Shown: in pieces, positions 1 to 64,000 of the stretch
Layout of the letters: the number at the start of each line of letters is the position of its first letter
How positions within the stretch are numbered: the first letter of the stretch is position 1
Source of the DNA: Vulcanimicrobiota bacterium
Lineage (GTDB): Bacteria > Vulcanimicrobiota > Xenobia > Xenobiales > JADMJV01
Length of the DNA: 64,000 nt
Reading direction: 5' to 3'
NCBI GenBank assembly: GCA_050250895.1
Contig: JBFWNU010000009.1
Span: 38,388-102,387, forward strand
Program-made: the position numbers and the translations under genes
Notes under the pieces: generated by a model
Told to the model about the DNA's origin: nothing
Seen by the model: only the letters and a program-made list of their open reading frames with translations
The model's database searches: none

Positions 1-488
1 CGGCTCAGACGCGCCACTACGACCAGGTCAGGCACTTTTCCATCGAGTTGCCAGCCGGCTGGAGCCCCAGCACCATGCAGAACGCCGACTTCGCCATGAG
101 CGATGGCAAATTGAGTCTTGGCGTATATACCCTCAACGATGCGGACCTGGCCAGCGCCGTGAGTCGCCTGGCCGAGACCTACAAGAAGCTGGGAGCCAAA
201 GAAACGCTCAAGCAGGCCATCACCATCAACGAAGTGCCCGGCAACATCTCGGTCTGGGAAGGGGGCGGAGAGGCCCTCCTGTCGACCGTGCTGGTCAGCG
301 GACAGGAGAAATTCTTGCTGTTGGGGACCTTTCCCAGCGGCTCGAGCAAGACCGACGCCGAGCGCATGGTGGTCATCTGCAAGTCGTTTCGCGTGGAAAG
401 AGGGGCGGCACCCGTCGCGGCACCGCCCCCCAGTCAGCCGGCCACTCCCCCGCCGATCAGCCAACCGCCGGAAGAAGACCAGTTCTAG
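1..488 (+). CDS. PsbP/DcrB-like protein, 5'-truncated by the window edge
   Basis: Frame is open from base 3 (AQTRHYDQVRHFSIELPAGW). FSIELPAGW and the closing 'KSFRV' resemble the PsbP-like fold; Pro-rich tail; TAG at 486-488. Confidence 0.55.
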   Translation, partial: AQTRHYDQVRHFSIELPAGWSPSTMQNADFAMSDGKLSLGVYTLNDADLASAVSRLAETYKKLGAKETLKQAITINEVPGNISVWEGGGEALLSTVLVSGQEKFLLLGTFPSGSSKTDAERMVVICKSFRVERGAAPVAAPPPSQPATPPPISQPPEEDQF

Positions 489-3400
489 CGAGCCACGTGA
501 TAGTCGGTGATGTAGAGGTGGGTGGTGTGGCGCCGGATCATATTCTCGACCATGCCTCGGTCCAGCCCTAGCAGCCCGATATCGGACAGGGTGTGGACGC
601 GGCCAGGCTCGACCAGCTGATCGCCGGCTAGCATGGCACCGGCGGTGCGGTGGTTGCCGTCCATCAGCAGATACTTGAAGCTCTCGCCGCCATTGATGGG
701 AATCTCGAGCACCTCTTGCCCGTCCTTGAAGCCGTTGATGGCTTGCTTGGTTTTGCCCCAATTGACCACCGGGCCGGGAGCTCCCTGAGCGAAGACCATG
801 TCGTCGATCTTCTTGGTGATGCCGCCACCGGTCGGCACCTCGCGTCGACCGGCGTAGCGGTCCACCGATTCCAGCATCTGGTCGACCAGCTGCTGGTGCT
901 CGTCCCAGCTCTGCTGCTTGCCCACGAAGGGCGGAGGACGCTTGCCGGTGAGCCGCTCTTTGATGGTGGTCGGGCCGTTGACGAAGCCGTCCACGGTCTG
1001 GTTGGGATTGACCGCTTTCGACAACTTCATGTCCTGGGTCCCGGCCAGAATCGGGTCGAACAGCTCGCGGGCGGCTTCGCCGCTGCCGACTTGCTCGGCC
1101 ACCTGAGTGAGCTGGCCGACCCGCTCGCTGAGCTGCTCTTTGAGGAACGGATCGGTCTTGAGCTGGTCTTTGAGCTGAGCGGCTTCGCGCGTGAGCATCG
1201 TCTGCATGTCGTCGCGCATGCTCTGGCGTGTGGCCTGATCGGCTCCGGCGTAAGCCTGGCCGAGTTCTTTGCGAAGATTCTCGTCTTTGAGCAGCTTCGA
1301 TTGAGGATCGTTGAAGTCGAAGCGCTGGTTGGCCGGGCCATCGTCGACGTCGCGACCCAGCCGCGCGGGCCGGCCCTGTTCGACCGGACGAGGACCGTCC
1401 ACGGTGTGCACGACGCGCCCAGGCCCGCCGCCGGGAGGGGTCGGGTCGTAGTAGAACGAGGTGTTATCGAGGTTGCCCATATCGAGCCCTTTGCGAGGCA
1501 GCTCGCTGACGGGAAGCTCGGTGTGGCCGTAGGGGGGCTCGCTCTGGGTGAGGTGAACGGTATCTCCGTCGACCACGCCGCTGTCGTATTTCTGCACTCG
1601 CCCCACCAGGTCTTGAAGCTCATCGGCCGAGTAACGCTGGCCACCCAGGGTGACCTCGTGCAGGTCGCTCTGGCGGATGTCGCCCACAGCGGCCGAATGC
1701 TCTTGCTGTTTGACCCAGGCGTCGCGCTCGGCCCCGGTCTTGGGCATCTTCTCCTGGGGCAGATAACGGCCCGGCATCCCCTGGGTGTCGAGCACGGCGA
1801 AGTTCTGGTCGTCGTTGAGGAAGCGCGGGTGAGTCTCGGTAGTGGGAGTGTATTTCGAGCTGCGGGCTTTGGCACTGCCATCGGCGAAAACGGTGGCTTC
1901 CAGGGCGTCCGGCGATCCGTCGGGGCCGCGGGCGGGGATGCCGTTGCCATCAAGGATGTTGGCGATGTCGTTGCCGTTGAGGGCGCGGTAGGCGATGCCC
2001 GCTTCGCGCGACAAGCGCACGGCTTCCTCTTTGCTGCCGGCCTTGAGGGCCTTCTCGATCTTGGCCTGGCGCTTGGGCGGAACGTCGCGTCCGAGCACAG
2101 CGCTGTCGTTGGCCGGGCCGGTCGGAGGCACCGCGTCGGCGGCGGCCGCCTCTTGGGCCTGGCGAGCGCGGATCTGGCCATCTTCGAGCCGGCTGAGGGC
2201 GGCGACATCCTGCGGCTGGCCGGTCTTGGGCTTGGGCTGCGACTTGAGGCGGTCGAAATAGTTGGCCACGAAATCGTGTCCGCCGGCTTCGGCCCGGTGC
2301 TCGGCCAGGCTGCTCTCGTAGGCTTGCCGGGCCTCGGCGATCTGCTCGGGGGAGGCGCCCTGCTCGCGCAACTGGCGCAGCTTGCCATAGGCCGCGTCGG
2401 CCTGGGACAGGGCGGCCGAGGCAGCCGCGTCGCCGCCGGCGGCCTGTTGGGCCAACACGGCGTGGTCGAGTTCGTGTCCGAACTCGTGGGCCGACACGCG
2501 ACCGTTGCTATCCACCGGCAGTTGAATCTGGGAGCGGCCGTTCTCGGTGATGGTCTGGGCCACATTGCCGGTGCCGATGTCGACGCCGTCGAGCATGTTG
2601 GGGTCAAGACCCCGCGACTGCAGATAGGCTGCCGCCTCGGAGCGCAGGTTGTCAGAGTCGAGGCGCAATTTGGAGGTCTCGGGGCTAAAGCCGCCCGCCG
2701 GAGCTTCACCACCGTGGGGCACCGGAGCATCCACCTTCGGGGCACGTAGGCGACTGGCCGCATCACCAGCGGTGCCAAAAGCCGGACCGAGAACGCCACC
2801 CACGGCCGCTCCCATCTTGGCCTTCTCATGCGCTTCTCCCAGCGAGTTGCCGTCGATGACCGCCCCGGCGAAGGTGCTGCCGTAGCCGTCGGCGGCACCC
2901 TCGACAGCGTTGAGGCCGCGAGCGGCCAACCAGGTGCCGGCCCCGGCCGAGCGACCGGCCAGCAGAGTCTTCTCGGCCAAAGCAGCGGCCCGGCTCGTGC
3001 CCAGGGCCGACATGGCGTTGACTCCGCCTTTGAAGAAATCGGTGGCGATGTTGCCCTGATACTGGCCACTGCCGGTGCCGGCTTCGAGAGCCTTCACTCC
3101 CACCTTGGTCAGCCCGCCGGCCAGCGGGGCGGCCACCAGCGAGGCTCCGCCGGTAACCGGAGCCAGCGCCAGGCCAGCCGATACCGAGGCCACATCCGAG
3201 ATCCCCTCGACCCAGTTCTCTTGCGAGGTCTTATACTCGCCGATGCGCTGCTCGATGCCACCCAGTTCGCCGCGCAGCTTGCCCAGGCGCTTTTCATACT
3301 CCTGGCGGAATTCGGCGTCGGTGCCCTGGAAATTGGCCATATCCATGATGGCCTGGCGCGATTGGATGGCGCCGCCGATCTGGTTGCCGATGGCCCGGCT

Positions 3401-6400
3401 ACCCAGGTTGGAGTCGATGACCCAGCCCCCGGGGCGTCCCAGTTCGTTCTTGACGCCGTCGGCGAAGTCGCCCACGATGCCCTGGTCGTCGACCACCTGG
3501 CGAAACTCCCGGTCGAGAGCGGCCGTCTGCTGGCCCACCCGGCCCAGGTCATAGGCCCGCGACAGCTTGCTCTTCATAGCGTCGTAGGCACCCGAATCGA
3601 GCTGGTTCTGCTCGCGCATCTGCTCGAGGGTAGACAGGCCGCGGGCCGCGTCGGTGGGGCTGATGGCCCGCATGTCGCGGTCCTGCAGGTCTTGCATGAA
3701 AGCCCCGTTGTTGACTCCGTAGAACGGGCTGTCTTCCCACCAGCCATTCTGCTGATAGGCGGCTTCGCGCTGGGCGGTGGCTTCGGCCGTCTTCTGCTCG
3801 AAGGACTTGTCCATCATCCGGTCCCCAGGAGCGGAGTAATTGTCCATCAGGTCAGTGTAAGAAATCTGGGCGCTGCCGGGCACCACGTCTCGGCGCAGAG
3901 CAGCTTCGACCTCTTCGACCTTGCCGGCTTTGAGGTCTTGCTCGAGCTGTTCGAGGCGCTGGTCGGACTTCTGCTGCCACTCGCCCAGCCGGCCCGCGTC
4001 TTCGGGTCGTTGCTGCGAACCCGTCTGCATCAGACGACCGGTTTCGTAGCGAGCCATCTGGATGCGCTCGCTGGCCACGGTGCCCATGACGCCCCGGCGC
4101 TCGTCGACCGACATCGAGTCCCAGGCCTGACCGGCGGCCTGCTGCAGCTGCTGGTCACCGACCCGGGCCCATTCCCGATCGAGTTCGTCGCGATCGATGT
4201 TGGCGGCCGACTGCAACTCTTTGCGCTGGGCCTCGCGCACGCCATCCTCGCGCATACCCGCGAGCTGCTCGCGACTCAGGCGCTGGACCTCAGCCTGGTA
4301 GGCGTTCCACTGGCGATTCTGGGCGTTGTCCTGGGCGCTGGCCCGGGGGCCGGTGCGGGCTCCGCCGGTGGGCGGGTCGACCCCGTACTGCTGCCGGAAG
4401 GTCTCGCGGGCCTGGCTCTGCAGATCAGCCTGAGCCTGCTGCTGAGCCGCGAAGTAGTGCGGCATGTTCTCTTTCATCAGGCGCTCATACTCGGCCTGGA
4501 CCTGGCGGCCTCGGCCCTGGGAGCCCTGCCCGCCCGACGGATACTTGGCTTCAGCCTGCTTCTTGAGCTTGGCGGCGGCCGCATCATAGCCGCCGTTCTG
4601 GGTGACGTAGTCCCGCTCGCTGGCAAACTGCCGATCGATCTGGGCCGACTGGCGTTGAGTGTAGCGCTCGGCGAAAGTGCTAGCGTCGACCGTGGCCGGA
4701 GTGTTGGCATTGCCGGCCTGATAGTCGGGATTGGGATACTGACCGTTGGCTTCGAGCGTGCGGGTGGCGAACTGCCGCTGCAAACCTTCGGGCTGGGTGC
4801 CGATGTGGGTCTGATAGTTCTCGGTGGCCGAATTCTGGCGCACCATCCCGTTCATCTGCGGGCTGTAGCCGGGCGGGAAGACGGTGTTCTGGTCGTAGAT
4901 GTCGCCCTGGGTGTTGTAGGCCTGCAGGTTGGCCTGGCTAAAATCGGCCCCGCGGGCATCGCCATAGACCGCCGGCTTGTCCCGCCGATTCTCGAACGGG
5001 TTGCCAAACTGCGAAGGCTGCCCTTGCCCGGGCGGCAATCCCAGGTGCTGGCGCAGCTCGGGGCTCATCTGGATGTCTCCCGGGGCGATGCCCCGACTTC
5101 TCAGGTCCTGATAGCCCTTCAGCTCTTTCTGCAGGGCCGGGGACGGCGGCTGGTTGCCGCCCGGGGCCGACACGGCTTGACCGGGACGCACCAGCTGAAT
5201 CTCGCCGTTGCCCGCGAAGCTGAAGGGCAGCTGCTGGGTGGAGGGACGGTTCATGCTCTGGTCCACCGGGGCGCTGTCGAAGGCCTGTCCCACGCTGAGC
5301 TGCCCCGCCTGGCGCGACAGCTTCTTGCCACGGTCGACGATGGCTGCATCCATGGCTTCCATCTGCTGGCGCACCGAAGCCAGGTCTTGGGACTGGGAGC
5401 GGCGGTCTAGCCCTTGAGCCTCGTAGGCCTGATTGAGTTCACGCTGGCGCGCCTCGAGCGAACTGAGCTGACCCGAGAAGTTCGGGAACATCTGCGCGTC
5501 CTGGCCGGCCTGATTGGCCCGCATCAAGACCTTGGCATCGTCGGCATTCTTGACCTGATCCATCTCGCGTCCGAAGACCTGGGTGGTGGGCCGCCCGTCG
5601 CGCAGGTCCTGGCGGGCCTGCAGCGTGATCTCAGAAGCCAGAGCCCCGTAGCGCTCGCGCTCCTGAGCACTATAATCCAGGGCTGACGGAGGCGGGCTGA
5701 ACGGACTGACCGGCCGCCCGCCGTTCATGCGGCTCTCGAGTTCGCTGAAGTTGTTGCCCACGGTCATACCCTCGAGTTGGGCGAACTGGCCCAGCGAGGC
5801 GTTGAGTTGCTGGCTGTCGCGCTGAATGCCAAGCCGCTGGGCCATCAACGGTGTCTGGGCCTCGGCCAACAGAGCTCGCATCTCTTGCTGGTTCTGGTCG
5901 AACTTGGCCCGCTCGGCCGAGTTGGTGGGCGGCACCTGAGCGTCGAGTTCTTTCTGGAAATCGGCCGCCTGCTGAGCCGTGATGGGCCCATTCATACCAG
6001 CCGTCTCGACCCGGTAACCCAGGCTGCCGTGGGCATACTCGGACCCGTTGGCGCTCAGCAACTGCACCTGCCCGTCGGCCCAGCCGCGGATGGCCTGGCT
6101 CTGCTCCTCGGCCGAAGGCCGATCCTGGGTCGGATTCTGCTGGCCGTTGCCGTTGGGCTGGCCCGGCTGGGCGACCGGGTTTTGCTGACCGTTGCTATTG
6201 ACCGGGTTGGCCTGACCGTTGCCGTTGGCTTGACCGTTGGCGGGCGGGTTTGCCTGGCCGTTGGCGGGGGGATTGGCCTGTCCGTTGGCTGGCGGGTTGG
6301 CCTGGCCGTCGGCTGGCGGGTTGGCCTGGCCGTTGGCGGGGGGATTGGCCTGTCCGTTGGCCGGCGGGTTGGCCTGGCCGTTGGCGGGGGGATTGGCCTG

Positions 6401-7093
6401 GCCGTTGGCGGGGGGATTGGCCTGTCCGTTGGCCGGCGGGTTGGCCTGGCCATTGGCCGGCGGGTTTGCCTGGCCGTCGGCGGGGGGGTTTGTCTGGCCG
6501 TTGGCTGGCGGGTTGGCCTGGCCATTGGCCGGCGGGTTGGCCTGGCCGTTGGCGGGGGGGTTGGCCTGGCCGTTGGCGGGGGGGTTGGCCTGGCCATCGG
6601 CTGGCGGGTTGGGCTGGCCATTGGCTGGCGGGTTGGCCTGGCCATTGGCCGGCGGGTTGGCCTGACCGTTGCCGTTGGCTTGACCGTTGGCGGGGGGATT
6701 GGCCTGACCGTTGCCGTTGGCTTGGCCCGGCTGGGCGGCGGGGTTTTGCTGACCGTTGCCGTTGGCCGCAGCTCCCCAACCACTGATGGCGCGACTCTGC
6801 TCGCGAGCCGATGGGCGGTTGGGGTCGCGGGGTTTGGCCTGGGGATTGGCTTTGGCTTTTTGACCCTGACCTGAAGCTTGAGGCTTGGTCTGCGGGCCCG
6901 ACGACGACTGGTCGGCCTTCTTGGCCGGGGCGGCTTGCTTTGATTGCTGGCCGGTGGCCGGCTGATCGGCCTTCTTGGCCGCCGGGGCCTTCTTGGATTG
7001 CACTGCCGGACGACGCTTTTGCGTCCTGGCTGCCCCTCCCGATTTGCGTGTCACCGGCCGCCTTGTCGGCGTTGTCTTACGTCTTACCCGCAT
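485..7093 (-). CDS. Giant (2202 aa) polymorphic-toxin-like / polyvalent protein
   Basis: Long ORF with GC3-biased codons. Basic low-complexity N-terminus, GQANPPAN repeats, Gln-rich helical core and a Gly/Ala-rich hydrophobic segment (GLALAPVTGGASLVAAPLAGG), followed by HELDH, AYRAL and LLMDGNHR motifs. Confidence 0.8.
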   Translation of the reverse strand: MRVRRKTTPTRRPVTRKSGGAARTQKRRPAVQSKKAPAAKKADQPATGQQSKQAAPAKKADQSSSGPQTKPQASGQGQKAKANPQAKPRDPNRPSAREQSRAISGWGAAANGNGQQNPAAQPGQANGNGQANPPANGQANGNGQANPPANGQANPPANGQPNPPADGQANPPANGQANPPANGQANPPANGQANPPANGQTNPPADGQANPPANGQANPPANGQANPPANGQANPPANGQANPPANGQANPPANGQANPPADGQANPPANGQANPPANGQANPPANGQANGNGQANPVNSNGQQNPVAQPGQPNGNGQQNPTQDRPSAEEQSQAIRGWADGQVQLLSANGSEYAHGSLGYRVETAGMNGPITAQQAADFQKELDAQVPPTNSAERAKFDQNQQEMRALLAEAQTPLMAQRLGIQRDSQQLNASLGQFAQLEGMTVGNNFSELESRMNGGRPVSPFSPPPSALDYSAQERERYGALASEITLQARQDLRDGRPTTQVFGREMDQVKNADDAKVLMRANQAGQDAQMFPNFSGQLSSLEARQRELNQAYEAQGLDRRSQSQDLASVRQQMEAMDAAIVDRGKKLSRQAGQLSVGQAFDSAPVDQSMNRPSTQQLPFSFAGNGEIQLVRPGQAVSAPGGNQPPSPALQKELKGYQDLRSRGIAPGDIQMSPELRQHLGLPPGQGQPSQFGNPFENRRDKPAVYGDARGADFSQANLQAYNTQGDIYDQNTVFPPGYSPQMNGMVRQNSATENYQTHIGTQPEGLQRQFATRTLEANGQYPNPDYQAGNANTPATVDASTFAERYTQRQSAQIDRQFASERDYVTQNGGYDAAAAKLKKQAEAKYPSGGQGSQGRGRQVQAEYERLMKENMPHYFAAQQQAQADLQSQARETFRQQYGVDPPTGGARTGPRASAQDNAQNRQWNAYQAEVQRLSREQLAGMREDGVREAQRKELQSAANIDRDELDREWARVGDQQLQQAAGQAWDSMSVDERRGVMGTVASERIQMARYETGRLMQTGSQQRPEDAGRLGEWQQKSDQRLEQLEQDLKAGKVEEVEAALRRDVVPGSAQISYTDLMDNYSAPGDRMMDKSFEQKTAEATAQREAAYQQNGWWEDSPFYGVNNGAFMQDLQDRDMRAISPTDAARGLSTLEQMREQNQLDSGAYDAMKSKLSRAYDLGRVGQQTAALDREFRQVVDDQGIVGDFADGVKNELGRPGGWVIDSNLGSRAIGNQIGGAIQSRQAIMDMANFQGTDAEFRQEYEKRLGKLRGELGGIEQRIGEYKTSQENWVEGISDVASVSAGLALAPVTGGASLVAAPLAGGLTKVGVKALEAGTGSGQYQGNIATDFFKGGVNAMSALGTSRAAALAEKTLLAGRSAGAGTWLAARGLNAVEGAADGYGSTFAGAVIDGNSLGEAHEKAKMGAAVGGVLGPAFGTAGDAASRLRAPKVDAPVPHGGEAPAGGFSPETSKLRLDSDNLRSEAAAYLQSRGLDPNMLDGVDIGTGNVAQTITENGRSQIQLPVDSNGRVSAHEFGHELDHAVLAQQAAGGDAAASAALSQADAAYGKLRQLREQGASPEQIAEARQAYESSLAEHRAEAGGHDFVANYFDRLKSQPKPKTGQPQDVAALSRLEDGQIRARQAQEAAAADAVPPTGPANDSAVLGRDVPPKRQAKIEKALKAGSKEEAVRLSREAGIAYRALNGNDIANILDGNGIPARGPDGSPDALEATVFADGSAKARSSKYTPTTETHPRFLNDDQNFAVLDTQGMPGRYLPQEKMPKTGAERDAWVKQQEHSAAVGDIRQSDLHEVTLGGQRYSADELQDLVGRVQKYDSGVVDGDTVHLTQSEPPYGHTELPVSELPRKGLDMGNLDNTSFYYDPTPPGGGPGRVVHTVDGPRPVEQGRPARLGRDVDDGPANQRFDFNDPQSKLLKDENLRKELGQAYAGADQATRQSMRDDMQTMLTREAAQLKDQLKTDPFLKEQLSERVGQLTQVAEQVGSGEAARELFDPILAGTQDMKLSKAVNPNQTVDGFVNGPTTIKERLTGKRPPPFVGKQQSWDEHQQLVDQMLESVDRYAGRREVPTGGGITKKIDDMVFAQGAPGPVVNWGKTKQAINGFKDGQEVLEIPINGGESFKYLLMDGNHRTAGAMLAGDQLVEPGRVHTLSDIGLLGLDRGMVENMIRRHTTHLYITDYHVAR
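6185..6765 (-). repeat. In-frame 24-bp tandem repeat encoding ~19 x GQANPPA(N/D)
   Basis: Repeated ggttggcctggccgttggcgggg-type units are directly visible, with synonymous variation between copies. Confidence 0.95.
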
Positions 7094-7233
7094 TGAACCC
7101 TCGCCAGCATCTTAGCGTGTCGGGTCAACGACTATTCGTCAAAAAATGTTAAAACTCGATGAACATTGTTGCCGTAATGTTTCGGGGACTGTTCCAAGCG
7201 CTCGTCGGGCTGGAAGCCGGACGCCGGGGTGCG

Positions 7234-7249
7234 ACTTCCACCTGGAAGT
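7234..7249. repeat. Solo inverted repeat ACTTCCA-CC-TGGAAGT (variant of the 13.1-14.3 kb array core)
   Basis: One mismatch from ACTTCCAGCTGGAAGT; intergenic, ~140 bp upstream of the giant gene start. Confidence 0.6.
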
Positions 7250-7288
7250 GATTCGCCGCATTCTCGGTGCTGCCGAATCGCCGGGAAC

Positions 7289-8179
7289 TCAGGCCTGGGT
7301 GCGAAAAAGCCTGGCCGTGCGGTCCCAGCCCGCGGTGAGCACGAGCTCTCCGCACACCGCCAGGTCATAGACGGGCTCCTTGGCGTGGGGCATCGATTCA
7401 TAGACGACTGCCCCGCTCTGCCACTGCCAGATGCGAAGACGACCATCGTGCGAGCCGGTGATGAGCAAGTCGTTGGAGACGAAGGCAAGCCCGCGAACCC
7501 AGTCGGTGTGGCCTTCGAGCCAGCCGGCGGGCGAGCCGTCGAGGTTCCACCACAGGCCCACCGCGCCGTTCGAAAACCCGGCCGCCAGCACCAACCCGTC
7601 GGGTGAGTAGGCGACCGAGACTGGCCAGCGGTCCTGGTGGTCGACCAGCAGCAACTGGCGCGCATCCCAGGGGTCCCAGACCCTTAGAGTGCCGTCACGA
7701 CAGCCGGTGGCCAGGCGCTCGGCCCGGGGGTGAAAGGCTACCGCGTTGACCCAGTTGCCCAGGCAGAACTTCTGCAGAGTGGACCACTGGCGGGTGAGGA
7801 TGCGTCGGTGCACGTCCATCGGTCGGGCCGGCACCACCCACAGGGCTCCGTCGTGAGAAGCCAGGGCCAGCAGTGAGCCGTCGTGAGAGAAGGCCACTCC
7901 CTCCACCGAGTTGCCAAAGGGCTCGAGGGTGGCCAACTCGCTTCCGGAGTAGACCTCGTAGACCAGGCCGCGGCGGTTAGAGCCCACCGCCAGCCGGCTC
8001 GAGTCCGGGGCAAAGGCCAGCGAGTAGCCGTCGACCTGGTGGCGGCGGCCGTCACGTCCGCCGGTCTCCCAGAGGAAAACCTCTTCGAAGGTGCTCGAGG
8101 CGGCCAGTTTGCCGTCGGGCGAGAGGGCCACGGCCGAGACGTTCTCGGCATGTTGCTTAGTCAGCAGCTGAGAGAGCAT
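7289..8179 (-). CDS. WD40 repeat protein
   Basis: Repeated V.AVA(F/L)SPDG..LA and DGTLRVWD/GHTDWV motifs. Confidence 0.92.
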   Translation of the reverse strand: MLSQLLTKQHAENVSAVALSPDGKLAASSTFEEVFLWETGGRDGRRHQVDGYSLAFAPDSSRLAVGSNRRGLVYEVYSGSELATLEPFGNSVEGVAFSHDGSLLALASHDGALWVVPARPMDVHRRILTRQWSTLQKFCLGNWVNAVAFHPRAERLATGCRDGTLRVWDPWDARQLLLVDHQDRWPVSVAYSPDGLVLAAGFSNGAVGLWWNLDGSPAGWLEGHTDWVRGLAFVSNDLLITGSHDGRLRIWQWQSGAVVYESMPHAKEPVYDLAVCGELVLTAGWDRTARLFRTQA

Positions 8180-9482
8180 TCTTTCGTTGCATCCACATGA
8201 AGTAAGGCAATCCGGCTGCGATCAGTCCCAGACCTACGGTCGATTCGAAAGGACGCTCCCAGAAGTTCAGCCCGAGAATCCACAGCAGACTGGCCAGAAA
8301 AATGGCGGGGGTGGCCGGATAACCCCAGCACTGGTAGGGTCGCTCGCGCTCGGGCTGGCGCGCCCGGAGCACGTAGATGGCTAGCGCGGTCAGGGCCGAG
8401 AAGACCATGATCCCGAAGATGACATAATTGGTCAGCAGGTCGAACAGACTCTCCTTACCTCTCAGATACTCGCCGGCCACCACCAGCACGGTGCTCCACA
8501 CCGAATAGGCGATGATGGCCCGGTGAGGCGTGGCGTAACGCTCGTGGACGGTAGCGAAAGCCCGGGGAGCCAGGCCGTCGCGGGCCATGGCGAAGAAGAT
8601 ACGCGGGCCGCACAACAACCCCGCGTTGAGGGTGCCGAGCACCGAGATCAGCAAGAAGAGGTTGAGCAGTCGGCCCCCGATGGGGCCGGCCAGACGACTG
8701 ACCATATCGGCAGCCGGAGTGGGCGAGGCGGCCAGCTCTGCCATCGGCATACTGGCGTGAATGCCCAGATTGATAGCCATGTACAAAACCATGGTCAGGC
8801 CCACCCCGAACACCAGTGCCCGCGGCACCTGGCGTTGGGGTTCCTGCATCTCCTCGGCCACAGTAGTCACGTTGTACCAGCCGTCGTAGGCCCACAGCAC
8901 GGCCAGGAAGGCAGCTGCCCAGGCGGGGGTCGGGGGAATCGAACGACTGGCGAGAAAGCTCTCCGAGCCGAGATAGAGCAGTGGCAGTCCGGTGACCAGC
9001 ACCAGGCCCGAGACCTTGAAAAAGAGGGCGATGTCCTGTAGGCGGCCCGAGCCTTCGACTCCCACCACGTTCCAACCAGCCAGCAGGGCAATGATCACGA
9101 TGGCCACCGCTGGCAAGGTGGCTCCCTGACAGCCCAGCAGGGTGGCCGCCGCCACAGCCAGAGCGCCGGTCGAGGCCGAGCGAGCGAAGAAGAAGTCGGT
9201 CCACCCGGCCAAAAAGGCCGGGCATCGCCCCCAGGCTTCGCGCAGATAGACATAAGCCCCGCCCGACTCGGGAATCATCGCCGCCAGCTCGGCATAGACC
9301 AGCCCCCCGAGCAGCGAGATGATGCCGCCGGCCAGCCACACCAACAAAATCAGATCGAGCCGTCCCAGGCTCTTGGCCATGACGTTCTGCTTGAAGAAAA
9401 TGCCCGAGCCGACCATCGTGCCCACCACGATGGCCACCCCCTGGCGCAGGCCCAGGGCCCGGCGCAGCCCCGACTCAGACAT
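8157..9482 (-). CDS. APC family amino acid permease
   Basis: GTMVGSGIF, YAELAAMIPESGG, WAYDGW motifs; ~12 hydrophobic segments. Confidence 0.95.
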   Translation of the reverse strand: MSESGLRRALGLRQGVAIVVGTMVGSGIFFKQNVMAKSLGRLDLILLVWLAGGIISLLGGLVYAELAAMIPESGGAYVYLREAWGRCPAFLAGWTDFFFARSASTGALAVAAATLLGCQGATLPAVAIVIIALLAGWNVVGVEGSGRLQDIALFFKVSGLVLVTGLPLLYLGSESFLASRSIPPTPAWAAAFLAVLWAYDGWYNVTTVAEEMQEPQRQVPRALVFGVGLTMVLYMAINLGIHASMPMAELAASPTPAADMVSRLAGPIGGRLLNLFLLISVLGTLNAGLLCGPRIFFAMARDGLAPRAFATVHERYATPHRAIIAYSVWSTVLVVAGEYLRGKESLFDLLTNYVIFGIMVFSALTALAIYVLRARQPERERPYQCWGYPATPAIFLASLLWILGLNFWERPFESTVGLGLIAAGLPYFMWMQRKNALSAAD

Positions 9483-11155
9483 TACAGCTTCTTGGCGATC
9501 TTGGTCCAGGAATCGCGCAGCGGCACGATGCGATTAAAGACCAGTTTGTCGGCGTTGCTATCGGGATCCACCACGAAGTAGCCCTGACGCTCGAACTGGT
9601 AGCGGTTGCCCGGGCTGGTGCCGGTCAGGGCCGGTTCGACCCTGGCCTCGGGCCTTACGACCAGCGAGTCCTCGGCGATCAGATCGAGCCAGTTGTCGGC
9701 GCTGTCGGGGCGCGCGTCGGTAAACAGGCAGGAGTAGAGCCTGACTTCGGCGGGCAGGCTGTGACTGGCCGAAACCCAATGGATAGTGCCTTTGACCTTC
9801 CGACCATCGGGCGAAGAACCGCCGCGGGTCTCGGGGTCGTAGGTGCAGCGCAGCTCGACGATCTCGCCCTGCTCGTCTTTGATCACCTCGTTGCAGGTGA
9901 TGTAGTAGGCTCGCCGCAGGCGCACCTCGCGTCCGGGAGCCAGCCGGAAGAACTTCTTGGGCGGGTCTTCCATGAAGTCTTCGCGCTCGATGTAGATCTC
10001 GCGGGTGAAAGGCACCTCGCGCGAGCCCATGGCCGGGGGATCGTCGGGATAATAAGGAGCCTCGAACTGCTCGACCTGCCCCTCGGGATAGTTGGTAATC
10101 ACGACCTTGAGCGGGTCAAGCACGCCCATCACCCGTTCGGTGGTCGTGTTGAGGTGATTGCGCACGCTGTCTTCCAGCAGGGCCAGCTCGATCCACTGGG
10201 TCTTTTTGGTGATGCCGACCCGGTCCACAAAGTCGCGGATCGCCTCGGGTGTGTAGCCGCGCCGGCGCATGCCCCGCAGGGTCGGCATACGCGGGTCGTC
10301 CCAGCCAGCCACCCGCTTTTCTCGCACCAGCTGGATCAGCTTTCGCTTGCTCATCACCGTGTAGTTGAGGTTGAGCCGACTGAACTCGATCTGCTGCGGA
10401 CGGCAGGCCGTGCCGACCTTCTCGAGCACCCACTCGTAGAGGGGCCGATTGTTCTCGAACTCGAGACTGCACAGCGAGTGGGTGATGCCCTCGATGGCGT
10501 CCGACAGGCAGTGGGTGTAGTCATACATCGGATAGATGCACCACTTGTCGCCACTGCGGTGATGGTGGGCCTTGCGAATGCGATACAAAGTCGGGTCGCG
10601 CATGACCACGTTGGGAGAGGCCATGTCGATCTTGGCGCGCAAGACCCGGGCCCCGTCTTCGAACTCGCCCGCCCGCATGCGCTCGAACAGCTCGAGATTC
10701 TCTTCGAGGCTGCGATTGCGATAGGGGCTTTCCCGGCCCGGTTCGGTGAGGGTCCCTCGATACTCGCGGATCTGGTCGGCGGTCAGGTCGTCGACATAGG
10801 CGTGACCGGAACGGATCAGGCCGACCGCATACTCATAGAGCTGATCGAAATAGTCCGAGGCGTGGTATTCGTGGTCGCCCCAATCCCAGCCCAGCCAGCG
10901 GATGTCCTCGGCGATGGCCTCGACATACTCGGTGTCTTCCTTGAGCGGGTTGGTATCGTCAAAGCGAAGATGACAACGACCGGCGTAGTCTCGGGCGATG
11001 CCGAAATTGAGACAGATGGCCTTGGCGTGGCCGATATGCAGATAGCCGTTGGGCTCGGGAGGAAAGCGAGTGACCACCTGGCGGTGTTTACCCGAGGCCA
11101 GGTCGGCATCGATAATCTGGCGGATGAAGTTGGTGGAGGTTTCGACGGTAGACAT
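9482..11155 (-). CDS. glnS: Glutamine--tRNA ligase
   Basis: [15 protein letters not shown] (HIGH), [23 protein letters not shown]. Start trimmed to [15 protein letters not shown] at 11155. Confidence 0.98.
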
Positions 11156-11219
11156 TGGAAGGCCGTTCGGCGCCGCCAACCCCTTTCCTCGACCCCCGGC
11201 CGATGGTATCATCCCCACA

Positions 11220-11522
11220 ATGAGCCAGCGCCCCTGTCCCACCTGCGGCCAGCTTCTGCCCGACGCCGCCACCCGTTGCGAGTGCGGCGCTCGCCTGGGG
11301 GGAGTATCGCCCACGGTGAGCCTGTTTCTGCTGGGCTTTTTGCCCATGGTGATCGGCCTCTACGTCTTGCGCTACGGCAACTGGCGTCACTACGATCCGC
11401 CCTATTACCTGGCCGTCCTGGCCGTGGGCGTCGGATTTATCATCAGCGTCTACCTGATGGTCCAGGCCGGCGGCAAGCGCAAGCCCCCTCCGGCCGAGGG
11501 GGATCACCGCTCGGGTCCGTAA
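11220..11522 (+). CDS. Small zinc-ribbon membrane protein
   Basis: ATG at 11220, CPTCG...RCECG followed by two hydrophobic helices; divergent from glnS. Confidence 0.7.
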
Positions 11523-11556
11523 AGGAAAGGGCCCCGCTCTTCACAGCGCGGAACCT
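11523..11556 (-). terminator. Hairpin with GUGA tetraloop followed by CUUUCCUUU; putative terminator of the HNH transcript
   Basis: Minus strand GGTTCCGC-G-CT-GTGA-AG-A-GCGGGGCC-CTTTCCTTT, lying between convergent genes. Confidence 0.5.
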
Positions 11557-11651
11557 CGATATGGCCACAGGGCAGGCCTCGGTATTGCGGATAGTCCGCC
11601 TGACACCCGGCGGCGGAGTGGCCGCTCCTACAATACAGCGTATAGCACCCA

Positions 11652-12833
11652 TCAGCCTGAGCGTGACCTGGTCCGCCGACGCTGCGCCTTATCCCGGGCG
11701 GCCTTCCACTCGGGTCGATTTGCAAAGTCTTTCTCGTGCGCGTTGGCGTGGCAACCCGGACACAACAACTCCAAATCTTCCAGTCGATGCTGCCGAGTTT
11801 CGGACCAGGCCCGAACGTGATGCACTACCAGATTGCCCTCAGAGCACGAACATCGCTCACAGCGGCCAAAAGCGCGAGCATAGACCGCTCGCACCAACCC
11901 CACCGGCAGCCCGGGCCGACCCTTAGACCGACTCGGCAGTAGCGGCAACTGTTCGGCCTGAGTACTTCCAGCTGGAAGTACAGCCTGGGGACAGGCCACC
12001 ACGATGCCGGTTTGCTTCATCGCCTCGTCAACCGCCTCGGGCTCGGCCGGCAAGAGTCCGCGATCGGTATCATAGAAGCCTTCGCCGGTCACACCGTTCA
12101 CGTGAACGATGACCTGATGACGCACTTTGCTGCGGTTGTCGGCCGAGGCCAGCAGGGCCCTGCTCATCTCGGCCACGGCCGTCTCCTGGCTGACGCGCTT
12201 GCCCCGGCGGGCCTCGACCAGTCTCTTGGCCTGCTCATAGATAGCATACTCCTCGGGGGGCAGCAGCAGAATAACCTTTCGTAACTTCGGCGCCTCCGGA
12301 ACGGCAGGCGGCGCGGGTTGAACTGGCCTCGCGGGTTGCTCGGTGAAGGTCAACTCGGGCTGACTCTGGCGAGCCTCGAGCGAAGCTTGCAAAGCCTGGC
12401 CACGCTTGTGTTGGGTGGGAGTCAGAGCCACGGCGCGCTCGACTGCCTGGGCCTTGTTCTTCAGCGCAAACTCGAGCATCTCGGCCTCGTTGTCGGGGGT
12501 GGTGATCCGCTTGAGAGCGCGGGCTTTGCTCCAGCAGAGCCTCCCGTCGCGAAAGGCTTCCGAGACGAGGGGCAGTTGCTCGAAAACCCTGGCCAAACTG
12601 AGGAGTTCGCCGGCCTTCTGGGGATGCAGGTTGAGGTGATGGATAGCGTAGCCAACGGTGCTACCACAGCCCATCTGCCGATACAGTCCGCTGCGCTCGG
12701 TAGCCAAGAGGTGGGCGGCCAGCTCCCATTCGCAGCCAAAGGAGCGCTTGCTCGCCTGGCGGTTTCTCTGGTGGAGCTCCTGGTGAGAAAGCTGTTGCAG
12801 GGAGTGGGAAAATCCTGACAGAGTTGTAGACAT
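11652..12833 (-). CDS. HNH endonuclease with DUF222-like N-terminal helical domain
   Basis: C-terminal CERC...VVHHV...EDLELLCPGCHANAH; N-terminal LY..MG..S..GY...LNL...A..L...LP.V..AF.DG.L.WSK pattern; GGAGGG RBS 6 nt before ATG at 12833. Confidence 0.85.
   Translation of the reverse strand: MSTTLSGFSHSLQQLSHQELHQRNRQASKRSFGCEWELAAHLLATERSGLYRQMGCGSTVGYAIHHLNLHPQKAGELLSLARVFEQLPLVSEAFRDGRLCWSKARALKRITTPDNEAEMLEFALKNKAQAVERAVALTPTQHKRGQALQASLEARQSQPELTFTEQPARPVQPAPPAVPEAPKLRKVILLLPPEEYAIYEQAKRLVEARRGKRVSQETAVAEMSRALLASADNRSKVRHQVIVHVNGVTGEGFYDTDRGLLPAEPEAVDEAMKQTGIVVACPQAVLPAGSTQAEQLPLLPSRSKGRPGLPVGLVRAVYARAFGRCERCSCSEGNLVVHHVRAWSETRQHRLEDLELLCPGCHANAHEKDFANRPEWKAARDKAQRRRTRSRSG
11962..11981. 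repeat. Perfect 20-bp palindrome GTACTTCCAGCTGGAAGTAC inside the HNH gene
   Basis: Read directly from the sequence; encodes VLPAGST in the linker before the HNH domain. Confidence 0.95.
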
Positions 12834-13091
12834 CAGCAGCCCTCCGAGGCGAAGAAGAATCAAGCAATGATCCTATTTTACTCAAGATTAGCCGCCGAAT
12901 CAACGCAACGAAACGGCTTGGTTGTGGGGTTTAAATGGCGCCTCACCGGTGGCCGCGAGAACGGTTTCCAGTGAAAAAATGACGGCGCCAACCAGTTTCT
13001 TGTGCGGATGACTGACAGGCGCCCTTCAGGGCTCAGGGCGCCAAGTTTGGATAGCACGATCTCCAGGGCAACTCCCCAGTTCACAAATATT

Positions 13092-13100
13092 AGGATATCA
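13092..13100 (-). promoter_or_regulatory. Putative extended -10 promoter (TG-A-TATCCT) facing the HNH gene
   Basis: AT-rich patch at 13081-13110 between array and leader; TCACAA direct repeat at 13081 and 13098. Confidence 0.35.
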
Positions 13101-13120
13101 CAACATTTGATCTGGCGGTG

Positions 13121-14300
13121 GTTACTTCCAGCTGGAACTCCGCGGCGGGTCCGCGGCCAACAATCCGGGGGGTTTCGGAGAACGAGTCTACTTCCAGCTG
13201 GAAGACCGCGGCCCCGCGGCGGGTCCTGAAGTTCGCCGCCCGGGCGACCGGCGAGCGGGTCCGCGACCAACAATCCGGGGGATATGGGAGAGCGAGTGTA
13301 CTTCCAGCTGGAAGACCGCCGCCCCAAGCCCGAGCCGGGTTCGGCGAATCGCGCAAACCCAGGGCTCGCCGCCCGAGCCCGCCCCCCCAGAGGCTCGCCG
13401 CCCGGGCCACCGGCCGCCAACACCCCGGCGTGGTATCGGAGTGCGAGTGCAATTCCAGCTGGAAGTCGCGGGCCCAGCGGCGGGTTCTCAAGTTCGCCGC
13501 CCGGGACCACCGCGAGCGGGTCCGCGGCCACAAGCCCGGGCCGGTTTCGGCGAGCGCGCAAACCCAGGGCTCGCCGCCCGAACCCGTCCCCGCCCCCCGG
13601 CGAGCGAGTCCGTGGTCCGGCTGGAATCCTTCGCCTGGCCGAGCCAGGGTTGAACAATCGCGCCGACTCTCGGGGCCGCCGCCCGGGCCACCGGCCGCCA
13701 ACACCCCGGCGTGGTATCGGAGTGCGAGTGCAATTCCAGCTGGAAGTCGCGGGCCCAGCGGCGGGTTCTCAAGTTCGCCGCCCGGGCCACCGGCGAGCGG
13801 GTCCGCGATCAACCCCGCGGGGTATCGGAGAGCGAGTGTACGTCCCGCTGGAAGACCGCCGCCGCAAGCCCGAGCCGGGTTCGGAGAGCGCGCAAATTCC
13901 CAGGGCTCGCCGCCCGGGCCATCGGCGAGCGGAGCCGCGGCCAACAACCCCGCGGGCTATCGGAGTGCGAGTCTACTTCCAGCTGGAAGACCGGTGGGTT
14001 CTCAAAGTTCGCCGCCGGGACCACCGCGAGCGGGTCCGCGGCCACAAGCCTGGGCCGGGTTCGGCGAGCGCGCAAACCCAGGGCTCGCCGCCCGAACCCG
14101 TCCCCCAGAGTTCGCCCCCCGGGGAGCGAGTCCGTGGTCCGGCTGGAATCCTCCGCCTGGCCGAGCCAGGGTTGAACAATCGCGCCGACTCTCGGGGCCG
14201 CCGCCCGTGCGGAGGCTGAGGAGCGGGAGTCTACTTCCAGCTGGAAGATCGCCGCTCGGGTCATCGGCGAGCGGAGCCGTGGCCAACAACCCCGCAGGCG
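13121..14300. repeat. Modular intergenic repeat array built around palindrome TTCCAGCTGGAA
   Basis: Perfect cores start at 13126, 13192, 13302, 13453, 13734, 13977 and 14235; degenerate cores near 13616, 13842 and 14137. Block duplications 13397-13505/13678-13786 and ~13490-13685/~14005-14205. Confidence 0.93.
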
Positions 14301-14309
14301 GCTAGGCGC

Positions 14310-14723
14310 CTAGGCGGCTAACCCGCGAGCGCCGAGCCAGTGGACCAGGCCGCTCTGGCCGGGGTTGAAAGAGATGCCCACTACGTGGGCGGGGCTGCCG
14401 CCGACTGGCTGCTGCCAGACGGGCCAGCCGCGCATCGGCACTTCGGTGTCATCGAGGTGAAGGACCAGCTCCAGTTCGCGCTCTGCTTCCAGACGATGCT
14501 CGCTGACGAGCCTGAGCCCGGTGGCCGAAATGTTGACACCGAAGCCTTGCACTTGACGGTCGTCCAACTTGATAGCGACAGGAAAGTTGTAGGCGAGACG
14601 AGTGGCGATTCGGCGATTTTCACAGCCGGGCAGCGCCTTTTGTTTGCGCTTTTTCTTTTTCACGAAACCTCCAGTTTTGCGGGTAATCTGTTGGGCGCTA
14701 AACAACCACCCAATCTTCCCCAT
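14310..14723 (-). CDS. PilZ domain protein
   Basis: RRIATR (RxxxR) and NISATG (D/NxSxxG) motifs; start uncertain. Confidence 0.85.
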   Translation of the reverse strand: MGKIGWLFSAQQITRKTGGFVKKKKRKQKALPGCENRRIATRLAYNFPVAIKLDDRQVQGFGVNISATGLRLVSEHRLEAERELELVLHLDDTEVPMRGWPVWQQPVGGSPAHVVGISFNPGQSGLVHWLGARGLAA

Positions 14724-14770
14724 TCACCGCTTTGCGGCTTATGAGAAAAATGATACACCAATTAGTTTCC

Positions 14771-14776
14771 TATAAT
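14771..14776 (+). promoter_or_regulatory. TATAAT -10 element in AT-rich divergent intergenic region
   Basis: Consensus -10 about 80 bp upstream of the 14854 start; no clear -35. Confidence 0.3.
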
Positions 14777-14853
14777 CAATGTTTGGGGCAAAATTTAACA
14801 ACCCCGCACAGAGCAAAGGCTCAGACGCTCTCCGAAGCGAACCGAGGGGGCCT

Positions 14854-15249
14854 ATGGACGATCCTTTGCAGTCCCCCAACCTGCTGGCCATGGCTGAAGC
14901 TCTCGAAGCTTGGGAGAACGGCGAGATCAGTGACCACGACTATGTGGGCATCCTGGCCGAGGTGCGCGAGTCGGTGCGCCCGGTGGTCGAGCAGCTTCGA
15001 GTTGCCTGCGCCGACCTGCCCGAGGACATGCCGGCCGACATGGTCGAGGCGCTACTCGAGTGCCTGCGCCTCAATCGGGCCTATCTCCAAGCCTTCGACG
15101 AGATGATCGACGAGCCTCACCTGGGGCTCGACTCAGCCCGGGCGGCGGTGCTCGAGTTGGCCCAGCTCGAGCAAGAGACTCGCGAGAAGCTCAAGCAAAA
15201 GCCCAAAGTTTCGCTGGGAGACCTGCTCGACTCGTTTCGGACTCGCTAA
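14854..15249 (+). CDS. Hypothetical helical protein
   Basis: GAGGGGG RBS before MDDPLQS; coding-like codon usage. Confidence 0.7.
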   Translation: MDDPLQSPNLLAMAEALEAWENGEISDHDYVGILAEVRESVRPVVEQLRVACADLPEDMPADMVEALLECLRLNRAYLQAFDEMIDEPHLGLDSARAAVLELAQLEQETREKLKQKPKVSLGDLLDSFRTR

Positions 15250-15300
15250 GGGGTCGTTTGCCCCACGCGCCAAGGGTCATCGAACTTCTAGAATCGAGGT

Positions 15301-15990
15301 ATGAAAAACTTCGTCCTCTCGATTCTCCGCTGGCTACTGTTCTCGATCGTCAAGCCCGACATCCGGGGCCTCGAAGAGATCCCCGCCCAGGGGCCCGTCA
15401 TTTTGGCCGGCAACCACCCCAACGTGCTCGACGGACTGGTGGTCGGACTGGCCAGTCCCCGGCCGGTGCGCTTTCTCGTGGCGGGCGAGCTTTTCAGAGT
15501 GCCAGGACTGGCCGCTTTTCTGGCCTGGTTGGGCTGTATTCCGGTGGATCGACGCCAGGGCCGGGGCAACGGCGACGCCCTGCGGGCCGCTATCGAAGCT
15601 CTCGAGCAGGGCCACGTGCTGGCGCTCTTTCCCGAAGGTAAGACCAACGGCGGGCGAACCCTGCTCGAGTTCAAGCCGGGGGTAGCTCTGCTGGGCCTGC
15701 GCACCGGCGCACCGGTCATCCCGTTGGGTCTGGCGGGGACCGAAAAGGCTTATCCCGATGGGTCTTTCACCATCAAGCCTCAGGGCGTGGGGCTGGTCTT
15801 CGGCCGTCCTCGCCGTCTCGAGAACGAATCGGTCGAGCAGGCACTGCAGCAGGTCCGAGGCGACATCCTGGGTTGCAGTCATCAGGCCGAGGCCCTGACC
15901 GCGCCGGGCCGCTGCGAGTCGGTGCGGGCTCACCTGGCCGTGGCCGCCTCGTTGGTGCTGACCGTATCGACCCGGTGGGCTTTCCACTAA
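15301..15990 (+). CDS. Lysophospholipid / 1-acyl-sn-glycerol-3-phosphate acyltransferase (PlsC family)
   Basis: NHPNVLD (HxxxxD), IPVDR, FPEG motifs. Confidence 0.92.
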   Translation: MKNFVLSILRWLLFSIVKPDIRGLEEIPAQGPVILAGNHPNVLDGLVVGLASPRPVRFLVAGELFRVPGLAAFLAWLGCIPVDRRQGRGNGDALRAAIEALEQGHVLALFPEGKTNGGRTLLEFKPGVALLGLRTGAPVIPLGLAGTEKAYPDGSFTIKPQGVGLVFGRPRRLENESVEQALQQVRGDILGCSHQAEALTAPGRCESVRAHLAVAASLVLTVSTRWAFH

Positions 15991-16058
15991 TTGGAGTTGA
16001 CGATCCATTGACGGAGCTGTTGTAACCTCGTCTCAAGAGAACGAGAAAGGCAGATTCG

Positions 16059-16739
16059 ATGGGCGGCGAGCTAAAAACTTTTCAGCAAGAACATGGACTG
16101 GCGCTGTTGGGCCAATTGACGGCCGGAGTCGTGCACGACGCCCGCAACTTGCTCTGCAATATGGGACTGGTGGTCGACCGCCTGGCCATGCTCGTGCCCA
16201 AGCAAGACGAGAAGATCGACAAGAACCTGGCCCGGCTGCGCAACGGACTGGCCGACATGAACGTGATGTTCAGCAGCGTGCTCGACATCGCTCGTCCCGC
16301 CGAAGAGCAAGCACTCGAACTCGACGAAATGGTCGACGAAGCGCTGCGAGTGGTTCGCCCCACCACGCGAGGATTTGGCGTTCGCCTGGCCTTTGAGTCT
16401 GAACCGGTTGCAGTGCGAGGCTGCGGAGCCAAGTTGCGTCAAGTGCTGTGCAACCTGGTTCTCAACGCCTGCCAGGCCTGCGGCGCCGGTGGTCAGGTCA
16501 AAGTATTGGTCGAGCGCGATGGCGACGTGGCAAGACTGGTGGTCGAAGACAACGGCCCGGGAGTGGTCCCCGCCCAGCGCGACGACATCTTTTCACCCTT
16601 CGTGACCAGCAAGAGCAACGGCTCGGGCCTGGGCCTGTGGAACTGCCGCCAGATTGTTGAAGAGATGGGCGGCCGCATCCAGGTGGGCGACAGCGCTTTA
16701 GGCGGGGCTCGCTTCGAAGTCGAACTGCCGGCTATTTAG
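16059..16739 (+). CDS. Sensor-less histidine kinase (HisKA + HATPase_c)
   Basis: VVHDARN H-box, NLVLNA N-box, DNGPG, FVTSK and GSGLGL. Confidence 0.88.
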   Translation: MGGELKTFQQEHGLALLGQLTAGVVHDARNLLCNMGLVVDRLAMLVPKQDEKIDKNLARLRNGLADMNVMFSSVLDIARPAEEQALELDEMVDEALRVVRPTTRGFGVRLAFESEPVAVRGCGAKLRQVLCNLVLNACQACGAGGQVKVLVERDGDVARLVVEDNGPGVVPAQRDDIFSPFVTSKSNGSGLGLWNCRQIVEEMGGRIQVGDSALGGARFEVELPAI

Positions 16740-17376
16740 CGCCCTTCTTCTTGAGATAGGCTTTCACTTTCTCATCCTCGGCCATGGCCAGGGGGGTCTT
16801 GTCGCTAAACCCTTTGGCGTTGATGTCGCCGCCTTTGGCCACCAGTAGCTTGAGAATCGCGAGATCGCCTTTGTCGGCGGCTTTGTGAACCGGCGTGTTC
16901 TTCATGGCGTCACGCGCTTTGAGGTCGGCGCCCTTGTCGAGCAGGATCTTGACGCACTCGACCTTGCCCCCGAAAATTGCCCCGTGGAGTGGAGTGCCGC
17001 CGATATTGCCCTTGCTGTTGACGTCGGCGCCTTTGGAGATCAGGTATTTGACGATCTCGGGATGACCCATGAAAGCGGCGCTATGCAGCGGGGTGTCGTC
17101 GCAAAAGCCGTGGGATTCGAGGTCAGAACCTTTACTGACCAGCCACTTGACCAGGTCGAACTTGCCCCAAAAGGCCGCGCGGTTGAGCAGGGTGCACTTG
17201 TCGCTGGTCCCTTCCTGGCCGCGCATTTTGATCAGCTTGGGATCTTTGCTCACGGCCGCCTTCACGACCTCGACATCGCCTTTCATGATGGCGTTGTCGA
17301 GCTCGTCGACCTGGTTGGCCAGAACCGGTGAGCCTAGAAGGACAATAAGAAAAAAGAGAACGGAAAACTTGGACAT
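16732..17376 (-). CDS. Secreted ankyrin repeat protein
   Basis: TPLH..A..G...V..L...GADVN repeats; signal peptide MSKFSVLFFLIVLLGSPVLA. Confidence 0.92.
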   Translation of the reverse strand: MSKFSVLFFLIVLLGSPVLANQVDELDNAIMKGDVEVVKAAVSKDPKLIKMRGQEGTSDKCTLLNRAAFWGKFDLVKWLVSKGSDLESHGFCDDTPLHSAAFMGHPEIVKYLISKGADVNSKGNIGGTPLHGAIFGGKVECVKILLDKGADLKARDAMKNTPVHKAADKGDLAILKLLVAKGGDINAKGFSDKTPLAMAEDEKVKAYLKKKGAK

Positions 17377-17428
17377 GCCAGGCCTTTCTGGAGAACCTAC
17401 CGCCAGACCTTCCCTCTCTATAAGCCGC

Positions 17429-18955
17429 TCAGGAAGCGACGATCGAGGTGTTGCCCACCCAGAGCAGTTCATCGTCGACCTCGAGCGTGGGGGCGGCCGG
17501 CCCCAGTAGCGGGGTGACCTGACCCGACGCGACCCGACCCCCAGCCCTGGCCACGAACGCCTCGACCGCTGCCGAGGGGTTGGGATGAGCGGCCAGTTGG
17601 GTCAGATAGAGGCCAGCCAGACCGATCTGATCGGCCAGCACCGAGGCCCGGGCCAGCTTGAGCAGGTCCTCGGGCTCGACAGCAGGCGTGCCCAGCCAGT
17701 CGCGATAGAGTCCCGTGGCCAGATGGCGTTGGTCCTGGGGTAGGCTGGCCAGCAGCTCTTCCAGGCAGTGGCCGCGGGGCTCGTCGATGCGGGTCAAGGC
17801 CGTCGCCTCGCCGGCCAACTCGAGCGAGCCGCCCAGCTCATACAGGCGATCGAACCGCGGGTCGGGGGTGGCCTGAGGGGAAAGGCTGGCCAGCAATTGC
17901 GAAGCTCGCGATAGATCGCCGAGGTGGGGTTTGACCACTGCCAAGCGCCGAGCCAGATCGGGCAAGCTATGGCTGGCCAGCGCGATTTGGCGGGCGAGAG
18001 CGCTGGCTTCCTCGGCCGCCTTCGGGCTCTGCAATTCGCAGCGCCTGCGATAGATGCTGGCAAAGACCTCGATCTGGGGGGCCGGCGGCTTGTGGGGCAC
18101 CAGGGCTCGGCTGGCCGCGCATTCTCGGGCCGGATCAGGCTTGAGATCGCCCAGAAACCGGCGATAGCTGGCGCTGAACTGGTCATAGTAGCCGCCCATG
18201 TCAGGTAGCTCGGCCAGGCGCTCACGATCGAGCCAGAGGACCGGTTGCTCCGGGCGAGCACAGGGCGTCTCGAAGCGGTCGCTCCAATAGCCGGCTTCAA
18301 GCCACTGCATCGAGGGTCCGGCCGGGTGGTTGCGATAGGGGAAATCGTCGATGCGATGGGGATTCCAGGGGGGAATCACGGCCAGGCCGGCCTGCTGGCG
18401 TCGGGCCAGGGTGGCGGCCCGCTCGGGATGAGTGAAGGGATAGGGGCGTCCGCTGCCCTCGAGAAAATCTTTGAGCAACAGGCTCTCGCCCCGCGACTGG
18501 GGGTCGTGGGTGTAGGGCTCGTCTTTCATTCCGCGAAAGACGTAGAGGTAATTGGCCAGGCCGCGCTCGAGCTGGCCGCCCGCTTTTAGCGAGGCGACGG
18601 CGGCCACTACCGGGTCGTCCTGACGGGTGAGGTAGTGGTGGACTCGAGCCGGGTCCTCCAGACTGGTCATGGTGCCGCTGTCGCCATTGGCCAGCTTGAG
18701 TCCAACCCGCTCACCGTCGGCCAGCCACTGGTGGGCTTTCTCGGCGGTCAGTTCGACGGCCGCCACGCGAGGGTGACTCTGACCCCAGAACTGGCCGCCC
18801 TCGGCGGCGAAGCGAGCCAGCCAGCGGCCGGCCGAGGCGGTGGAGGGCGCCTCGCTAGCCGGGGCAACCGACAACGAAACCCGATCGAGGGCCTCACTGT
18901 TGGCTCGCCGCCCGGGCAGCCGCGTGGGGGTGACTCTGTGGACAGACTGGATCAC
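17429..18955 (-). CDS. Hypothetical protein
   Basis: 508-aa ORF filling the space between co-oriented genes; no recognised domain. Confidence 0.65.
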   Translation of the reverse strand: MIQSVHRVTPTRLPGRRANSEALDRVSLSVAPASEAPSTASAGRWLARFAAEGGQFWGQSHPRVAAVELTAEKAHQWLADGERVGLKLANGDSGTMTSLEDPARVHHYLTRQDDPVVAAVASLKAGGQLERGLANYLYVFRGMKDEPYTHDPQSRGESLLLKDFLEGSGRPYPFTHPERAATLARRQQAGLAVIPPWNPHRIDDFPYRNHPAGPSMQWLEAGYWSDRFETPCARPEQPVLWLDRERLAELPDMGGYYDQFSASYRRFLGDLKPDPARECAASRALVPHKPPAPQIEVFASIYRRRCELQSPKAAEEASALARQIALASHSLPDLARRLAVVKPHLGDLSRASQLLASLSPQATPDPRFDRLYELGGSLELAGEATALTRIDEPRGHCLEELLASLPQDQRHLATGLYRDWLGTPAVEPEDLLKLARASVLADQIGLAGLYLTQLAAHPNPSAAVEAFVARAGGRVASGQVTPLLGPAAPTLEVDDELLWVGNTSIVAS

Positions 18956-18979
18956 GTTATCCAGTCTGGGGCTAGAGCG

Positions 18980-20020
18980 TCAAGAAAGCGTCAAGCGCAA
19001 GCGGCAGGTCTCGAGAAAGTCGAGCACCTGGGGGTGGATGCGGTTGGGCGGATCGGGCTCGACCGGCTCGCCCATCCAGGCCTCGAGGGTGGCCACCACC
19101 GACTGGGCCAGAGCGGCCGTGTTATAGCCGCCTTCGAGCAGACCCACGAGCTTGCCCTGGGCGGGCACGGCCAGGCTGTCATGGAGGATGCGTTGGGCCA
19201 ATTGGCGGAAGCCCTCGGTGGTCAGCCGCATGCCTCCCAGGGGGTCGCGCCCGTGGGCGTCGTAGCCGGCCGAAACCAGGATCAGGTCGGGTTGATAGGC
19301 GCGAATGGCCGGACTGACCATGAGGTCATAGGCGTGCAGATACTCGGCGTCGGCACAGCCGGCCGGCAGGGGCAGATTGTAGTTGAGCCCCTCGCCGGGG
19401 CCGGCGCCCCGTTCTTCGATAGCCCCGGTGCCGGGATAGAACGGGCTTTGATGAAAGGAGAAGAAACAGGTGTCTGGGTCTTCATAGAGGCAGTCCTGGG
19501 TGCCGTTGCCATGGTGGACGTCCCAGTCGAAGATGAAGATGCGCGGGGCCAGGTCGCGACAGGCTCGCGCCACCAGCGCGATGTTGCTAAACAGGCAAAA
19601 GCCCATCGATTGGCGAGGAGTGGCGTGATGGCCGGGGGGGCGAAGACAGGCAAAGCCGCGGTCGAGTTCGCCTTTGGCCACGGCCCGGGCCAGGTCGATG
19701 GCCCCGCCCAGACCTTCGCGGGCCACCTCGACCGATTGGGGCGACACCATCGTGTCGGGGTCGAGCCAGCCGCCGCCAGCGGCTGCCGTCTGCTCGGCCT
19801 TCTCCAGCACCGAGGGGTGATGCAGACTGAGGATCTCGTCGTCGGTGGCCCGGCGTAGCGGCCTCTGCTCGACCGCTAGAGCGGCCGACGCGAGGGCCTC
19901 GAGAAGGGCCTGATTCCGTCGCGGACTCTCGACATGGTCGGCCGTGTCGTGTTCGCCAAAGCGAGCTGAAGCCAGCAGGCCAAACTTCAAGCCGCGCAAC
20001 CTTTGACCTGAGCTGACCAC
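18980..20020 (-). CDS. Histone deacetylase family (class II-like) amidohydrolase
   Basis: RPPGHHA, GFCLFSN, DWDVHHGNGTQ, SAGYDAH and LEGGY motifs. Confidence 0.95.
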   Translation of the reverse strand: MVSSGQRLRGLKFGLLASARFGEHDTADHVESPRRNQALLEALASAALAVEQRPLRRATDDEILSLHHPSVLEKAEQTAAAGGGWLDPDTMVSPQSVEVAREGLGGAIDLARAVAKGELDRGFACLRPPGHHATPRQSMGFCLFSNIALVARACRDLAPRIFIFDWDVHHGNGTQDCLYEDPDTCFFSFHQSPFYPGTGAIEERGAGPGEGLNYNLPLPAGCADAEYLHAYDLMVSPAIRAYQPDLILVSAGYDAHGRDPLGGMRLTTEGFRQLAQRILHDSLAVPAQGKLVGLLEGGYNTAALAQSVVATLEAWMGEPVEPDPPNRIHPQVLDFLETCRLRLTLS

Positions 20021-20463
20021 AGGTCCAGCCCCGACCGAACCACTTCTTGCAGCTTCTCGAGTTCGCTGCTGGTGAACTCGGCCTCAGAAGCCACCACTCC
20101 CTCGAACCCACAAGCCCAGAACAGTTCTTCGTGCAGGTCGAGATACGAATCGTCATAGCCGATAAACTCGAGGTCGAGGGACCGGCAGGCGTCACCGAAG
20201 AGGTTCCAGGCTCGATAGAGCAGAGGACAGTCGAGGGGTTCGGGCTTTTCGCAAAACCGGGCCAGCGCGTCGAGGTCGAGGGGCTCGAGGTCATCACCCA
20301 GGGCCCAGCCCCGCGACCCGGCGAAGGTCTCGGCCTGCTCGCGGGCGGGAAAGGTTTTCAGTTGCTTCTTCCGGTCGACCACCACTCCGTCGAAATCGTT
20401 GGTGTAGTGAATGAGGAAGGCCTCGATGCTACCAACCACGACCGGCAACAAACGATAGTCCAT
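19987..20463 (-). CDS. Hypothetical protein
   Basis: Acidic 158-aa ORF overlapping the deacetylase start. Confidence 0.65.
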   Translation of the reverse strand: MDYRLLPVVVGSIEAFLIHYTNDFDGVVVDRKKQLKTFPAREQAETFAGSRGWALGDDLEPLDLDALARFCEKPEPLDCPLLYRAWNLFGDACRSLDLEFIGYDDSYLDLHEELFWACGFEGVVASEAEFTSSELEKLQEVVRSGLDLWSAQVKGCAA

Positions 20464-20560
20464 GCCGGGCCATTCTCAAATCGAAGGCTCAACGCCTGCC
20501 TGGGAGCCTTGGAGGGGATCGAGAAAGGGTCTGAGAAACTCGCCAACCGAGGCGAGGTTC

Positions 20561-20986
20561 ATGACAACAATGCGTAACAATCGAATTCTACTCTGTCTGT
20601 TGGCGGTGCTCTGGCTGGCTCTGCCGGCCCTGGCTCAAGACAAGCAGCCGCAAAAAGTCAAGACCATGGTCGACTTCAAGAAAGAGCTGAACCTGAGCGA
20701 CCAGCAGATCGCCAACATTACCAGCACTCTCAAGAACTTCCAAGAAAACGTGGTGGCTCAGAAGAAAGTCCTGGTAGCCCAGGAGACCGACCTGAGAAAG
20801 CTGCTGGCCGACCACGCCAGTCTCGCCGACATCAAGAAGAAACTGCACGAGATCGAGGGCACCCGTTTCGAGTTGCGCTACCTCGATGTGGTCACCTCGC
20901 GCCAGGTCGAAGACATTCTCTCAGCCGAGCAGCTGACCGCCTGGCGCCAGATCCAGACTAAGCTCAGAGCCGAAGCCAAGAAATAA
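20561..20986 (+). CDS. Spy/CpxP-like periplasmic protein
   Basis: Signal peptide; LNLSDQQ and ILSAEQ (LTxxQ-like) motifs. Confidence 0.75.
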   Translation: MTTMRNNRILLCLLAVLWLALPALAQDKQPQKVKTMVDFKKELNLSDQQIANITSTLKNFQENVVAQKKVLVAQETDLRKLLADHASLADIKKKLHEIEGTRFELRYLDVVTSRQVEDILSAEQLTAWRQIQTKLRAEAKK

Positions 20987-20990
20987 ACTC

Positions 20991-21428
20991 TCAGAAACCG
21001 GCCAGCCGCAGGCTCCAGACCAGGAGCACGCCGGTGATGGTATTGCCCGAGGCGAACACCAAAAAACGCCAGGGCTGCAGGCTCTTGACCAGGCAAAAGG
21101 TGTGCAGGCTGCGGCACAGGCAATAGCCGATCAAGAGCCAGCGAAAAGCCTCGAGGGGAACGCCCGACAGCAGCGCGCAGACGGCCGCCACCAGGAAGAT
21201 CGGGATGTTCTCGACATCGTTGCGCCAGGCCGCCGTGGCTCGGTAGTGCAGGTCTTCGTAGTGGGATCGCTCCTGGTCCTTGGGACCGCCGAAGAACGCC
21301 TGGTCCTCAGGGTAGACGAAGCCCACGCCCTTGGCCCTGGCATAGCCCTGCAAGACCGAATTGACCTGCATCTTGAGAAACAGGAAGGCGGCCGCCGCCG
21401 AAAGGATGCAAACAGCTTCTGGATTCAT
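20991..21428 (-). CDS. MAPEG family membrane protein
   Basis: R...AWRNDVENIPIF and CRSLHT motifs as in microsomal GST/PGES-like proteins. Confidence 0.88.
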   Translation of the reverse strand: MNPEAVCILSAAAAFLFLKMQVNSVLQGYARAKGVGFVYPEDQAFFGGPKDQERSHYEDLHYRATAAWRNDVENIPIFLVAAVCALLSGVPLEAFRWLLIGYCLCRSLHTFCLVKSLQPWRFLVFASGNTITGVLLVWSLRLAGF

Positions 21429-21436
21429 CGCTAGCC

Positions 21437-22324
21437 TCAGATCTCGGTGTGAGTGAGGGCGTACTCAAACACTTCGTCCGGGCCGACTTCTCGCTCGAGC
21501 TCGAGAAAGCGGTTGAGTCCGTCCACATAGTCGCTGTCCTTCTTGGTCAGCATCGCCTTCACCTCGAGTCGGCGACCCTGTCCCTCGGCCACATGATAAG
21601 CGACCCATTCGGCAAAGCCTTCTTGCATGCGCCGGCTCACCCGGTCGTATTGGGGGTGGCTCTGGCTGTGCCACATGTGGGCATACTCGTGGGCCGCCAC
21701 GGTCAGCAGTCGCTGGCGGGGTAGGCCCGAGAGCAAGAACACGGTGGCAGCTTCCACCTGCCGTTGCCGGGTGGGAATCCTGGTCAGCCCCAGAGGAGCG
21801 CGCCCATCCCTGGTCGGACCGCCGGCCAGTTTGATCATCTCGCGACCATCCACCAGCCTCACCTCGGCCGGGGGCAGCCGCACGTCCAGGCGTTGGCCGA
21901 ACGTCTCTAGCACCTCTTCCGAGGCCTGGCGAAAGATCCGGCTGGCCTCGCTCTGGTCATAGATCCCGGCCCGATGTTCCCGGCAGAAGTAGCGGCCGTC
22001 AGGCAGACTCTTGCCCTTGCGGTCCACCGGCAACCCGCATACGTCACAGTGGGGATAGAGGGCGTAGCAACTCTCGCAGACGGGCACCTCCTCGGGGCCG
22101 ACCACTCGATAGTCTCCCGGGATCGGCCGGTGGCAGGCGAAGCAGTGGGGCAGGGCCTGCTCAAGATGGTCCTTACAGACCGCCGAGCCGTCGCGCAGGC
22201 GATAACCGTTGGTGACCGGCTCTCCGCAGACCTTACAGCGCGGGGCCGTCCCCGTTTGCGCTAGAGTCGGGGTCAGCAACCCCAGCACGACCAGCACCCA
22301 AAGCCAGCCCCTCGTGGCACCCAT
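21437..22324 (-). CDS. Secreted LIM-like zinc-finger + DA1-like HExxH metallopeptidase
   Basis: Signal peptide, repeated CxxC..CxxH knuckles, GLPR..L.TVAAHEYAHMW...EGFAEW. Confidence 0.8.
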   Translation of the reverse strand: MGATRGWLWVLVVLGLLTPTLAQTGTAPRCKVCGEPVTNGYRLRDGSAVCKDHLEQALPHCFACHRPIPGDYRVVGPEEVPVCESCYALYPHCDVCGLPVDRKGKSLPDGRYFCREHRAGIYDQSEASRIFRQASEEVLETFGQRLDVRLPPAEVRLVDGREMIKLAGGPTRDGRAPLGLTRIPTRQRQVEAATVFLLSGLPRQRLLTVAAHEYAHMWHSQSHPQYDRVSRRMQEGFAEWVAYHVAEGQGRRLEVKAMLTKKDSDYVDGLNRFLELEREVGPDEVFEYALTHTEI

Positions 22325-22416
22325 GACTCCATGACTATACCACAGACGGCCGATTATGTTCCGGTGCGCAAAGTTTACAACCGGTCAGCCACGACCGGGG
22401 CGGGATCGGCAAGGGT

Positions 22417-23457
22417 GTGGGGGTGAATACGCTCCATCTACACCTGCCCACCCAGGGCACGACCCGCGGACGGGAACTGGCCCAGAGCCTGCTCATCGAG
22501 AGCGGCCTGGCGACCGAGGCCAAAGCCCAGCTCATCGAGGATTTGGCCGCCGTGCCCGAACCGTGGCTGGAACGGCTGAGCCAGGCCGATGTGGATGTCG
22601 TGGTGTTGGCGAGCGAGCAGACCCTGGCCGACACGGGGATGCTGCTTAAATACGAGCCTGAAGAGCTAAGAGCAGGAGTGGAGAAGGCCCGCCCGCTGAT
22701 CCGGCAGGCCATCGAGCAGGCCGCTCCCGACCTGGAGACGGCCGATCCCGGCTATGCAGCCTATCTGCGCCACTGGGCCGCCAGGGAGATGGCCGAGAAT
22801 CTGTCCGGTTCGCTGGTGGGGGCCGGTCTGGGTTTCCTGGTGCGGCAGACCTCTGACCCCGTGAGCTGGCAGTTTCTGGCCGAGGAGGCTGGAGTCGAAG
22901 GTGAAGAGCGCGACCGTTTCGAGCAACTCACCCGCGAACTCAATGGGGACCTGGTCAAATTCGAAGGCGACCAACTGCAGCCCGAGTGGGGAGTGGTGCT
23001 GGTCCCCTATCACCTGCGCCAGGGCCAGAGAGTTTCACCGGTCAACAAAGCCAGCCTCGAGACCCAGAAGGGGTTCGAACTCTTCGCCAGCAAGGGCGCC
23101 CACATCTGGGAGAATAAGCTGATCATGCTGCATGACTCGGTCGTCGCCGATCCTTCGTTGACGGCCGGCAATCACCGGGTGGCCCTCCATGAAATCGGCC
23201 ACGCCATCGACCATCTAGCCGAAGAACTCTACCCCGCTCATCGCCCAACGATGGACGCCCTCTATCAGGCCGACTTGAAAAACTCCAATTTTTTGACCTC
23301 CCGCGCGGCCGACAATCCGGGCGAATACCTGGCCGAAGCGGTGGAGGCCTACCTGACTCAGCCGGGCCAGGGCTATAAAGCCGAGAACCACCACGACGCC
23401 CTCAAGCAACACAACCCTGAGCTGTTCGCCTATGTCGACGAGCTTTTGCGCCGCTGA
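22417..23457 (+). CDS. Anthrax-LF/ATLF-like zinc metallopeptidase
   Basis: HEIGHAID followed by RAADNPGEYLAEAVEAY and LKQHNPELFAYV. Confidence 0.75.
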   Translation: MGVNTLHLHLPTQGTTRGRELAQSLLIESGLATEAKAQLIEDLAAVPEPWLERLSQADVDVVVLASEQTLADTGMLLKYEPEELRAGVEKARPLIRQAIEQAAPDLETADPGYAAYLRHWAAREMAENLSGSLVGAGLGFLVRQTSDPVSWQFLAEEAGVEGEERDRFEQLTRELNGDLVKFEGDQLQPEWGVVLVPYHLRQGQRVSPVNKASLETQKGFELFASKGAHIWENKLIMLHDSVVADPSLTAGNHRVALHEIGHAIDHLAEELYPAHRPTMDALYQADLKNSNFLTSRAADNPGEYLAEAVEAYLTQPGQGYKAENHHDALKQHNPELFAYVDELLRR

Positions 23458-24509
23458 CCCCGATACCACAGGATGAAACCGGTCACCGGCAAGCTGGCTC
23501 CGATCAGGGCCACCACCAACCACAGCAGCTGATGTAGCAGACCAAAAGCCATCCCCGTATGCAAGGCGAAGTTCCAGGTGCGCAGATAGCTATCCACCCC
23601 GGTTCGCTCGAGCGCGTTCTCTGAGGCCAGCACCTGCCCCGAGAACTGGTCCACATAGACGAAGCTGCGAGGCACCGGGCCGGGTTGCCCCGGGTGGCGC
23701 AGAGCCACCTGAAAGGTATCGGCCGGCTTGCGCGGCAGATTGACGGCCAGTACTTGAGCCTGGGGAAACACCGCCTGGGCCTGGGCGATGGCCTGGTCCA
23801 GACGAATCGGCTCGGACCCCGGTCCGCTCGCCGGTCTTGGGGCCGGCTGACGGCCGGCCAGCCGATAGAGCCAGTGCTCGAGGCGGTCCTCCAAGGGCGA
23901 CATCAGCAGGCCGCTGCAGCCCAGGAACGTTACAAACAGCAGCCCATAGACTCCCAGCGTGCGGTGCAGGTCGTAGAGCAGGCGAGATCGGGTCTTGCGC
24001 GAGATGGTAATGGCTTGCTTCCAGTCCCGCCACTTGCGAGGCAAGGCCAGTAACAATCCGCTCCATTGACTGGTTAAAAACAGCAAAGCCCCCAGGGTCG
24101 TGATATAGCGCCCTGTCTCACCCAACAGGAGGCGACGATGAAAGTTGATCAGGCCCGAAACCAATTCAGACCCCTCCCCCACCGACCGCCCCGTGGCTGC
24201 GTCGACGTAGAGATGGCGGCGGTTGGTCCCCTGTTGCAGGCGAACCTTGAAGTTCTGGCCGGGGTGCTCGGGCAGATAGAACCTGGTCGGCAGTTCACCC
24301 TCCCGCAGCTGGCTGCAGGCTCCGTCGAGGGCGAGCTGAGGAGTCACCGACACCTCGGCGCTGGCCCGGCGCAAGTCCCGGTCGAGCCACTCCTCGAGCT
24401 GCATGTGGAAGGCCAGCAGCACCCCCGAGGTGCAGACCAGCAGGATAATCAGCCCCCCCGCCAGGCCGAGCCAGCGATGGACGACCCTGCAATAGGCTTT
24501 GAACTTCAC
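23430..24509 (-). CDS. PepSY-associated TM helix protein
   Basis: HRWLGL, FHRRLL, LYDLHRTLG, LHTG and TGFILW motifs; start trimmed to GTG 24509. Confidence 0.9.
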   Translation of the reverse strand: MKFKAYCRVVHRWLGLAGGLIILLVCTSGVLLAFHMQLEEWLDRDLRRASAEVSVTPQLALDGACSQLREGELPTRFYLPEHPGQNFKVRLQQGTNRRHLYVDAATGRSVGEGSELVSGLINFHRRLLLGETGRYITTLGALLFLTSQWSGLLLALPRKWRDWKQAITISRKTRSRLLYDLHRTLGVYGLLFVTFLGCSGLLMSPLEDRLEHWLYRLAGRQPAPRPASGPGSEPIRLDQAIAQAQAVFPQAQVLAVNLPRKPADTFQVALRHPGQPGPVPRSFVYVDQFSGQVLASENALERTGVDSYLRTWNFALHTGMAFGLLHQLLWLVVALIGASLPVTGFILWYRGQRRKSSST

Positions 24510-24581
24510 GGCCCGGCCGTTCGGCGTCGGAACCTTGGCGCCTTCCAGGACTGGTCGCCGTTCGTTGCGAAAATTCCTCAA

Positions 24582-25421
24582 ATGAAGCGCCTGGCTGCCA
24601 CATTGCTGCTCTGGCTGGTCCTGCTGGTGCCGGCTCTGGCCGAAGATTCGCCCTACGTGCGAGTGGTGCGCGACCCTCGCGGTAACGCCCGCAGCCTGCA
24701 GACCTCGATCACCAGCATGGTCGATCCGCAAGGCCGCCAGCTCGATCTGGTGGCCACCACCCACCTGGCCGAACGCGGCTACTACGAACGCCTAAACCGC
24801 CAGTTCCAGGCTTACGACGCGGTGCTCTACGAACTGATCAGCGACACGCCTCAACAAGACCTCCCAGCTCACCTGTCCGAAACGGCCAGCGACCCTCTCT
24901 CGGCTACCCAGCAGGGCCTGGCCAATCTCTTAGGCTTGGACTTTCAACTCCGGCACATCGACTACACGGCCCCCAACTTCGTGCACGCCGACCTGACTTT
25001 CAGCGAATTTCAACAGGCCATGGTGGCCGGCAACGAATCGGTGGCCACCATTCTGGCCCGGCTGATTAACTCCAGCGTCAACGAGGTGGAAGACCCAAAG
25101 GAACTCGAAGCCCTTTCGCAGATCAATCTCTTGAAAATCCTGACCGTCGGTCCCTCGGCCGCCGACCAGCGGCTGCTGCGTCAGGCTCTGGCTTCGACTT
25201 TCGCCCAGATGGACCGCACCATCAGCGCATTGGGGGGCACGGCCCTGCTCGACGGCCGCAACCAGCGAGCCCTCGAGGTACTCGACCGGCGTCTCGAGGC
25301 GGGCGATCGCAAGCTGGCCCTGTTCTATGGCGCCGCTCACATGCCCGACCTCGAATCGCGCCTGCACCAGGCCGGCTGGAAAACCGGCCGACGCAGCTGG
25401 CTGACCGCCTGGAACCTATAG
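24582..25421 (+). CDS. Secreted hypothetical protein (TraB/GumN-like)
   Basis: Signal peptide; HLAE..YY, VLYE, RN..A and FYGAAHMPD motifs. Confidence 0.7.
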   Translation: MKRLAATLLLWLVLLVPALAEDSPYVRVVRDPRGNARSLQTSITSMVDPQGRQLDLVATTHLAERGYYERLNRQFQAYDAVLYELISDTPQQDLPAHLSETASDPLSATQQGLANLLGLDFQLRHIDYTAPNFVHADLTFSEFQQAMVAGNESVATILARLINSSVNEVEDPKELEALSQINLLKILTVGPSAADQRLLRQALASTFAQMDRTISALGGTALLDGRNQRALEVLDRRLEAGDRKLALFYGAAHMPDLESRLHQAGWKTGRRSWLTAWNL

Positions 25422-26054
25422 CTCGAAGCGGTAGATGCGAGCCAGGTCGTCGACCCCTGCGATGTTGACGTCGAGGTCCTTGATCACGCCGTTGCCCAGG
25501 TCATAGACCCAGCCGTGGACATGCGGCAAGGGACCGTCCTGCCAGGCCTTCTGGATGGTCGACGTCTTACACACGTTAAGGACCTGCTCGATCACGTTGA
25601 ACTCGACGAAACGCCGACCTCGCTCGCGAGGGTCTTCGATGGCGTCGAGTTCGGCCGCGTGCAGGCGATAGACGTCCTTGATGTGGCGCAGCCAGTTATC
25701 GATGGCGCCGTGATAGCTGTTGCTCATGGCCGCCAGCACCCCGCCGCAGTTGTAATGACCACAGACGATGACATGCTCGACGTTAAGGACACTCACCGCG
25801 TATTCAAGCACGCTGAGACAGTTCATGTCGGTGTGCACTACCACGTTGGCCACGTTGCGGTGAACAAAGATCTCGCCCGGCAAGGTGTTGGTAATCTGAT
25901 TGGCCGGCACCCGGCTATCCGAGCATCCGATCCATAAAACTTTGGGCTTTTGGGTGTGCTCGAGCTTACCGAAGAAGTCGGGATCCGACGAGAGGGCCTC
26001 GGCCACGAAACGCTCATTGCCCTCAAGCAATTTTTTGTAAGTCCTGGTTGGCAT
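25416..26054 (-). CDS. can: Beta-class carbonic anhydrase
   Basis: GCSDSRVP, HRNVAN and CGHYNCGG zinc ligands. Confidence 0.95.
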   Translation of the reverse strand: MPTRTYKKLLEGNERFVAEALSSDPDFFGKLEHTQKPKVLWIGCSDSRVPANQITNTLPGEIFVHRNVANVVVHTDMNCLSVLEYAVSVLNVEHVIVCGHYNCGGVLAAMSNSYHGAIDNWLRHIKDVYRLHAAELDAIEDPRERGRRFVEFNVIEQVLNVCKTSTIQKAWQDGPLPHVHGWVYDLGNGVIKDLDVNIAGVDDLARIYRFEL

Positions 26055-26125
26055 AGCCGCCGATTCGCCCCCACCCGCAACCCTCCTGGTCCAGGGTTCT
26101 CGGATTTGGCAGAGAAACACACGGC

Positions 26126-26770
26126 ATGTCCAGAGTCCTGTATTACCTGATCGTGGTCCTGCTGGTGAGCGGCTGCTCGGGCGGCCAAAACTCGACCCCC
26201 ACGCCCGGGCCGGCAGAGCCGGCCTCACAGCCCGCCAACGCACCGGCCGAGGGCGAGGCCAAGCTCAGACTCGCCTCGGGCGATGGTAGCCCGCTCTATC
26301 GTTTCAAGCTCAAAGAGCCGCATGCCAAATACAAGTTCTACGACGCCCAGGACCAGGAATTGGCGACCCTCAAGGTCAGCGCCGACCGGGTCAAGGTCGA
26401 GAACAACGACGACAAAGAGCTCTACAAAATCAAGAAGAAAGACCACGGCATGGAGATCGAAGACGCCGCTGGCAAAAGGCTCTATCGTTTCGCCCAGGGC
26501 AAGTCAGGCTGGGAACTCAGCGATGAGCAAGAGGTAGTCTATCGAGTCGTGCAACAGGGCGAGAGCACCCAGCTTCAAAACGCCCAGGGTGTGCTGGTAG
26601 CCCAGGTCACCAGCCGCGACGGAGGCGTCGACTTCAAGGATCAAGCCGGCAACCTGCTCATGCGTTTCGAAGGCAGTTCAGATGCCGGGGCCTTGCTGTG
26701 GCTGAGCGCCGAGAACCTCGAGCCAGCCCTGCGCAGTGGTCTGGTGGTTTATTATCTGGAGGTGAACTAG
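26126..26770 (+). CDS. Hypothetical lipoprotein
   Basis: Lipobox LVSGC; beta-rich body. Confidence 0.8.
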   Translation: MSRVLYYLIVVLLVSGCSGGQNSTPTPGPAEPASQPANAPAEGEAKLRLASGDGSPLYRFKLKEPHAKYKFYDAQDQELATLKVSADRVKVENNDDKELYKIKKKDHGMEIEDAAGKRLYRFAQGKSGWELSDEQEVVYRVVQQGESTQLQNAQGVLVAQVTSRDGGVDFKDQAGNLLMRFEGSSDAGALLWLSAENLEPALRSGLVVYYLEVN

Positions 26771-27114
26771 TGGCCAAGTGCAGAGAAACCGCGGGTTTCC
26801 TTTTCGCCCATCCCTGCAGCAACAGCTCGACCGCCAGTTGCGTGGAGTGCTCCAAGCCCATTTGCGAGCAACACAAGCGGATCGCGCCCAACGGAACCGC
26901 TATGTGCCTGGGCTGCTACAAGAAGTCGGTGGCGCGCGAGCAGTGGCGCGAAGACCCGATGCTGTATTCCAGCTATCACTATGATGATTACGACGACTTG
27001 AGCGAATTCGACCGCTATAGTCTGGGAGATCGAGCCTCATTCGACGCCGCCGAAGGGGCGGCCTGGACCGAAGATTGGGGCAATGACTGGGAGGACGACT
27101 ACGACGGCAGTTGA
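26770..27114 (+). CDS. Small Cys/His zinc-finger protein with acidic aromatic tail
   Basis: GTG overlapping the upstream stop; C..C..CSKPICEQH...CLGC; tail DDYDDLSEFD...DWEDDYDGS. Confidence 0.7.
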   Translation: MAKCRETAGFLFAHPCSNSSTASCVECSKPICEQHKRIAPNGTAMCLGCYKKSVAREQWREDPMLYSSYHYDDYDDLSEFDRYSLGDRASFDAAEGAAWTEDWGNDWEDDYDGS

Positions 27115-28057
27115 CCCGCCACGGGTCCTCTTCTACGCTCTGGGCGGTGGCTGCGGTCATCTGTTTCGCAGCCTTGGCCTGCTGCGTGCCATGCGCGCCA
27201 GGGCAGACTTCACGCCTTTGATGATCGTTCCCGAGCGCCTGCGCAATTGGGCCGAGGCCGAGGCTCCGGTGGCGTGTCCTCCTTCTTCGGACCCCGAGCT
27301 GCTCAAGAGCTGGGTAGCCTTACAGGTCAGTCGCTTCGAACCCACTTTGCTGGTGGTGGACGTGTTTCCCCGAGGAGTGCTCAAGGACTTGCCGCCCCCA
27401 CGCGGCGAGGCGCGACTGCTCGTGACCAGGTGCGTGCGGCCAGGATTCTACCTGGTTCCCGAAGTGGCCGAGGCGCTGGACGGCTACGACGATATTCTGT
27501 GGACCGAGCCGCCCCATCCGGCCATCGCCCGAGGGACCCAGCAAGAGCCCATCCTTTTCGTGGACGCACCCCTCGAGCGAGAGCCCGCCCGCGCCGCCCT
27601 TAAAGCCGGGCGCAGGCCGTTGGTGCTGGCCCTGGGCAGTGGACCCGTGCCCCAGCAGCAACGCTTGCGCCAGCGGCTGCTGGCCATCACGCGAGAACTC
27701 GGAGCTGAGCTGCTGTTCTTTTCGCCCCTGCTCGATAGCGGGATGTTTGCCACCGGGCGTTATCTTCGAGGGGCCGACCTGGTCGTCACGGCGGCCGGCT
27801 ATCAGAGCTATTACGAAGTGGTCCAGGCCGGCGTGCCCGCGGTCTTCTTGCCTCAGCGCCGCCAGGTCGACGACCAGGCCCGACGGGCTCGGGGCGAACT
27901 GGGCATCGTCCCCGACGCCCCCTGCGCGGTAGCCTACAACCCTGACGAACTGGCCGAGTCGGTGGCCAGGCTGTTGCCGGCCTCGCCCGGCCAGGGCCGG
28001 CCCCTCCAGGGCGCCGAACAAGCCGCGGCCTACATCCTGGGCCGGGCAACCGTTTAA
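27083..28057 (+). CDS. GT-B glycosyltransferase (GT28/MurG-like)
   Basis: YALGGGCGHL, VVDVFPRG, ADLVVTAAGY, DDQARRA. Confidence 0.8.
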   Translation: MTGRTTTTAVDPPRVLFYALGGGCGHLFRSLGLLRAMRARADFTPLMIVPERLRNWAEAEAPVACPPSSDPELLKSWVALQVSRFEPTLLVVDVFPRGVLKDLPPPRGEARLLVTRCVRPGFYLVPEVAEALDGYDDILWTEPPHPAIARGTQQEPILFVDAPLEREPARAALKAGRRPLVLALGSGPVPQQQRLRQRLLAITRELGAELLFFSPLLDSGMFATGRYLRGADLVVTAAGYQSYYEVVQAGVPAVFLPQRRQVDDQARRARGELGIVPDAPCAVAYNPDELAESVARLLPASPGQGRPLQGAEQAAAYILGRATV

Positions 28058-28091
28058 AGAATCTTTCAGGTCCTCCGGCTAAGCTGATAAT

Positions 28092-28598
28092 ATGTTCGTC
28101 AACGGTTATCAGCAGAACGTGACCCTGCCCCAGTTGCGCCAGAAGGGGGCCGAGGTGAGCGAGCGCCTGGCCGAGGGCAGTGTCCCCTCCGACTCGGTCG
28201 AGATCCTGGGCGACAATCCCGCTCTGGCCGGCCACCATCACCAACGTTGGATGCAGACCCTCGAGCGGCTGGCTCCCCATCCGCAAGCCACTTTTGACGA
28301 GATCCACCAGAGCGCCCGTGCGCGCATCAGCAACACCGGCTTGACCTGCGGCCTGCTGGGCATAGCCTCAGCCGTCGGCGGGCTGGGCCTGGGAGTGGCC
28401 GGACTCTTGCATATGCTGAATGTCGCCCCGAGCGGGGTTGGGCAATTCGCAGCCAACAACCCCCTGGCCGTGACGGGACTGGCGGTGGTCGCTCCCACCT
28501 TGCTGAGCAAACTGGCCAGCCGCCTCACCCAGGACACTCATCAGGCCGACCGGTACATGTTCGATCTCACCAAACAGATTCTGGCTGACCGTAGCTAG
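28092..28598 (+). CDS. Hypothetical membrane protein
   Basis: Two hydrophobic segments; low-complexity N-terminus with DSVEI. Confidence 0.65.
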   Translation: MFVNGYQQNVTLPQLRQKGAEVSERLAEGSVPSDSVEILGDNPALAGHHHQRWMQTLERLAPHPQATFDEIHQSARARISNTGLTCGLLGIASAVGGLGLGVAGLLHMLNVAPSGVGQFAANNPLAVTGLAVVAPTLLSKLASRLTQDTHQADRYMFDLTKQILADRS

Positions 28599-29867
28599 TT
28601 GGACAACTCGTCCGAACTGGAGAGGTTCCTGGCCAGCCAGCAGCGTCAGGGCAACCTCGACTCCCAGGGCACGTTCACCCTCGAGGCCCGCTCGGCCCTG
28701 CGCAAGCTGGCCCGTTTCTCCCTCGCCTTCCCGGGCGCCTGGACGCTCAAGCTGGTGCAGGCGGCGGTGGCCACCCAGGCTGCGCGGATGGACTTCACCC
28801 ACCATTTGTCCGAGACCCGGGTCGAATTTCGACCGCCGCCAGCACTCGAACCAGAGCTTGAAGGCCTCGAGGCCCGCTTCTACCAACCGGCCTGCGAGCC
28901 CGATCATCTGCTCATGGCCTTGTGGTGTGTGGGAGTGGGGGAGGCCCGACCCTTTGCCCTGACCATCGACGGACGCACCCTGCTGTGGGACGGCCAACGT
29001 CTGAGTCGCCGCAAGCCTCGCCAACCCGTCCGCGGCCTGAGACTGACGGTGGCTCACCGAGCCCACGACCAGCCCGGCTTTGCCCCCAGCTTGCTGGCCA
29101 CCCGCAAAGGCGAGCACACCTGCTGCCTCCGGGAGCGAGCCTTCACCGCCCCGCTAGAATTGCGGGTCGACAAGCGCCGCTTCGACAACCTGGCTCACTG
29201 CCCGACCCACGGCTACACTTCGCACAGCCATCCCCTCAGGTTGTGCCTTTCCCAGGCCGAGATGCCGGCTTTGCAGCTCTCGAAGGGCACCTTTGAAGAA
29301 ACCAGTCCCCCCGGAGCCCTGAGCCTGACCCTGCCCGAGTGGCCGGCCGCCGGCCAGACCTCGGTGGCCTGGCTGCTGAGCGCCCACTTCGGCCGCAACG
29401 ATTCTGGCATGCTCGAAACCGATCGCCAGCGCTGCTTGCTCTACTGGATCCGAGAGGGAGTGGTGACCGCCCGCGACGAGCTGCCGCACCCAGCGGATTG
29501 CGTGTCGCTGGCCCTGTTCGTCTCGGCCAGCGGGCTTGCCACCGACCTCTCGGGTTTCGGTTTGCTCGAAAGCCTGGCTAAGGCCGAGCGGGCCCAGGCC
29601 GCTCTGCAAGGCGTGGCTCTCGACCTGCGCCAAACGCCGCAGCTGAGCCTCGAGGCGATGGTGGCTCGAGCCAAACGGGCCGGACTGACCGCACTGGGCC
29701 TGTTTCTGCTGGGAGGCGCCACCCTGGCCGTGCTCAGTCCGTTTCTAGCCTTCTTCATGGGCGGCACCGGCCTGCTCTTCAATCTGGGCCAGGGCTATCA
29801 TGAGTCCAAACTCGAAAGCGAGCTGCAGGCCGCCCAGGAGCGGCTGGCGGAAAGCTGGCCGCGCTAG
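28599..29867 (+). CDS. Hypothetical protein with degenerate GHKL/HSP90-like N-terminus and C-terminal TM pair
   Basis: DSQGTFTL..A.RKLA.F.L..P..W.LKLVQAAV N-terminus shared with 37727-39742. Confidence 0.7.
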   Translation: MDNSSELERFLASQQRQGNLDSQGTFTLEARSALRKLARFSLAFPGAWTLKLVQAAVATQAARMDFTHHLSETRVEFRPPPALEPELEGLEARFYQPACEPDHLLMALWCVGVGEARPFALTIDGRTLLWDGQRLSRRKPRQPVRGLRLTVAHRAHDQPGFAPSLLATRKGEHTCCLRERAFTAPLELRVDKRRFDNLAHCPTHGYTSHSHPLRLCLSQAEMPALQLSKGTFEETSPPGALSLTLPEWPAAGQTSVAWLLSAHFGRNDSGMLETDRQRCLLYWIREGVVTARDELPHPADCVSLALFVSASGLATDLSGFGLLESLAKAERAQAALQGVALDLRQTPQLSLEAMVARAKRAGLTALGLFLLGGATLAVLSPFLAFFMGGTGLLFNLGQGYHESKLESELQAAQERLAESWPR

Positions 29868-30496
29868 CGCAGCAGGCCATCCCATTCGAGAATCTGGCCC
29901 TGCTCGGTGAGGGTGATGAGATCGCCCAGGTCGGGATGGCCCTGGTCGAACCAGTGATGGACGGTTTGCCAGGCCTGGGGATCCAGCGACAACTCTTGCT
30001 GCCAGGTGGTGGGGTCGAAGTCTCCGCCTGGCACTCGCACCGCCGTGTCCTGGTAATTCTGACCGCGGTCGATGGTCACCGTCTCGCCCTGGACGTTGAC
30101 GGCGACATCGTTGACGTAACCGAAGCGGTCGATCTCGAAATGGCCCGGCGAGCGGCGATAGATGACATCCTGATTGGCTCCGTAGCGGTCGACGCTCAAC
30201 TGATTGCCGGTCTGGGTGATGAGCAGGTCCTGGCCGACTCCCTGGCGGTCGATGGCGATCTGGTTGCCAGCCTGGCGATAAACCACATCCTGGCCGTGCG
30301 GCCGGTGAATGGCCACCGTGCCATTACCCACCGTGATCAGGGCGTCGTCAGCGGGGTTGGTCTGATGGGCCACGGCAATCTGGTTGCCTTGCTTGGTGAT
30401 GCGGACATTCTGGCCAGGGTTGCCCCGGGCAATCTCGACCTGGTAGTCGGGGCCAGTCAGGGGCAAAGAGCGGGGAACAAACGAGCGGACATTCAT
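29864..30496 (-). CDS. Beta-repeat protein (~20-aa repeats)
   Basis: Repeats such as NQIAIDRQGVGQDLLITQTG / NQLSVDRYGANQDVIYRRSP. Confidence 0.75.
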   Translation of the reverse strand: MNVRSFVPRSLPLTGPDYQVEIARGNPGQNVRITKQGNQIAVAHQTNPADDALITVGNGTVAIHRPHGQDVVYRQAGNQIAIDRQGVGQDLLITQTGNQLSVDRYGANQDVIYRRSPGHFEIDRFGYVNDVAVNVQGETVTIDRGQNYQDTAVRVPGGDFDPTTWQQELSLDPQAWQTVHHWFDQGHPDLGDLITLTEQGQILEWDGLLR

Positions 30497-30553
30497 GCAA
30501 TTACTCCAGTCCCGCGTGCCAGCCCAGTTTAGGACCGTGCCGAGTCGGAGTGG

Positions 30554-31648
30554 TTAACGGGATGTGAACTGGCGTTCGAGGGCCGCATGCAACCGGTGAT
30601 TCTCGGTGAGCACCATGTCGCAGGTGGCGCAGGCCTTGGGATGCTGCAAGGCGAGAAAGTCGCGACGCACCTGCTGCATGGCCGGGCCGTTGAAAATGTC
30701 GGCCACCGGGGTGGTGCCCACGTTGCCCAGCGACTCCATCCGGCCGTTGGTCATGCAGCAGAGATAGGTCTCGCCGTCCCAGGCAAAAAACAGATGCATC
30801 CAGGGAGACAGGCACGGCTTCTTCTGATAGAAGCCCAGCGAATAGTGGCCTTCGCGGGCCTGTTTGAGTTCTGAGCGCGAGCGACCGAAAGGATAGACCA
30901 GACCGGGATCGGTGGAAAAACCGCAGCGCCGCCGGGCCTCGAGCACCTCGGGAGCCACCTCGGCGTTGTAGCGTTCCATCTGGTGGCGCGAGAGGCGATT
31001 CACGGGCTCGCCCTTCTCGTCGACCGGCATCGGATGCAGTTCGATGGCTCCCAACGCATGGGCGAGTTCGACCATCTCGGCGGTGCGCCGATAGTTGGCT
31101 CGCATCACCACGAAATTGATGCGGATCTTGGGAGTGCGACCGTAGCGCTGACCATAGTCGCCCAACTTGCGGATGGTGCGGCAGGTGCGGCGAAAGCTGC
31201 CGGGAAGACCGCGAATCTTGTCATGGACCCCGGCGCTGGGCCCGTCGAGACTCAGCGAGATACTGTTGGGCCGGGCTCTGATCAAGCGCCGAGCCCGGTC
31301 CCGGTTGAGCAAGGTGCCGTTGGTGGTCATGTTGATCTTGAGGCCGAGCTCGCTGCCTCGTTCGACCATATCGAGAAAGTCGTTGCGCAAGAAGACCTCG
31401 CCCCCGGAAAAATGGATCTTGCGACAGCCCATCTCGGCCAGTTGCTCGATCACCGATAGCCACTGCTCGGTGGACAGCGCCGTCTCGGTGCGGGTCTTCC
31501 AGTACTTGCACATCTGGCAGCGCAGGTTGCACTTCGAGGTCAATTTGATCTTGACCGAGGTCAGCAACCGTGAGTGCAAGCTCTCGAGCGAACCTGCCAA
31601 CTCTTCGACCAGCGCTGGCTGCTCGATCATGCCGCTAATGTCGTACAT
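30554..31648 (-). CDS. Radical SAM / SPASM-twitch domain protein
   Basis: CNLRCQMC, SGGE, TTNGTL, SLDG; C-terminal C..PW...G..YLCC...GNV...CATC. Confidence 0.93.
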   Translation of the reverse strand: MYDISGMIEQPALVEELAGSLESLHSRLLTSVKIKLTSKCNLRCQMCKYWKTRTETALSTEQWLSVIEQLAEMGCRKIHFSGGEVFLRNDFLDMVERGSELGLKINMTTNGTLLNRDRARRLIRARPNSISLSLDGPSAGVHDKIRGLPGSFRRTCRTIRKLGDYGQRYGRTPKIRINFVVMRANYRRTAEMVELAHALGAIELHPMPVDEKGEPVNRLSRHQMERYNAEVAPEVLEARRRCGFSTDPGLVYPFGRSRSELKQAREGHYSLGFYQKKPCLSPWMHLFFAWDGETYLCCMTNGRMESLGNVGTTPVADIFNGPAMQQVRRDFLALQHPKACATCDMVLTENHRLHAALERQFTSR

Positions 31649-31698
31649 CCAGCCTGGCTTCGCGAGGAGCCCGGGACGAACCTTTGGAAGAGGTGGCC

Positions 31699-32859
31699 AT
31701 GGACATGCTTTATGCGGCTTTTGACCCGGTGCCGTTTCCCAAGGGCTCGGCGGTGCGCATCGAGGCCACCGTGCGGGCCCTGGCCGCGGCCGGGTTGAAG
31801 GTGGACTTGCTCACGGTCGAACCTTCCCACCGGCCGGAAGGCTTTGCGGAACGAATCGAGTGCGAGGGGGTCGAACATCGGCCCGTGCCCATCGTGGGCG
31901 AGCACTTCTTGGACCGAGCCCTGGCCTTTCGCGAGGCCACCCGCACCAGGCTACGCGAGCGCGATTACCAGGTGGTCATGTTCCGCTCGCCCTGGGAGGG
32001 GCTGGCGGCTGTGGAAAAGGGCCTGCCCTGCGTCTATGAGGCCCACGGCTTCCCCTCGGTCGAACTGCCCTATCACTACCCCGGCGTACTGAGCCGTCCT
32101 CAGCTGCTCGATCGCCTGGCTGCTCAAGAGGTGGCTTGTCTGCGCCGCTCCCAGCTGTTCGTCACCCCTTCGGCCACCGGCCGGACCTATCTGATCAGCC
32201 GGGGCGCACCACCGAGGCAGATCGAGGTCATTCCTAATTCGATTCTGCCCGAGAACTTTCCCGAGCCCCCCGCGCCCCCGCCCGGCCCTCCCTGGCGACT
32301 GGCCTATCTGGGCACCCTCGCGCCCTGGCAGGGCTTGACCACGCTACTCGAGGCCCTGGCCCGCCTCAAAGGCCGACTGCCGGTCCAGCTGGTGCTGGCC
32401 GGCACCCGCAAAGGCCGCTGGATCCGCCAGGCCCGGGCCACCGCCCAGCGCCTGCGGGTGCGCTCGATGTTGGACTTTGCCGGTCCCCTGAGCCGCTCCA
32501 ACGTGCTCGAGCTGCTCTGGAGTTGCCACTTCTGTCTGGCTCCCCTACCCGACGACCCGCGCAATTCACTGCAGGGCTGCTGTCCGATCAAACTACTAGA
32601 ATACATGGCCTGCGGTCGCCCCCTGCTTTCGACCCAGTTACGCCCGGTGCGCGAACTGGTCACCCACGCCGAGACGGGATGGCTGGTGCGTCCCAATTCT
32701 TGCCAGGCCCTGGCCGAGGGCATCCAGCAACTGGCGGCCGACCCGAGCCTGGCCCTCGAGCTAGCCCAAAAGGCCCGCCTCGAGGTGCTGGATCGTTTTC
32801 CGCGGCAACGCTTCATAGCACAGATCGCCCACCTGGTCTCCCGCCTCCAAACAGGGTGA
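31699..32859 (+). CDS. Glycosyltransferase family 4
   Basis: PIKLLEYMACGRP, GTLAPWQG; GAGG RBS before ATG 31699. Confidence 0.9.
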   Translation: MDMLYAAFDPVPFPKGSAVRIEATVRALAAAGLKVDLLTVEPSHRPEGFAERIECEGVEHRPVPIVGEHFLDRALAFREATRTRLRERDYQVVMFRSPWEGLAAVEKGLPCVYEAHGFPSVELPYHYPGVLSRPQLLDRLAAQEVACLRRSQLFVTPSATGRTYLISRGAPPRQIEVIPNSILPENFPEPPAPPPGPPWRLAYLGTLAPWQGLTTLLEALARLKGRLPVQLVLAGTRKGRWIRQARATAQRLRVRSMLDFAGPLSRSNVLELLWSCHFCLAPLPDDPRNSLQGCCPIKLLEYMACGRPLLSTQLRPVRELVTHAETGWLVRPNSCQALAEGIQQLAADPSLALELAQKARLEVLDRFPRQRFIAQIAHLVSRLQTG

Positions 32860-32904
32860 AACCCCTTATACCGTCTAGGTTCGGCTCGCCGATAACGGGG
32901 AGGG

Positions 32905-35037
32905 ATGAGTTATCAGAACCGAAACCAGACCACGGCCAACTACGAAATCGCCACCCGCGGGCGACCCAGTTGCTTCGTCTATTTCGGCTTTGCCATCATG
33001 CTCACGGCCCTCAATCCCAGCCTGTTGGACCCTTGGTGGGTGGCAGGCTTCTTCGACCTGCTGCTGCTGGGGCTGGGGGCGCTACGACTGGCCAATATCC
33101 GGGCCATCATCGCCAAAGAGGGGCAAGTCGAGCCGTCGGTGCGCACCACCTTCTCGGTGCTCTGCCTGGCCAACGCCTTCACCTGGGGCCTGTTCGCCGC
33201 CTGGAGCGTGCCCCATTGTAAAGAGTGGCAGTTGCTGATGACCCTGGTGCTCAACGCTGCCATCTCGGCCGGGGCTCTTTCTTCTCTGGCTCCGGATGGG
33301 CCGCTGTTCACCCGCTTCGGTCTGCTGCTCAACACACCCACCCTGATCGCGCTTTTGCTTTCCACTCACGAGGGCACTTCGGCCCACGCCGGAATGGTCT
33401 TCGGCTTGCTCTCGTTCCTGCTCTGGTACGGCCATATCCAGAGCGTCAACTACCGGGCCCAACTCGAACGCGACACCCTGCAACTCGAGGAACTGGCCAG
33501 TGCTCGCGAGCGCCTCGAGATGGTCATGGAAGCCTCGGACCTGGGCATCTTCGACTGGTATCCCGACGAAGGCCGAGCCCACATCGACGGTATCTGGTCG
33601 TGGCTGGGTTATAACCCTGAGGGACGCAGCCTCGACCAGATGCTGAGCCTGGCGCATCCCGCCGACCTGCTGGCTGCCCGCGAGCTAGTGGTGACCCACC
33701 TGAAGAACGAACAAGGCCCGGGCGAGATCGACATCCGGATCACCGCCGCCAGCGGCCGCGAAACGGTCCTTCGCTTTCGGGGTCGGGTGGTCCGGCGCGA
33801 ACTCGACGGGCGGGCTGTGCGCCTGGCCGGAACCTATCAAGACATTACCCGCCAGACCCAGGCCCGGAAGGCCGTCGAGGAATGGGAAGCGCGGGTCCAA
33901 CAGGCCGAAAAGCTCAACACCCTGGGCATGCTCGCGGGAGGCGTCGCCCACGACTTCAACAACCTGCTGGCCGCCTTTGTGGGCAACCTCGAGTTGGCCG
34001 AACTCGACCTGCCCGCCGACTGCCAGGCCCGAGCCAACCTCATCGAAGCCAAACAATCGGCTCTCGAAGCCAGTCAACTGTGTGATCAAATGCTGATGTA
34101 TGCCGGAAAAAACACCATCAACCCTGAAGAGTTCTGCCTCAACGACCTGATCGTCCGAATGGGACAGCTGTTGCGAGTGTCTCTGTCTAAAGGGGTCACG
34201 CTTGAACTCGACCTCCAACCCGAATTACCAGGCCTCAGTGGCGACCCCACCCAGATCCGCCAGGTCGTTCTCAACCTGATCACCAACGCCTCGGAAGCGA
34301 TGGCCGAAGGCGGTGGCGAGATTCAGGTGTTGACCCGCCAACTCGATGCCGCGGGCGCCTCGAGGGTATTAGGTCATCCCAGGGTGGGCCCTCACCTCTG
34401 CCTGATCGTGAAAGATTCGGGCTGCGGCATGGCGCCCGAGACCATCGCTCGCATCTTCGATCCCTTCTTCACCACCAAGTTCACCGGTCGCGGACTGGGC
34501 CTGGCGGCCGTGCTGGGGATCATCAAAGCCCACGGGGGCGAGGTCCTGGTCGAAAGCAGTCCAGGGCGGGGGACCACCTTCCAGGTGGTCTTACCCGCCT
34601 CGGCTCAGGCTCCCCAGCCGGCAACAACGCTCCAGGACCAGAGTCAGGAGGCGGGCTCGCGGTTGGTCCTGGTGGTCGACGACGAGGCACCCATCCGGCG
34701 CATCTGTCGGCGCCTGCTCCAAAAGTCGGGCCACCAGGTCCTCGAGGCCAGCGACGGCGTGGAAGCCCTCCAGCGGCTGGCCGAGGAGCCGGCCATTGAA
34801 CTGGTGGTGCTCGACCTGACCATGCCTCGTAAAGACGGCGTTCAGACCCTGCTGGAACTGCGCCAAAGCTGGCCTCATCTGCCGGTCATCCTGGCGAGCG
34901 GCTACAGCGAGCAATCGCTCGAGACCGATGTGAGCCGCCTGGCTCAGGGATTTCTCAAAAAGCCTTTCTCGCTCGACGACCTGCTGTTTCAGCTTGAAAA
35001 AGCCCTCGAGGCCAGCCGCTGCAAGCAACCCGCATAA
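32905..35037 (+). CDS. Membrane hybrid sensor kinase (TM-PAS-HisKA-HATPase-REC)
   Basis: AHDFNNLL, NLITNA, DSGCG, PFFTTK, GLGL; REC VVDDE, LDLTMP, KKPF. Confidence 0.96.
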   Translation: MSYQNRNQTTANYEIATRGRPSCFVYFGFAIMLTALNPSLLDPWWVAGFFDLLLLGLGALRLANIRAIIAKEGQVEPSVRTTFSVLCLANAFTWGLFAAWSVPHCKEWQLLMTLVLNAAISAGALSSLAPDGPLFTRFGLLLNTPTLIALLLSTHEGTSAHAGMVFGLLSFLLWYGHIQSVNYRAQLERDTLQLEELASARERLEMVMEASDLGIFDWYPDEGRAHIDGIWSWLGYNPEGRSLDQMLSLAHPADLLAARELVVTHLKNEQGPGEIDIRITAASGRETVLRFRGRVVRRELDGRAVRLAGTYQDITRQTQARKAVEEWEARVQQAEKLNTLGMLAGGVAHDFNNLLAAFVGNLELAELDLPADCQARANLIEAKQSALEASQLCDQMLMYAGKNTINPEEFCLNDLIVRMGQLLRVSLSKGVTLELDLQPELPGLSGDPTQIRQVVLNLITNASEAMAEGGGEIQVLTRQLDAAGASRVLGHPRVGPHLCLIVKDSGCGMAPETIARIFDPFFTTKFTGRGLGLAAVLGIIKAHGGEVLVESSPGRGTTFQVVLPASAQAPQPATTLQDQSQEAGSRLVLVVDDEAPIRRICRRLLQKSGHQVLEASDGVEALQRLAEEPAIELVVLDLTMPRKDGVQTLLELRQSWPHLPVILASGYSEQSLETDVSRLAQGFLKKPFSLDDLLFQLEKALEASRCKQPA

Positions 35038-36107
35038 GCCTCGAGCTCTTGCTCGGGTCGGTGGTGGTCGAGCACGGTCTGGCGAGCCCGCCGGCCCATG
35101 GCTTCGGCTTCGCCATCCTCGAGGGCGGCTTGAATCCGTTGCCCCAGCGTATCGAGACGGTCCACCGGCACCAGCCATCCGTTGACGCCGTCCTCAAGCA
35201 ACTCGGGCACGCCCCCGACCGCGGTGGCCAGCACCGGGCGTGCGCAGGCCATGGCCTCCAGGACCGAGTTGGGCATCCCCTCCCACAGGGCGGGATTCAC
35301 CACCAGCCGCGAGTTGCAATACAGTTGGCGCAACTGGCCCTCGTCGCGCACATAACGACGCACATCGAGGCGGCGGGCAAAGTCGGGTCTAGAGGTCAAA
35401 AACTGGTCGAGTCGTTGGCGCGAACGTTCACGAAAGCCCCCGGCCAGCACCAGACGCCATTCGCCCTTCACCTGCTCGAGGGCGGGCAAGAGCAGGTCCA
35501 GTCCCTTCTTGAAGCGCATCTCCCCGCAAAACAAGATCTGGGCCGGGCCGCCGGCCTCGAACGGCTCGGGAAAAAATACCTCGGCGTCCACCGAGTTGGC
35601 AATCTGCTCGACATCGTCGCGACCCGAGATGACCCTGGCTTTGTGTTGCAGCTCGCGACTGACGGCCACCACTCGGGTGGCCCGGGCCAGGGTCCACTGC
35701 AACAGCGCCGAACGACCAGGGTGATAGAAGGCCCGATCGACATCGTTGCCTCGCAAACTAACCAGTGAAGGCAGGCCGAAAAACTCGGCCGTGGCCACCG
35801 CCACCGCCCCCACCGGCACGGCATAGAATCCGACGATGGCAGTATAGTCTCGATGAAGATGCAGGCTACGGGCCAACTGCTCCATCAACTGCAAGCTCTC
35901 GGTCGAATCCTCAGCCTCACCCAGCTTGAACACCCTGAGCCGGTCGTCGCCGCTCTGTTCGACCGTGGCCGCCGGCAGGTCGCGGCTGAGATGGACCACA
36001 TCGACGCCCTCGCACCGGCCGGCCAGACCGCTGGCGATGCGCTTGGCCGAAACGGCCACGCCGCCCCGAGCGGGAGCGAACTTCTGGGTCAGAAAGAGAA
36101 CTCTCAA
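34989..36107 (-). CDS. Glycosyltransferase family 4
   Basis: EGMPNSVLEAMACARPVLAT.VGG motif. Confidence 0.92.
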   Translation of the reverse strand: MRVLFLTQKFAPARGGVAVSAKRIASGLAGRCEGVDVVHLSRDLPAATVEQSGDDRLRVFKLGEAEDSTESLQLMEQLARSLHLHRDYTAIVGFYAVPVGAVAVATAEFFGLPSLVSLRGNDVDRAFYHPGRSALLQWTLARATRVVAVSRELQHKARVISGRDDVEQIANSVDAEVFFPEPFEAGGPAQILFCGEMRFKKGLDLLLPALEQVKGEWRLVLAGGFRERSRQRLDQFLTSRPDFARRLDVRRYVRDEGQLRQLYCNSRLVVNPALWEGMPNSVLEAMACARPVLATAVGGVPELLEDGVNGWLVPVDRLDTLGQRIQAALEDGEAEAMGRRARQTVLDHHRPEQELEAYAGCLQRLASRAFSS

Positions 36108-36952
36108 GGCTTCAGCGCCTGGGCCTTCTCCTGACGAAGACCGCGAAACAGCCAGACCAACCCTTCCAGCAACGGTTCGCCGTTCACCTGGTCGGAATAC
36201 GACACCGGCTGACTGAGGGTGGCTTTCACGATCTGTCCCTCGATGGCCACGCGGGCCACCTGTCCGCTGGGGGGGCTCTGGTTTTGCAGGCGCTGTTGCA
36301 ACTGAGGCAGGTTGCCGTAGCGCTGCGGCGGCACCTGAGCCGTGATGGCCACCAGATCGCGGTGAGATTTTTGGGTGCGGTATTTCGTCTTGCCGGGCTT
36401 GCTCTTGGTGATGTTTCGCACCCGCGACCGGCGCAGCAGCGAGGCGGCCAGACGCGTGCCGTCACACAGACGCGCTTTGATGGTCACCACCGGCTGTCTA
36501 TAGTGGCTGGTGCGGATCTTCTTGGAAGCCATAAATCCCGCGCTTTTCTTCTGCACCGGGTCGGTGCGCAGATGGAATTGGCGATGGTCCTGAGCGCGAA
36601 AGTCAATCTCGTAGGTGAAGCTGGTCTTAGGGTCGACATCTTGCATCAGACACTGGTGGATGCGACGCACCGCCTCTTGACGAGAGTTCTCATAGTCGAA
36701 GCGGTTCCAGTGGGTCCAAAAGACGATCGAGCCGATGGTGATGGCCGCGCCAATCCCGACACTGATGGCCAGGGCCGTATCCGAAGCCGCGACCCCTCCC
36801 GCCATCGGCACAGCCACGGCCACCAATAGACCGATCACGATACCCACGCAACCCATACTCTTCTTGCCCTCGGCCTCCTGGTCGAGAGTTCGAATGCGGT
36901 CGAGCTCTTGCATCACTTGGGGGCCGGTGCCCTCAATCCGAAGAACGCTCAT
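36104..36952 (-). CDS. Hypothetical membrane protein
   Basis: Two N-terminal TM helices, basic C-terminal domain; stop overlaps the GT4 start. Confidence 0.75.
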   Translation of the reverse strand: MSVLRIEGTGPQVMQELDRIRTLDQEAEGKKSMGCVGIVIGLLVAVAVPMAGGVAASDTALAISVGIGAAITIGSIVFWTHWNRFDYENSRQEAVRRIHQCLMQDVDPKTSFTYEIDFRAQDHRQFHLRTDPVQKKSAGFMASKKIRTSHYRQPVVTIKARLCDGTRLAASLLRRSRVRNITKSKPGKTKYRTQKSHRDLVAITAQVPPQRYGNLPQLQQRLQNQSPPSGQVARVAIEGQIVKATLSQPVSYSDQVNGEPLLEGLVWLFRGLRQEKAQALKP

Positions 36953-36998
36953 GCCCCCGGCTTCGACATCGAGGCGAGAATTCCGGGTGGCATGACAA

Positions 36999-37022
36999 AG
37001 GCCGGGTCGTAGGACCCGGCCT
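36999..37022 (-). terminator. Rho-independent terminator-like hairpin downstream of the YceI gene
   Basis: Perfect 10-bp stem AGGCCGGGTC-GTAG-GACCCGGCCT with a short T-run on the minus strand. Confidence 0.6.
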
Positions 37023-37043
37023 GTGGCAGCCCGCTGGCCGAAA

Positions 37044-37646
37044 CTACTTGCCGTCGGGTTGGTGGGCTTCGCCGCGGATGGTCACGAACACGTCGTGCGA
37101 GACCAGCTTGTCGCTGCCGCCCTTCCAACCGTCGCCGACCTTGTACTCGATGCGGTTGAGTTTGAAGCTGGACTTGAAGCCGATGCTCATCTTGCCGTCA
37201 CCGAAGGCGTCGATCGGACCTTTGATCTCCACCGGAACCGAGATCGATTTGGTCACCCCGTGAATGGTCATGTCGCCCTTCACCTCGTACTTCGAACCGC
37301 TGAGCTTGCGCACCGAGGTGCTCTTGAAGCTGAGTTCGGGATAGGTGGCCACGTCGAAAAAATCTTTGCTGCGCAGGTGCTCGTCACGCTTGGCCGCGCC
37401 GGTGTTGACGCTGGTAGCCTTGACGGTCCACTCGATCTTGGAATTGGCGGGATTGGCATCGTCCCACACAATCTTGCCGTCAAAGTCGTCGAAGCGACCC
37501 TCGACCTCGGATAGTTGGAGATGGGTCACCGTGAAGGCCACACTGCTGTGGGCCGAGTCTACCTGGTAGGTCCGGGCCTCGGCCCAGGCCAGAGTGGTCG
37601 AAAGTAACAGGGTCATCAAGACGCTAAAAAAAGGCTTGGCTCGCAT
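37044..37646 (-). CDS. YceI family polyisoprenoid-binding protein
   Basis: Y.VD.AHS.V.F, RDEHLRSKDFFD..YP, GDMTIHGVTK. Confidence 0.95.
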   Translation of the reverse strand: MRAKPFFSVLMTLLLSTTLAWAEARTYQVDSAHSSVAFTVTHLQLSEVEGRFDDFDGKIVWDDANPANSKIEWTVKATSVNTGAAKRDEHLRSKDFFDVATYPELSFKSTSVRKLSGSKYEVKGDMTIHGVTKSISVPVEIKGPIDAFGDGKMSIGFKSSFKLNRIEYKVGDGWKGGSDKLVSHDVFVTIRGEAHQPDGK

Positions 37647-37726
37647 GGGGTTCCTTCCTCGCTAAGTTGGCGTTGGAGTTTATACGCACAAGACAACACG
37701 AACCCTGCCCCGAAGTTCCCGGGTCT

Positions 37727-39742
37727 CTAGACCAGAGTCGCCGGAGGCATTCTCAGACGCCAACCGCGTTGGGGCAAGACGATGGACAGACGCAGCAGAC
37801 GCCGGCAAAAGTGCTCATCGGCCCTCTCCCAAAGTCCTGATTGGCGCAGCCGTAGAAGCCCGCGATGAAACGCGAGGCGAGTAGGGGCCTCGATATCGGG
37901 CTCGAGTTCGCCCAGGGCCATCACCACCTCCGCCTCGTCGAGGGTGGGCTGCTCGGCCAGAAAAAGACGGGCCAGCGAGGCCCTCGCCCCCAGCCCGATC
38001 CGTTGCGCGAAGGAGCAGACTCCGGCCGACTGGGAATAGACCCAATCGTACCAGTAGGCACGTTCTTCCAGCGGTCGGGCCATGAGAGCCTGCATACGAT
38101 AGTGATGGGCGGCCCTGCGGTCGTCGAGCAACTCGCACAGGCCCGCCATCTCGTCAAGGCACAGGGGGCCCCACGGGGGGTCGCAGGCCTGCTGGTAAAG
38201 GGCCAGGGCGCCGCTGGAGTCCCCCTGGGCCAGGCGCAGGCTGCCCAGCAGGAGGGCCGTCAGGCTGCCCGGCCGGTCCAGCCGATGGCAGGCCTCGGCC
38301 CGCGAATAGTCATGCCGCAGACGATAGGCCAGAGCGCGACGGTGCCAGCAGAACGGTTCCAGCGACGAGACAGACTCGGGCGGCTCGACGCCCCGGGCCA
38401 GCAAGCGGGCCAGATGGACCAGTTCGACCTCCTCAAGAGCCAAATTCTCGGGGAATTCTCCGACCTCGTCGAGACGTTTTAGGAAATACTCCATCTCTTT
38501 GAGGTCAAAGTTGCGAAAGGCCTGACTCAACAGGGGAGACTGCTCTTGCCACAACTGTGGCCAGCCGACCACCCCCGTGCGGGCTCGCTCCAGGCTCAAG
38601 CGAAAGGCGGCTTCGTCCCCGGCTAACTCCAGGCCCCGGGCCGACTCTAACCAGCTCGCCACAGGCTCGGGGTGGTCGCTCTCAAAGCGCCCAAGCAGGG
38701 CTTTGCGAAACTCCTGGACCAGGAGCTGCGAACCGGGCAGACCCGCTCGGCAGCGCGCCAACACCATCTCTTCGACCTGCTCCCCCAAGCCTTCGACCAG
38801 CCTCTCGTAGGCGGCATCCCTGACGATGTTGCCGTGGGAGAGGTCGGGGCGCAGCCCGGGGGCACTGACCACTCCCATGGCCAGGGGAAAACCCAGCAGA
38901 GCACGATTGGCGCGAAAGGCGACCCCTTCGCAAATAAAGGTCAGACCGACAAACTGAGCCAGGCTCTCGCGGCCCAAACCCAGCACCGCGCTGAAGCCGC
39001 CCGGCGAGGGCCGTTGCTCGACCAGGCAGTCGGCCCCCGTAAGCATCCGAACCATCAAAGGCTGGGTAGGGCAATCCAGGTGCAGACAACTGAGCAGGTT
39101 CGCGGCGGCCCCCAGGGTGACCGCTTGAGTGAGGCGCTTGCCGTTGAGGGTCAGGGTCAGGGGGGCGTAGCGGCACAGGCGCAACAGCGTGCTCAGCTCG
39201 GGTGGCTCGACCCCCAGCAGCCCGAAGCTGGCGGTTCGCGCCAGCGAACGGCCGAACTCGAGCACCACTCTAGTGCCCTCGATATTCTCTCTCCAGGGTC
39301 CCGACAAGGGTTCGGTGTGATGATGGCCGGCTTCCATCACCAATCGGCTGCCCTGACCGTGGGCGAAGCTCTCGACGGACACCCGCTGCGGTCGATAGGC
39401 CCCACTGACGTGGACGCCGATAGCCAGGTGGCGCAGCCAGGTCTGATCGTGGCTGATCGATACGGCCGAGTAGAGATTCTCGAGTTCATCCGCCTGGCAG
39501 ATGGGCCGGTCGAACTCGAACTCGATACGGTCGGTGGCGTGGCTGATCTCGACTCGCTGGGCCTGGGCCGTCACCGCGGCAGCCACCAGGTGCACGGCGT
39601 AGAGACTGGGATCGAGCAATTGAAACTCGGCCAGCTTGGCCAGCGCCTTCTCGGTGGAAAGACTGAATCGCCCCTGGGAATCCCGGCGCCCGTCGCGGCC
39701 AAGCGTGGCCAGATAACTCTGCAAGTCCGAAATTTCACTCAC
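37727..39742 (-). CDS. Hypothetical protein, degenerate GHKL-like N-terminus + TPR-like C-terminus
   Basis: DSQGRFSL..EKALAKLAEFQL.DP..Y..LVAAAV; paralog of 28599-29867; start uncertain. Confidence 0.7.
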   Translation of the reverse strand: MSEISDLQSYLATLGRDGRRDSQGRFSLSTEKALAKLAEFQLLDPSLYAVHLVAAAVTAQAQRVEISHATDRIEFEFDRPICQADELENLYSAVSISHDQTWLRHLAIGVHVSGAYRPQRVSVESFAHGQGSRLVMEAGHHHTEPLSGPWRENIEGTRVVLEFGRSLARTASFGLLGVEPPELSTLLRLCRYAPLTLTLNGKRLTQAVTLGAAANLLSCLHLDCPTQPLMVRMLTGADCLVEQRPSPGGFSAVLGLGRESLAQFVGLTFICEGVAFRANRALLGFPLAMGVVSAPGLRPDLSHGNIVRDAAYERLVEGLGEQVEEMVLARCRAGLPGSQLLVQEFRKALLGRFESDHPEPVASWLESARGLELAGDEAAFRLSLERARTGVVGWPQLWQEQSPLLSQAFRNFDLKEMEYFLKRLDEVGEFPENLALEEVELVHLARLLARGVEPPESVSSLEPFCWHRRALAYRLRHDYSRAEACHRLDRPGSLTALLLGSLRLAQGDSSGALALYQQACDPPWGPLCLDEMAGLCELLDDRRAAHHYRMQALMARPLEERAYWYDWVYSQSAGVCSFAQRIGLGARASLARLFLAEQPTLDEAEVVMALGELEPDIEAPTRLAFHRGLLRLRQSGLWERADEHFCRRLLRLSIVLPQRGWRLRMPPATLV

Positions 39743-39843
39743 CAGGTCCGCTTTGGGCCTTCGCCCGGCCGGTCCTGCTGATGTCAGACGCAGGATGAGC
39801 GGGCTGCTTGGCAAATCATGTAACGGTGTAGGAGGGTCCTGTT

Positions 39844-40392
39844 TTGCTTATCGATCCTAATCGAATTGGACGGGGTGCCAGCCCCGAGCGAACCCGCAGC
39901 CAACCGATGGTTCGCAAAGAACCACAGTCGCCCGAGTTGCGCGACATGGTCGCGAATATCGACAACCCGCCCGGCGAAACCCGCATGGTGGTTGGTGACG
40001 ACGGTCTGTTGACCCTGGACTCGGGGGGCAAGATCATGGCCTCGCGCGAGAACCCCGCCCCGGCCGAGCAGCCCCACAGGGGCCTGAGCATGCTGAGTTA
40101 CGGTCTCGGTTTCTCGATGGCGGGAATGTGGAGCGCCGTAGGGATGATGCCGCTCGGCTTCGGGATGCAGTTTCCCATGATGTATCCCCTGGGACTGGGC
40201 CTACCCACGAGCTTCCCTCCCCCGGACACTATCGGCGAAACCCCGCCTGAGCCCGACCGACCCAGGGCGCGCGAGGGTTCCGACATGGCCGAGATGGTCG
40301 AGCGTCTGCGCAGTCCCCAGCCTGAACGCCAAATCATGGTGGCTGACAACGGCCTGCTGACGATGATGGAAGACCCCTACCGGCCGAGCTAG
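39844..40392 (+). CDS. Hypothetical protein with internal duplication
   Basis: MVVGDDGLLTL and IMVADNGLLTM repeats flank a Met/Gly-rich hydrophobic segment. Confidence 0.65.
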   Translation: MLIDPNRIGRGASPERTRSQPMVRKEPQSPELRDMVANIDNPPGETRMVVGDDGLLTLDSGGKIMASRENPAPAEQPHRGLSMLSYGLGFSMAGMWSAVGMMPLGFGMQFPMMYPLGLGLPTSFPPPDTIGETPPEPDRPRAREGSDMAEMVERLRSPQPERQIMVADNGLLTMMEDPYRPS

Positions 40393-40439
40393 TGAACCGT
40401 CGTCCGCCGGCTCACGTAGTCTGGCGGTAAGGAGCCTGT

Positions 40440-41300
40440 ATGTACGCTTTGGAGCTGGCCGGTATCAAGAAGACCTATCGCGCTCGCGGCCAGGCTCAGG
40501 TCGCTCTCACCGGGATCGACCTGCAGGTGGCCAAAGGTCAGATTTTCGGCTTCGCCGGACCCAACGGCGCCGGAAAGTCCACCACCATCAAGATTCTGGT
40601 GGGCTTGATGAGGCCAGACGAGGGCCAGGCGCTGGTCTGCGACCACCCCTGCGGCAGCCAGGAGGCTCGTCGCCAGATCGGATATCTGCCCGAGACCTCG
40701 ACCTATCACGAGTTCATGACAGCCAACGAGCTTTTGAACATCCACGCTCACCTGGCTGGCATCCCGCGCCCCGAGCAAGCTGCCCGCTGCCAGGAAGTGC
40801 TCGAACTGGTGGGGCTGCACGAGCGCGGCCGCAGCCGGCTCAAAGAGTTCTCCAAAGGCATGAAGCAACGCTTTGGAGTGGCTCAGGCCCTGGTGGGGCG
40901 CCCCGGCCTGCTGATTCTCGACGAGTTGACTTCAGGACTCGATCCGATGGCCCAGCGAGAGTTGTTGGCGATTCTCGAGCGCCTCAAAGCAGAGGGGATC
41001 ACGGTCTTCTTCTCCTCGCATCACATGAACGAGATCGAAGCCGTGTGTGACGGGGCGGCCATCATCCACAAAGGCAAGATCCATCGTCAGGGTTCGCTCG
41101 ACGAACTGCTGACCAGCCAGATGGTGCGCCTGCGTTATCGTGACGGCGACGAGGTCCTCGAACGGCAACTCGAGGCCGAGCAGGCAGCCGCCGAGCTGGC
41201 CCGCCTCACCGGAGAGGGGAAGGAAGTGCTCGAATACGTGCCGGTTCGCGGCAACTTCGCCGAAGTGTTCCACCAGGTCATGGCGGAGGTGGCCGCGTGA
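40440..41300 (+). CDS. ABC transporter ATP-binding protein
   Basis: GPNGAGKST, FSKGMKQR, LILDE, SSH. Confidence 0.96.
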   Translation: MYALELAGIKKTYRARGQAQVALTGIDLQVAKGQIFGFAGPNGAGKSTTIKILVGLMRPDEGQALVCDHPCGSQEARRQIGYLPETSTYHEFMTANELLNIHAHLAGIPRPEQAARCQEVLELVGLHERGRSRLKEFSKGMKQRFGVAQALVGRPGLLILDELTSGLDPMAQRELLAILERLKAEGITVFFSSHHMNEIEAVCDGAAIIHKGKIHRQGSLDELLTSQMVRLRYRDGDEVLERQLEAEQAAAELARLTGEGKEVLEYVPVRGNFAEVFHQVMAEVAA

Positions 41301-42073
41301 GTTCGGTCTTCAAACTCTCCAAGCTCTATTTTCTCGGCGAGATTCGGCGCCAGGTCCACCTGGTCACCCTGTTTCTGGGCGTCGTCCTGCTGATGCTTCC
41401 AGCCTATATCAACTCGTTTAGCATGGGGCTGGGGGCCTTCGAGCGGGTAGCTAAAGACTTCGGCCTCACCATCATCGGCTACTATGGGGTCGCCATGGCC
41501 ATCTGGATGGGCTCGACCGCCATCAATCGCGACATCGAGGGCCGCAGCATTCACCCCATCCTGGCCCGTCCTCTCACCAGACTGCAATATCTGATGGCCC
41601 ACCTGGTGTCGATGGTCAACATGCTGACCCTCTCTCTGCTGTTTCTGGCCCTGTGCCTGACGGCTTCGGTCGGTCTATTGGCCCGCAGCTTCGATGCCGA
41701 TATCCTGATGGCCACCGGAGGCGACCTGTTGGCCAGCGCCGTGTTGGCCGCCGCCTGCCTGTGCTTTTCGACCATCGCCAGCCCGCCGCTGGCCGGAGTC
41801 ATGGGAGCCTTCCTCTACCTGGTGGGCGGTCTCTCCAACGCCTTCATCCGGTTCTTCCTGGTGGAAGACCGCTCCAGCTATCTAATGGCCGGCCTGGCTC
41901 GGGCTTTCAAAGTGCTGTTGCCTAACTTCGAGGTCTTTCGCCTCAAAGATCCGGCCGTTCACGATCTTCCCATCCCCCATTTCTACGGCCCCGCCATCAC
42001 GCTCTATGCTCTGGCCTGGGTGGTCTTTTTCACCTTGCTGGCCAATCTCTTCTTCGAGCGGAGGGACGTGTGA
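41297..42073 (+). CDS. ABC-2 type permease
   Basis: RDIEGRSI..ILARPLTR motif, multiple TMs, FERRD end. Confidence 0.88.
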   Translation: MSSVFKLSKLYFLGEIRRQVHLVTLFLGVVLLMLPAYINSFSMGLGAFERVAKDFGLTIIGYYGVAMAIWMGSTAINRDIEGRSIHPILARPLTRLQYLMAHLVSMVNMLTLSLLFLALCLTASVGLLARSFDADILMATGGDLLASAVLAAACLCFSTIASPPLAGVMGAFLYLVGGLSNAFIRFFLVEDRSSYLMAGLARAFKVLLPNFEVFRLKDPAVHDLPIPHFYGPAITLYALAWVVFFTLLANLFFERRDV

Positions 42074-42630
42074 GGCTCTTCCTGCTCTGCCTGTTGCTAC
42101 TGGTGACTCCAGCTTTCGCCCAGTCGGTGCCCGACAGCCTCGAGCACCAGCACAGCGAGGGCGAGGCGGCCCAATGGGGCGATTATGTCCAGATCGACTA
42201 CGTGGCCACCTGGAGCAGCCAGAAGACTCTTGAAGACACGCGCAAAACCGGCAAACCGTATACGTTTCAACTGGGCTCGGGCGAGGTGCTCGACGAGGTC
42301 GAAAAGGGCATCGTCGGCATGCACCGCGGTGAAGTACGGGTCTTTAGCGTGCCTTTCAAAGGCGAAATGATGGGCATGCAAGTCAAGATGCTCGACTTTC
42401 ATACCCCCACCGAGCTGGCCCACGGCCGGGATGGCAGCAAAGGCCGCCCGTCGGCCTGGGAGGTGGACCAACCGGCCCTGTTCGAGTTCATGCTGCGCGA
42501 CTTCTTCACCCAACCGTGGCGATTCGAAGACGGCGACCGCGAGGTGGCGATTCGGGCCCTGGAAGTGCTGGCAGTCGACCTGCTCTTGTTTATCTTGATC
42601 CTGGCCTGGCGGCGGCGGAGTTATCGATGA
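42070..42630 (+). CDS. FKBP-type peptidyl-prolyl isomerase-like protein with C-terminal TM
   Basis: GD.V.IDY, P..FQLGSGEVL..VEKGIVGM..GE.R. Confidence 0.75.
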   Translation: MRLFLLCLLLLVTPAFAQSVPDSLEHQHSEGEAAQWGDYVQIDYVATWSSQKTLEDTRKTGKPYTFQLGSGEVLDEVEKGIVGMHRGEVRVFSVPFKGEMMGMQVKMLDFHTPTELAHGRDGSKGRPSAWEVDQPALFEFMLRDFFTQPWRFEDGDREVAIRALEVLAVDLLLFILILAWRRRSYR

Positions 42631-43250
42631 AACGCGGCCTGATGGCCCTGTTGATGGCCGGACTGGTGCTCACCAACCTGGTGCTGCCCGACTATTACGA
42701 GACCACGCTGGTAGAGAAGCGGGCCCACGACTCGGCTATGCTGGACATCCTGGGAGAATCCCGCACCGTGGTCGCGCGCTCCCTCTGGTTCAAGATGAAC
42801 CTGTATCACGAGATCCTCGAAGAGGAGCAGGACGCCGGCCTGATCAGCCAGGAAATGCCCCTGCTGCGACTGGTTAGCCTGCTCGATCCAAGCTTCACCG
42901 AGGCCTACGAGAACATCGCCTGGGACCTCTGGAAAGGGCACAATCAACCCGACCAGGCCCTGACCATTCTCGACGAGGGCCTGGCCGAGAACCCGGGCCA
43001 CGCCCGCTTGCTCATCCTCAAAGCCCTGTTGCTCAACTCGAAAGAGCGCTACCACGACGCGGCCGCCGCCGGTAGTGAAGCGCTCAAACACGCCGTCGAC
43101 GAATTCGACCGCCTCGACGCCGGCCGGGTCGCCCTGCGAGCTTACCAGGAGCTGGACGACAAGCCCGGCCAGCGCCGGGTCTTGATCCAGCTGCTGGAAG
43201 TGCGCCCCAAAGACCCCCACTGGCTGCGACTCCTCCACGACTTGTCCTGA
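42627..43250 (+). CDS. TPR-like protein
   Basis: ATG overlaps the FKBP stop; LDPSF..AY...AW, A..IL.EGL..NP helical repeats. Confidence 0.75.
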   Translation: MKRGLMALLMAGLVLTNLVLPDYYETTLVEKRAHDSAMLDILGESRTVVARSLWFKMNLYHEILEEEQDAGLISQEMPLLRLVSLLDPSFTEAYENIAWDLWKGHNQPDQALTILDEGLAENPGHARLLILKALLLNSKERYHDAAAAGSEALKHAVDEFDRLDAGRVALRAYQELDDKPGQRRVLIQLLEVRPKDPHWLRLLHDLS

Positions 43251-43298
43251 GACCCTTGTTGCGAGGGAGAATCGTCCTCCTAGGCGAAAGTATGTTCC

Positions 43299-44249
43299 GT
43301 GAAAAAATTTCTAGCTGCTGTTGCCGTTTTCGCCTCTCTCGCCGCGCCCTGTCAGGCCGACGGTCGAGAGCTTCCGCCGGGGGCTGTGCTGCATCAAGTC
43401 GGGGACGACGAGACGCTGAGCGATATCGCCCGCCACTACGGGGTCAGCCCCGACCAGTTGCGGCGGAGCAATCCCCAGGTCGAGGCCAACCCCGGCAGCG
43501 AGCTGGTGATTCCCCGCCCGACCGGGGGTTGGCCTACCCATCAAGTCAGCCGCGGCGAGACCCTGTGGCGCATCTCCAAAGCCTACGAAGTGTCGGTCGA
43601 CGAGTTGCGCCAGGCCAACCAGATGCGGGATGACAAGATCAATCCCGGCGATGTGTTGGTAGTGCCTCGGGCCGACAAGCCGAGCGGCGCCGCCGAGACC
43701 CTGGCTGCGGCCGCTCCCGCGCCAGTCGGCGAGCCGCTGCCAAGCCTGACGCCGGCGGCTCCCATCGAGGGAGCCTGGGTTGAAGTGCGACTGCCCGACA
43801 ACCGCCGGGCCTGGGCCCCGGTGCAATCGCTGGTGGTCGGCTCGTGGCAGCCCCAGCCCGTGACCCGGGTGCTCGAGGTGGCCCGAAGCTTCATGGGTGT
43901 GCCCTACAAGTGGGGCGGGGTCAACCCTAACGGGTGGGACTGCTCGGGCTTCGTTCACGAGGTCTTTCGCCTGGGCGGCCATATCCTGCCCCGCATGGCC
44001 GATGCCCAGTATGAGGCTACCACCGCGATCGACCGGGCCCAGCTGCGAGCCGGGGATCTGGTCTTTTTCAACACCGATGGCTCGGGAGTCAGCCACGTCG
44101 GCATCTTTCTGGGCGACGACCGCTTCGTGCACGCTACGTCTTCACGGGGAGTGGTCGAATCCAGCCTCAAGGAAGACTACTACTCCCGTTGCTTCATGGG
44201 AGGCCGCCGGCTGCCGGTCTGGGTCGAGGGAGGCCAGGCCACCAGGTAA
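43299..44249 (+). CDS. LysM + NlpC/P60 peptidoglycan endopeptidase
   Basis: Two LysM (ETL..IA..YGVS...L...N), PY.WGG, DCSG, HVGI and FVHA. Confidence 0.95.
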   Translation: MKKFLAAVAVFASLAAPCQADGRELPPGAVLHQVGDDETLSDIARHYGVSPDQLRRSNPQVEANPGSELVIPRPTGGWPTHQVSRGETLWRISKAYEVSVDELRQANQMRDDKINPGDVLVVPRADKPSGAAETLAAAAPAPVGEPLPSLTPAAPIEGAWVEVRLPDNRRAWAPVQSLVVGSWQPQPVTRVLEVARSFMGVPYKWGGVNPNGWDCSGFVHEVFRLGGHILPRMADAQYEATTAIDRAQLRAGDLVFFNTDGSGVSHVGIFLGDDRFVHATSSRGVVESSLKEDYYSRCFMGGRRLPVWVEGGQATR

Positions 44250-44285
44250 CATTCTCGTAATATCCGGCTGTTAATCTAGAAACGG

Positions 44286-44972
44286 ATGTTGCAGAGGCTC
44301 TCACGACCGCTTCCCGATGCTACCTACTGTTGTCTGACCCAGCCTGACAACCCCGAGGTGGTGCCTCACTCTCCCCCCGGACCCGGCGCCTGGCTCGAGA
44401 CGCTGTTCATGGCTTGGAATCCGGCCGGCCGCAAGCGTCGTCTCGAACGCGTCCGCGACGACGAGCTCGAAGAGTGGTTGCTGGGCTTTCTGCTCGGGCC
44501 CCACGACGAGGACGCTCGCCACCAGTTCCTGCAAGAGATGTACCCCATCGGCTGGCGCCTGATCGGGTTGCTACGCCGCTTTGGCGTGCGCGCCCAGATT
44601 CGCGAGGACGACCGCTACCACCGCCCTGGGGCCGGACACTACAGCCACGAGCGAAAGACGATCGTGCTGCCGCGGCGGCAGTTGGGCCGCGACGACGACT
44701 ATTCAGTGGTGCGCCACGAGGTGGGTCACGCCATCGAGCATCTCATCACCGCTTTGTGCAACCAGAACGGTCCCATTTCGGAGTTGCTCTGGAGGGGCTT
44801 TGCCTCTCAGCGCACGGGCTTTGTCTCGGAATATGCCCAGACCGACCCCGAGGAGTACTTTGCCGAATCGGTCGAGGGCTACTTCCACGAGGAGGGTCAC
44901 GAGGTGTTGCGCACCGAGGACCCCGGCATGTTCGCCTTCCTCGACGCCCTGTTCGGCACCTCGAACCTTTAA
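44286..44972 (+). CDS. ATLF-like zinc metallopeptidase
   Basis: HEVGHAIE...YAQTDPEEYFAES...L...DP.MF.FL. Confidence 0.78.
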   Translation: MLQRLSRPLPDATYCCLTQPDNPEVVPHSPPGPGAWLETLFMAWNPAGRKRRLERVRDDELEEWLLGFLLGPHDEDARHQFLQEMYPIGWRLIGLLRRFGVRAQIREDDRYHRPGAGHYSHERKTIVLPRRQLGRDDDYSVVRHEVGHAIEHLITALCNQNGPISELLWRGFASQRTGFVSEYAQTDPEEYFAESVEGYFHEEGHEVLRTEDPGMFAFLDALFGTSNL

Positions 44973-44981
44973 CTCACCTGT

Positions 44982-46532
44982 TTAACGCCAGTCCCCGATG
45001 AGAGCCAGACCCGCCCAATGGAAAGGATGAGCTGTCTCTTTGTGCTGGAGCATCTCGAGCTTGACCTGGCGCATGGCGTGACCGGGCCGAATGCCGTGAC
45101 TGAGTAGAGCGTGGAATCGGTTGACAAAAACCCGTGAGATGGCCCAGCGATTGACCACCAGCGAGCTGACCCCGGCCCGATGAAAAGCCTGGTACAGCTC
45201 GGGCCAACGGCTGGGACTTTCCACCCCTGACAGACTCACCAGCCAGGCCCGGCCTAGCCGCATCGAAGCCAGTTCGCGCAGGCTGATCTGTCCGCCGGTG
45301 AGCGCCAGGTAGCCGGTCTCGCCCAGACCCAATTCGACCGGAGTATCCAGGTGGACCGCCCCGCGCAACGACGCCAACCGGGGACGGTCGAGCTGGGCCC
45401 GAGAGAAGTCTTGAAATCCGGCCGGGTCGCTGCGGTCGGGATGTTCGAGCAGGGGCTTGACCGAGGTCATCATGACCACTTCGACCTGTTCGATCAGGTA
45501 GGCCGAGTGGCCGTGCAGCGCCTCAAAAGGCAGTCCGTAGAGGGCTTCGTCAGGAATTACCACCAGGGTCGTCAGCCCGCCCAGCTTGCCATGGATGGGA
45601 TCGATCAGCCAGTCATAGAGCTGTTGCGACGACTTCTCCAGGTCGTTCTCCCTGGCCAGCGCCTGGCCAAAATCGCTGTTGGTCTCGCGCCAATCCTTGG
45701 GGCGAAACGAGCTGCGATGGATACTGGGAGCACCTTCCGCGCTGGCTGTCAACAAGTAGACGGCCTCTGGTCGGGTGAAGTATCGCACCACCTGAGTTCG
45801 GGGCGGGATGGCTGCCTGCAAAGCCGAAAAGCTGGCCAGTTCAGGCTCGACGGCCAGCCAGGCTTCGGCGGCTTTACCCTGCTCGAGCAATTTGTCGAGG
45901 GAGAGATTGGAGCGGACCCGGGCTACATCGGCGCGACGCTCGGCCCCGCCGGTGGCCAGGCGAGCCAGCCTGACCCGAGCAGCGTCGTCGACAGCCATGC
46001 GAGCCACTAGCTTTTGGCCGCTGGCCGGCGGCCGGCCCGACCAGGCATGGTCCGCCGAGCGAGCCAGAATGACCAGAGCCAACTCTTGGCCCTGGGGCAA
46101 GACCTGCACCGTGTCGGAGCGCTCGGCTAACTGGTCGTAGTCTAGCCTGGGGGCGGGCAGAGGCTGCTTGAAAGGGGTCTTGGGGGCAGGCTCGTCCAGG
46201 CTGCCCAGGATGGTGCCCTGCCACCGCTCGGGTGGAGCCAGCAGGTCGATACCCTCGAGCACTCTCGAGGCCTGAGGCCGACCGAAACTCAGCAAGGTGC
46301 GAGCCAGGATGTTGACCACCTCGAGTTGCTGGTCGTTTTGGGGAGCGCCCAGCACGGCGGACAACTGGTCGCGGAAGACGGCTTCGGATTGGACAGGTTG
46401 CAGCCCCACCAGACGACGTACTTCGGACAGTTGACCGGCCCGCAGCGCTTTCTCGAGCTGCTGGCCAAAGGTATCGGCCCCGGCCGCACTCCAACTCAGG
46501 AGCAACAGCAGGACCAGCCAGAGGACTCTCAT
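44982..46532 (-). CDS. Secreted CHAT-domain protein (probably catalytically inactive)
   Basis: LYDWLI.PI, LVVIPD..L..LPFEAL, AF..AGV.SLV, HPFHWA motifs. Confidence 0.8.
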   Translation of the reverse strand: MRVLWLVLLLLLSWSAAGADTFGQQLEKALRAGQLSEVRRLVGLQPVQSEAVFRDQLSAVLGAPQNDQQLEVVNILARTLLSFGRPQASRVLEGIDLLAPPERWQGTILGSLDEPAPKTPFKQPLPAPRLDYDQLAERSDTVQVLPQGQELALVILARSADHAWSGRPPASGQKLVARMAVDDAARVRLARLATGGAERRADVARVRSNLSLDKLLEQGKAAEAWLAVEPELASFSALQAAIPPRTQVVRYFTRPEAVYLLTASAEGAPSIHRSSFRPKDWRETNSDFGQALARENDLEKSSQQLYDWLIDPIHGKLGGLTTLVVIPDEALYGLPFEALHGHSAYLIEQVEVVMMTSVKPLLEHPDRSDPAGFQDFSRAQLDRPRLASLRGAVHLDTPVELGLGETGYLALTGGQISLRELASMRLGRAWLVSLSGVESPSRWPELYQAFHRAGVSSLVVNRWAISRVFVNRFHALLSHGIRPGHAMRQVKLEMLQHKETAHPFHWAGLALIGDWR

Positions 46533-47068
46533 GAGTCGGGCGTTCCAAAATCGAGGCTCTGGCCGAAAGCATCTCCTCGATAGAGGGTGTGGCCGCCTTC
46601 GGCCGGCGGCTTGGAGCCCTGCTCGGCCTGCTCGAGCGAGACCGCTTTAGGAGCGGCTTTGCCCTCGACCGGAGGGGCCGCCAGCCTGGCTTTGGCTGCT
46701 TTGTCGGGATTCAAGAAGACCTCGGCCCGAGCCCGCAACTCGACCAGCTGTTCGGCCGAGATGGCCAGGCGAGCAGCCAGGCGCTGCAGATAGTCGGTCT
46801 CGGCCGGCACCAGCGCCTCGTCAGAAAAGCACAGCGCCAGGGTGTAGAGCATCATTTCCTGGCGCAGGGCCGGGTCATCGGGCACGTCCTGGGGCTCGCC
46901 CTGAGGTGTAGCCTCTACCCGCGGGATGAATTCCATGATCTTCTCGCGGGGAATGCCCAGGCTCACCATCACCCGGTCGAGGATGGTCTTGTCGCGTTCG
47001 TCGACCTGGCCATCGGCCCAGGCGGCCGCGAACAGATACTCGAGAAGTCGGCGCTGGCGCTCATCCAT
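46529..47068 (-). CDS. TerB family protein
   Basis: AAWADGQVD..D and E..YL.RLA..L motifs. Confidence 0.75.
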   Translation of the reverse strand: MDERQRRLLEYLFAAAWADGQVDERDKTILDRVMVSLGIPREKIMEFIPRVEATPQGEPQDVPDDPALRQEMMLYTLALCFSDEALVPAETDYLQRLAARLAISAEQLVELRARAEVFLNPDKAAKARLAAPPVEGKAAPKAVSLEQAEQGSKPPAEGGHTLYRGDAFGQSLDFGTPDS

Positions 47069-47123
47069 GCCGCCGAGCTTCTACCGTAGAGGGGGAGGTC
47101 CCTTCGATCTGGTATAGTCGGGG

Positions 47124-49088
47124 ATGGTCACCGAACAACAGATTTCCGAGTTTCTAAAGCACAGCGAGATCTTCGGGCAGCTCGAGCCCGCCCAACTGGA
47201 GGCCATCGCCAAGGTCACGCGGCTGGTCGAATTCGCGGCCGGCGACGAGATCGTGCGCCAGGGGGACGTCGGCCAGGAGCTTTTCATCGTAGTCGACGGC
47301 AAAGTGACGGTCTTTGTCGAGGACACCAGCCTGGGAGTGGCCCAGCCGGTGCTCTCGCTGGGTCAGCTGCAGTCCTTTGGCGAGATGTCGCTACTCACCG
47401 ACTGTCCGCGCTCGGCCACCATCCGGGCCGATGTCGACACCCTTTGCATCAGCCTGGCCCAGGCGTCCTTCAACTCGATTCTCGAGCAGTTGCCACGGGT
47501 GGCCGTGCATGTCAGCCGCTATCTGGCTGGCCGCCTCTATCAGCAGATCGAGCTGACCGGCGTGCGTTTCGTGACCCTGCAAGAGCATCCGTTCGACCTC
47601 GAGGTCTACGGCATCTTGCCCCACAGCCTGCTCAAGCGCTATCAGGCGGTGCCGCTGCGCATCGAGGGCCAGAGCCTGGTGCTGGCCATGACTCGACCCA
47701 ACGACATCACGGCCGTGGGCAGCCTGCGGGACGCCCTTCCCGGTATGCGATTGACTCCCATGGCTTGCGGCTATGAGGACTATCAAGAATACCTGACGCG
47801 CGTCATCGAGCCGGCCCTGGGCGAGCGGGCGGGCGAGGCCGCTCCGACCCAGGCCTACGCCCTGGAAGACCTCGAGCTGGCCAGCGGCGGGACCGAGTTC
47901 GAAAACAAGCCGGCCGAGTTCTATGCCGAGATGTTGCGCAATTTGATCCTGTTCACCCTCAACTCGCGCGCCAACGAACTGCACTTCGAGCCCTGGCCCG
48001 ACAGTGTGGGACTGCGCTTGAAAGTCGATGGCGAGTTTCGCAGCCACGGTCGAGACGACCTGACCGTCGAGACCTATCCCGGGCTGGTGGGCTATCTCAA
48101 GCGGTTGACCGGGCTCTCGGTCGATCCAGCTCCCCAGGTCGGGACCGCCCAGCTGCGGCTCAAGGGGGCTCCCTTCGACCTGCGTTTAAGCACCCTACCC
48201 ACTCGCTACGGCCAACGCCTGGCGCTGGGATTGGTCGACCCCAGCCAGTCGATCGCGAGCCTGACCGGCCTGTTCCACTCCGAGACCCTCTCGAGCCTGG
48301 TGCGAACGGCCCTCAATCGGGCCGGCGGCACGGTGCTATTCGTGGGCCCCGGCGGCTCGGGGCGCTCGACCTCGCTTTATGCCAGCCTGCGCGACTGCTT
48401 TGGCGGGCGTTCGGACAAACTGGTGGTGACGGTCGAGGACCCTATCCGGTTTGGCCTGGACGAGGTCTTGCAGACCGAAGTGCATCTCGAAGCCGGGCTG
48501 GGCTTTCCCGAGCTGGTCAGCGGCGCGCTGCGCCATCACCCCGATGTGCTCATGATCGACGAGTTGCGCGATCTGGCCACCGTCGAGACGGCCTTTGATG
48601 CTGCCCTGGGCGGGGTCACCCTGCTGGCCGCCTGGCGGGCCAGCGACGCCGTCGAAGCCCTCACCGGACTACGGGGGTTAGGCTGCCCGGCCAACCTGCT
48701 GGCTGGCGCCGTTCGTCTGGTGGTGGGTCAGCGCTTGCTGCGGCGGGTGTGTCCCCATTGTCGCACCGCCGTCGAGCTGTCCTCGGGAGTGCGCAACAAT
48801 TTGGTGCGAGCCCATCTCCTGGCCGAAGAGGGCGACCCTCAGGTGATGGCTGGCAAAGGCTGCTCGGCCTGCGAAGGCACCGGCAGCCGCGACCGGGTGG
48901 CCTGCTTCGAGGCGTTGAGATTCAACGACTTCCTGGGCGAAATCGTGGCCAGCGAGCGGCCCACCGAGTCGATCCGGCGCGCTGCCATCTCGCAGAAGCT
49001 GTTGGTCGACTCGCGCGACTACGCTCGCTGCCTGCTGGCCGCCGGCGAGATCTCGCCCACCGAAGCCCTGCGGGTGTACGGGCAATAA
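47124..49088 (+). CDS. cNMP-binding domain fused to GspE/PilB-family ATPase (degenerate)
   Basis: FGEMSLL..PRSAT; PilB N-domain; GPGGSGRST, TVEDP, DELRD, QRL.R.VCPHC...CSAC.GTG. Confidence 0.88.
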   Translation: MVTEQQISEFLKHSEIFGQLEPAQLEAIAKVTRLVEFAAGDEIVRQGDVGQELFIVVDGKVTVFVEDTSLGVAQPVLSLGQLQSFGEMSLLTDCPRSATIRADVDTLCISLAQASFNSILEQLPRVAVHVSRYLAGRLYQQIELTGVRFVTLQEHPFDLEVYGILPHSLLKRYQAVPLRIEGQSLVLAMTRPNDITAVGSLRDALPGMRLTPMACGYEDYQEYLTRVIEPALGERAGEAAPTQAYALEDLELASGGTEFENKPAEFYAEMLRNLILFTLNSRANELHFEPWPDSVGLRLKVDGEFRSHGRDDLTVETYPGLVGYLKRLTGLSVDPAPQVGTAQLRLKGAPFDLRLSTLPTRYGQRLALGLVDPSQSIASLTGLFHSETLSSLVRTALNRAGGTVLFVGPGGSGRSTSLYASLRDCFGGRSDKLVVTVEDPIRFGLDEVLQTEVHLEAGLGFPELVSGALRHHPDVLMIDELRDLATVETAFDAALGGVTLLAAWRASDAVEALTGLRGLGCPANLLAGAVRLVVGQRLLRRVCPHCRTAVELSSGVRNNLVRAHLLAEEGDPQVMAGKGCSACEGTGSRDRVACFEALRFNDFLGEIVASERPTESIRRAAISQKLLVDSRDYARCLLAAGEISPTEALRVYGQ

Positions 49089-49139
49089 GTTAACGATCTG
49101 GTTGCAAACCCGACGGCTTGGGCGCGCTAGCCTGTTGGC

Positions 49140-50177
49140 ATGATCGTTTCGCGCGCGGCATCCAACCCGGTCCAACGACCGCGACCCGAGCCTTCGGCCC
49201 ATCACGAGCAGGGCGAAAAGCACTCGGCCATCCGAGACTGCTTCGGTCCGGTGGTGGACGACCTCTACCTCTTGACGCGGTTCGTGGGAGTGGGCCAGAC
49301 CTACAAGATGGTCGGCGCCCGTCTGGCCGAGCGCAACCAGGCCAACCCTCCCCTGGCCGACCTCAAGCCGGTGCAGCTCGACCAGCCGATCGTGTTGATT
49401 CCCGGCTGGACCACCCTGCGCGAGGCGTTGCAACCCCTGGGCGACAAACTGACCGAAGGCGGCCGCAACGGCGGCGAGATCGTGTTCGTTCAAAACGGCC
49501 ATTTCTATCTCGACCGCGACTGCCACCGGCCCTTCCAGGGCGATGTGGGCGACGGCGGCCACAAGGTCTTCGAAGTGGTCTTCAGCGATATCCGCAACCC
49601 GCCTCCGCTGGGCGCCACCGAGCTTAGCCGCAACTTCGAGGCCATCAAGCAGGTCACGGGCGTCGACAAGCTCGACGTCTCGGCCTATAGCATGGGTGGA
49701 CTGGCCACCCGGGTCTACCTGGACCGCGGCGGCGACAGCATCGGCAAGCTGATGCTGCTGGGCACACCCAACCAGGGCACCACCTTCGCCAACCTGGCCG
49801 GCGAGATTCTGCGCCGCGACATCGGTTGGGCCATCTCCATGGCCGGACTGCAGGCGGCCGACCTGCCCGCCCTCGAGTGGCTTTCGGTCGACGACGGCAA
49901 AGGCAGCAACCCCCACCTGCAAGACCTCAACGCCCATTGGGACCGGCAAATCGCCAACGTCGATCAGGTGCTAGCCGTGGGCGGTCGCGGTATCCTCACC
50001 CCATCGCGCGGCCTCTTCCCGGTCACCCTGGGTGACGGGCTGGTCGAGGCGGGCGGAATGGCCCCCCCCAGTGGGCCCGTAAAGATTCTCGACGGTGAGC
50101 ATCACCATAGCCACCTCAACAACGATCCCGAAGTTTATCAGACCATGATGGACTACTTCGGCTGGCAACCCGACTAA
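49140..50177 (+). CDS. Alpha/beta hydrolase (lipase/esterase-like)
   Basis: AYSMGG nucleophile elbow, LGTPN.G, GDGLV and HSHL. Confidence 0.85.
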   Translation: MIVSRAASNPVQRPRPEPSAHHEQGEKHSAIRDCFGPVVDDLYLLTRFVGVGQTYKMVGARLAERNQANPPLADLKPVQLDQPIVLIPGWTTLREALQPLGDKLTEGGRNGGEIVFVQNGHFYLDRDCHRPFQGDVGDGGHKVFEVVFSDIRNPPPLGATELSRNFEAIKQVTGVDKLDVSAYSMGGLATRVYLDRGGDSIGKLMLLGTPNQGTTFANLAGEILRRDIGWAISMAGLQAADLPALEWLSVDDGKGSNPHLQDLNAHWDRQIANVDQVLAVGGRGILTPSRGLFPVTLGDGLVEAGGMAPPSGPVKILDGEHHHSHLNNDPEVYQTMMDYFGWQPD

Positions 50178-50245
50178 GGGCCATTCGGCCCGAATTCGCG
50201 TTCGTGGATGACGAATCGCTGAGGACATGCTAAAATGGCGGCATA

Positions 50246-50584
50246 GTGAACGAAAAACGCCGTCGGCAACGGTTAGCAGAAAAGATTCCCCTGCGTCATC
50301 TGGTAGTAGGGGGACCTCCGGGGTCGGGTCACACTATCAACATCAGTGAAGAAGGGGCGGGTCTCGTTCTTGATTCCCAGGGCGTCGCCCCCTCGTTTCT
50401 GATCGTCGATCTATTCCTCGACGGGGCGATCGTCAGAGCCCGATGCGAGCGACGCTGGGAGCGCCGCCGGCCGGGCGGGGTCGAGGTCGGAGTCGCCTTT
50501 CAACCACTCGAGCCAGACGACGCAGAACATCTACGTCGCTGGCTCATGGAGAAGAGTCTGTCCGACTACGGACTTATTTCTTGA
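50246..50584 (+). CDS. PilZ domain protein
   Basis: RRRQR and NISEEG motifs; GVAF. Confidence 0.75.
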   Translation: MNEKRRRQRLAEKIPLRHLVVGGPPGSGHTINISEEGAGLVLDSQGVAPSFLIVDLFLDGAIVRARCERRWERRRPGGVEVGVAFQPLEPDDAEHLRRWLMEKSLSDYGLIS

Positions 50585-51086
50585 CGACCAGGCTGCGCGA
50601 AATCTCGGCGAACGCGCCCTGGTATTTCTTGAAGTTGTCGGGCTGAGAGACTCCGGTAATTTGGTAGATCTTGTTGCCGACCAGGGCGTAGGCCGTGTGC
50701 GACACCAGGGGCGTGCCCTGATAGTTGAAGTCGAACACCAACAGGTTGCCGGGGTTCGAGCCCAACTTGAAAGCCTTGTCTTCGCGGATATTGGCGTTTT
50801 GCTTGGCCAGGCTCTTCTTGTTCTCGTCGGTGAAAACTTTCAAAGTCACTTCGGGCGGAACCGGAATGACCATCACGTTGACGTTGGAATGAAAGCCGGG
50901 ATCGGCCTTGGGAGCCATAAATGCCACCACGGCGCTATTGGGGACCTTAGTGTTGACCGTCCAACCGGTGGGAGGAGTCAGAGAGAACGTGCCGTCGGGC
51001 GAGGTCCAGGGGTCGGCCAGAGCAGGCAGCGCGCTGACCAGAAAGGCCAGCAGAATCAAAAGTCTGGGAAACGTCTTCATCGCCAC
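50574..51086 (-). CDS. Secreted PsbP/DcrB-like protein
   Basis: Signal peptide; FSLTPPTGW, NVNV, Y.ITG. Confidence 0.75.
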   Translation of the reverse strand: MAMKTFPRLLILLAFLVSALPALADPWTSPDGTFSLTPPTGWTVNTKVPNSAVVAFMAPKADPGFHSNVNVMVIPVPPEVTLKVFTDENKKSLAKQNANIREDKAFKLGSNPGNLLVFDFNYQGTPLVSHTAYALVGNKIYQITGVSQPDNFKKYQGAFAEISRSLVVKK

Positions 51087-51135
51087 TTCTTAGGGTTCCG
51101 CAGGCGGACATCCTTCTCCCGAGAAACTTAGCTCC

Positions 51136-52062
51136 GTGCGCCGATGGCTCATAACGTTCGTGATGCTCCTGGCGGTGGTCGGTGCGATGGCCTACTTCCT
51201 CGAGTTCGACAAGGTGCTCGCCATCGTGGCCGGGTGTCGTCCGCTCGACCTGACGTTGGCCGTGCTCTGCTTTCTGGCCGGAACCTTCTGCTACGCCTGG
51301 CGTTGGCGCTTTCTACTGCCGGAAACCACCCCCTGGTGGCCGACCTTTCACGCCGCCAACATCGGGCACGCTGGCAACATCTTGATCCCGGGGAGGGCCG
51401 GAGAGCCGGCCCGGATCGTGGCCCTGGCCCGGATCAAAGCCTGCTCGGCGGGCTCGGCCACCTCGAGCGTGCTGGTCGAGAAGTTCGTCGAATTGCCCAC
51501 CCGGGTAGCCTTTTGTGGGTTGGCCATGCTGGCCGGCCTGCGGCTGGACCCGCACTTTCTCAAAGCCGGCCTGGCGGTCATCTTCGTGATAGGCAGCCTC
51601 TTTGCGGGTCTGCTGACCTTTCAGCATCGGGCTCTAGAGAAGGTCCCGCGCTGGCTCGGGCGCTTGCCCCGCCTGGAGGAGGAGCGGGTCCGGGTCTATC
51701 TCCACGACCTGTTTGCGGCCGCCCACGCCATCGCCACTCCTGGTAAGGCCTTGAGCGTCATCGCCCTGACCGGCTCGACCTGGAGCTTCTTCACCCTGGC
51801 GGCCTGGCTAACGGCCACCGCTCTGGGCATCGACCACGACAGCGTGGGACTGGCCCTGCTCTCGATGGCTTTGGTCACGCCCACGGGACCGACCCAGCCC
51901 GGGTTGTTCCACGCCAGCCTGATCGCTCCGGTGGTGGCCCTGGGCTATCCGAGCGAATCGATCACCGCCTGGGCGGTGTTGCTGCACCTGTATCAAATGG
52001 TGTTGATGGTCGGCCTGGGAGCGCTCGGCTGGCTAGTCCTTGATCGGATCGACCCCACCTAG
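51136..52062 (+). CDS. Lysylphosphatidylglycerol synthase TM-domain (UPF0104 flippase-like) protein
   Basis: AWRWRFLL, N.LIPGRAGE..R, EK..E, PTGP..PG.FH. Confidence 0.85.
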   Translation: MRRWLITFVMLLAVVGAMAYFLEFDKVLAIVAGCRPLDLTLAVLCFLAGTFCYAWRWRFLLPETTPWWPTFHAANIGHAGNILIPGRAGEPARIVALARIKACSAGSATSSVLVEKFVELPTRVAFCGLAMLAGLRLDPHFLKAGLAVIFVIGSLFAGLLTFQHRALEKVPRWLGRLPRLEEERVRVYLHDLFAAAHAIATPGKALSVIALTGSTWSFFTLAAWLTATALGIDHDSVGLALLSMALVTPTGPTQPGLFHASLIAPVVALGYPSESITAWAVLLHLYQMVLMVGLGALGWLVLDRIDPT

Positions 52063-53016
52063 CTGAATCTCGCGCTGACGGGCTTCTTCGGCGTGCGCCG
52101 GGCAGCCTTTGGCCAGATAGGCGCGCACCAGACCCCGGTAAATGATGGGATTCTCGGGATCCTTCTCGGACATCTGCTGGAGCAGGTGAAGATACTTGTC
52201 GATCATCTTGCGCTGGGTGTAGAGCAGGAAAAGGTCGGTATAATCGCTTTGCAACAGCTTGCCGGCGGCATCGAGATCGTCGAAGCGCTTCTCGGCCCGC
52301 GCCACCTCGCGGGAATGCAGCTGGGTCAGCAGGATAAACGAATACTTGCGCACGATGATGTTGTCGTTGGCGTCGGTCACCTGCCACTTATACAAGCTGT
52401 TCTTGGCCATGTTGAACGGGCCGTCATAAGGGAACTTGAAGCGGGTGTCGTTGGTCTTGTTCTCGTAGAGAAACTCGTCCCACTCGTTGAACATCTGGAA
52501 CTTGTAGGGCGGGGTGCCCGAGTTGCTCCAGAACCACACGGGCGGAAAGGCCTCGGCTTTGACGTAGGCACTGAGAAAGATCTTCTCGCGCTCCATCGCG
52601 TCGGCCTCGCCGGCCAGCTCGAACTCGGGCCGGTTGAGTTCGCGCATCAGCATGTACGGAATAGGAATCTCGGTGACGGCCCGGTCCCGCGCGGCGGCTT
52701 TTCTCACCTGGCCCTGGCTGGCTTTGACGTCGCGGAAGGCCATCTTGGCCTCGGTGCTGGGATCGATAATCTCGCGGTGGTCATCGTGGAAAAAGTTGAC
52801 CATCACCTTGCCGTCGTCGGCCGTGCGGATCTCGTCTTCGGGCCGGAGCAGGTCCAGCCAATAGACGGCCCTCCAGTCGCCACCGACATGACGAATCTCG
52901 GCCTGCCCCTGGGTCAAGGAAACGATAGCCACGGGGTTGTTTTCAGCCAGCTCGCGCCGATCCTGGGCGAGGGCGGGCAGAGTGAATAACAAGAGAAGAC
53001 AGAGCAACCTTTTCAT
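52033..53016 (-). CDS. Secreted hypothetical protein (FecR-like N-terminus, TPR-like C-terminus)
   Basis: Signal peptide; G...IR....W......L.PEDEIRT; C-terminal helical repeat. Confidence 0.7.
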   Translation of the reverse strand: MKRLLCLLLLFTLPALAQDRRELAENNPVAIVSLTQGQAEIRHVGGDWRAVYWLDLLRPEDEIRTADDGKVMVNFFHDDHREIIDPSTEAKMAFRDVKASQGQVRKAAARDRAVTEIPIPYMLMRELNRPEFELAGEADAMEREKIFLSAYVKAEAFPPVWFWSNSGTPPYKFQMFNEWDEFLYENKTNDTRFKFPYDGPFNMAKNSLYKWQVTDANDNIIVRKYSFILLTQLHSREVARAEKRFDDLDAAGKLLQSDYTDLFLLYTQRKMIDKYLHLLQQMSEKDPENPIIYRGLVRAYLAKGCPAHAEEARQREIQLGGVDPIKD

Positions 53017-53055
53017 AGTTCGCCAGCCTTCTTCCAGCAGGGTCGAGGTCCTGCC

Positions 53056-53247
53056 TCAGCCCCGGTGCTTGCGCAGCAGGCGCTGGATCTCCCAGCGCCC
53101 GAGTTGCTCTAATAGGCTGACGTGGGGAAGGTCGATGACTCGCTGCAGCACTTCAAAACCCTGGCATCGGCTCTGGTTACGATGGGCGTGCAACTCCTCG
53201 GCAGTGGCGAAGTTACGCCCGCACGAGCAAGCGAAATACAGTTCCAT
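53056..53247 (-). CDS. Small zinc-finger protein
   Basis: MELYFACSCGRNFATAEELHAH...C (C2H2-like). Confidence 0.6.
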   Translation of the reverse strand: MELYFACSCGRNFATAEELHAHRNQSRCQGFEVLQRVIDLPHVSLLEQLGRWEIQRLLRKHRG

Positions 53248-53339
53248 AGTGTCGTTATAGCACGCCCGAGTCGGCCTGGCCAAGGCTTCGTGCCGGGCCG
53301 CGGAGCGGCCTTGGCCGGGTGTATCCCGGCTTGGGCTCG

Positions 53340-53840
53340 CGGGCCGGGCCTGGCTGAAGCGGGCCGCGCCCAGCCATAGCCGGAAGTGTGCGCCGCACAG
53401 CCCGCTATTCCGATTGTGCGGCGCACACTTGCGCCGCACAACGCTGTCGAGGGATTGTGCGGCGCACAAGCCGCCGCGCCGGGGCAGGGGCAAGCCGAGC
53501 TTGGCCTGGGCCGTCGCCAGGGCGGGGCCGGGCTGTCGCGGGCGGGGCGTCGCCTGGGCAGGGCCGGGCCTGGCTAAAGCGGGCCGCGCCCGGCGATAGC
53601 CGGAAGTGTGCGCCGCACAGCCTGCTATTCCGATTGTGCGGCGCACACTTGCGCCGCACAACGCTGTCGGAGCACTGTACGGCGCGCAACCCGCCGCCGC
53701 GGGCCGGGCTGTCGCGGGCGGGGCGTCGCCTGGGCAGGGCCGGGCCTGGCTGAAGCGGGCCGCGCCCGGCGATAGCCGGAAGTGTGCGCCGCACAGGCCG
53801 CTACTCCGATTGTGCGGCGCACACTTGCGCCGCACAACCC
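53340..53840. repeat. Three-unit intergenic repeat with 16-bp inverted repeats (AAGTGTGCGCCGCACA / TGTGCGGCGCACACTT)
   Basis: GCCGGAAGTGTGCGCCGCACAG begins at 53379, 53599 and 53775; REP/BIME-like. Confidence 0.92.
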
Positions 53841-53891
53841 GTCCCGCCGAAATCACGTTTTTTTCAGTCAGCCTGGCTATCTTCAAGTGGG

Positions 53892-55166
53892 ATGATTCGT
53901 GATTGGTCTGTGCTGGTCTACATGGCCGCCAACAACAACCTGGGGGAGGGACTCAAGGGCTGCCTCAAGCACCAGTTAGGCGACCTAGAGCCGTCCGATC
54001 GCGTCACCATCGCGGTCGAGTCGTCCCACCTCACCCAGATCGGCAACACCCATCCTGACCGCGTCAGCCATACCCGCTCGGTGGTTGCTCATAAAGGCCT
54101 TACCGAGCTGGAAAAGATGCCCTATCGCAACATGGCCGATCCGGCCACACTGGAAGACTTTCTGGTCTGGGGCATCAAGAAGTTTCCGGCCAAGCGCACG
54201 ATGATCGTGCTCCAGGGGCACGGAGCGGCCTGGACTCCCACCCTGCCCGACCAGGTCACTCGCATCGACGACAACGGCCAGGCCTCGCTGTCCCCCGGAG
54301 GCATGCCCCGCGGCGGAGACGGCAAACGCAGCGCCGCCATGCCCATCACCGAACTGCGAGCCACTCTCGAGCGCGTCTACGAGCGCACCGGCGTGATGCC
54401 GGCCGTGCTGGCCTTCGACTCGTGTCTGATGAGCAACGCCGAGGTGCTGCACGAACTTTCCGGAATCACCGAGGTGTTCATCGCTTCCGAAGACCGCATG
54501 CACAGCCCCGAGCGCTCGGCCGAAAATTCGCTGGACTACGCCGCCCCGCTCAAGACCATCTTCCAGACCATGAGCGATCGCCTGAACGCAGGCGAGGATG
54601 TCACTCCCCAGACCTGCGCCGGCGACTGGGTGGCCTCAGCCCGCCGCACCTGGACGACTCCCACCCTGAGCGCCTTTGCCTGCGACAAGGCCCCAGCCCT
54701 GAGCCAGGCGCTCGACGCCCTGGCCGAGACCTTGCTGGGCCGGCCCGAACAGGTCAAGAAAGTTCTCGCCCGCACCCGCCACCTGGGCGGCGAGGGTAGC
54801 TATCCCGAGTACGACCCGATGCGTCACCTCTACGATGTCGGTCACCTGCTCGACAACATCCTGGCCGAGTCCACCCTGGCGGCGAGCCACGCAGCCGCTC
54901 GCGCCGCCCGCGAGCGCTACCTCGAGACCCGCATCGCCCACCAGTCTCAACCCGAAATCCACACTGTCTATCATTTCAGCTACGGCACCGAAGACAAAGG
55001 CCGTAAAGCCTTCCCGGCCGAGACCACCACGGGCCTCTCGGTCTGGCTACCCGACAATCCCCGCATCGTGGCTCTCGAGAAGAAGTACGATGCCGACTAC
55101 AACACCCTGCGCTTCGCCCAGGACACCAGTTGGGGCCGACTGGTGGCCGAAGTCAGCGGCAGCTAG
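53892..55166 (+). CDS. Clostripain (C11) family cysteine peptidase
   Basis: W.VLVYMAANNNL, NMADP.TL..FL.W, GHG, FDSCLM..E, ASE, GLSVWLP. Confidence 0.88.
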   Translation: MIRDWSVLVYMAANNNLGEGLKGCLKHQLGDLEPSDRVTIAVESSHLTQIGNTHPDRVSHTRSVVAHKGLTELEKMPYRNMADPATLEDFLVWGIKKFPAKRTMIVLQGHGAAWTPTLPDQVTRIDDNGQASLSPGGMPRGGDGKRSAAMPITELRATLERVYERTGVMPAVLAFDSCLMSNAEVLHELSGITEVFIASEDRMHSPERSAENSLDYAAPLKTIFQTMSDRLNAGEDVTPQTCAGDWVASARRTWTTPTLSAFACDKAPALSQALDALAETLLGRPEQVKKVLARTRHLGGEGSYPEYDPMRHLYDVGHLLDNILAESTLAASHAAARAARERYLETRIAHQSQPEIHTVYHFSYGTEDKGRKAFPAETTTGLSVWLPDNPRIVALEKKYDADYNTLRFAQDTSWGRLVAEVSGS

Positions 55167-55205
55167 CCAGCGGGTCGAGGCGCCGGCGGCGGCGAATTAG
55201 CCAAT

Positions 55206-55898
55206 ATGCGCGCGCTGGCTCTCCTGCTGCTCCTGATTCTCCCGGCCGCTGCCGCTGGTCCCCGCGCCTCCTTTGTCGCGCAATGGAAGGGTGGCCAGGA
55301 GCTTGAGTTCAGGATGAAGGAGTCTCGCTTCTTCGAGTCCGTGCCCCTAGCCAAGGTCGTCGAGTATCTCGAGGCTCACTATCCCGCCCTCACCTTCACG
55401 CCGATTGACGAAGGCTTTGTGGCCACCGGCCCGCACGAGGCGCTCGAGTGGGTGAAGGCCAGAATCTGTCGACTCAGCGCCCACGCGATCCCCGAGCCAC
55501 CACCCCCGCCCTGGTCGGTCGACGGAGTCTGGCTGGGCATGTCGCATCGCCAGGTCATCGGGGCGCTGGGCGAGCCGGCCAGAGTGGTCAAAGTGGATAG
55601 CGGCCTGGAGCTTTCCTACCCCGACCAGACCGTCTATCTTAACTCCTACATCGGCGTCTATGCGGTGTCAGGACGAGCCGTCACTTACCAGGGCCGCGTC
55701 CTGGCGAGAGTCGGCGCGGTCTGGCGCAAGCCGGAAGGTGACTTTCGAGTCAGCCATGTCCGCGACGCAGGCTATCTCTTCTCCGACGATTCGTGCCTGG
55801 TTGTCGAACTTAATAGCAAGACAATCGCGAGGGTCAACTTGCTGGTAGATAACCCGTGGAAGTACACTAGAAGCGTGATAAAGCCAGACCACCGATAG
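55206..55898 (+). CDS. Secreted hypothetical protein (paralog of 56774-57478)
   Basis: FV..W....LEF...ES.FF.S.P...VV..L...YP.L.F and WSVDG..LGMS shared with the paralog. Confidence 0.75.
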   Translation: MRALALLLLLILPAAAAGPRASFVAQWKGGQELEFRMKESRFFESVPLAKVVEYLEAHYPALTFTPIDEGFVATGPHEALEWVKARICRLSAHAIPEPPPPPWSVDGVWLGMSHRQVIGALGEPARVVKVDSGLELSYPDQTVYLNSYIGVYAVSGRAVTYQGRVLARVGAVWRKPEGDFRVSHVRDAGYLFSDDSCLVVELNSKTIARVNLLVDNPWKYTRSVIKPDHR

Positions 55899-55910
55899 GC
55901 GATCGGACCT

Positions 55911-56412
55911 TCATCGAGTCTTCAGAGCCAGACCGAGAAGGTAGGCTCGAGCGTGTGGCGAGCTAGCAACACTGGGCCAAAGGCTCGTGGCCCGTTCGAC
56001 TTGAGCAATCAAACCCAAGACTTCAGTTCTAGAAAAATCGCGAGTGAGATCGTAGTCGGCTTCGTGACGGGCCTCTTGGAGATCGACAAACGTCGAGGCT
56101 ATGACGCGGAGATCAGCCCGGAATCGCACCGGGATGCAACGATTTCCAGGGGTCGGTCTGGCCCCCCCCGAACGCCGCGGAGACGGTTTTCATTCGCTTA
56201 TGCTCGAAGGCCCGCGACACCGCCCGTCGCTGCAGGTCGCGGTCCGCTCCCTGCCCAGACACCACCAACCGGCTAGCCTGAGCGACCAGAAAATGGAACA
56301 GAGCATCGTAGGCTGCCGAAACTGAGCGCCGCAGGCTAGCCTGCTTTGGTCGCCTGGGTTCCTTTCTGGGCAGATGCCTCGCCTGCTCCAGCAGGTCACC
56401 GTGCAAAGCCAT
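55911..56412 (-). pseudogene. HEPN-domain protein, frameshifted
   Basis: LRRSVSAAYDALFH in 56113-56412 continues as ADLRVIASTFVDLQEARHEADYD in 55911-56129; removing one C at 56117-56119 fuses the frames. Confidence 0.75.
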
Positions 56413-56414
56413 CG

Positions 56415-56640
56415 CTAGCTTTCAATGAGTTCCTCAAGACGGCGCGACAGTCTCCCTGGCTTCCCACAACTTCTCGGCGTCGCTGACGACATCAGACCCC
56501 GGTGTAACCCTCAGGAACACCAGCCAAACCGTATTGCCTTCCTCATCAGTGCTTTCACGAAGACTGACGCCCTTCACCCAGTCCGGCAAGTCCTCGGTCA
56601 AACTTCGTTCGAGTTCGGTATTCGGTTTCTGTAGGTGCAA
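56415..56640 (-). pseudogene. Truncated upstream partner of the HEPN gene
   Basis: 68-aa ORF (D..G...W.VFL.V) directly upstream of and co-oriented with the HEPN gene; appears cut short. Confidence 0.4.
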
Positions 56641-56773
56641 GCTGTTCGTACCTCGTTCGGTTTCGGTCGGGACTCGGGCGGGTATCAGTGGAGTTGGCAG
56701 CGAATTCTCCTGAAGTGTCTGCGTTGGCTCTCATTCTCACGGCAAATATCTCCGAGCCGTCGCCGACCGCGCC

Positions 56774-57478
56774 GTGAAGAACCTGCGCTGGCTACTCCTC
56801 AGCCTTTGTGCCATCGCCACGCTGGCCGCCATCCCCAGGTCGGACCATCCTACCTTCGTTTCCCGATGGCAGAGTCAGGACACGCTCGAATTCAACCTGG
56901 CCGAGTCAACCTTTTTCGACTCCGCCCCCAGAGCCCGAGTCGTCGACTTTCTGACCGCCACCTATCCGACCCTGAAATTCCATCCGTGGGACGACGGCTT
57001 CACAGCCTCGGGCCCGCGCTGGGCGCTCGAGCGATCCGGCAGTGAGATCTGCAAGCTCGAGCCTCGAAGCATCCCAAAACCGTCACGCTCCTGGTCTGTT
57101 GACGGAATCAGCCTCGGCATGTCCCGCGACGAGGTGATCGCAAGCCTCGGACAGCCTGCTCATGCAGCCACTTACGAGGTCGCCGAGCTACTCGAGTATC
57201 CCCGGCTGACTATCGAAGTGAATCGACCACTTGGTGTCGTGGTGGTCTCCGGGCGCTCCCTCGAGCAAGAAGGTCGCGTTCTCGCAACGGTTGGCGAACC
57301 GTGGCGACCCCCAAGCGGCGACCTTCGGTTTGATCGCTCCGGAGCGTCAGCTTGGCTGTGTTCCCCTGAGGGTACCGTCGTCCTCGAGCTCAGTGAGGAC
57401 ACCGTCGAGAGGATTCTGCTGCACATCGACCTGGGCCTCGAGTGCGTAGGGAAGCCCAGCCGCGGGGACGATGAGTGA
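56774..57478 (+). CDS. Secreted hypothetical protein (paralog of 55206-55898)
   Basis: Signal peptide; collinear similarity over most of its length. Confidence 0.75.
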   Translation: MKNLRWLLLSLCAIATLAAIPRSDHPTFVSRWQSQDTLEFNLAESTFFDSAPRARVVDFLTATYPTLKFHPWDDGFTASGPRWALERSGSEICKLEPRSIPKPSRSWSVDGISLGMSRDEVIASLGQPAHAATYEVAELLEYPRLTIEVNRPLGVVVVSGRSLEQEGRVLATVGEPWRPPSGDLRFDRSGASAWLCSPEGTVVLELSEDTVERILLHIDLGLECVGKPSRGDDE

Positions 57479-57626
57479 CGCCCGCGATGACCTGAGCCCG
57501 GAGGGGTTCGTCTGGCATCTGCTGCGCCGGGTGCGCTTTCTATCCGACGACGACGGCCCGGCCGGCCAGGTAAACTCGAAACGCGCCTAAGCGAGTTTCG
57601 CTGCCCTCTCGATGGCGAAGCCGTCG

Positions 57627-58268
57627 CTAGGGCAGGTCGACTACCGAGCCGACCTGGCCCAGGGGGTCGGGCCAGTAGTAGAGCTTACCCTCTCCCAGGT
57701 CGGCCCGAGTGATGCTGCGGGTGCCGGCCTCGGGGCGCTGCATCAGGGGAGAGTCTTGCTCGCGACCGGGCACGCGCAGGCGGTGAAAATCGAGCAGCGG
57801 CCCGTCCCAGTCGGCAAACCAGGTTCGGCGGGCCTCGACCACGCTCGACCAGGGCGAGGAGGTAACCAGGGCGCGGCCGGAAAGGCGTTCCCACTCCAGC
57901 GCCCGGCCGAACCAGCCGGCCACCTCGACCGCGCCGGGACGAGCCACCACCAGATAGAACGAGGCATAGGGCGAGGGATCGAAGTCGCGGCGAAGCCAGT
58001 CGAGGCCGCGCTCGAACACAAGCGGGATGATCCCGCCCCGGCTGGGAGCCCCGGCGGCGGCCACCACCGTGTCGCCCTCGCGATAGCCGTTGGTCAGGCA
58101 CAGCACCAGCTCGCGATTGGCTCCAAACCAGGTTCCGCCGCTGTCCGAATCGGTCGGTCCGGCCCAGTTGCCGTGCACCCGTGGAGGTCGTTCCGGGCCG
58201 CGCGACTTCATCTCGTCGCGATTCATGGTCACCACCAGCGGCTGGTGGGACACCGTCACCGTGCACAT
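57627..58268 (-). CDS. NRDE / TANGO2 family protein
   Basis: MCT start, NRDE, D..SGGTW, L.N, SRG and TRS motifs. Confidence 0.9.
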   Translation of the reverse strand: MCTVTVSHQPLVVTMNRDEMKSRGPERPPRVHGNWAGPTDSDSGGTWFGANRELVLCLTNGYREGDTVVAAAGAPSRGGIIPLVFERGLDWLRRDFDPSPYASFYLVVARPGAVEVAGWFGRALEWERLSGRALVTSSPWSSVVEARRTWFADWDGPLLDFHRLRVPGREQDSPLMQRPEAGTRSITRADLGEGKLYYWPDPLGQVGSVVDLP

Positions 58269-59314
58269 CAGTCGGTCTGATAGGCCAGCTTGACGAAGTT
58301 TTCCGAAAATTGCTCGAGGGTCAGCTTGAACAGTCCGTCGTCGCGGCCGTCGAGAGCCTGGCCGTTGGCGTCGCTGGGCTCGCCGTGGCCGTAGGGATTG
58401 CGCAGCTCGACCGTGCCTTTGTCTTCGTCGTAGCCGACCAGAGCGTAGGCGTGGCCGGTCACCAGCCCGGCTTGCTCGACCTCTTCGAAGTTGGTCCAGG
58501 CGATGGCGATGTGATTGCTGGCCAGTTCTCGTTGTAAAGGACGCAAAAAGGTCGGAACCTCGCCTTTCTCGAGGGTGGGATGACGAGGCACACGGGCCGT
58601 GCCGGCCTGACCGCCGGTGATCGCCTCGATGGCGTCCTCTGGCCAGGCGTCGGAGTGCTCGAAGGCTCCCAGACGACGCCCGCCGTGGTGGACTCCCCAG
58701 GCCTTCTCGAAACAGGTCAGCCAGTAACCGTCCTGGCCCGAGCCAGAATAAAGAGCCAGCTCGGTGTCGGTCGGAGGCGAGATCTTGATGGTCTTATCGA
58801 GCCCCGCGAACTTGACCCCCAGGCGGCCGTCGGGCAGCTCGGTGATGGCCTCTCGCAGTAGCGCCGGATCGCGGCGGGCCTGGCCGAACATGGCCGAAAG
58901 AAAGGCACAGCTCGGGCTGACTCCCTGTTGGATGCTGAAGGCGTCGGGCAGCTCGGAGGTATAGAGCTGGTGGGCCGAACCCTCGAGCTTGCCGAGCAAC
59001 ATACGATAGGCATCGTCATAGCCCGGGTCGTCCTCTTCGGCCAGATCGGCCAGGCGATCGCGCTCGAAGGAGGGGTGACCGCGGCCGTCTTGCTCGGCCT
59101 CCATCAGGGCGTAGAGGGTTCCCAGAGCGGCGGCCTGGCGGCCTTTGTTGGCGGGGTCGGCCACCGCCCGGCGCATCTCGCTCCAGCTGAGCTTGCCGTC
59201 GCCGTTGCGGTCCCAGCCGTCAAAGCCCGACTCGATGCGTTCGAAGACCTCGCCGGCTTTGGCTTTGCCAGGGCGCCGTTGGGCTAGCGTGCCCTGAAAA
59301 GGCAAGATGTGCAT
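58268..59314 (-). CDS. EF-hand + calpain-like (C2) cysteine peptidase
   Basis: DRNGDGKLSWSE EF-hand; QG..SCAFLS, FEKAW, GHAY and LRNPYG. Confidence 0.85.
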   Translation of the reverse strand: MHILPFQGTLAQRRPGKAKAGEVFERIESGFDGWDRNGDGKLSWSEMRRAVADPANKGRQAAALGTLYALMEAEQDGRGHPSFERDRLADLAEEDDPGYDDAYRMLLGKLEGSAHQLYTSELPDAFSIQQGVSPSCAFLSAMFGQARRDPALLREAITELPDGRLGVKFAGLDKTIKISPPTDTELALYSGSGQDGYWLTCFEKAWGVHHGGRRLGAFEHSDAWPEDAIEAITGGQAGTARVPRHPTLEKGEVPTFLRPLQRELASNHIAIAWTNFEEVEQAGLVTGHAYALVGYDEDKGTVELRNPYGHGEPSDANGQALDGRDDGLFKLTLEQFSENFVKLAYQTD

Positions 59315-59422
59315 GGCCGCATCCTATCCCGGCCCGGCGGTCGACTTGTTTCCGTTGGGTAAACACGCAGTAGCGACAACACGTTCGAAAGGAGCCCCTG
59401 GGCGCGCGCCTAACATAACAGG

Positions 59423-60649
59423 ATGAGAATTTTTCATACTTCCGACTGGCACCTGGGTCGTCAGACCTGTGGATTGTCGCGCCGCCGCGACCATGAGCTG
59501 GTCCTGGAGGAGATTCTCGGCCACTGTCGCGACTTCAAGCCGCACCTGATTTTGCACAGTGGAGACCTGTTCGAAAACTCGCGGCCGGCGGTCGAGGATA
59601 TGCGGCTGGCCCAGGAGACGCTGGCTCAAATGTCTGAATTGGCTCCCACCGTGGTCATCGCCGGCAACCACGACTCGGCCGCCCTCTTCGACCTGTTCGA
59701 GGCCCTGGTGGGCAAAGCGCGGCGCTTGTCTTTCGTGGGCTCGGTGCGCCGCCCCGACCAGGGTGGAGTGATGGAGTTCGCGGGCGAGAGCGGCGAAATC
59801 GCCAGGGTCGGATTGTTGCCCTTTGTGCATGCCAACCGGGTGGTCGACGCCCTCGAAATCGGTCCCGACGCCCGCACCATGGAGTACGCCGACCGCATCG
59901 CCCGCATCGAGCAAGCGCTGGGGCAGGCCATGGCCAGGGGCTACCACCCCAACCGTCACATCCTGCTGTTCTGCGCCCATCTGCACGTGGGCGACTCCAA
60001 GGTCTCGCGCAGCGAACGCCCCTTGCATGTGAGCGAGACCTACGCCACCCGAGCCACCCATATCCCCGACGTCAGCTATGCCGCCTTCGGCCACATCCAC
60101 AAGCCCCAGGCCCTTCCCGGAGGCGTGCCCGGGCGCTACGCCGGCTCGCCGCTGCAGCTCGATTTCGGCGAAGAGGGAGAGGTCAAGCAGGTGGTGCTCA
60201 TCGAGGCCAAGCCCGGGCGCTCGGCCAAGATCACTCCCATCGACCTCAAGAGCGGACGCCAGTTGATCAGCCTGCACGGCAGTCAGGCCAGCCTGGCCGA
60301 ACGAGCCGCCGAGGTGGGCGACGCCCTGCTCAAAGTCACCGTCGAGACTGACGAGCCGACGCCGGGGCTGGCCGATTGGGCCACCCAGACCTTTGCCCGG
60401 GCCACCGTGGTCGAGGTCCACGAGCGCTGTGCCAAGACCGCACTGCCGCTGGCCGACGAGTTGCCTCCTCTCAGTCACGAGTTCGAAGATCTGGCCACCG
60501 CCTTTCGCTCGTATCTCGAAGAACATCTGCCCGAGGATCAAAGCGGCGAGACGGTCTATTCGGTCTTTTGCCAGGCTCGGTTAGACGGCTCGTCGGAAGA
60601 GCTGCGCGTGCCCGAGGCCATCCTCAAGCTCGAGGAGTTGGTATCATGA
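59423..60649 (+). CDS. sbcD: Exonuclease SbcCD subunit D
   Basis: HTSDWHLG, GDLF, GNHD, GHIH and YAGSP phosphoesterase motifs. Confidence 0.95.
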   Translation: MRIFHTSDWHLGRQTCGLSRRRDHELVLEEILGHCRDFKPHLILHSGDLFENSRPAVEDMRLAQETLAQMSELAPTVVIAGNHDSAALFDLFEALVGKARRLSFVGSVRRPDQGGVMEFAGESGEIARVGLLPFVHANRVVDALEIGPDARTMEYADRIARIEQALGQAMARGYHPNRHILLFCAHLHVGDSKVSRSERPLHVSETYATRATHIPDVSYAAFGHIHKPQALPGGVPGRYAGSPLQLDFGEEGEVKQVVLIEAKPGRSAKITPIDLKSGRQLISLHGSQASLAERAAEVGDALLKVTVETDEPTPGLADWATQTFARATVVEVHERCAKTALPLADELPPLSHEFEDLATAFRSYLEEHLPEDQSGETVYSVFCQARLDGSSEELRVPEAILKLEELVS

Positions 60650-63621
60650 GACCGCTACACCTGACTATCGAAGGCCTTCGCTCTTATCGAAGCCGCATCG
60701 AAATCGACTTCACCGAGGTGGGGCTGTTCGCCATCACCGGCCAGACCGGCGCCGGCAAATCGTCGATTCTCGAGGCGCTGGTGTTCGCGCTCTACCACGC
60801 CAGCACGTTCGACAAGACCCGGGTCAAGGCGCTCATTACCGACGGCCTCGACGACATGACCGTCAGCCTGCTCTTTCGCGCCCGGGGCGGCGAATGGAGG
60901 GTGACCCGCTCGATCTCGAACCTGGCCAGCCGGCCTCCGGTGCATGAGCTGCGCACCCCCGACGGCGAGTTGCTCGAGAAGAAGAAGGAAGTCGACGATA
61001 CCATCGCCAGCCTGCTGGGCCTCGAGTGCGACGACTTTCTCAAGACAGTGGTGCTGCCCCAGGGCAAGTTCCAGGCTCTGCTTCACTCCAAACCGGCCGA
61101 CCGGGCTCCCCTGCTCAAGAGCCTGCTCGGCCTCGACGAACTCGACCGCATTTCCGAGGTCGTGGCCAGCCAGCGCGAGCGGCTTTCCAAAGCCCTCAAC
61201 ACCGTGCGCGGTTTGCGCAGCGGCCTCGAGGTCGAGCCCGACCAACTGGCCGAGCTGCAAGCTCGCTTCGCCGAGCTGCAGGTGCAAGAGAACACGCTCG
61301 CCGCCCAGCTCGAGGTCTGCGAAGAGATCGAGCGCAAGCACGCCGCCGAGCGCGAGCAACGAGCCGGCCTCGAGCGCGAGCAAGAGACGCTAGACAAAGT
61401 CGAACTGCCCAAGAACCTGGCCACTTTCCAAGAACTCGAGGCAGGCTTTACCGCCGAAGCCACTCGCCTGGAGGGAGCCTTCGAGCAGCTGGCCAAGCTC
61501 AAGACCGAGTTGGACCAGGCCCAGAACCAGCGCCGCCAGGCTGGCCTCGACCGGGCCGGCCTCGAGGCGGCCGCCGAAGACCTGACCCGGCTCGAGACCG
61601 ACGGTCCCCGGCTGGCCGAAATCGAGCAAGAGCTGGCCGCTCTGCTCGAGTCGATCAAGAGCGAGCAACAGCAACAGGCCGAGCTTGACCAAAGTCTGGG
61701 CCAGGGAAGCGAAAAGCTCGAGCGGGTCGGCAACCAGGGCCAGACGGTGCGGGCCGAACTCGATCGTCTCAAAGCTCGCCAGCAAGAAGCCCAGACCTGT
61801 CAGAACAACCTCAAGACCAGCCAGGCCGCCCTCGACAAGCTGGCGGCCCAACGCTCGCAGCTCGAGCAGGACCTCGGCCGGCAAGCCGAACAGCAAAGCG
61901 AGCTGGCCTGCGCTCTCGACCAGGCGCGCCAGGCCCGAGAGCAGGCCGAAGACGAGCTCAAGCAGGCCGAACGGGCCAACCTGGCCGCGGCTTTATGCCA
62001 CGATCTCGACTCGGACCAGCCCTGCCCGGTCTGCCAGCAGAACTTTCCCGAGGGCTGGACGGCTCCCGAAGGCGGAGCCCTCGAGCCCCTTCGCAAGAAG
62101 CTAGAAAAAGCCCGGAAAAAAGAGCGAGAAGCCCAGCGGCACCTCGACCAGGCCAACGCCCAACACGGAGCCGACAGCCGCCGGGTCGAACAGCTGACTC
62201 AAGAGGCCCTCGCGCTGGCCGAAGCCCTGACTCGCCTGAGCACCGATTGGCAACAGTTCGAGGCCGAAAACCTCGAAGCCGAGGTGCAACGGCTCGATGA
62301 AGAGCGCAACCGCCTGGCCGGGCTCTACGAGGGTCTGCGGGCCGAGCACAAGGGGCTGCAACAGCAGCTCGAGCAGAGCCAACAAAGACTTTCTCGCCAC
62401 CAGAACGACCGCCAACAACGCCAGCAGCGCCTCGACCAGCTTGGCCAAAGCCTCGAGCAGCGGCGCCAGCGACTGCACCAGCTGTTCGGCGAAACCGACC
62501 TGCGCGAGCGCCTGGCCCAAGAACGCGAAGCCTGCACCGACCTCGAGCGCCAGGAGCGCGAGCTGCTCACCCACCAGAGCCAGCTGCATCAAGACCGCGA
62601 CCAGTTGCAGAAGGCCCGGCGCGACGAACTCGAGACGCCCCTGCGCCAGCTCGAGAACTGCCTGCGCGGGCTGGCGGCCCGCCTCGACCTGCCCTTCGAG
62701 GGCGACACGGTCAGCCAGCTGCAAGCCGCCCTCGCCAACCTGGCCGAGGCCCGCAAGCAGCGCCTACAGGCGCTGCAAGAGCAGTTGAGCGCCGGCCAGG
62801 CCGAGCAGGAGGCCGCTCGCCAGGCCCTGTCCAGGGCTCTGGCCGAGCTCGGCGCCGACAGCCTCGAGCAAGCCCGCGGCCAACGCGACCAGCTGCGCGA
62901 AAATCGCATCCGGGCCGGGCAAAGCATCGAACTGGCCGAGCAACAGCTGGAGCGTGCCGCCCAGCTCGACCAGGCCCTGCTGCCGGGCGAACAGCTCGAG
63001 CGGGCCCTCGACTTCTTGCACGGCACTCTGGGCAACCGCCGCTCGAAAGGCTCGTCGTCGTTTTCGCAGTGGATGCTGGCCCGCCGCCAGCGCGAGTTGC
63101 TCGAGATCGCCAGCCGGGCTTTCGGCGAGATGACTGACCAGCAATACGGCTTCAGCCCTGACTTCGAGGTGGTCGACCGCGGCAGCGGCCAGGCCCGCCG
63201 GCCCAACACCCTGTCTGGCGGCGAGTCGTTTCTGGCCAGCCTGGCCCTGGCCCTGGCCCTATCCGAACTGGTCGGCCGTCGGGGCGGTCGGCTCGAGGCC
63301 TTCTTCCTCGACGAGGGCTTCGGTAGCCTCAGCCCCGAGTGCCTTGACCGAGCCCTCGACGCCCTCGAGTCGCTGGCCCAGAGCGGCCGCTTGATCGGCT
63401 TGATCAGCCACGTGGCCGGAGTAGCCGAGCGCATCGAGACGGTCTGGCGGGTGGTCAAGACCCCCACCGGCAGCCGGGTCGAAGCGCTCGAAGGCCCGCT
63501 GCGCATCGAGCCGGCCGAGCTGCTGCGTGAGCTAGCCCCGCCTCCTCCACCCGAGCCCGAGCCCGAAGAGGAGCTGGGCTTCGACTTCGACCCCGAACGC
63601 CACCCGCTCTTCGCCGGCTAG
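60646..63621 (+). CDS. sbcC: SMC-like ATPase SbcC
   Basis: GQTGAGKSS, LPQG.F, CPVC hook, LSGGE, FLDEGFGSL and ISH; start MRPLHL at 60646. Confidence 0.95.
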   Translation: MRPLHLTIEGLRSYRSRIEIDFTEVGLFAITGQTGAGKSSILEALVFALYHASTFDKTRVKALITDGLDDMTVSLLFRARGGEWRVTRSISNLASRPPVHELRTPDGELLEKKKEVDDTIASLLGLECDDFLKTVVLPQGKFQALLHSKPADRAPLLKSLLGLDELDRISEVVASQRERLSKALNTVRGLRSGLEVEPDQLAELQARFAELQVQENTLAAQLEVCEEIERKHAAEREQRAGLEREQETLDKVELPKNLATFQELEAGFTAEATRLEGAFEQLAKLKTELDQAQNQRRQAGLDRAGLEAAAEDLTRLETDGPRLAEIEQELAALLESIKSEQQQQAELDQSLGQGSEKLERVGNQGQTVRAELDRLKARQQEAQTCQNNLKTSQAALDKLAAQRSQLEQDLGRQAEQQSELACALDQARQAREQAEDELKQAERANLAAALCHDLDSDQPCPVCQQNFPEGWTAPEGGALEPLRKKLEKARKKEREAQRHLDQANAQHGADSRRVEQLTQEALALAEALTRLSTDWQQFEAENLEAEVQRLDEERNRLAGLYEGLRAEHKGLQQQLEQSQQRLSRHQNDRQQRQQRLDQLGQSLEQRRQRLHQLFGETDLRERLAQEREACTDLERQERELLTHQSQLHQDRDQLQKARRDELETPLRQLENCLRGLAARLDLPFEGDTVSQLQAALANLAEARKQRLQALQEQLSAGQAEQEAARQALSRALAELGADSLEQARGQRDQLRENRIRAGQSIELAEQQLERAAQLDQALLPGEQLERALDFLHGTLGNRRSKGSSSFSQWMLARRQRELLEIASRAFGEMTDQQYGFSPDFEVVDRGSGQARRPNTLSGGESFLASLALALALSELVGRRGGRLEAFFLDEGFGSLSPECLDRALDALESLAQSGRLIGLISHVAGVAERIETVWRVVKTPTGSRVEALEGPLRIEPAELLRELAPPPPPEPEPEEELGFDFDPERHPLFAG

Positions 63622-63697
63622 CCCACTTCCGCACGGAAGTCGCGGTCAAGCCCGCCGCGCCGGGCAACCGGCGAGGCCCGCCAAGGCTGCCGGGTCG

Positions 63698-64000
63698 TGC
63701 TCCCGCGAAATCACGGAGCATGCTCCCACAAAAACCCGGAGCAGGCCCGTTCTGCCTCGCTGGCGCGGGTTGCTCCCACAAAAACCCGGAGCCTGCTCCC
63801 ACAAAACCGGAGCAGGCCCGTTCTGCCTCGCTGGCGCGGGTTGCTCCCACAAAAACCCGGAGCATGCTCCCACAAAAACCCGGAGCAGGCCCGTTCTGCC
63901 GGGCTGGGGCGGGTTGCTCCCGCGAAAACTCGGAGCATGCTCCCACAAAACCCGGGAGCAGGCCCGTTCTGCCGGGCTGGGGCGGGTTGCTCCCGCGAAA
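63698..64000. repeat. REP-like tandem array (TGCTCCCACAAAAACCCGGAGCA x2 + 27-bp linker), runs off the window end
   Basis: About 9 copies of the ~23-mer in ~72-bp higher-order units; GGAGCATGCTCC palindromes at the junctions. Confidence 0.92.

Follow-up and report, generated by a model that had tools for sequence, protein, structure and literature searches.

A gene for a DUF222-HNH protein in this Vulcanimicrobiota genome carries within its coding sequence a palindrome that is repeated in the adjoining DNA, raising the question of whether protein and palindrome belong together or simply share a locus. The gene lies in a window of 64,000 nucleotides (the whole stretch of DNA analysed), for which an initial annotation had proposed a nuclease linked to its own internal palindrome, with a structured leader and an array of the same sequence.

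The HNH gene, its cassette and the adjoining array

Both domains of the proposed DUF222-like/HNH assignment were recovered from the predicted product, P0001, in Pfam searches: HNH (PF01844) at residues 325–367 (1e-6) and DUF222 (PF02720) at residues 20–154 (1.3e-5), the latter by a small margin (25.2 bits against a gathering cut-off of 24.4). Among the DUF222 matches listed for the genome, nine of 16 lie above the Pfam cut-off. Residues C325, H339, C358, H362 and H366 of the HNH domain show no variation across 45 sequences, in keeping with the catalytic His and zinc-binding Cys residues of HNH nucleases, and the GC fraction at the three codon positions of the gene is 0.68/0.48/0.72. Neighbouring genes encode an amino-acid permease, GlnRS, a small ORF, a PilZ protein, an acyltransferase and others and, as had been stated initially, cas, transposase and RT genes are absent from among them.

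The 12-mer TTCCAGCTGGAA occurs eight times in the window against an expectation of 0.01, a number reached in none of 100 shuffles. One copy is inside the gene, at the internal palindrome described in the initial annotation (Table 1), and the other seven lie at 13126–14246. The array was confirmed to hold seven perfect sites (13126, 13192, 13302, 13453, 13734, 13977 and 14235) and, where up to two mismatches are allowed, three degenerate ones (13615, 13842 and 14137). Its long ORFs have a flat codon-position GC (0.70/0.76/0.71), the distances between repeats are not divisible by 3 and a Pfam search of the array ORFs gave no match, indicating that the array is non-coding, as proposed. The accompanying remark that the exact 12-mer was noticed nowhere else in the window holds; in the genome 135 copies were counted.

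Table 1. Features of the nuclease cassette and array, in window coordinates
Feature	Position	Strand	Basis or remark
Repeated cassette of about 1.5 kb, approximate extent	11625..13157	-	Analogy with the youngest pair of copies
DUF222-HNH gene (P0001, 393 aa)	11652..12833	-	Pfam and AF2 model
Internal palindrome GTACTTCCAGCTGGAAGTAC	11962..11981		Codes VLPAGST of the disordered linker before the HNH domain; 15/18 paralogues have the perfect 12-mer here
Sigma-70-like promoter TTGATT-17-TAAAAT	12875..12903	-	42 nt 5' of the ATG; block conserved in the paralogue alignment, followed by GGAGG
Upstream cassette region (the 'leader' of the initial annotation)	12904..13085	-	Conserved sequence blocks without conserved RNA structure; 5' of the promoter
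AT-rich 22-bp inverted-repeat box AATRTT-N10-AAYATT	13086..13107		First conserved block of the cassette
Palindrome at the 5' edge of the cassette, first array unit	13126..13137		-304 relative to the ATG
Mosaic tandem array, non-coding	13126..14300		Repeated modules of 98–131 nt

The gene is part of a repeated cassette, which in the youngest pair of copies begins approximately 20 nt beyond the 5' palindrome and ends approximately 27 nt after the stop codon; nucleotide similarity of the window cassette to other copies stops near 11660–11700 and 13130–13150. The AT-rich promoter-like patch noted initially corresponds to the sigma-70-like promoter of Table 1. A search for AATRTT-N10-AAYATT returned 48 strand-wise matches genome-wide, 30 of them at family-A cassettes (described below). 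SOS/LexA control is reported for M. tuberculosis members of the DUF222-HNH class; the idea that the AT-rich box is a LexA box found no support, the box being absent 5' of recA and of four genes with LexA domains, with the reservation that the LexA box of this lineage may differ. An apparent kinship of the cassette 5' region with the region upstream of a 2202-aa gene was likewise discarded, as the near-palindrome alone matches.

The palindrome is conserved within cassettes and co-varies with protein subfamily

A family-profile search of the genome returned 43 matching ORFs. Family A comprises 18 copies with 62–100% amino acid identity, and its 17 full-length copies are intact, with a median dN/dS of 0.129 and a median dS of 0.775 over 136 pairs. 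The internal site is a perfect 12-mer at +832 to +880 (about +856) in 15 of the 18 copies, and the remaining three have one or two mismatches at the same place. Upstream, a perfect 12-mer is present at -297 to -315 in 11 of the 18 and within -520 to -290 in 16. In the paralogue alignment the palindrome columns show 0.88–1.00 identity at all three codon positions, compared with 0.18–0.8 for adjacent linker columns, and the upstream regions have a mean divergence of 42% and yet retain the palindrome. On the evidence of these alignments, selection on the DNA itself maintains the palindrome at both of its cassette positions. The flanks of the family-A copies are unrelated to one another. The copies are old (dS 0.78) and in the youngest pair neither terminal inverted repeats nor target duplications were seen, so mobility of the cassette is something that we infer rather than observe. 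A recombination break at the internal palindrome was also sought, and segment distance matrices (r 0.37–0.70, with star-like neighbours) were uninformative.

Other subfamilies have palindromes of their own. Subfamily C1 carries CACACGTGTG at -264 (7/9 genes) and +665 (9/9), accounting for 16 of the 19 copies of this sequence in the genome. In family B, one gene carries ACTTCCGGCCGGAAGT at -722, -502, -103 and +1077 and a second carries CTTCCGCGCGGAAG at -463 and +1048; the palindrome of subfamily C2 is 18 nt long and lies at +725. The outer half-site ACTTCC is common to the related A and B proteins and is not found in the distant C1 and C2. The same palindrome of at least 10 nt was present both upstream and inside in 25 of 42 DUF222-HNH ORFs compared with 143 of 5507 other ORFs (2.6%), and with 12-mers in 18 of 42 compared with 29 of 5507, counts that include paralogues which are kin and so are worth approximately four to five independent cases. 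The palindrome thus co-varies with protein subfamily inside the genome and both cassette positions are conserved at the DNA level, which supports the original proposition that nuclease and palindrome belong together.

Predicted fold and proposed mechanism

An alignment-based AF2 model of P0001 (pLDDT 81.3) was used; the single-sequence fold was poor (pLDDT 37.9). The model consists of an HTH domain (residues ~30–137), a small middle domain (~180–275), a disordered linker (281–302) and the HNH domain (~305–393). The model of the DUF222 part (residues about 30–140) aligned with Spo0J at Z 9.3 (rmsd 2.1, 91 aligned residues), with ParB-parS at Z 8.9 and with KorB at Z 7.8 and 7.1, values that for a helical domain, at Z below approximately 13, can represent a common arrangement. 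Foldseek ranked the DNA-binding domains of Noc and ParB first, with E values of 0.2–0.9 and no match at E ≤0.001, and the HNH-domain model matched HNH nucleases at Z 7.0–7.7. These comparisons suggest that the DUF222 part resembles a ParB/KorB-type HTH DNA-binding domain; the middle domain is possibly ribbon-helix-helix-like. In a homodimer test, residues 1–280 scored 0.80 against 0.00 for the best control, with at least 96% of contacts in agreement between runs and a partner pLDDT of at least 72; the mark applied was reached by 20 of 30 solved one-chain pairs and by one of 23 solved single chains. As modelled, P0001 most probably forms a homodimer with two-fold symmetry.

ParB/Spo0J, KorB, Noc and SopB bind palindromes of 13–16 bp (parS, OB, NBS and sopC) as dimers; sopC is a tandem array of binding sites, and one parS is located inside spo0J. 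The DUF222 model superposes on the HTH domain of these proteins, a likeness of predicted fold only: no sequence match of the DUF222 part to ParB/KorB-type proteins was found, nor was a ParB/Srx CTPase domain found in P0001 by Pfam (E up to 0.1), and the fold matches begin at the HTH of the targets. P0001 further differs from these proteins in having a fused HNH nuclease, and no partition ATPase gene adjoins its gene. The palindromes of the DUF222-HNH genes are perfect and loop-less, one being only 10 bp, and so suit duplex binding better than single-stranded hairpins; this 10-bp palindrome, that of C1, is unable to form a stable hairpin, which favours recognition of the duplex by a dimer.

The explanation that we favour, at a probability of roughly 55%, is that each subfamily encodes a dimeric nuclease that binds a particular palindrome and carries the matching site at its own cassette. 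The family-A cassette, present in 18 copies of about 1.5 kb, comprises in order a 16-bp palindrome, the AT-rich box, its own promoter and the DUF222-HNH gene. The predicted dimer would read ACTTCCAGCTGGAAGT as duplex DNA through its ParB/KorB-type HTH, with the HNH domain at the C-terminus, and the putative cognate site is kept at the 5' edge of the cassette and in the disordered linker, this being presumably the only stretch that tolerates constraint at the DNA level. Binding of the upstream and internal sites might bring about autoregulation or looping, and the HNH domain might nick or cut at or near the sites. Such breaks could stimulate recombination, outward tandem amplification from the 5' palindrome to give arrays, and now and then a duplication of the cassette; the array of the window does start with the 5' palindrome of its cassette. 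The layout, its conservation, its enrichment and its co-variation by subfamily are observed, and the fold and the dimer are predicted from models; that the protein recognizes the palindrome is probable, as judged from sequence statistics and models together.

On this reading the family would behave as a selfish, site-addicted nuclease gene and not as a classical transposon. A homing endonuclease gene disrupts the recognition site in the allele that carries it, and filled and empty sites have homologous flanks. The family-A genes differ from free-standing HNH homing endonucleases on both counts, since 15 of the 18 genes contain an intact palindrome and the flanks of the copies are unrelated; an intact putative cleavage site inside the gene itself is the opposite of the classical arrangement.

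Alternative explanations and wider significance

The distribution of palindromes and arrays over the genome and in relatives bears on a different explanation, in which they form an independent REP/BIME-like system and the HNH protein is blind to the palindrome. The founder cassette would have happened to hold two copies and passed them on to its descendants, cassettes would gather beside arrays because these are tolerant intergenic DNA, and the palindromes and arrays would be spread by some other activity of the host or of another element. In agreement with this, 66 of the 135 12-mer sites are over 5 kb away from every family A or B copy, and 26 of 37 palindrome arrays lack a DUF222-HNH gene at a distance of up to 3 kb. 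Five palindrome types make up the arrays, some of which combine different types; of the 11 arrays that do have a DUF222-HNH gene at this distance, eight are on the 5' side of that gene. Arrays of other palindromes are also found beside family-A cassettes (genome positions C1:3341606; C11:73729 and 76464), and two abundant palindromes, GCCGAATTCGGC (124 copies) and GGAGCATGCTCC (36 copies), form similar arrays with no HNH gene carrying either. The existence of arrays of partnerless palindromes and of mixed arrays means that array formation needs no nearby cognate cassette, and it may be a separate process. The close tie between palindrome and HNH family implied by the initial annotation therefore stands as an association with subfamily within the genome, and gives way as regards the arrays, which are spread genome-wide.

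The layout is also mostly missing in relatives, contrary to the expectation that homologues would carry it. A perfect 10-mer palindrome was repeated at two of 40 homologue loci compared with 198 of 3000 random G000 windows, and palindromes with arms of at least 6 and loops of at most 3 were repeated at four of 40 homologue loci compared with none of 31 control flanks. A shared-word test in relatives (k=11) was set aside as too permissive (25/35 own against 581/992 cross pairings). TTCCAGCTGGAA has 135 copies here compared with 0–5 in each of 40 relatives, and GCCGAATTCGGC 124 compared with 0–5 in each of 20, but since the relatives' assemblies are fragmented (40–940 contigs for the 40 relatives) and tandem repeats are often unassembled, these counts are weak evidence of a private expansion. 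At the glnS-PilZ site, a comparison of empty with filled states in a genome of the same genus was uninformative because the relatives are too distant, glnS being 72% identical there and the neighbouring genes being on other contigs. Contigs from a sludge metagenome (~92% alike) connect the glnS flank with the 3' portion of the HNH gene, indicating that the site is filled in that relative; they end at the palindrome, and the array is covered in patches. An empty site was not seen, stretches lacking coverage carrying no weight either way. The protein database held 30 relatives of P0001, mostly paralogues from its own genome, the closest named ones being MAG proteins labelled Ca. Eremiobacteraeota. 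No related loci were found in genome contigs with P0001 or A2 as query; in metagenome contigs none was found with P0001 and one partial locus with A2.

Against such hitch-hiking, both sites are perfect at a dS of 0.78 while the flanks decay, for which inheritance alone is insufficient. Four other subfamily lineages have the upstream-plus-internal layout with different palindromes, that of C1 being nearly confined to cassettes. There is also no RAYT to spread REPs: PF01797 gave no match in this genome, which is 99.6% complete, and the control search was positive in six of 14 named genomes. We therefore regard an independent repeat system as unlikely. The resemblance to RAYT/REP is that a protein gene is tied to a short palindrome, which is dispersed and also clustered in mosaic arrays, with types mixed as in BIMEs. 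The differences are that here there is no Y1/HUH transposase, so that the chemistry would be that of HNH, that there are 18 gene copies and not one, and that the palindrome is inside coding sequence.

A second alternative holds that the palindrome is only an operator, bound by the protein for autorepression of a potentially toxic nuclease, much as KorB and ParB act on the operons that encode them, with the HNH domain acting elsewhere and the arrays being decoys or unrelated. The ParB/KorB-like fold, the predicted symmetric dimer and the location of one site 5' of the conserved promoter and one in the gene all accord with this, and co-variation is what co-evolution of operator and repressor would predict. 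The upstream site is, however, approximately 200 nt from the promoter and not over it, and the ParB-type CTPase domain that could allow action at a distance was not found in P0001. Moreover, neither the amplification to 135 copies nor arrays that start at the cassette's own 5' site are explained, leaving an operator function alone improbable.

The initial annotation had further described a hairpin-rich leader and a structured downstream element, and had drawn an analogy with IscB and HEARO. In the window copy, the 292 nt between gene and first palindrome do fold better than shuffles (z -2.74, 2/200 as good), but the upstream regions of 17 paralogues yielded no consensus structure by RNAalifold (-4.3 kcal/mol), and the conserved promoter is so close to the ATG that the greater part of the 'leader' precedes it. 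For the downstream element, which is outside the repeated unit, folding was not better than in shuffles (z -0.14 and +0.07). An Rfam search (E up to 1) gave no match, including to HEARO or omega-RNA. The HNH domain is related in sequence to that of IscB, which is among its nearest solved sequence relatives (4.4e-10), and in both cases an HNH gene occurs in multiple copies and has conserved DNA upstream; RuvC, PLMP and other IscB domains were not found here. Thus the idea that the array or upstream region gives rise to repeat-bounded or guide-like RNAs acting with the HNH protein, or that the palindrome acts as an mRNA hairpin, is very improbable, the promoter also being directed away from the array, the C1 palindrome forming no stable hairpin and the array units, unlike those of a CRISPR array, being repeated whole with the inter-palindrome DNA and without unique spacers or a neighbouring cas gene.

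The first mycobacterial genome already revealed DUF222-HNH ('13E12 repeat') genes as dispersed repeats. The present family shares with REP13E12 the DUF222 and HNH domains, the dispersed multi-copy state and a size of ~1.4–1.5 kb, with the differences that its match to the Pfam model is marginal and that the organism is unrelated to mycobacteria. REP13E12/HNH/DUF222 is named as a repeat class in PMC10589994, and the REP13E12 genes of M. tuberculosis coincide with inversion breakpoints and are reported to be induced by DNA damage (PMC13157036). The portions available of the DUF222-HNH literature (including PMC10589994, PMC3592412 and PMC13157036) give no substrate or recognition site, and those dealing with REP13E12 mention no cognate palindrome, upstream-plus-internal layout, palindrome arrays or ParB-like fold. 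A speculative extension, which we consider doubtful, is that DUF222/REP13E12-type HNH proteins as a class are ParB-like palindrome-specific nucleases that, lineage by lineage, cut or nick a cognate palindrome borne at and within their own gene, seed REP/BIME-like arrays and drive recombination between copies. If true, this would constitute an HNH-based counterpart of RAYT/REP and would provide a mechanism for the presence of 13E12 genes at mycobacterial inversion breakpoints.

This genome represents a natural experiment, with 43 such genes in several subfamilies that have their own palindromes at two fixed cassette places, and it offers the first testable clue to the recognition target of a long-unexplained repeated gene family. 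If the proteins do not recognize their own palindromes, these are still well-documented palindromic repeats under selection inside coding sequence. If each protein does bind or cut its own palindrome and leaves those of the others alone, the family would gain a substrate, DUF222 would be identified as a ParB-type DNA-binding domain, and the REP-like arrays of a genome without RAYT would gain a candidate maker.

Composition of the locus and of the repeated cassette

The palindrome TTCCAGCTGGAA (the 12-mer) occurs eight times in the 64 kb window, against an expectation of 0.01 and with 0 of 100 shuffles reaching that number, and the initial annotation was correct in describing a nuclease gene with an internal palindrome beside an array of seven perfect and three degenerate copies. 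The gene product, P0001, belongs by Pfam to the DUF222-HNH ('REP13E12', '13E12 repeat') family, although its DUF222 match is only narrowly above threshold (25.2 bits vs 24.4). The array has a mosaic structure in which modules of 38–131 nt recur, with spacings that include 66, 110, 151 and 281 nt. Its long ORFs have GC that is flat across the three codon positions, unlike the surrounding real genes, and gave no Pfam matches; the array is therefore non-coding, as first described. Neighbouring genes encode an amino-acid permease, GlnRS, a small ORF product, a PilZ protein, an acyltransferase, a histidine-kinase ATPase fragment and an ankyrin protein, and the reported lack of adjacent cas, transposase or RT genes was borne out among them. 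Sludge metagenome contigs, approximately 92% alike, connect the glnS flank with the 3' portion of the HNH gene, with 195 other letters in place of the intergenic 139 nt, therefore placing the cassette at the same position in a related population. Array joints differ in these contigs, but repeats can collapse in short-read contigs and so no inference was drawn.

Features of the window, of its source genome (G000; C plus a number denotes a contig) and of loci in two other genera (G011, G016)
Feature	Position	Strand	Remarks
2202-aa ORF	485-7093	-	
AATGTT-N11-AACATT box	7145-7167		upstream of 2202-aa ORF
One-mismatch palindrome ACTTCCACCTGGAAGT	7236-7247		69 nt farther out than box
glnS	9482-11155		
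Second glnS	G000:C12:33658-35297		DNA 73% identical to window glnS
DUF222-HNH gene	11652-12833	-	393 residues; Pfam HNH 1e-6
Internal palindrome GTACTTCCAGCTGGAAGTAC	within 11652-12833		20 nt; holds one 12-mer copy
Promoter-like site TTGATT-17-TAAAAT	12903..12875	-	
Array	13126-14246		1.2 kb; seven perfect 12-mers
Degenerate palindromes in array	13615, 13842, 14137		two mismatches allowed
GGAGCATGCTCC tandem array	63715-64000 (G000:C9:102102-102538)		4 sites; spacings 144, 73, 219
Interleaved arrays	G000 C5:418327-419499; C11:64552-66729; C13:49225-52311; C10:197370-199246; C3:334797-335417		
Subfamily C1 examples	G000 C1:370300-371950; C3:16260-17900		
C1 copy fused to left end	G000 C2:478876		
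Solitary ACTTCCAGCTGGAAG	G000:C7:361537		
LexA-domain gene	C7:361651	+	202 aa
GAAGCGCTTC array	G011 L060: 2102, 2395, 2709		~300 nt apart; adjoins HNH gene
GCCCTCGAGAGGGC array	G016 L058: -746, -504, -309 from ORF		~200-240 nt apart; adjoins HNH gene

The genome holding the window (9.5 Mb, 63% G+C, 17 contigs) contains by tblastn 18 copies of the gene including that in the window (family A; 62–100% amino acid identity, one N-terminally truncated), four family B copies at 43–45% and approximately 19 DUF222 hits that are more distant still (family C), and 43 ORFs of 300 aa or longer matched a family profile. In DNA comparisons the repeated unit starts immediately outside the first upstream palindrome and ends at the stop codon, and its flanks are unrelated. 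The youngest pair, 90% identical, has 1532 nt in common, from approximately 20 nt outside the 5' palindrome to approximately 27 nt past the stop, and neither terminal inverted repeats nor a target duplication were seen in it. The 17 full-length copies contain no internal stops and have a median dS of 0.775 and dN/dS of 0.129 (range 0.07–0.19; 136 pairs); by these sequence measures the cassette copies are old and under selection.

A perfect 12-mer is present at +832 to +880 from the ATG in 15 of the 18 family A copies, the remaining three having one or two mismatches at the same internal place, and the internal palindrome encodes the peptide LPAGS in every case. Its columns are 0.88–1.00 conserved at all three codon positions, against 0.18–0.8 in adjacent linker columns, and four copies carry an in-frame insertion of 27 nt that contains a further, degenerate palindrome. 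Upstream, a perfect 12-mer lies at -297 to -315 in 11/18 copies and within -520 to -290 in 16/18. The palindrome is kept even though this region is on average 42% divergent and the spacer separating the palindrome from the first conserved block could not be aligned. Over the whole genome the motif extends to 16 nt, ACTTCCAGCTGGAAGT.

Two structured elements proposed around the gene fared less well. In the window copy, the 292-nt stretch from the ATG to the first palindrome folds better than shuffled sequence (z -2.74), but an alignment of 17 paralogous copies gave no consensus RNA structure (RNAalifold -4.3 kcal/mol). The only promoter-like site is 42 nt from the ATG, within a block that the paralogues conserve and that precedes GGAGG; most of the supposed leader therefore lies upstream of the promoter. 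The downstream element folds as shuffled sequence (z -0.14 and +0.07) and falls outside the repeated unit.

Palindromes of other DUF222-HNH genes

The expectation that palindrome and protein co-vary held within this genome, where other subfamilies repeat the layout with palindromes of their own, but found little echo among relatives. In subfamily C1, a 1.6-kb element of approximately nine copies with sharp ends (left, CCCCTCCGCGCACACGTGTGTC; right, a GC-rich hairpin followed by T's) and 93–99% conserved columns, CACACGTGTG is present at -264 in 7/9 copies and at +665 in 9/9, and these sites represent 16 of the 19 genome copies of this 10-mer. One C1 copy has its coding region fused straight to the left end. 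A family B gene has ACTTCCGGCCGGAAGT at -722, -502, -103 and +1077 and a second has CTTCCGCGCGGAAG at -463 and +1048, with no such layout found in the other two, whilst the pre-HNH linker of subfamily C2 contains, at +725, a palindrome of 18 nt that includes CCCCCGGGGG. The outer half-site ACTTCC is common to the palindromes of the related A and B proteins and the central four bases differ; the sites of the distant C1 and C2 are unrelated.

A palindrome of 10 nt or longer was common to the ORF and its 800 nt of upstream sequence for 25/42 profile-matching ORFs vs 143/5507 others (all of at least 300 aa; one of the 43 was dropped for too little upstream sequence), although, the paralogues being kin, the 25/42 represent four or five independent cases. 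For 12-mers the values were 18/42 and 29/5507. Across nine other genomes (gene plus 800 nt upstream) a perfect 10-mer palindrome was repeated in 2/40 homologue loci, no more than in random windows of G000 (198/3000), and a relaxed search (arms of at least 6, loops up to 3) gave 4/40 loci vs 0/31 control flanks. One homologue, from another genus, has GTCCCCCGGGGGAC at -525, +721 and +1627. Small arrays of yet further palindromes adjoining an HNH gene were also observed in G011 and G016.

Predicted structure of P0001

The AF2 model of P0001 (45-sequence alignment) has a pLDDT of 81.3 with disordered linkers at residues 157–177 and 281–302, the latter, the sole long low-confidence segment before the HNH domain, containing the residues encoded by the internal palindrome. 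In this predicted model, residues 30–133 align structurally with the HTH DNA-binding domains of Spo0J (Z 9.3; rmsd 2.1 over 91 residues), parS-bound ParB (Z 8.9) and KorB (Z 7.8, 7.1), although helical domains with Z below approximately 13 can reflect a common arrangement, and Noc and ParB DNA-binding domains were the top Foldseek ranks at only E 0.2–0.9. By its predicted fold P0001 may be akin to ParB/KorB, which likewise have palindromic sites, but the CTPase domain of those proteins is missing. Residues 180–235 have a weak likeness to ribbon-helix-helix proteins (Z 4.0–4.2). The C-terminus matches HNH nucleases (GVE2 Z 7.7, McrA Z 7.0) and is the only part with solved sequence relatives (IscB 4.4e-10, McrA 1.1e-8, group II intron maturase 1.2e-7); C325, H339, C358, H362 and H366 are invariant in the alignment. 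Residues 1–280 passed a homodimer test (model confidence 0.80 vs 0.00 for the best control) whose mark was reached by 20/30 proteins solved as one-chain pairs and 1/23 solved as single chains, with at least 96% contact agreement between runs, partner pLDDT of at least 72 and a symmetric interface over residues 4–102 and 182–267.

Genome-wide arrays and the proposed role of the palindrome

The 12-mer is the commonest 12-nt palindrome in the genome (135 sites), and for 66 of these the nearest family A or B copy is over 5 kb away. Four more palindromes, GCCGAATTCGGC (124 copies), TTCCGCGCGGAA (52), GGAGCATGCTCC (36) and TTCCACGTGGAA (22), form tandem arrays, sometimes mixed, and arrays of the five types number 37 and total 38.7 kb. 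Dispersal of arrays without any link to HNH genes, named at the outset as contrary to a nuclease-palindrome system, describes part of this set: 26/37 have no DUF222-HNH hit within 3 kb, whereas 11/37 do (eight of them 5' of the gene), far more than the chance expectation of roughly one, yet a minority. No HNH gene in the genome carries GCCGAATTCGGC or GGAGCATGCTCC, copies of the latter lying in five larger arrays with no DUF222-HNH gene nearby. A separate GGAGCATGCTCC array starts at the window end, and family A cassettes adjoin arrays of foreign palindromes too. The 12-mer is at background (0–5) in 40 relatives and GCCGAATTCGGC likewise in 20, in fragmented assemblies from which tandem repeats may be lost. 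Within some single arrays two or three different perfect palindromes with matching periods are interleaved, as TTCCAGCTGGAA is with GCCGAATTCGGC. Such mosaics are BIME-like, and the genome has no Y1/HUH transposase. Elsewhere, the box and one-mismatch palindrome upstream of the 2202-aa ORF stand in the order seen at the cassette 5' end, whose AT-rich box (AATRTT-N10-AAYATT) the former resembles, with no further similarity found in that upstream region, and ACTTCCAGCTGGAAG lies approximately 100 nt upstream of a LexA DNA-binding-domain gene, a single case that may be chance.

The best-supported reading makes each DUF222-HNH subfamily a nuclease that binds DNA as a dimer and whose cognate duplex palindrome is kept at the cassette 5' edge and within the gene itself; recognition of the palindrome by its own protein is suggested by conservation, co-variation, fold and predicted symmetry. 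The main rival, an independent REP/BIME-like system whose palindromes and arrays the cassettes merely carry or adjoin, accounts for the many HNH-less arrays but leaves unexplained both the selection on the two cassette sites and the parallel layouts with other palindromes. A second, that the palindrome is purely an operator, may well be part of the truth. Identity with IscB/HEARO was rejected, with no Rfam match at E up to 1 and no consensus structure in 17 copies, as was identity with CRISPR for want of a neighbouring cas gene. As in RAYT/REP, a gene is linked to a palindrome that is dispersed and forms arrays, but the defining HUH transposase is missing.

REP13E12/DUF222-HNH is listed among the repeat classes of M. 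tuberculosis (PMC10589994), and the 13E12 repeat family is reported to lie at inversion breakpoints and to be induced by DNA damage (PMC13157036); the portions of the family's literature surveyed give no recognition site. If each subfamily is a nuclease with a cognate palindrome, its HNH domain may cut there, and the breaks would seed arrays outward from the 5' site, the cassette's own palindrome being the first array unit in the window, and may promote duplication or recombination of cassette copies.
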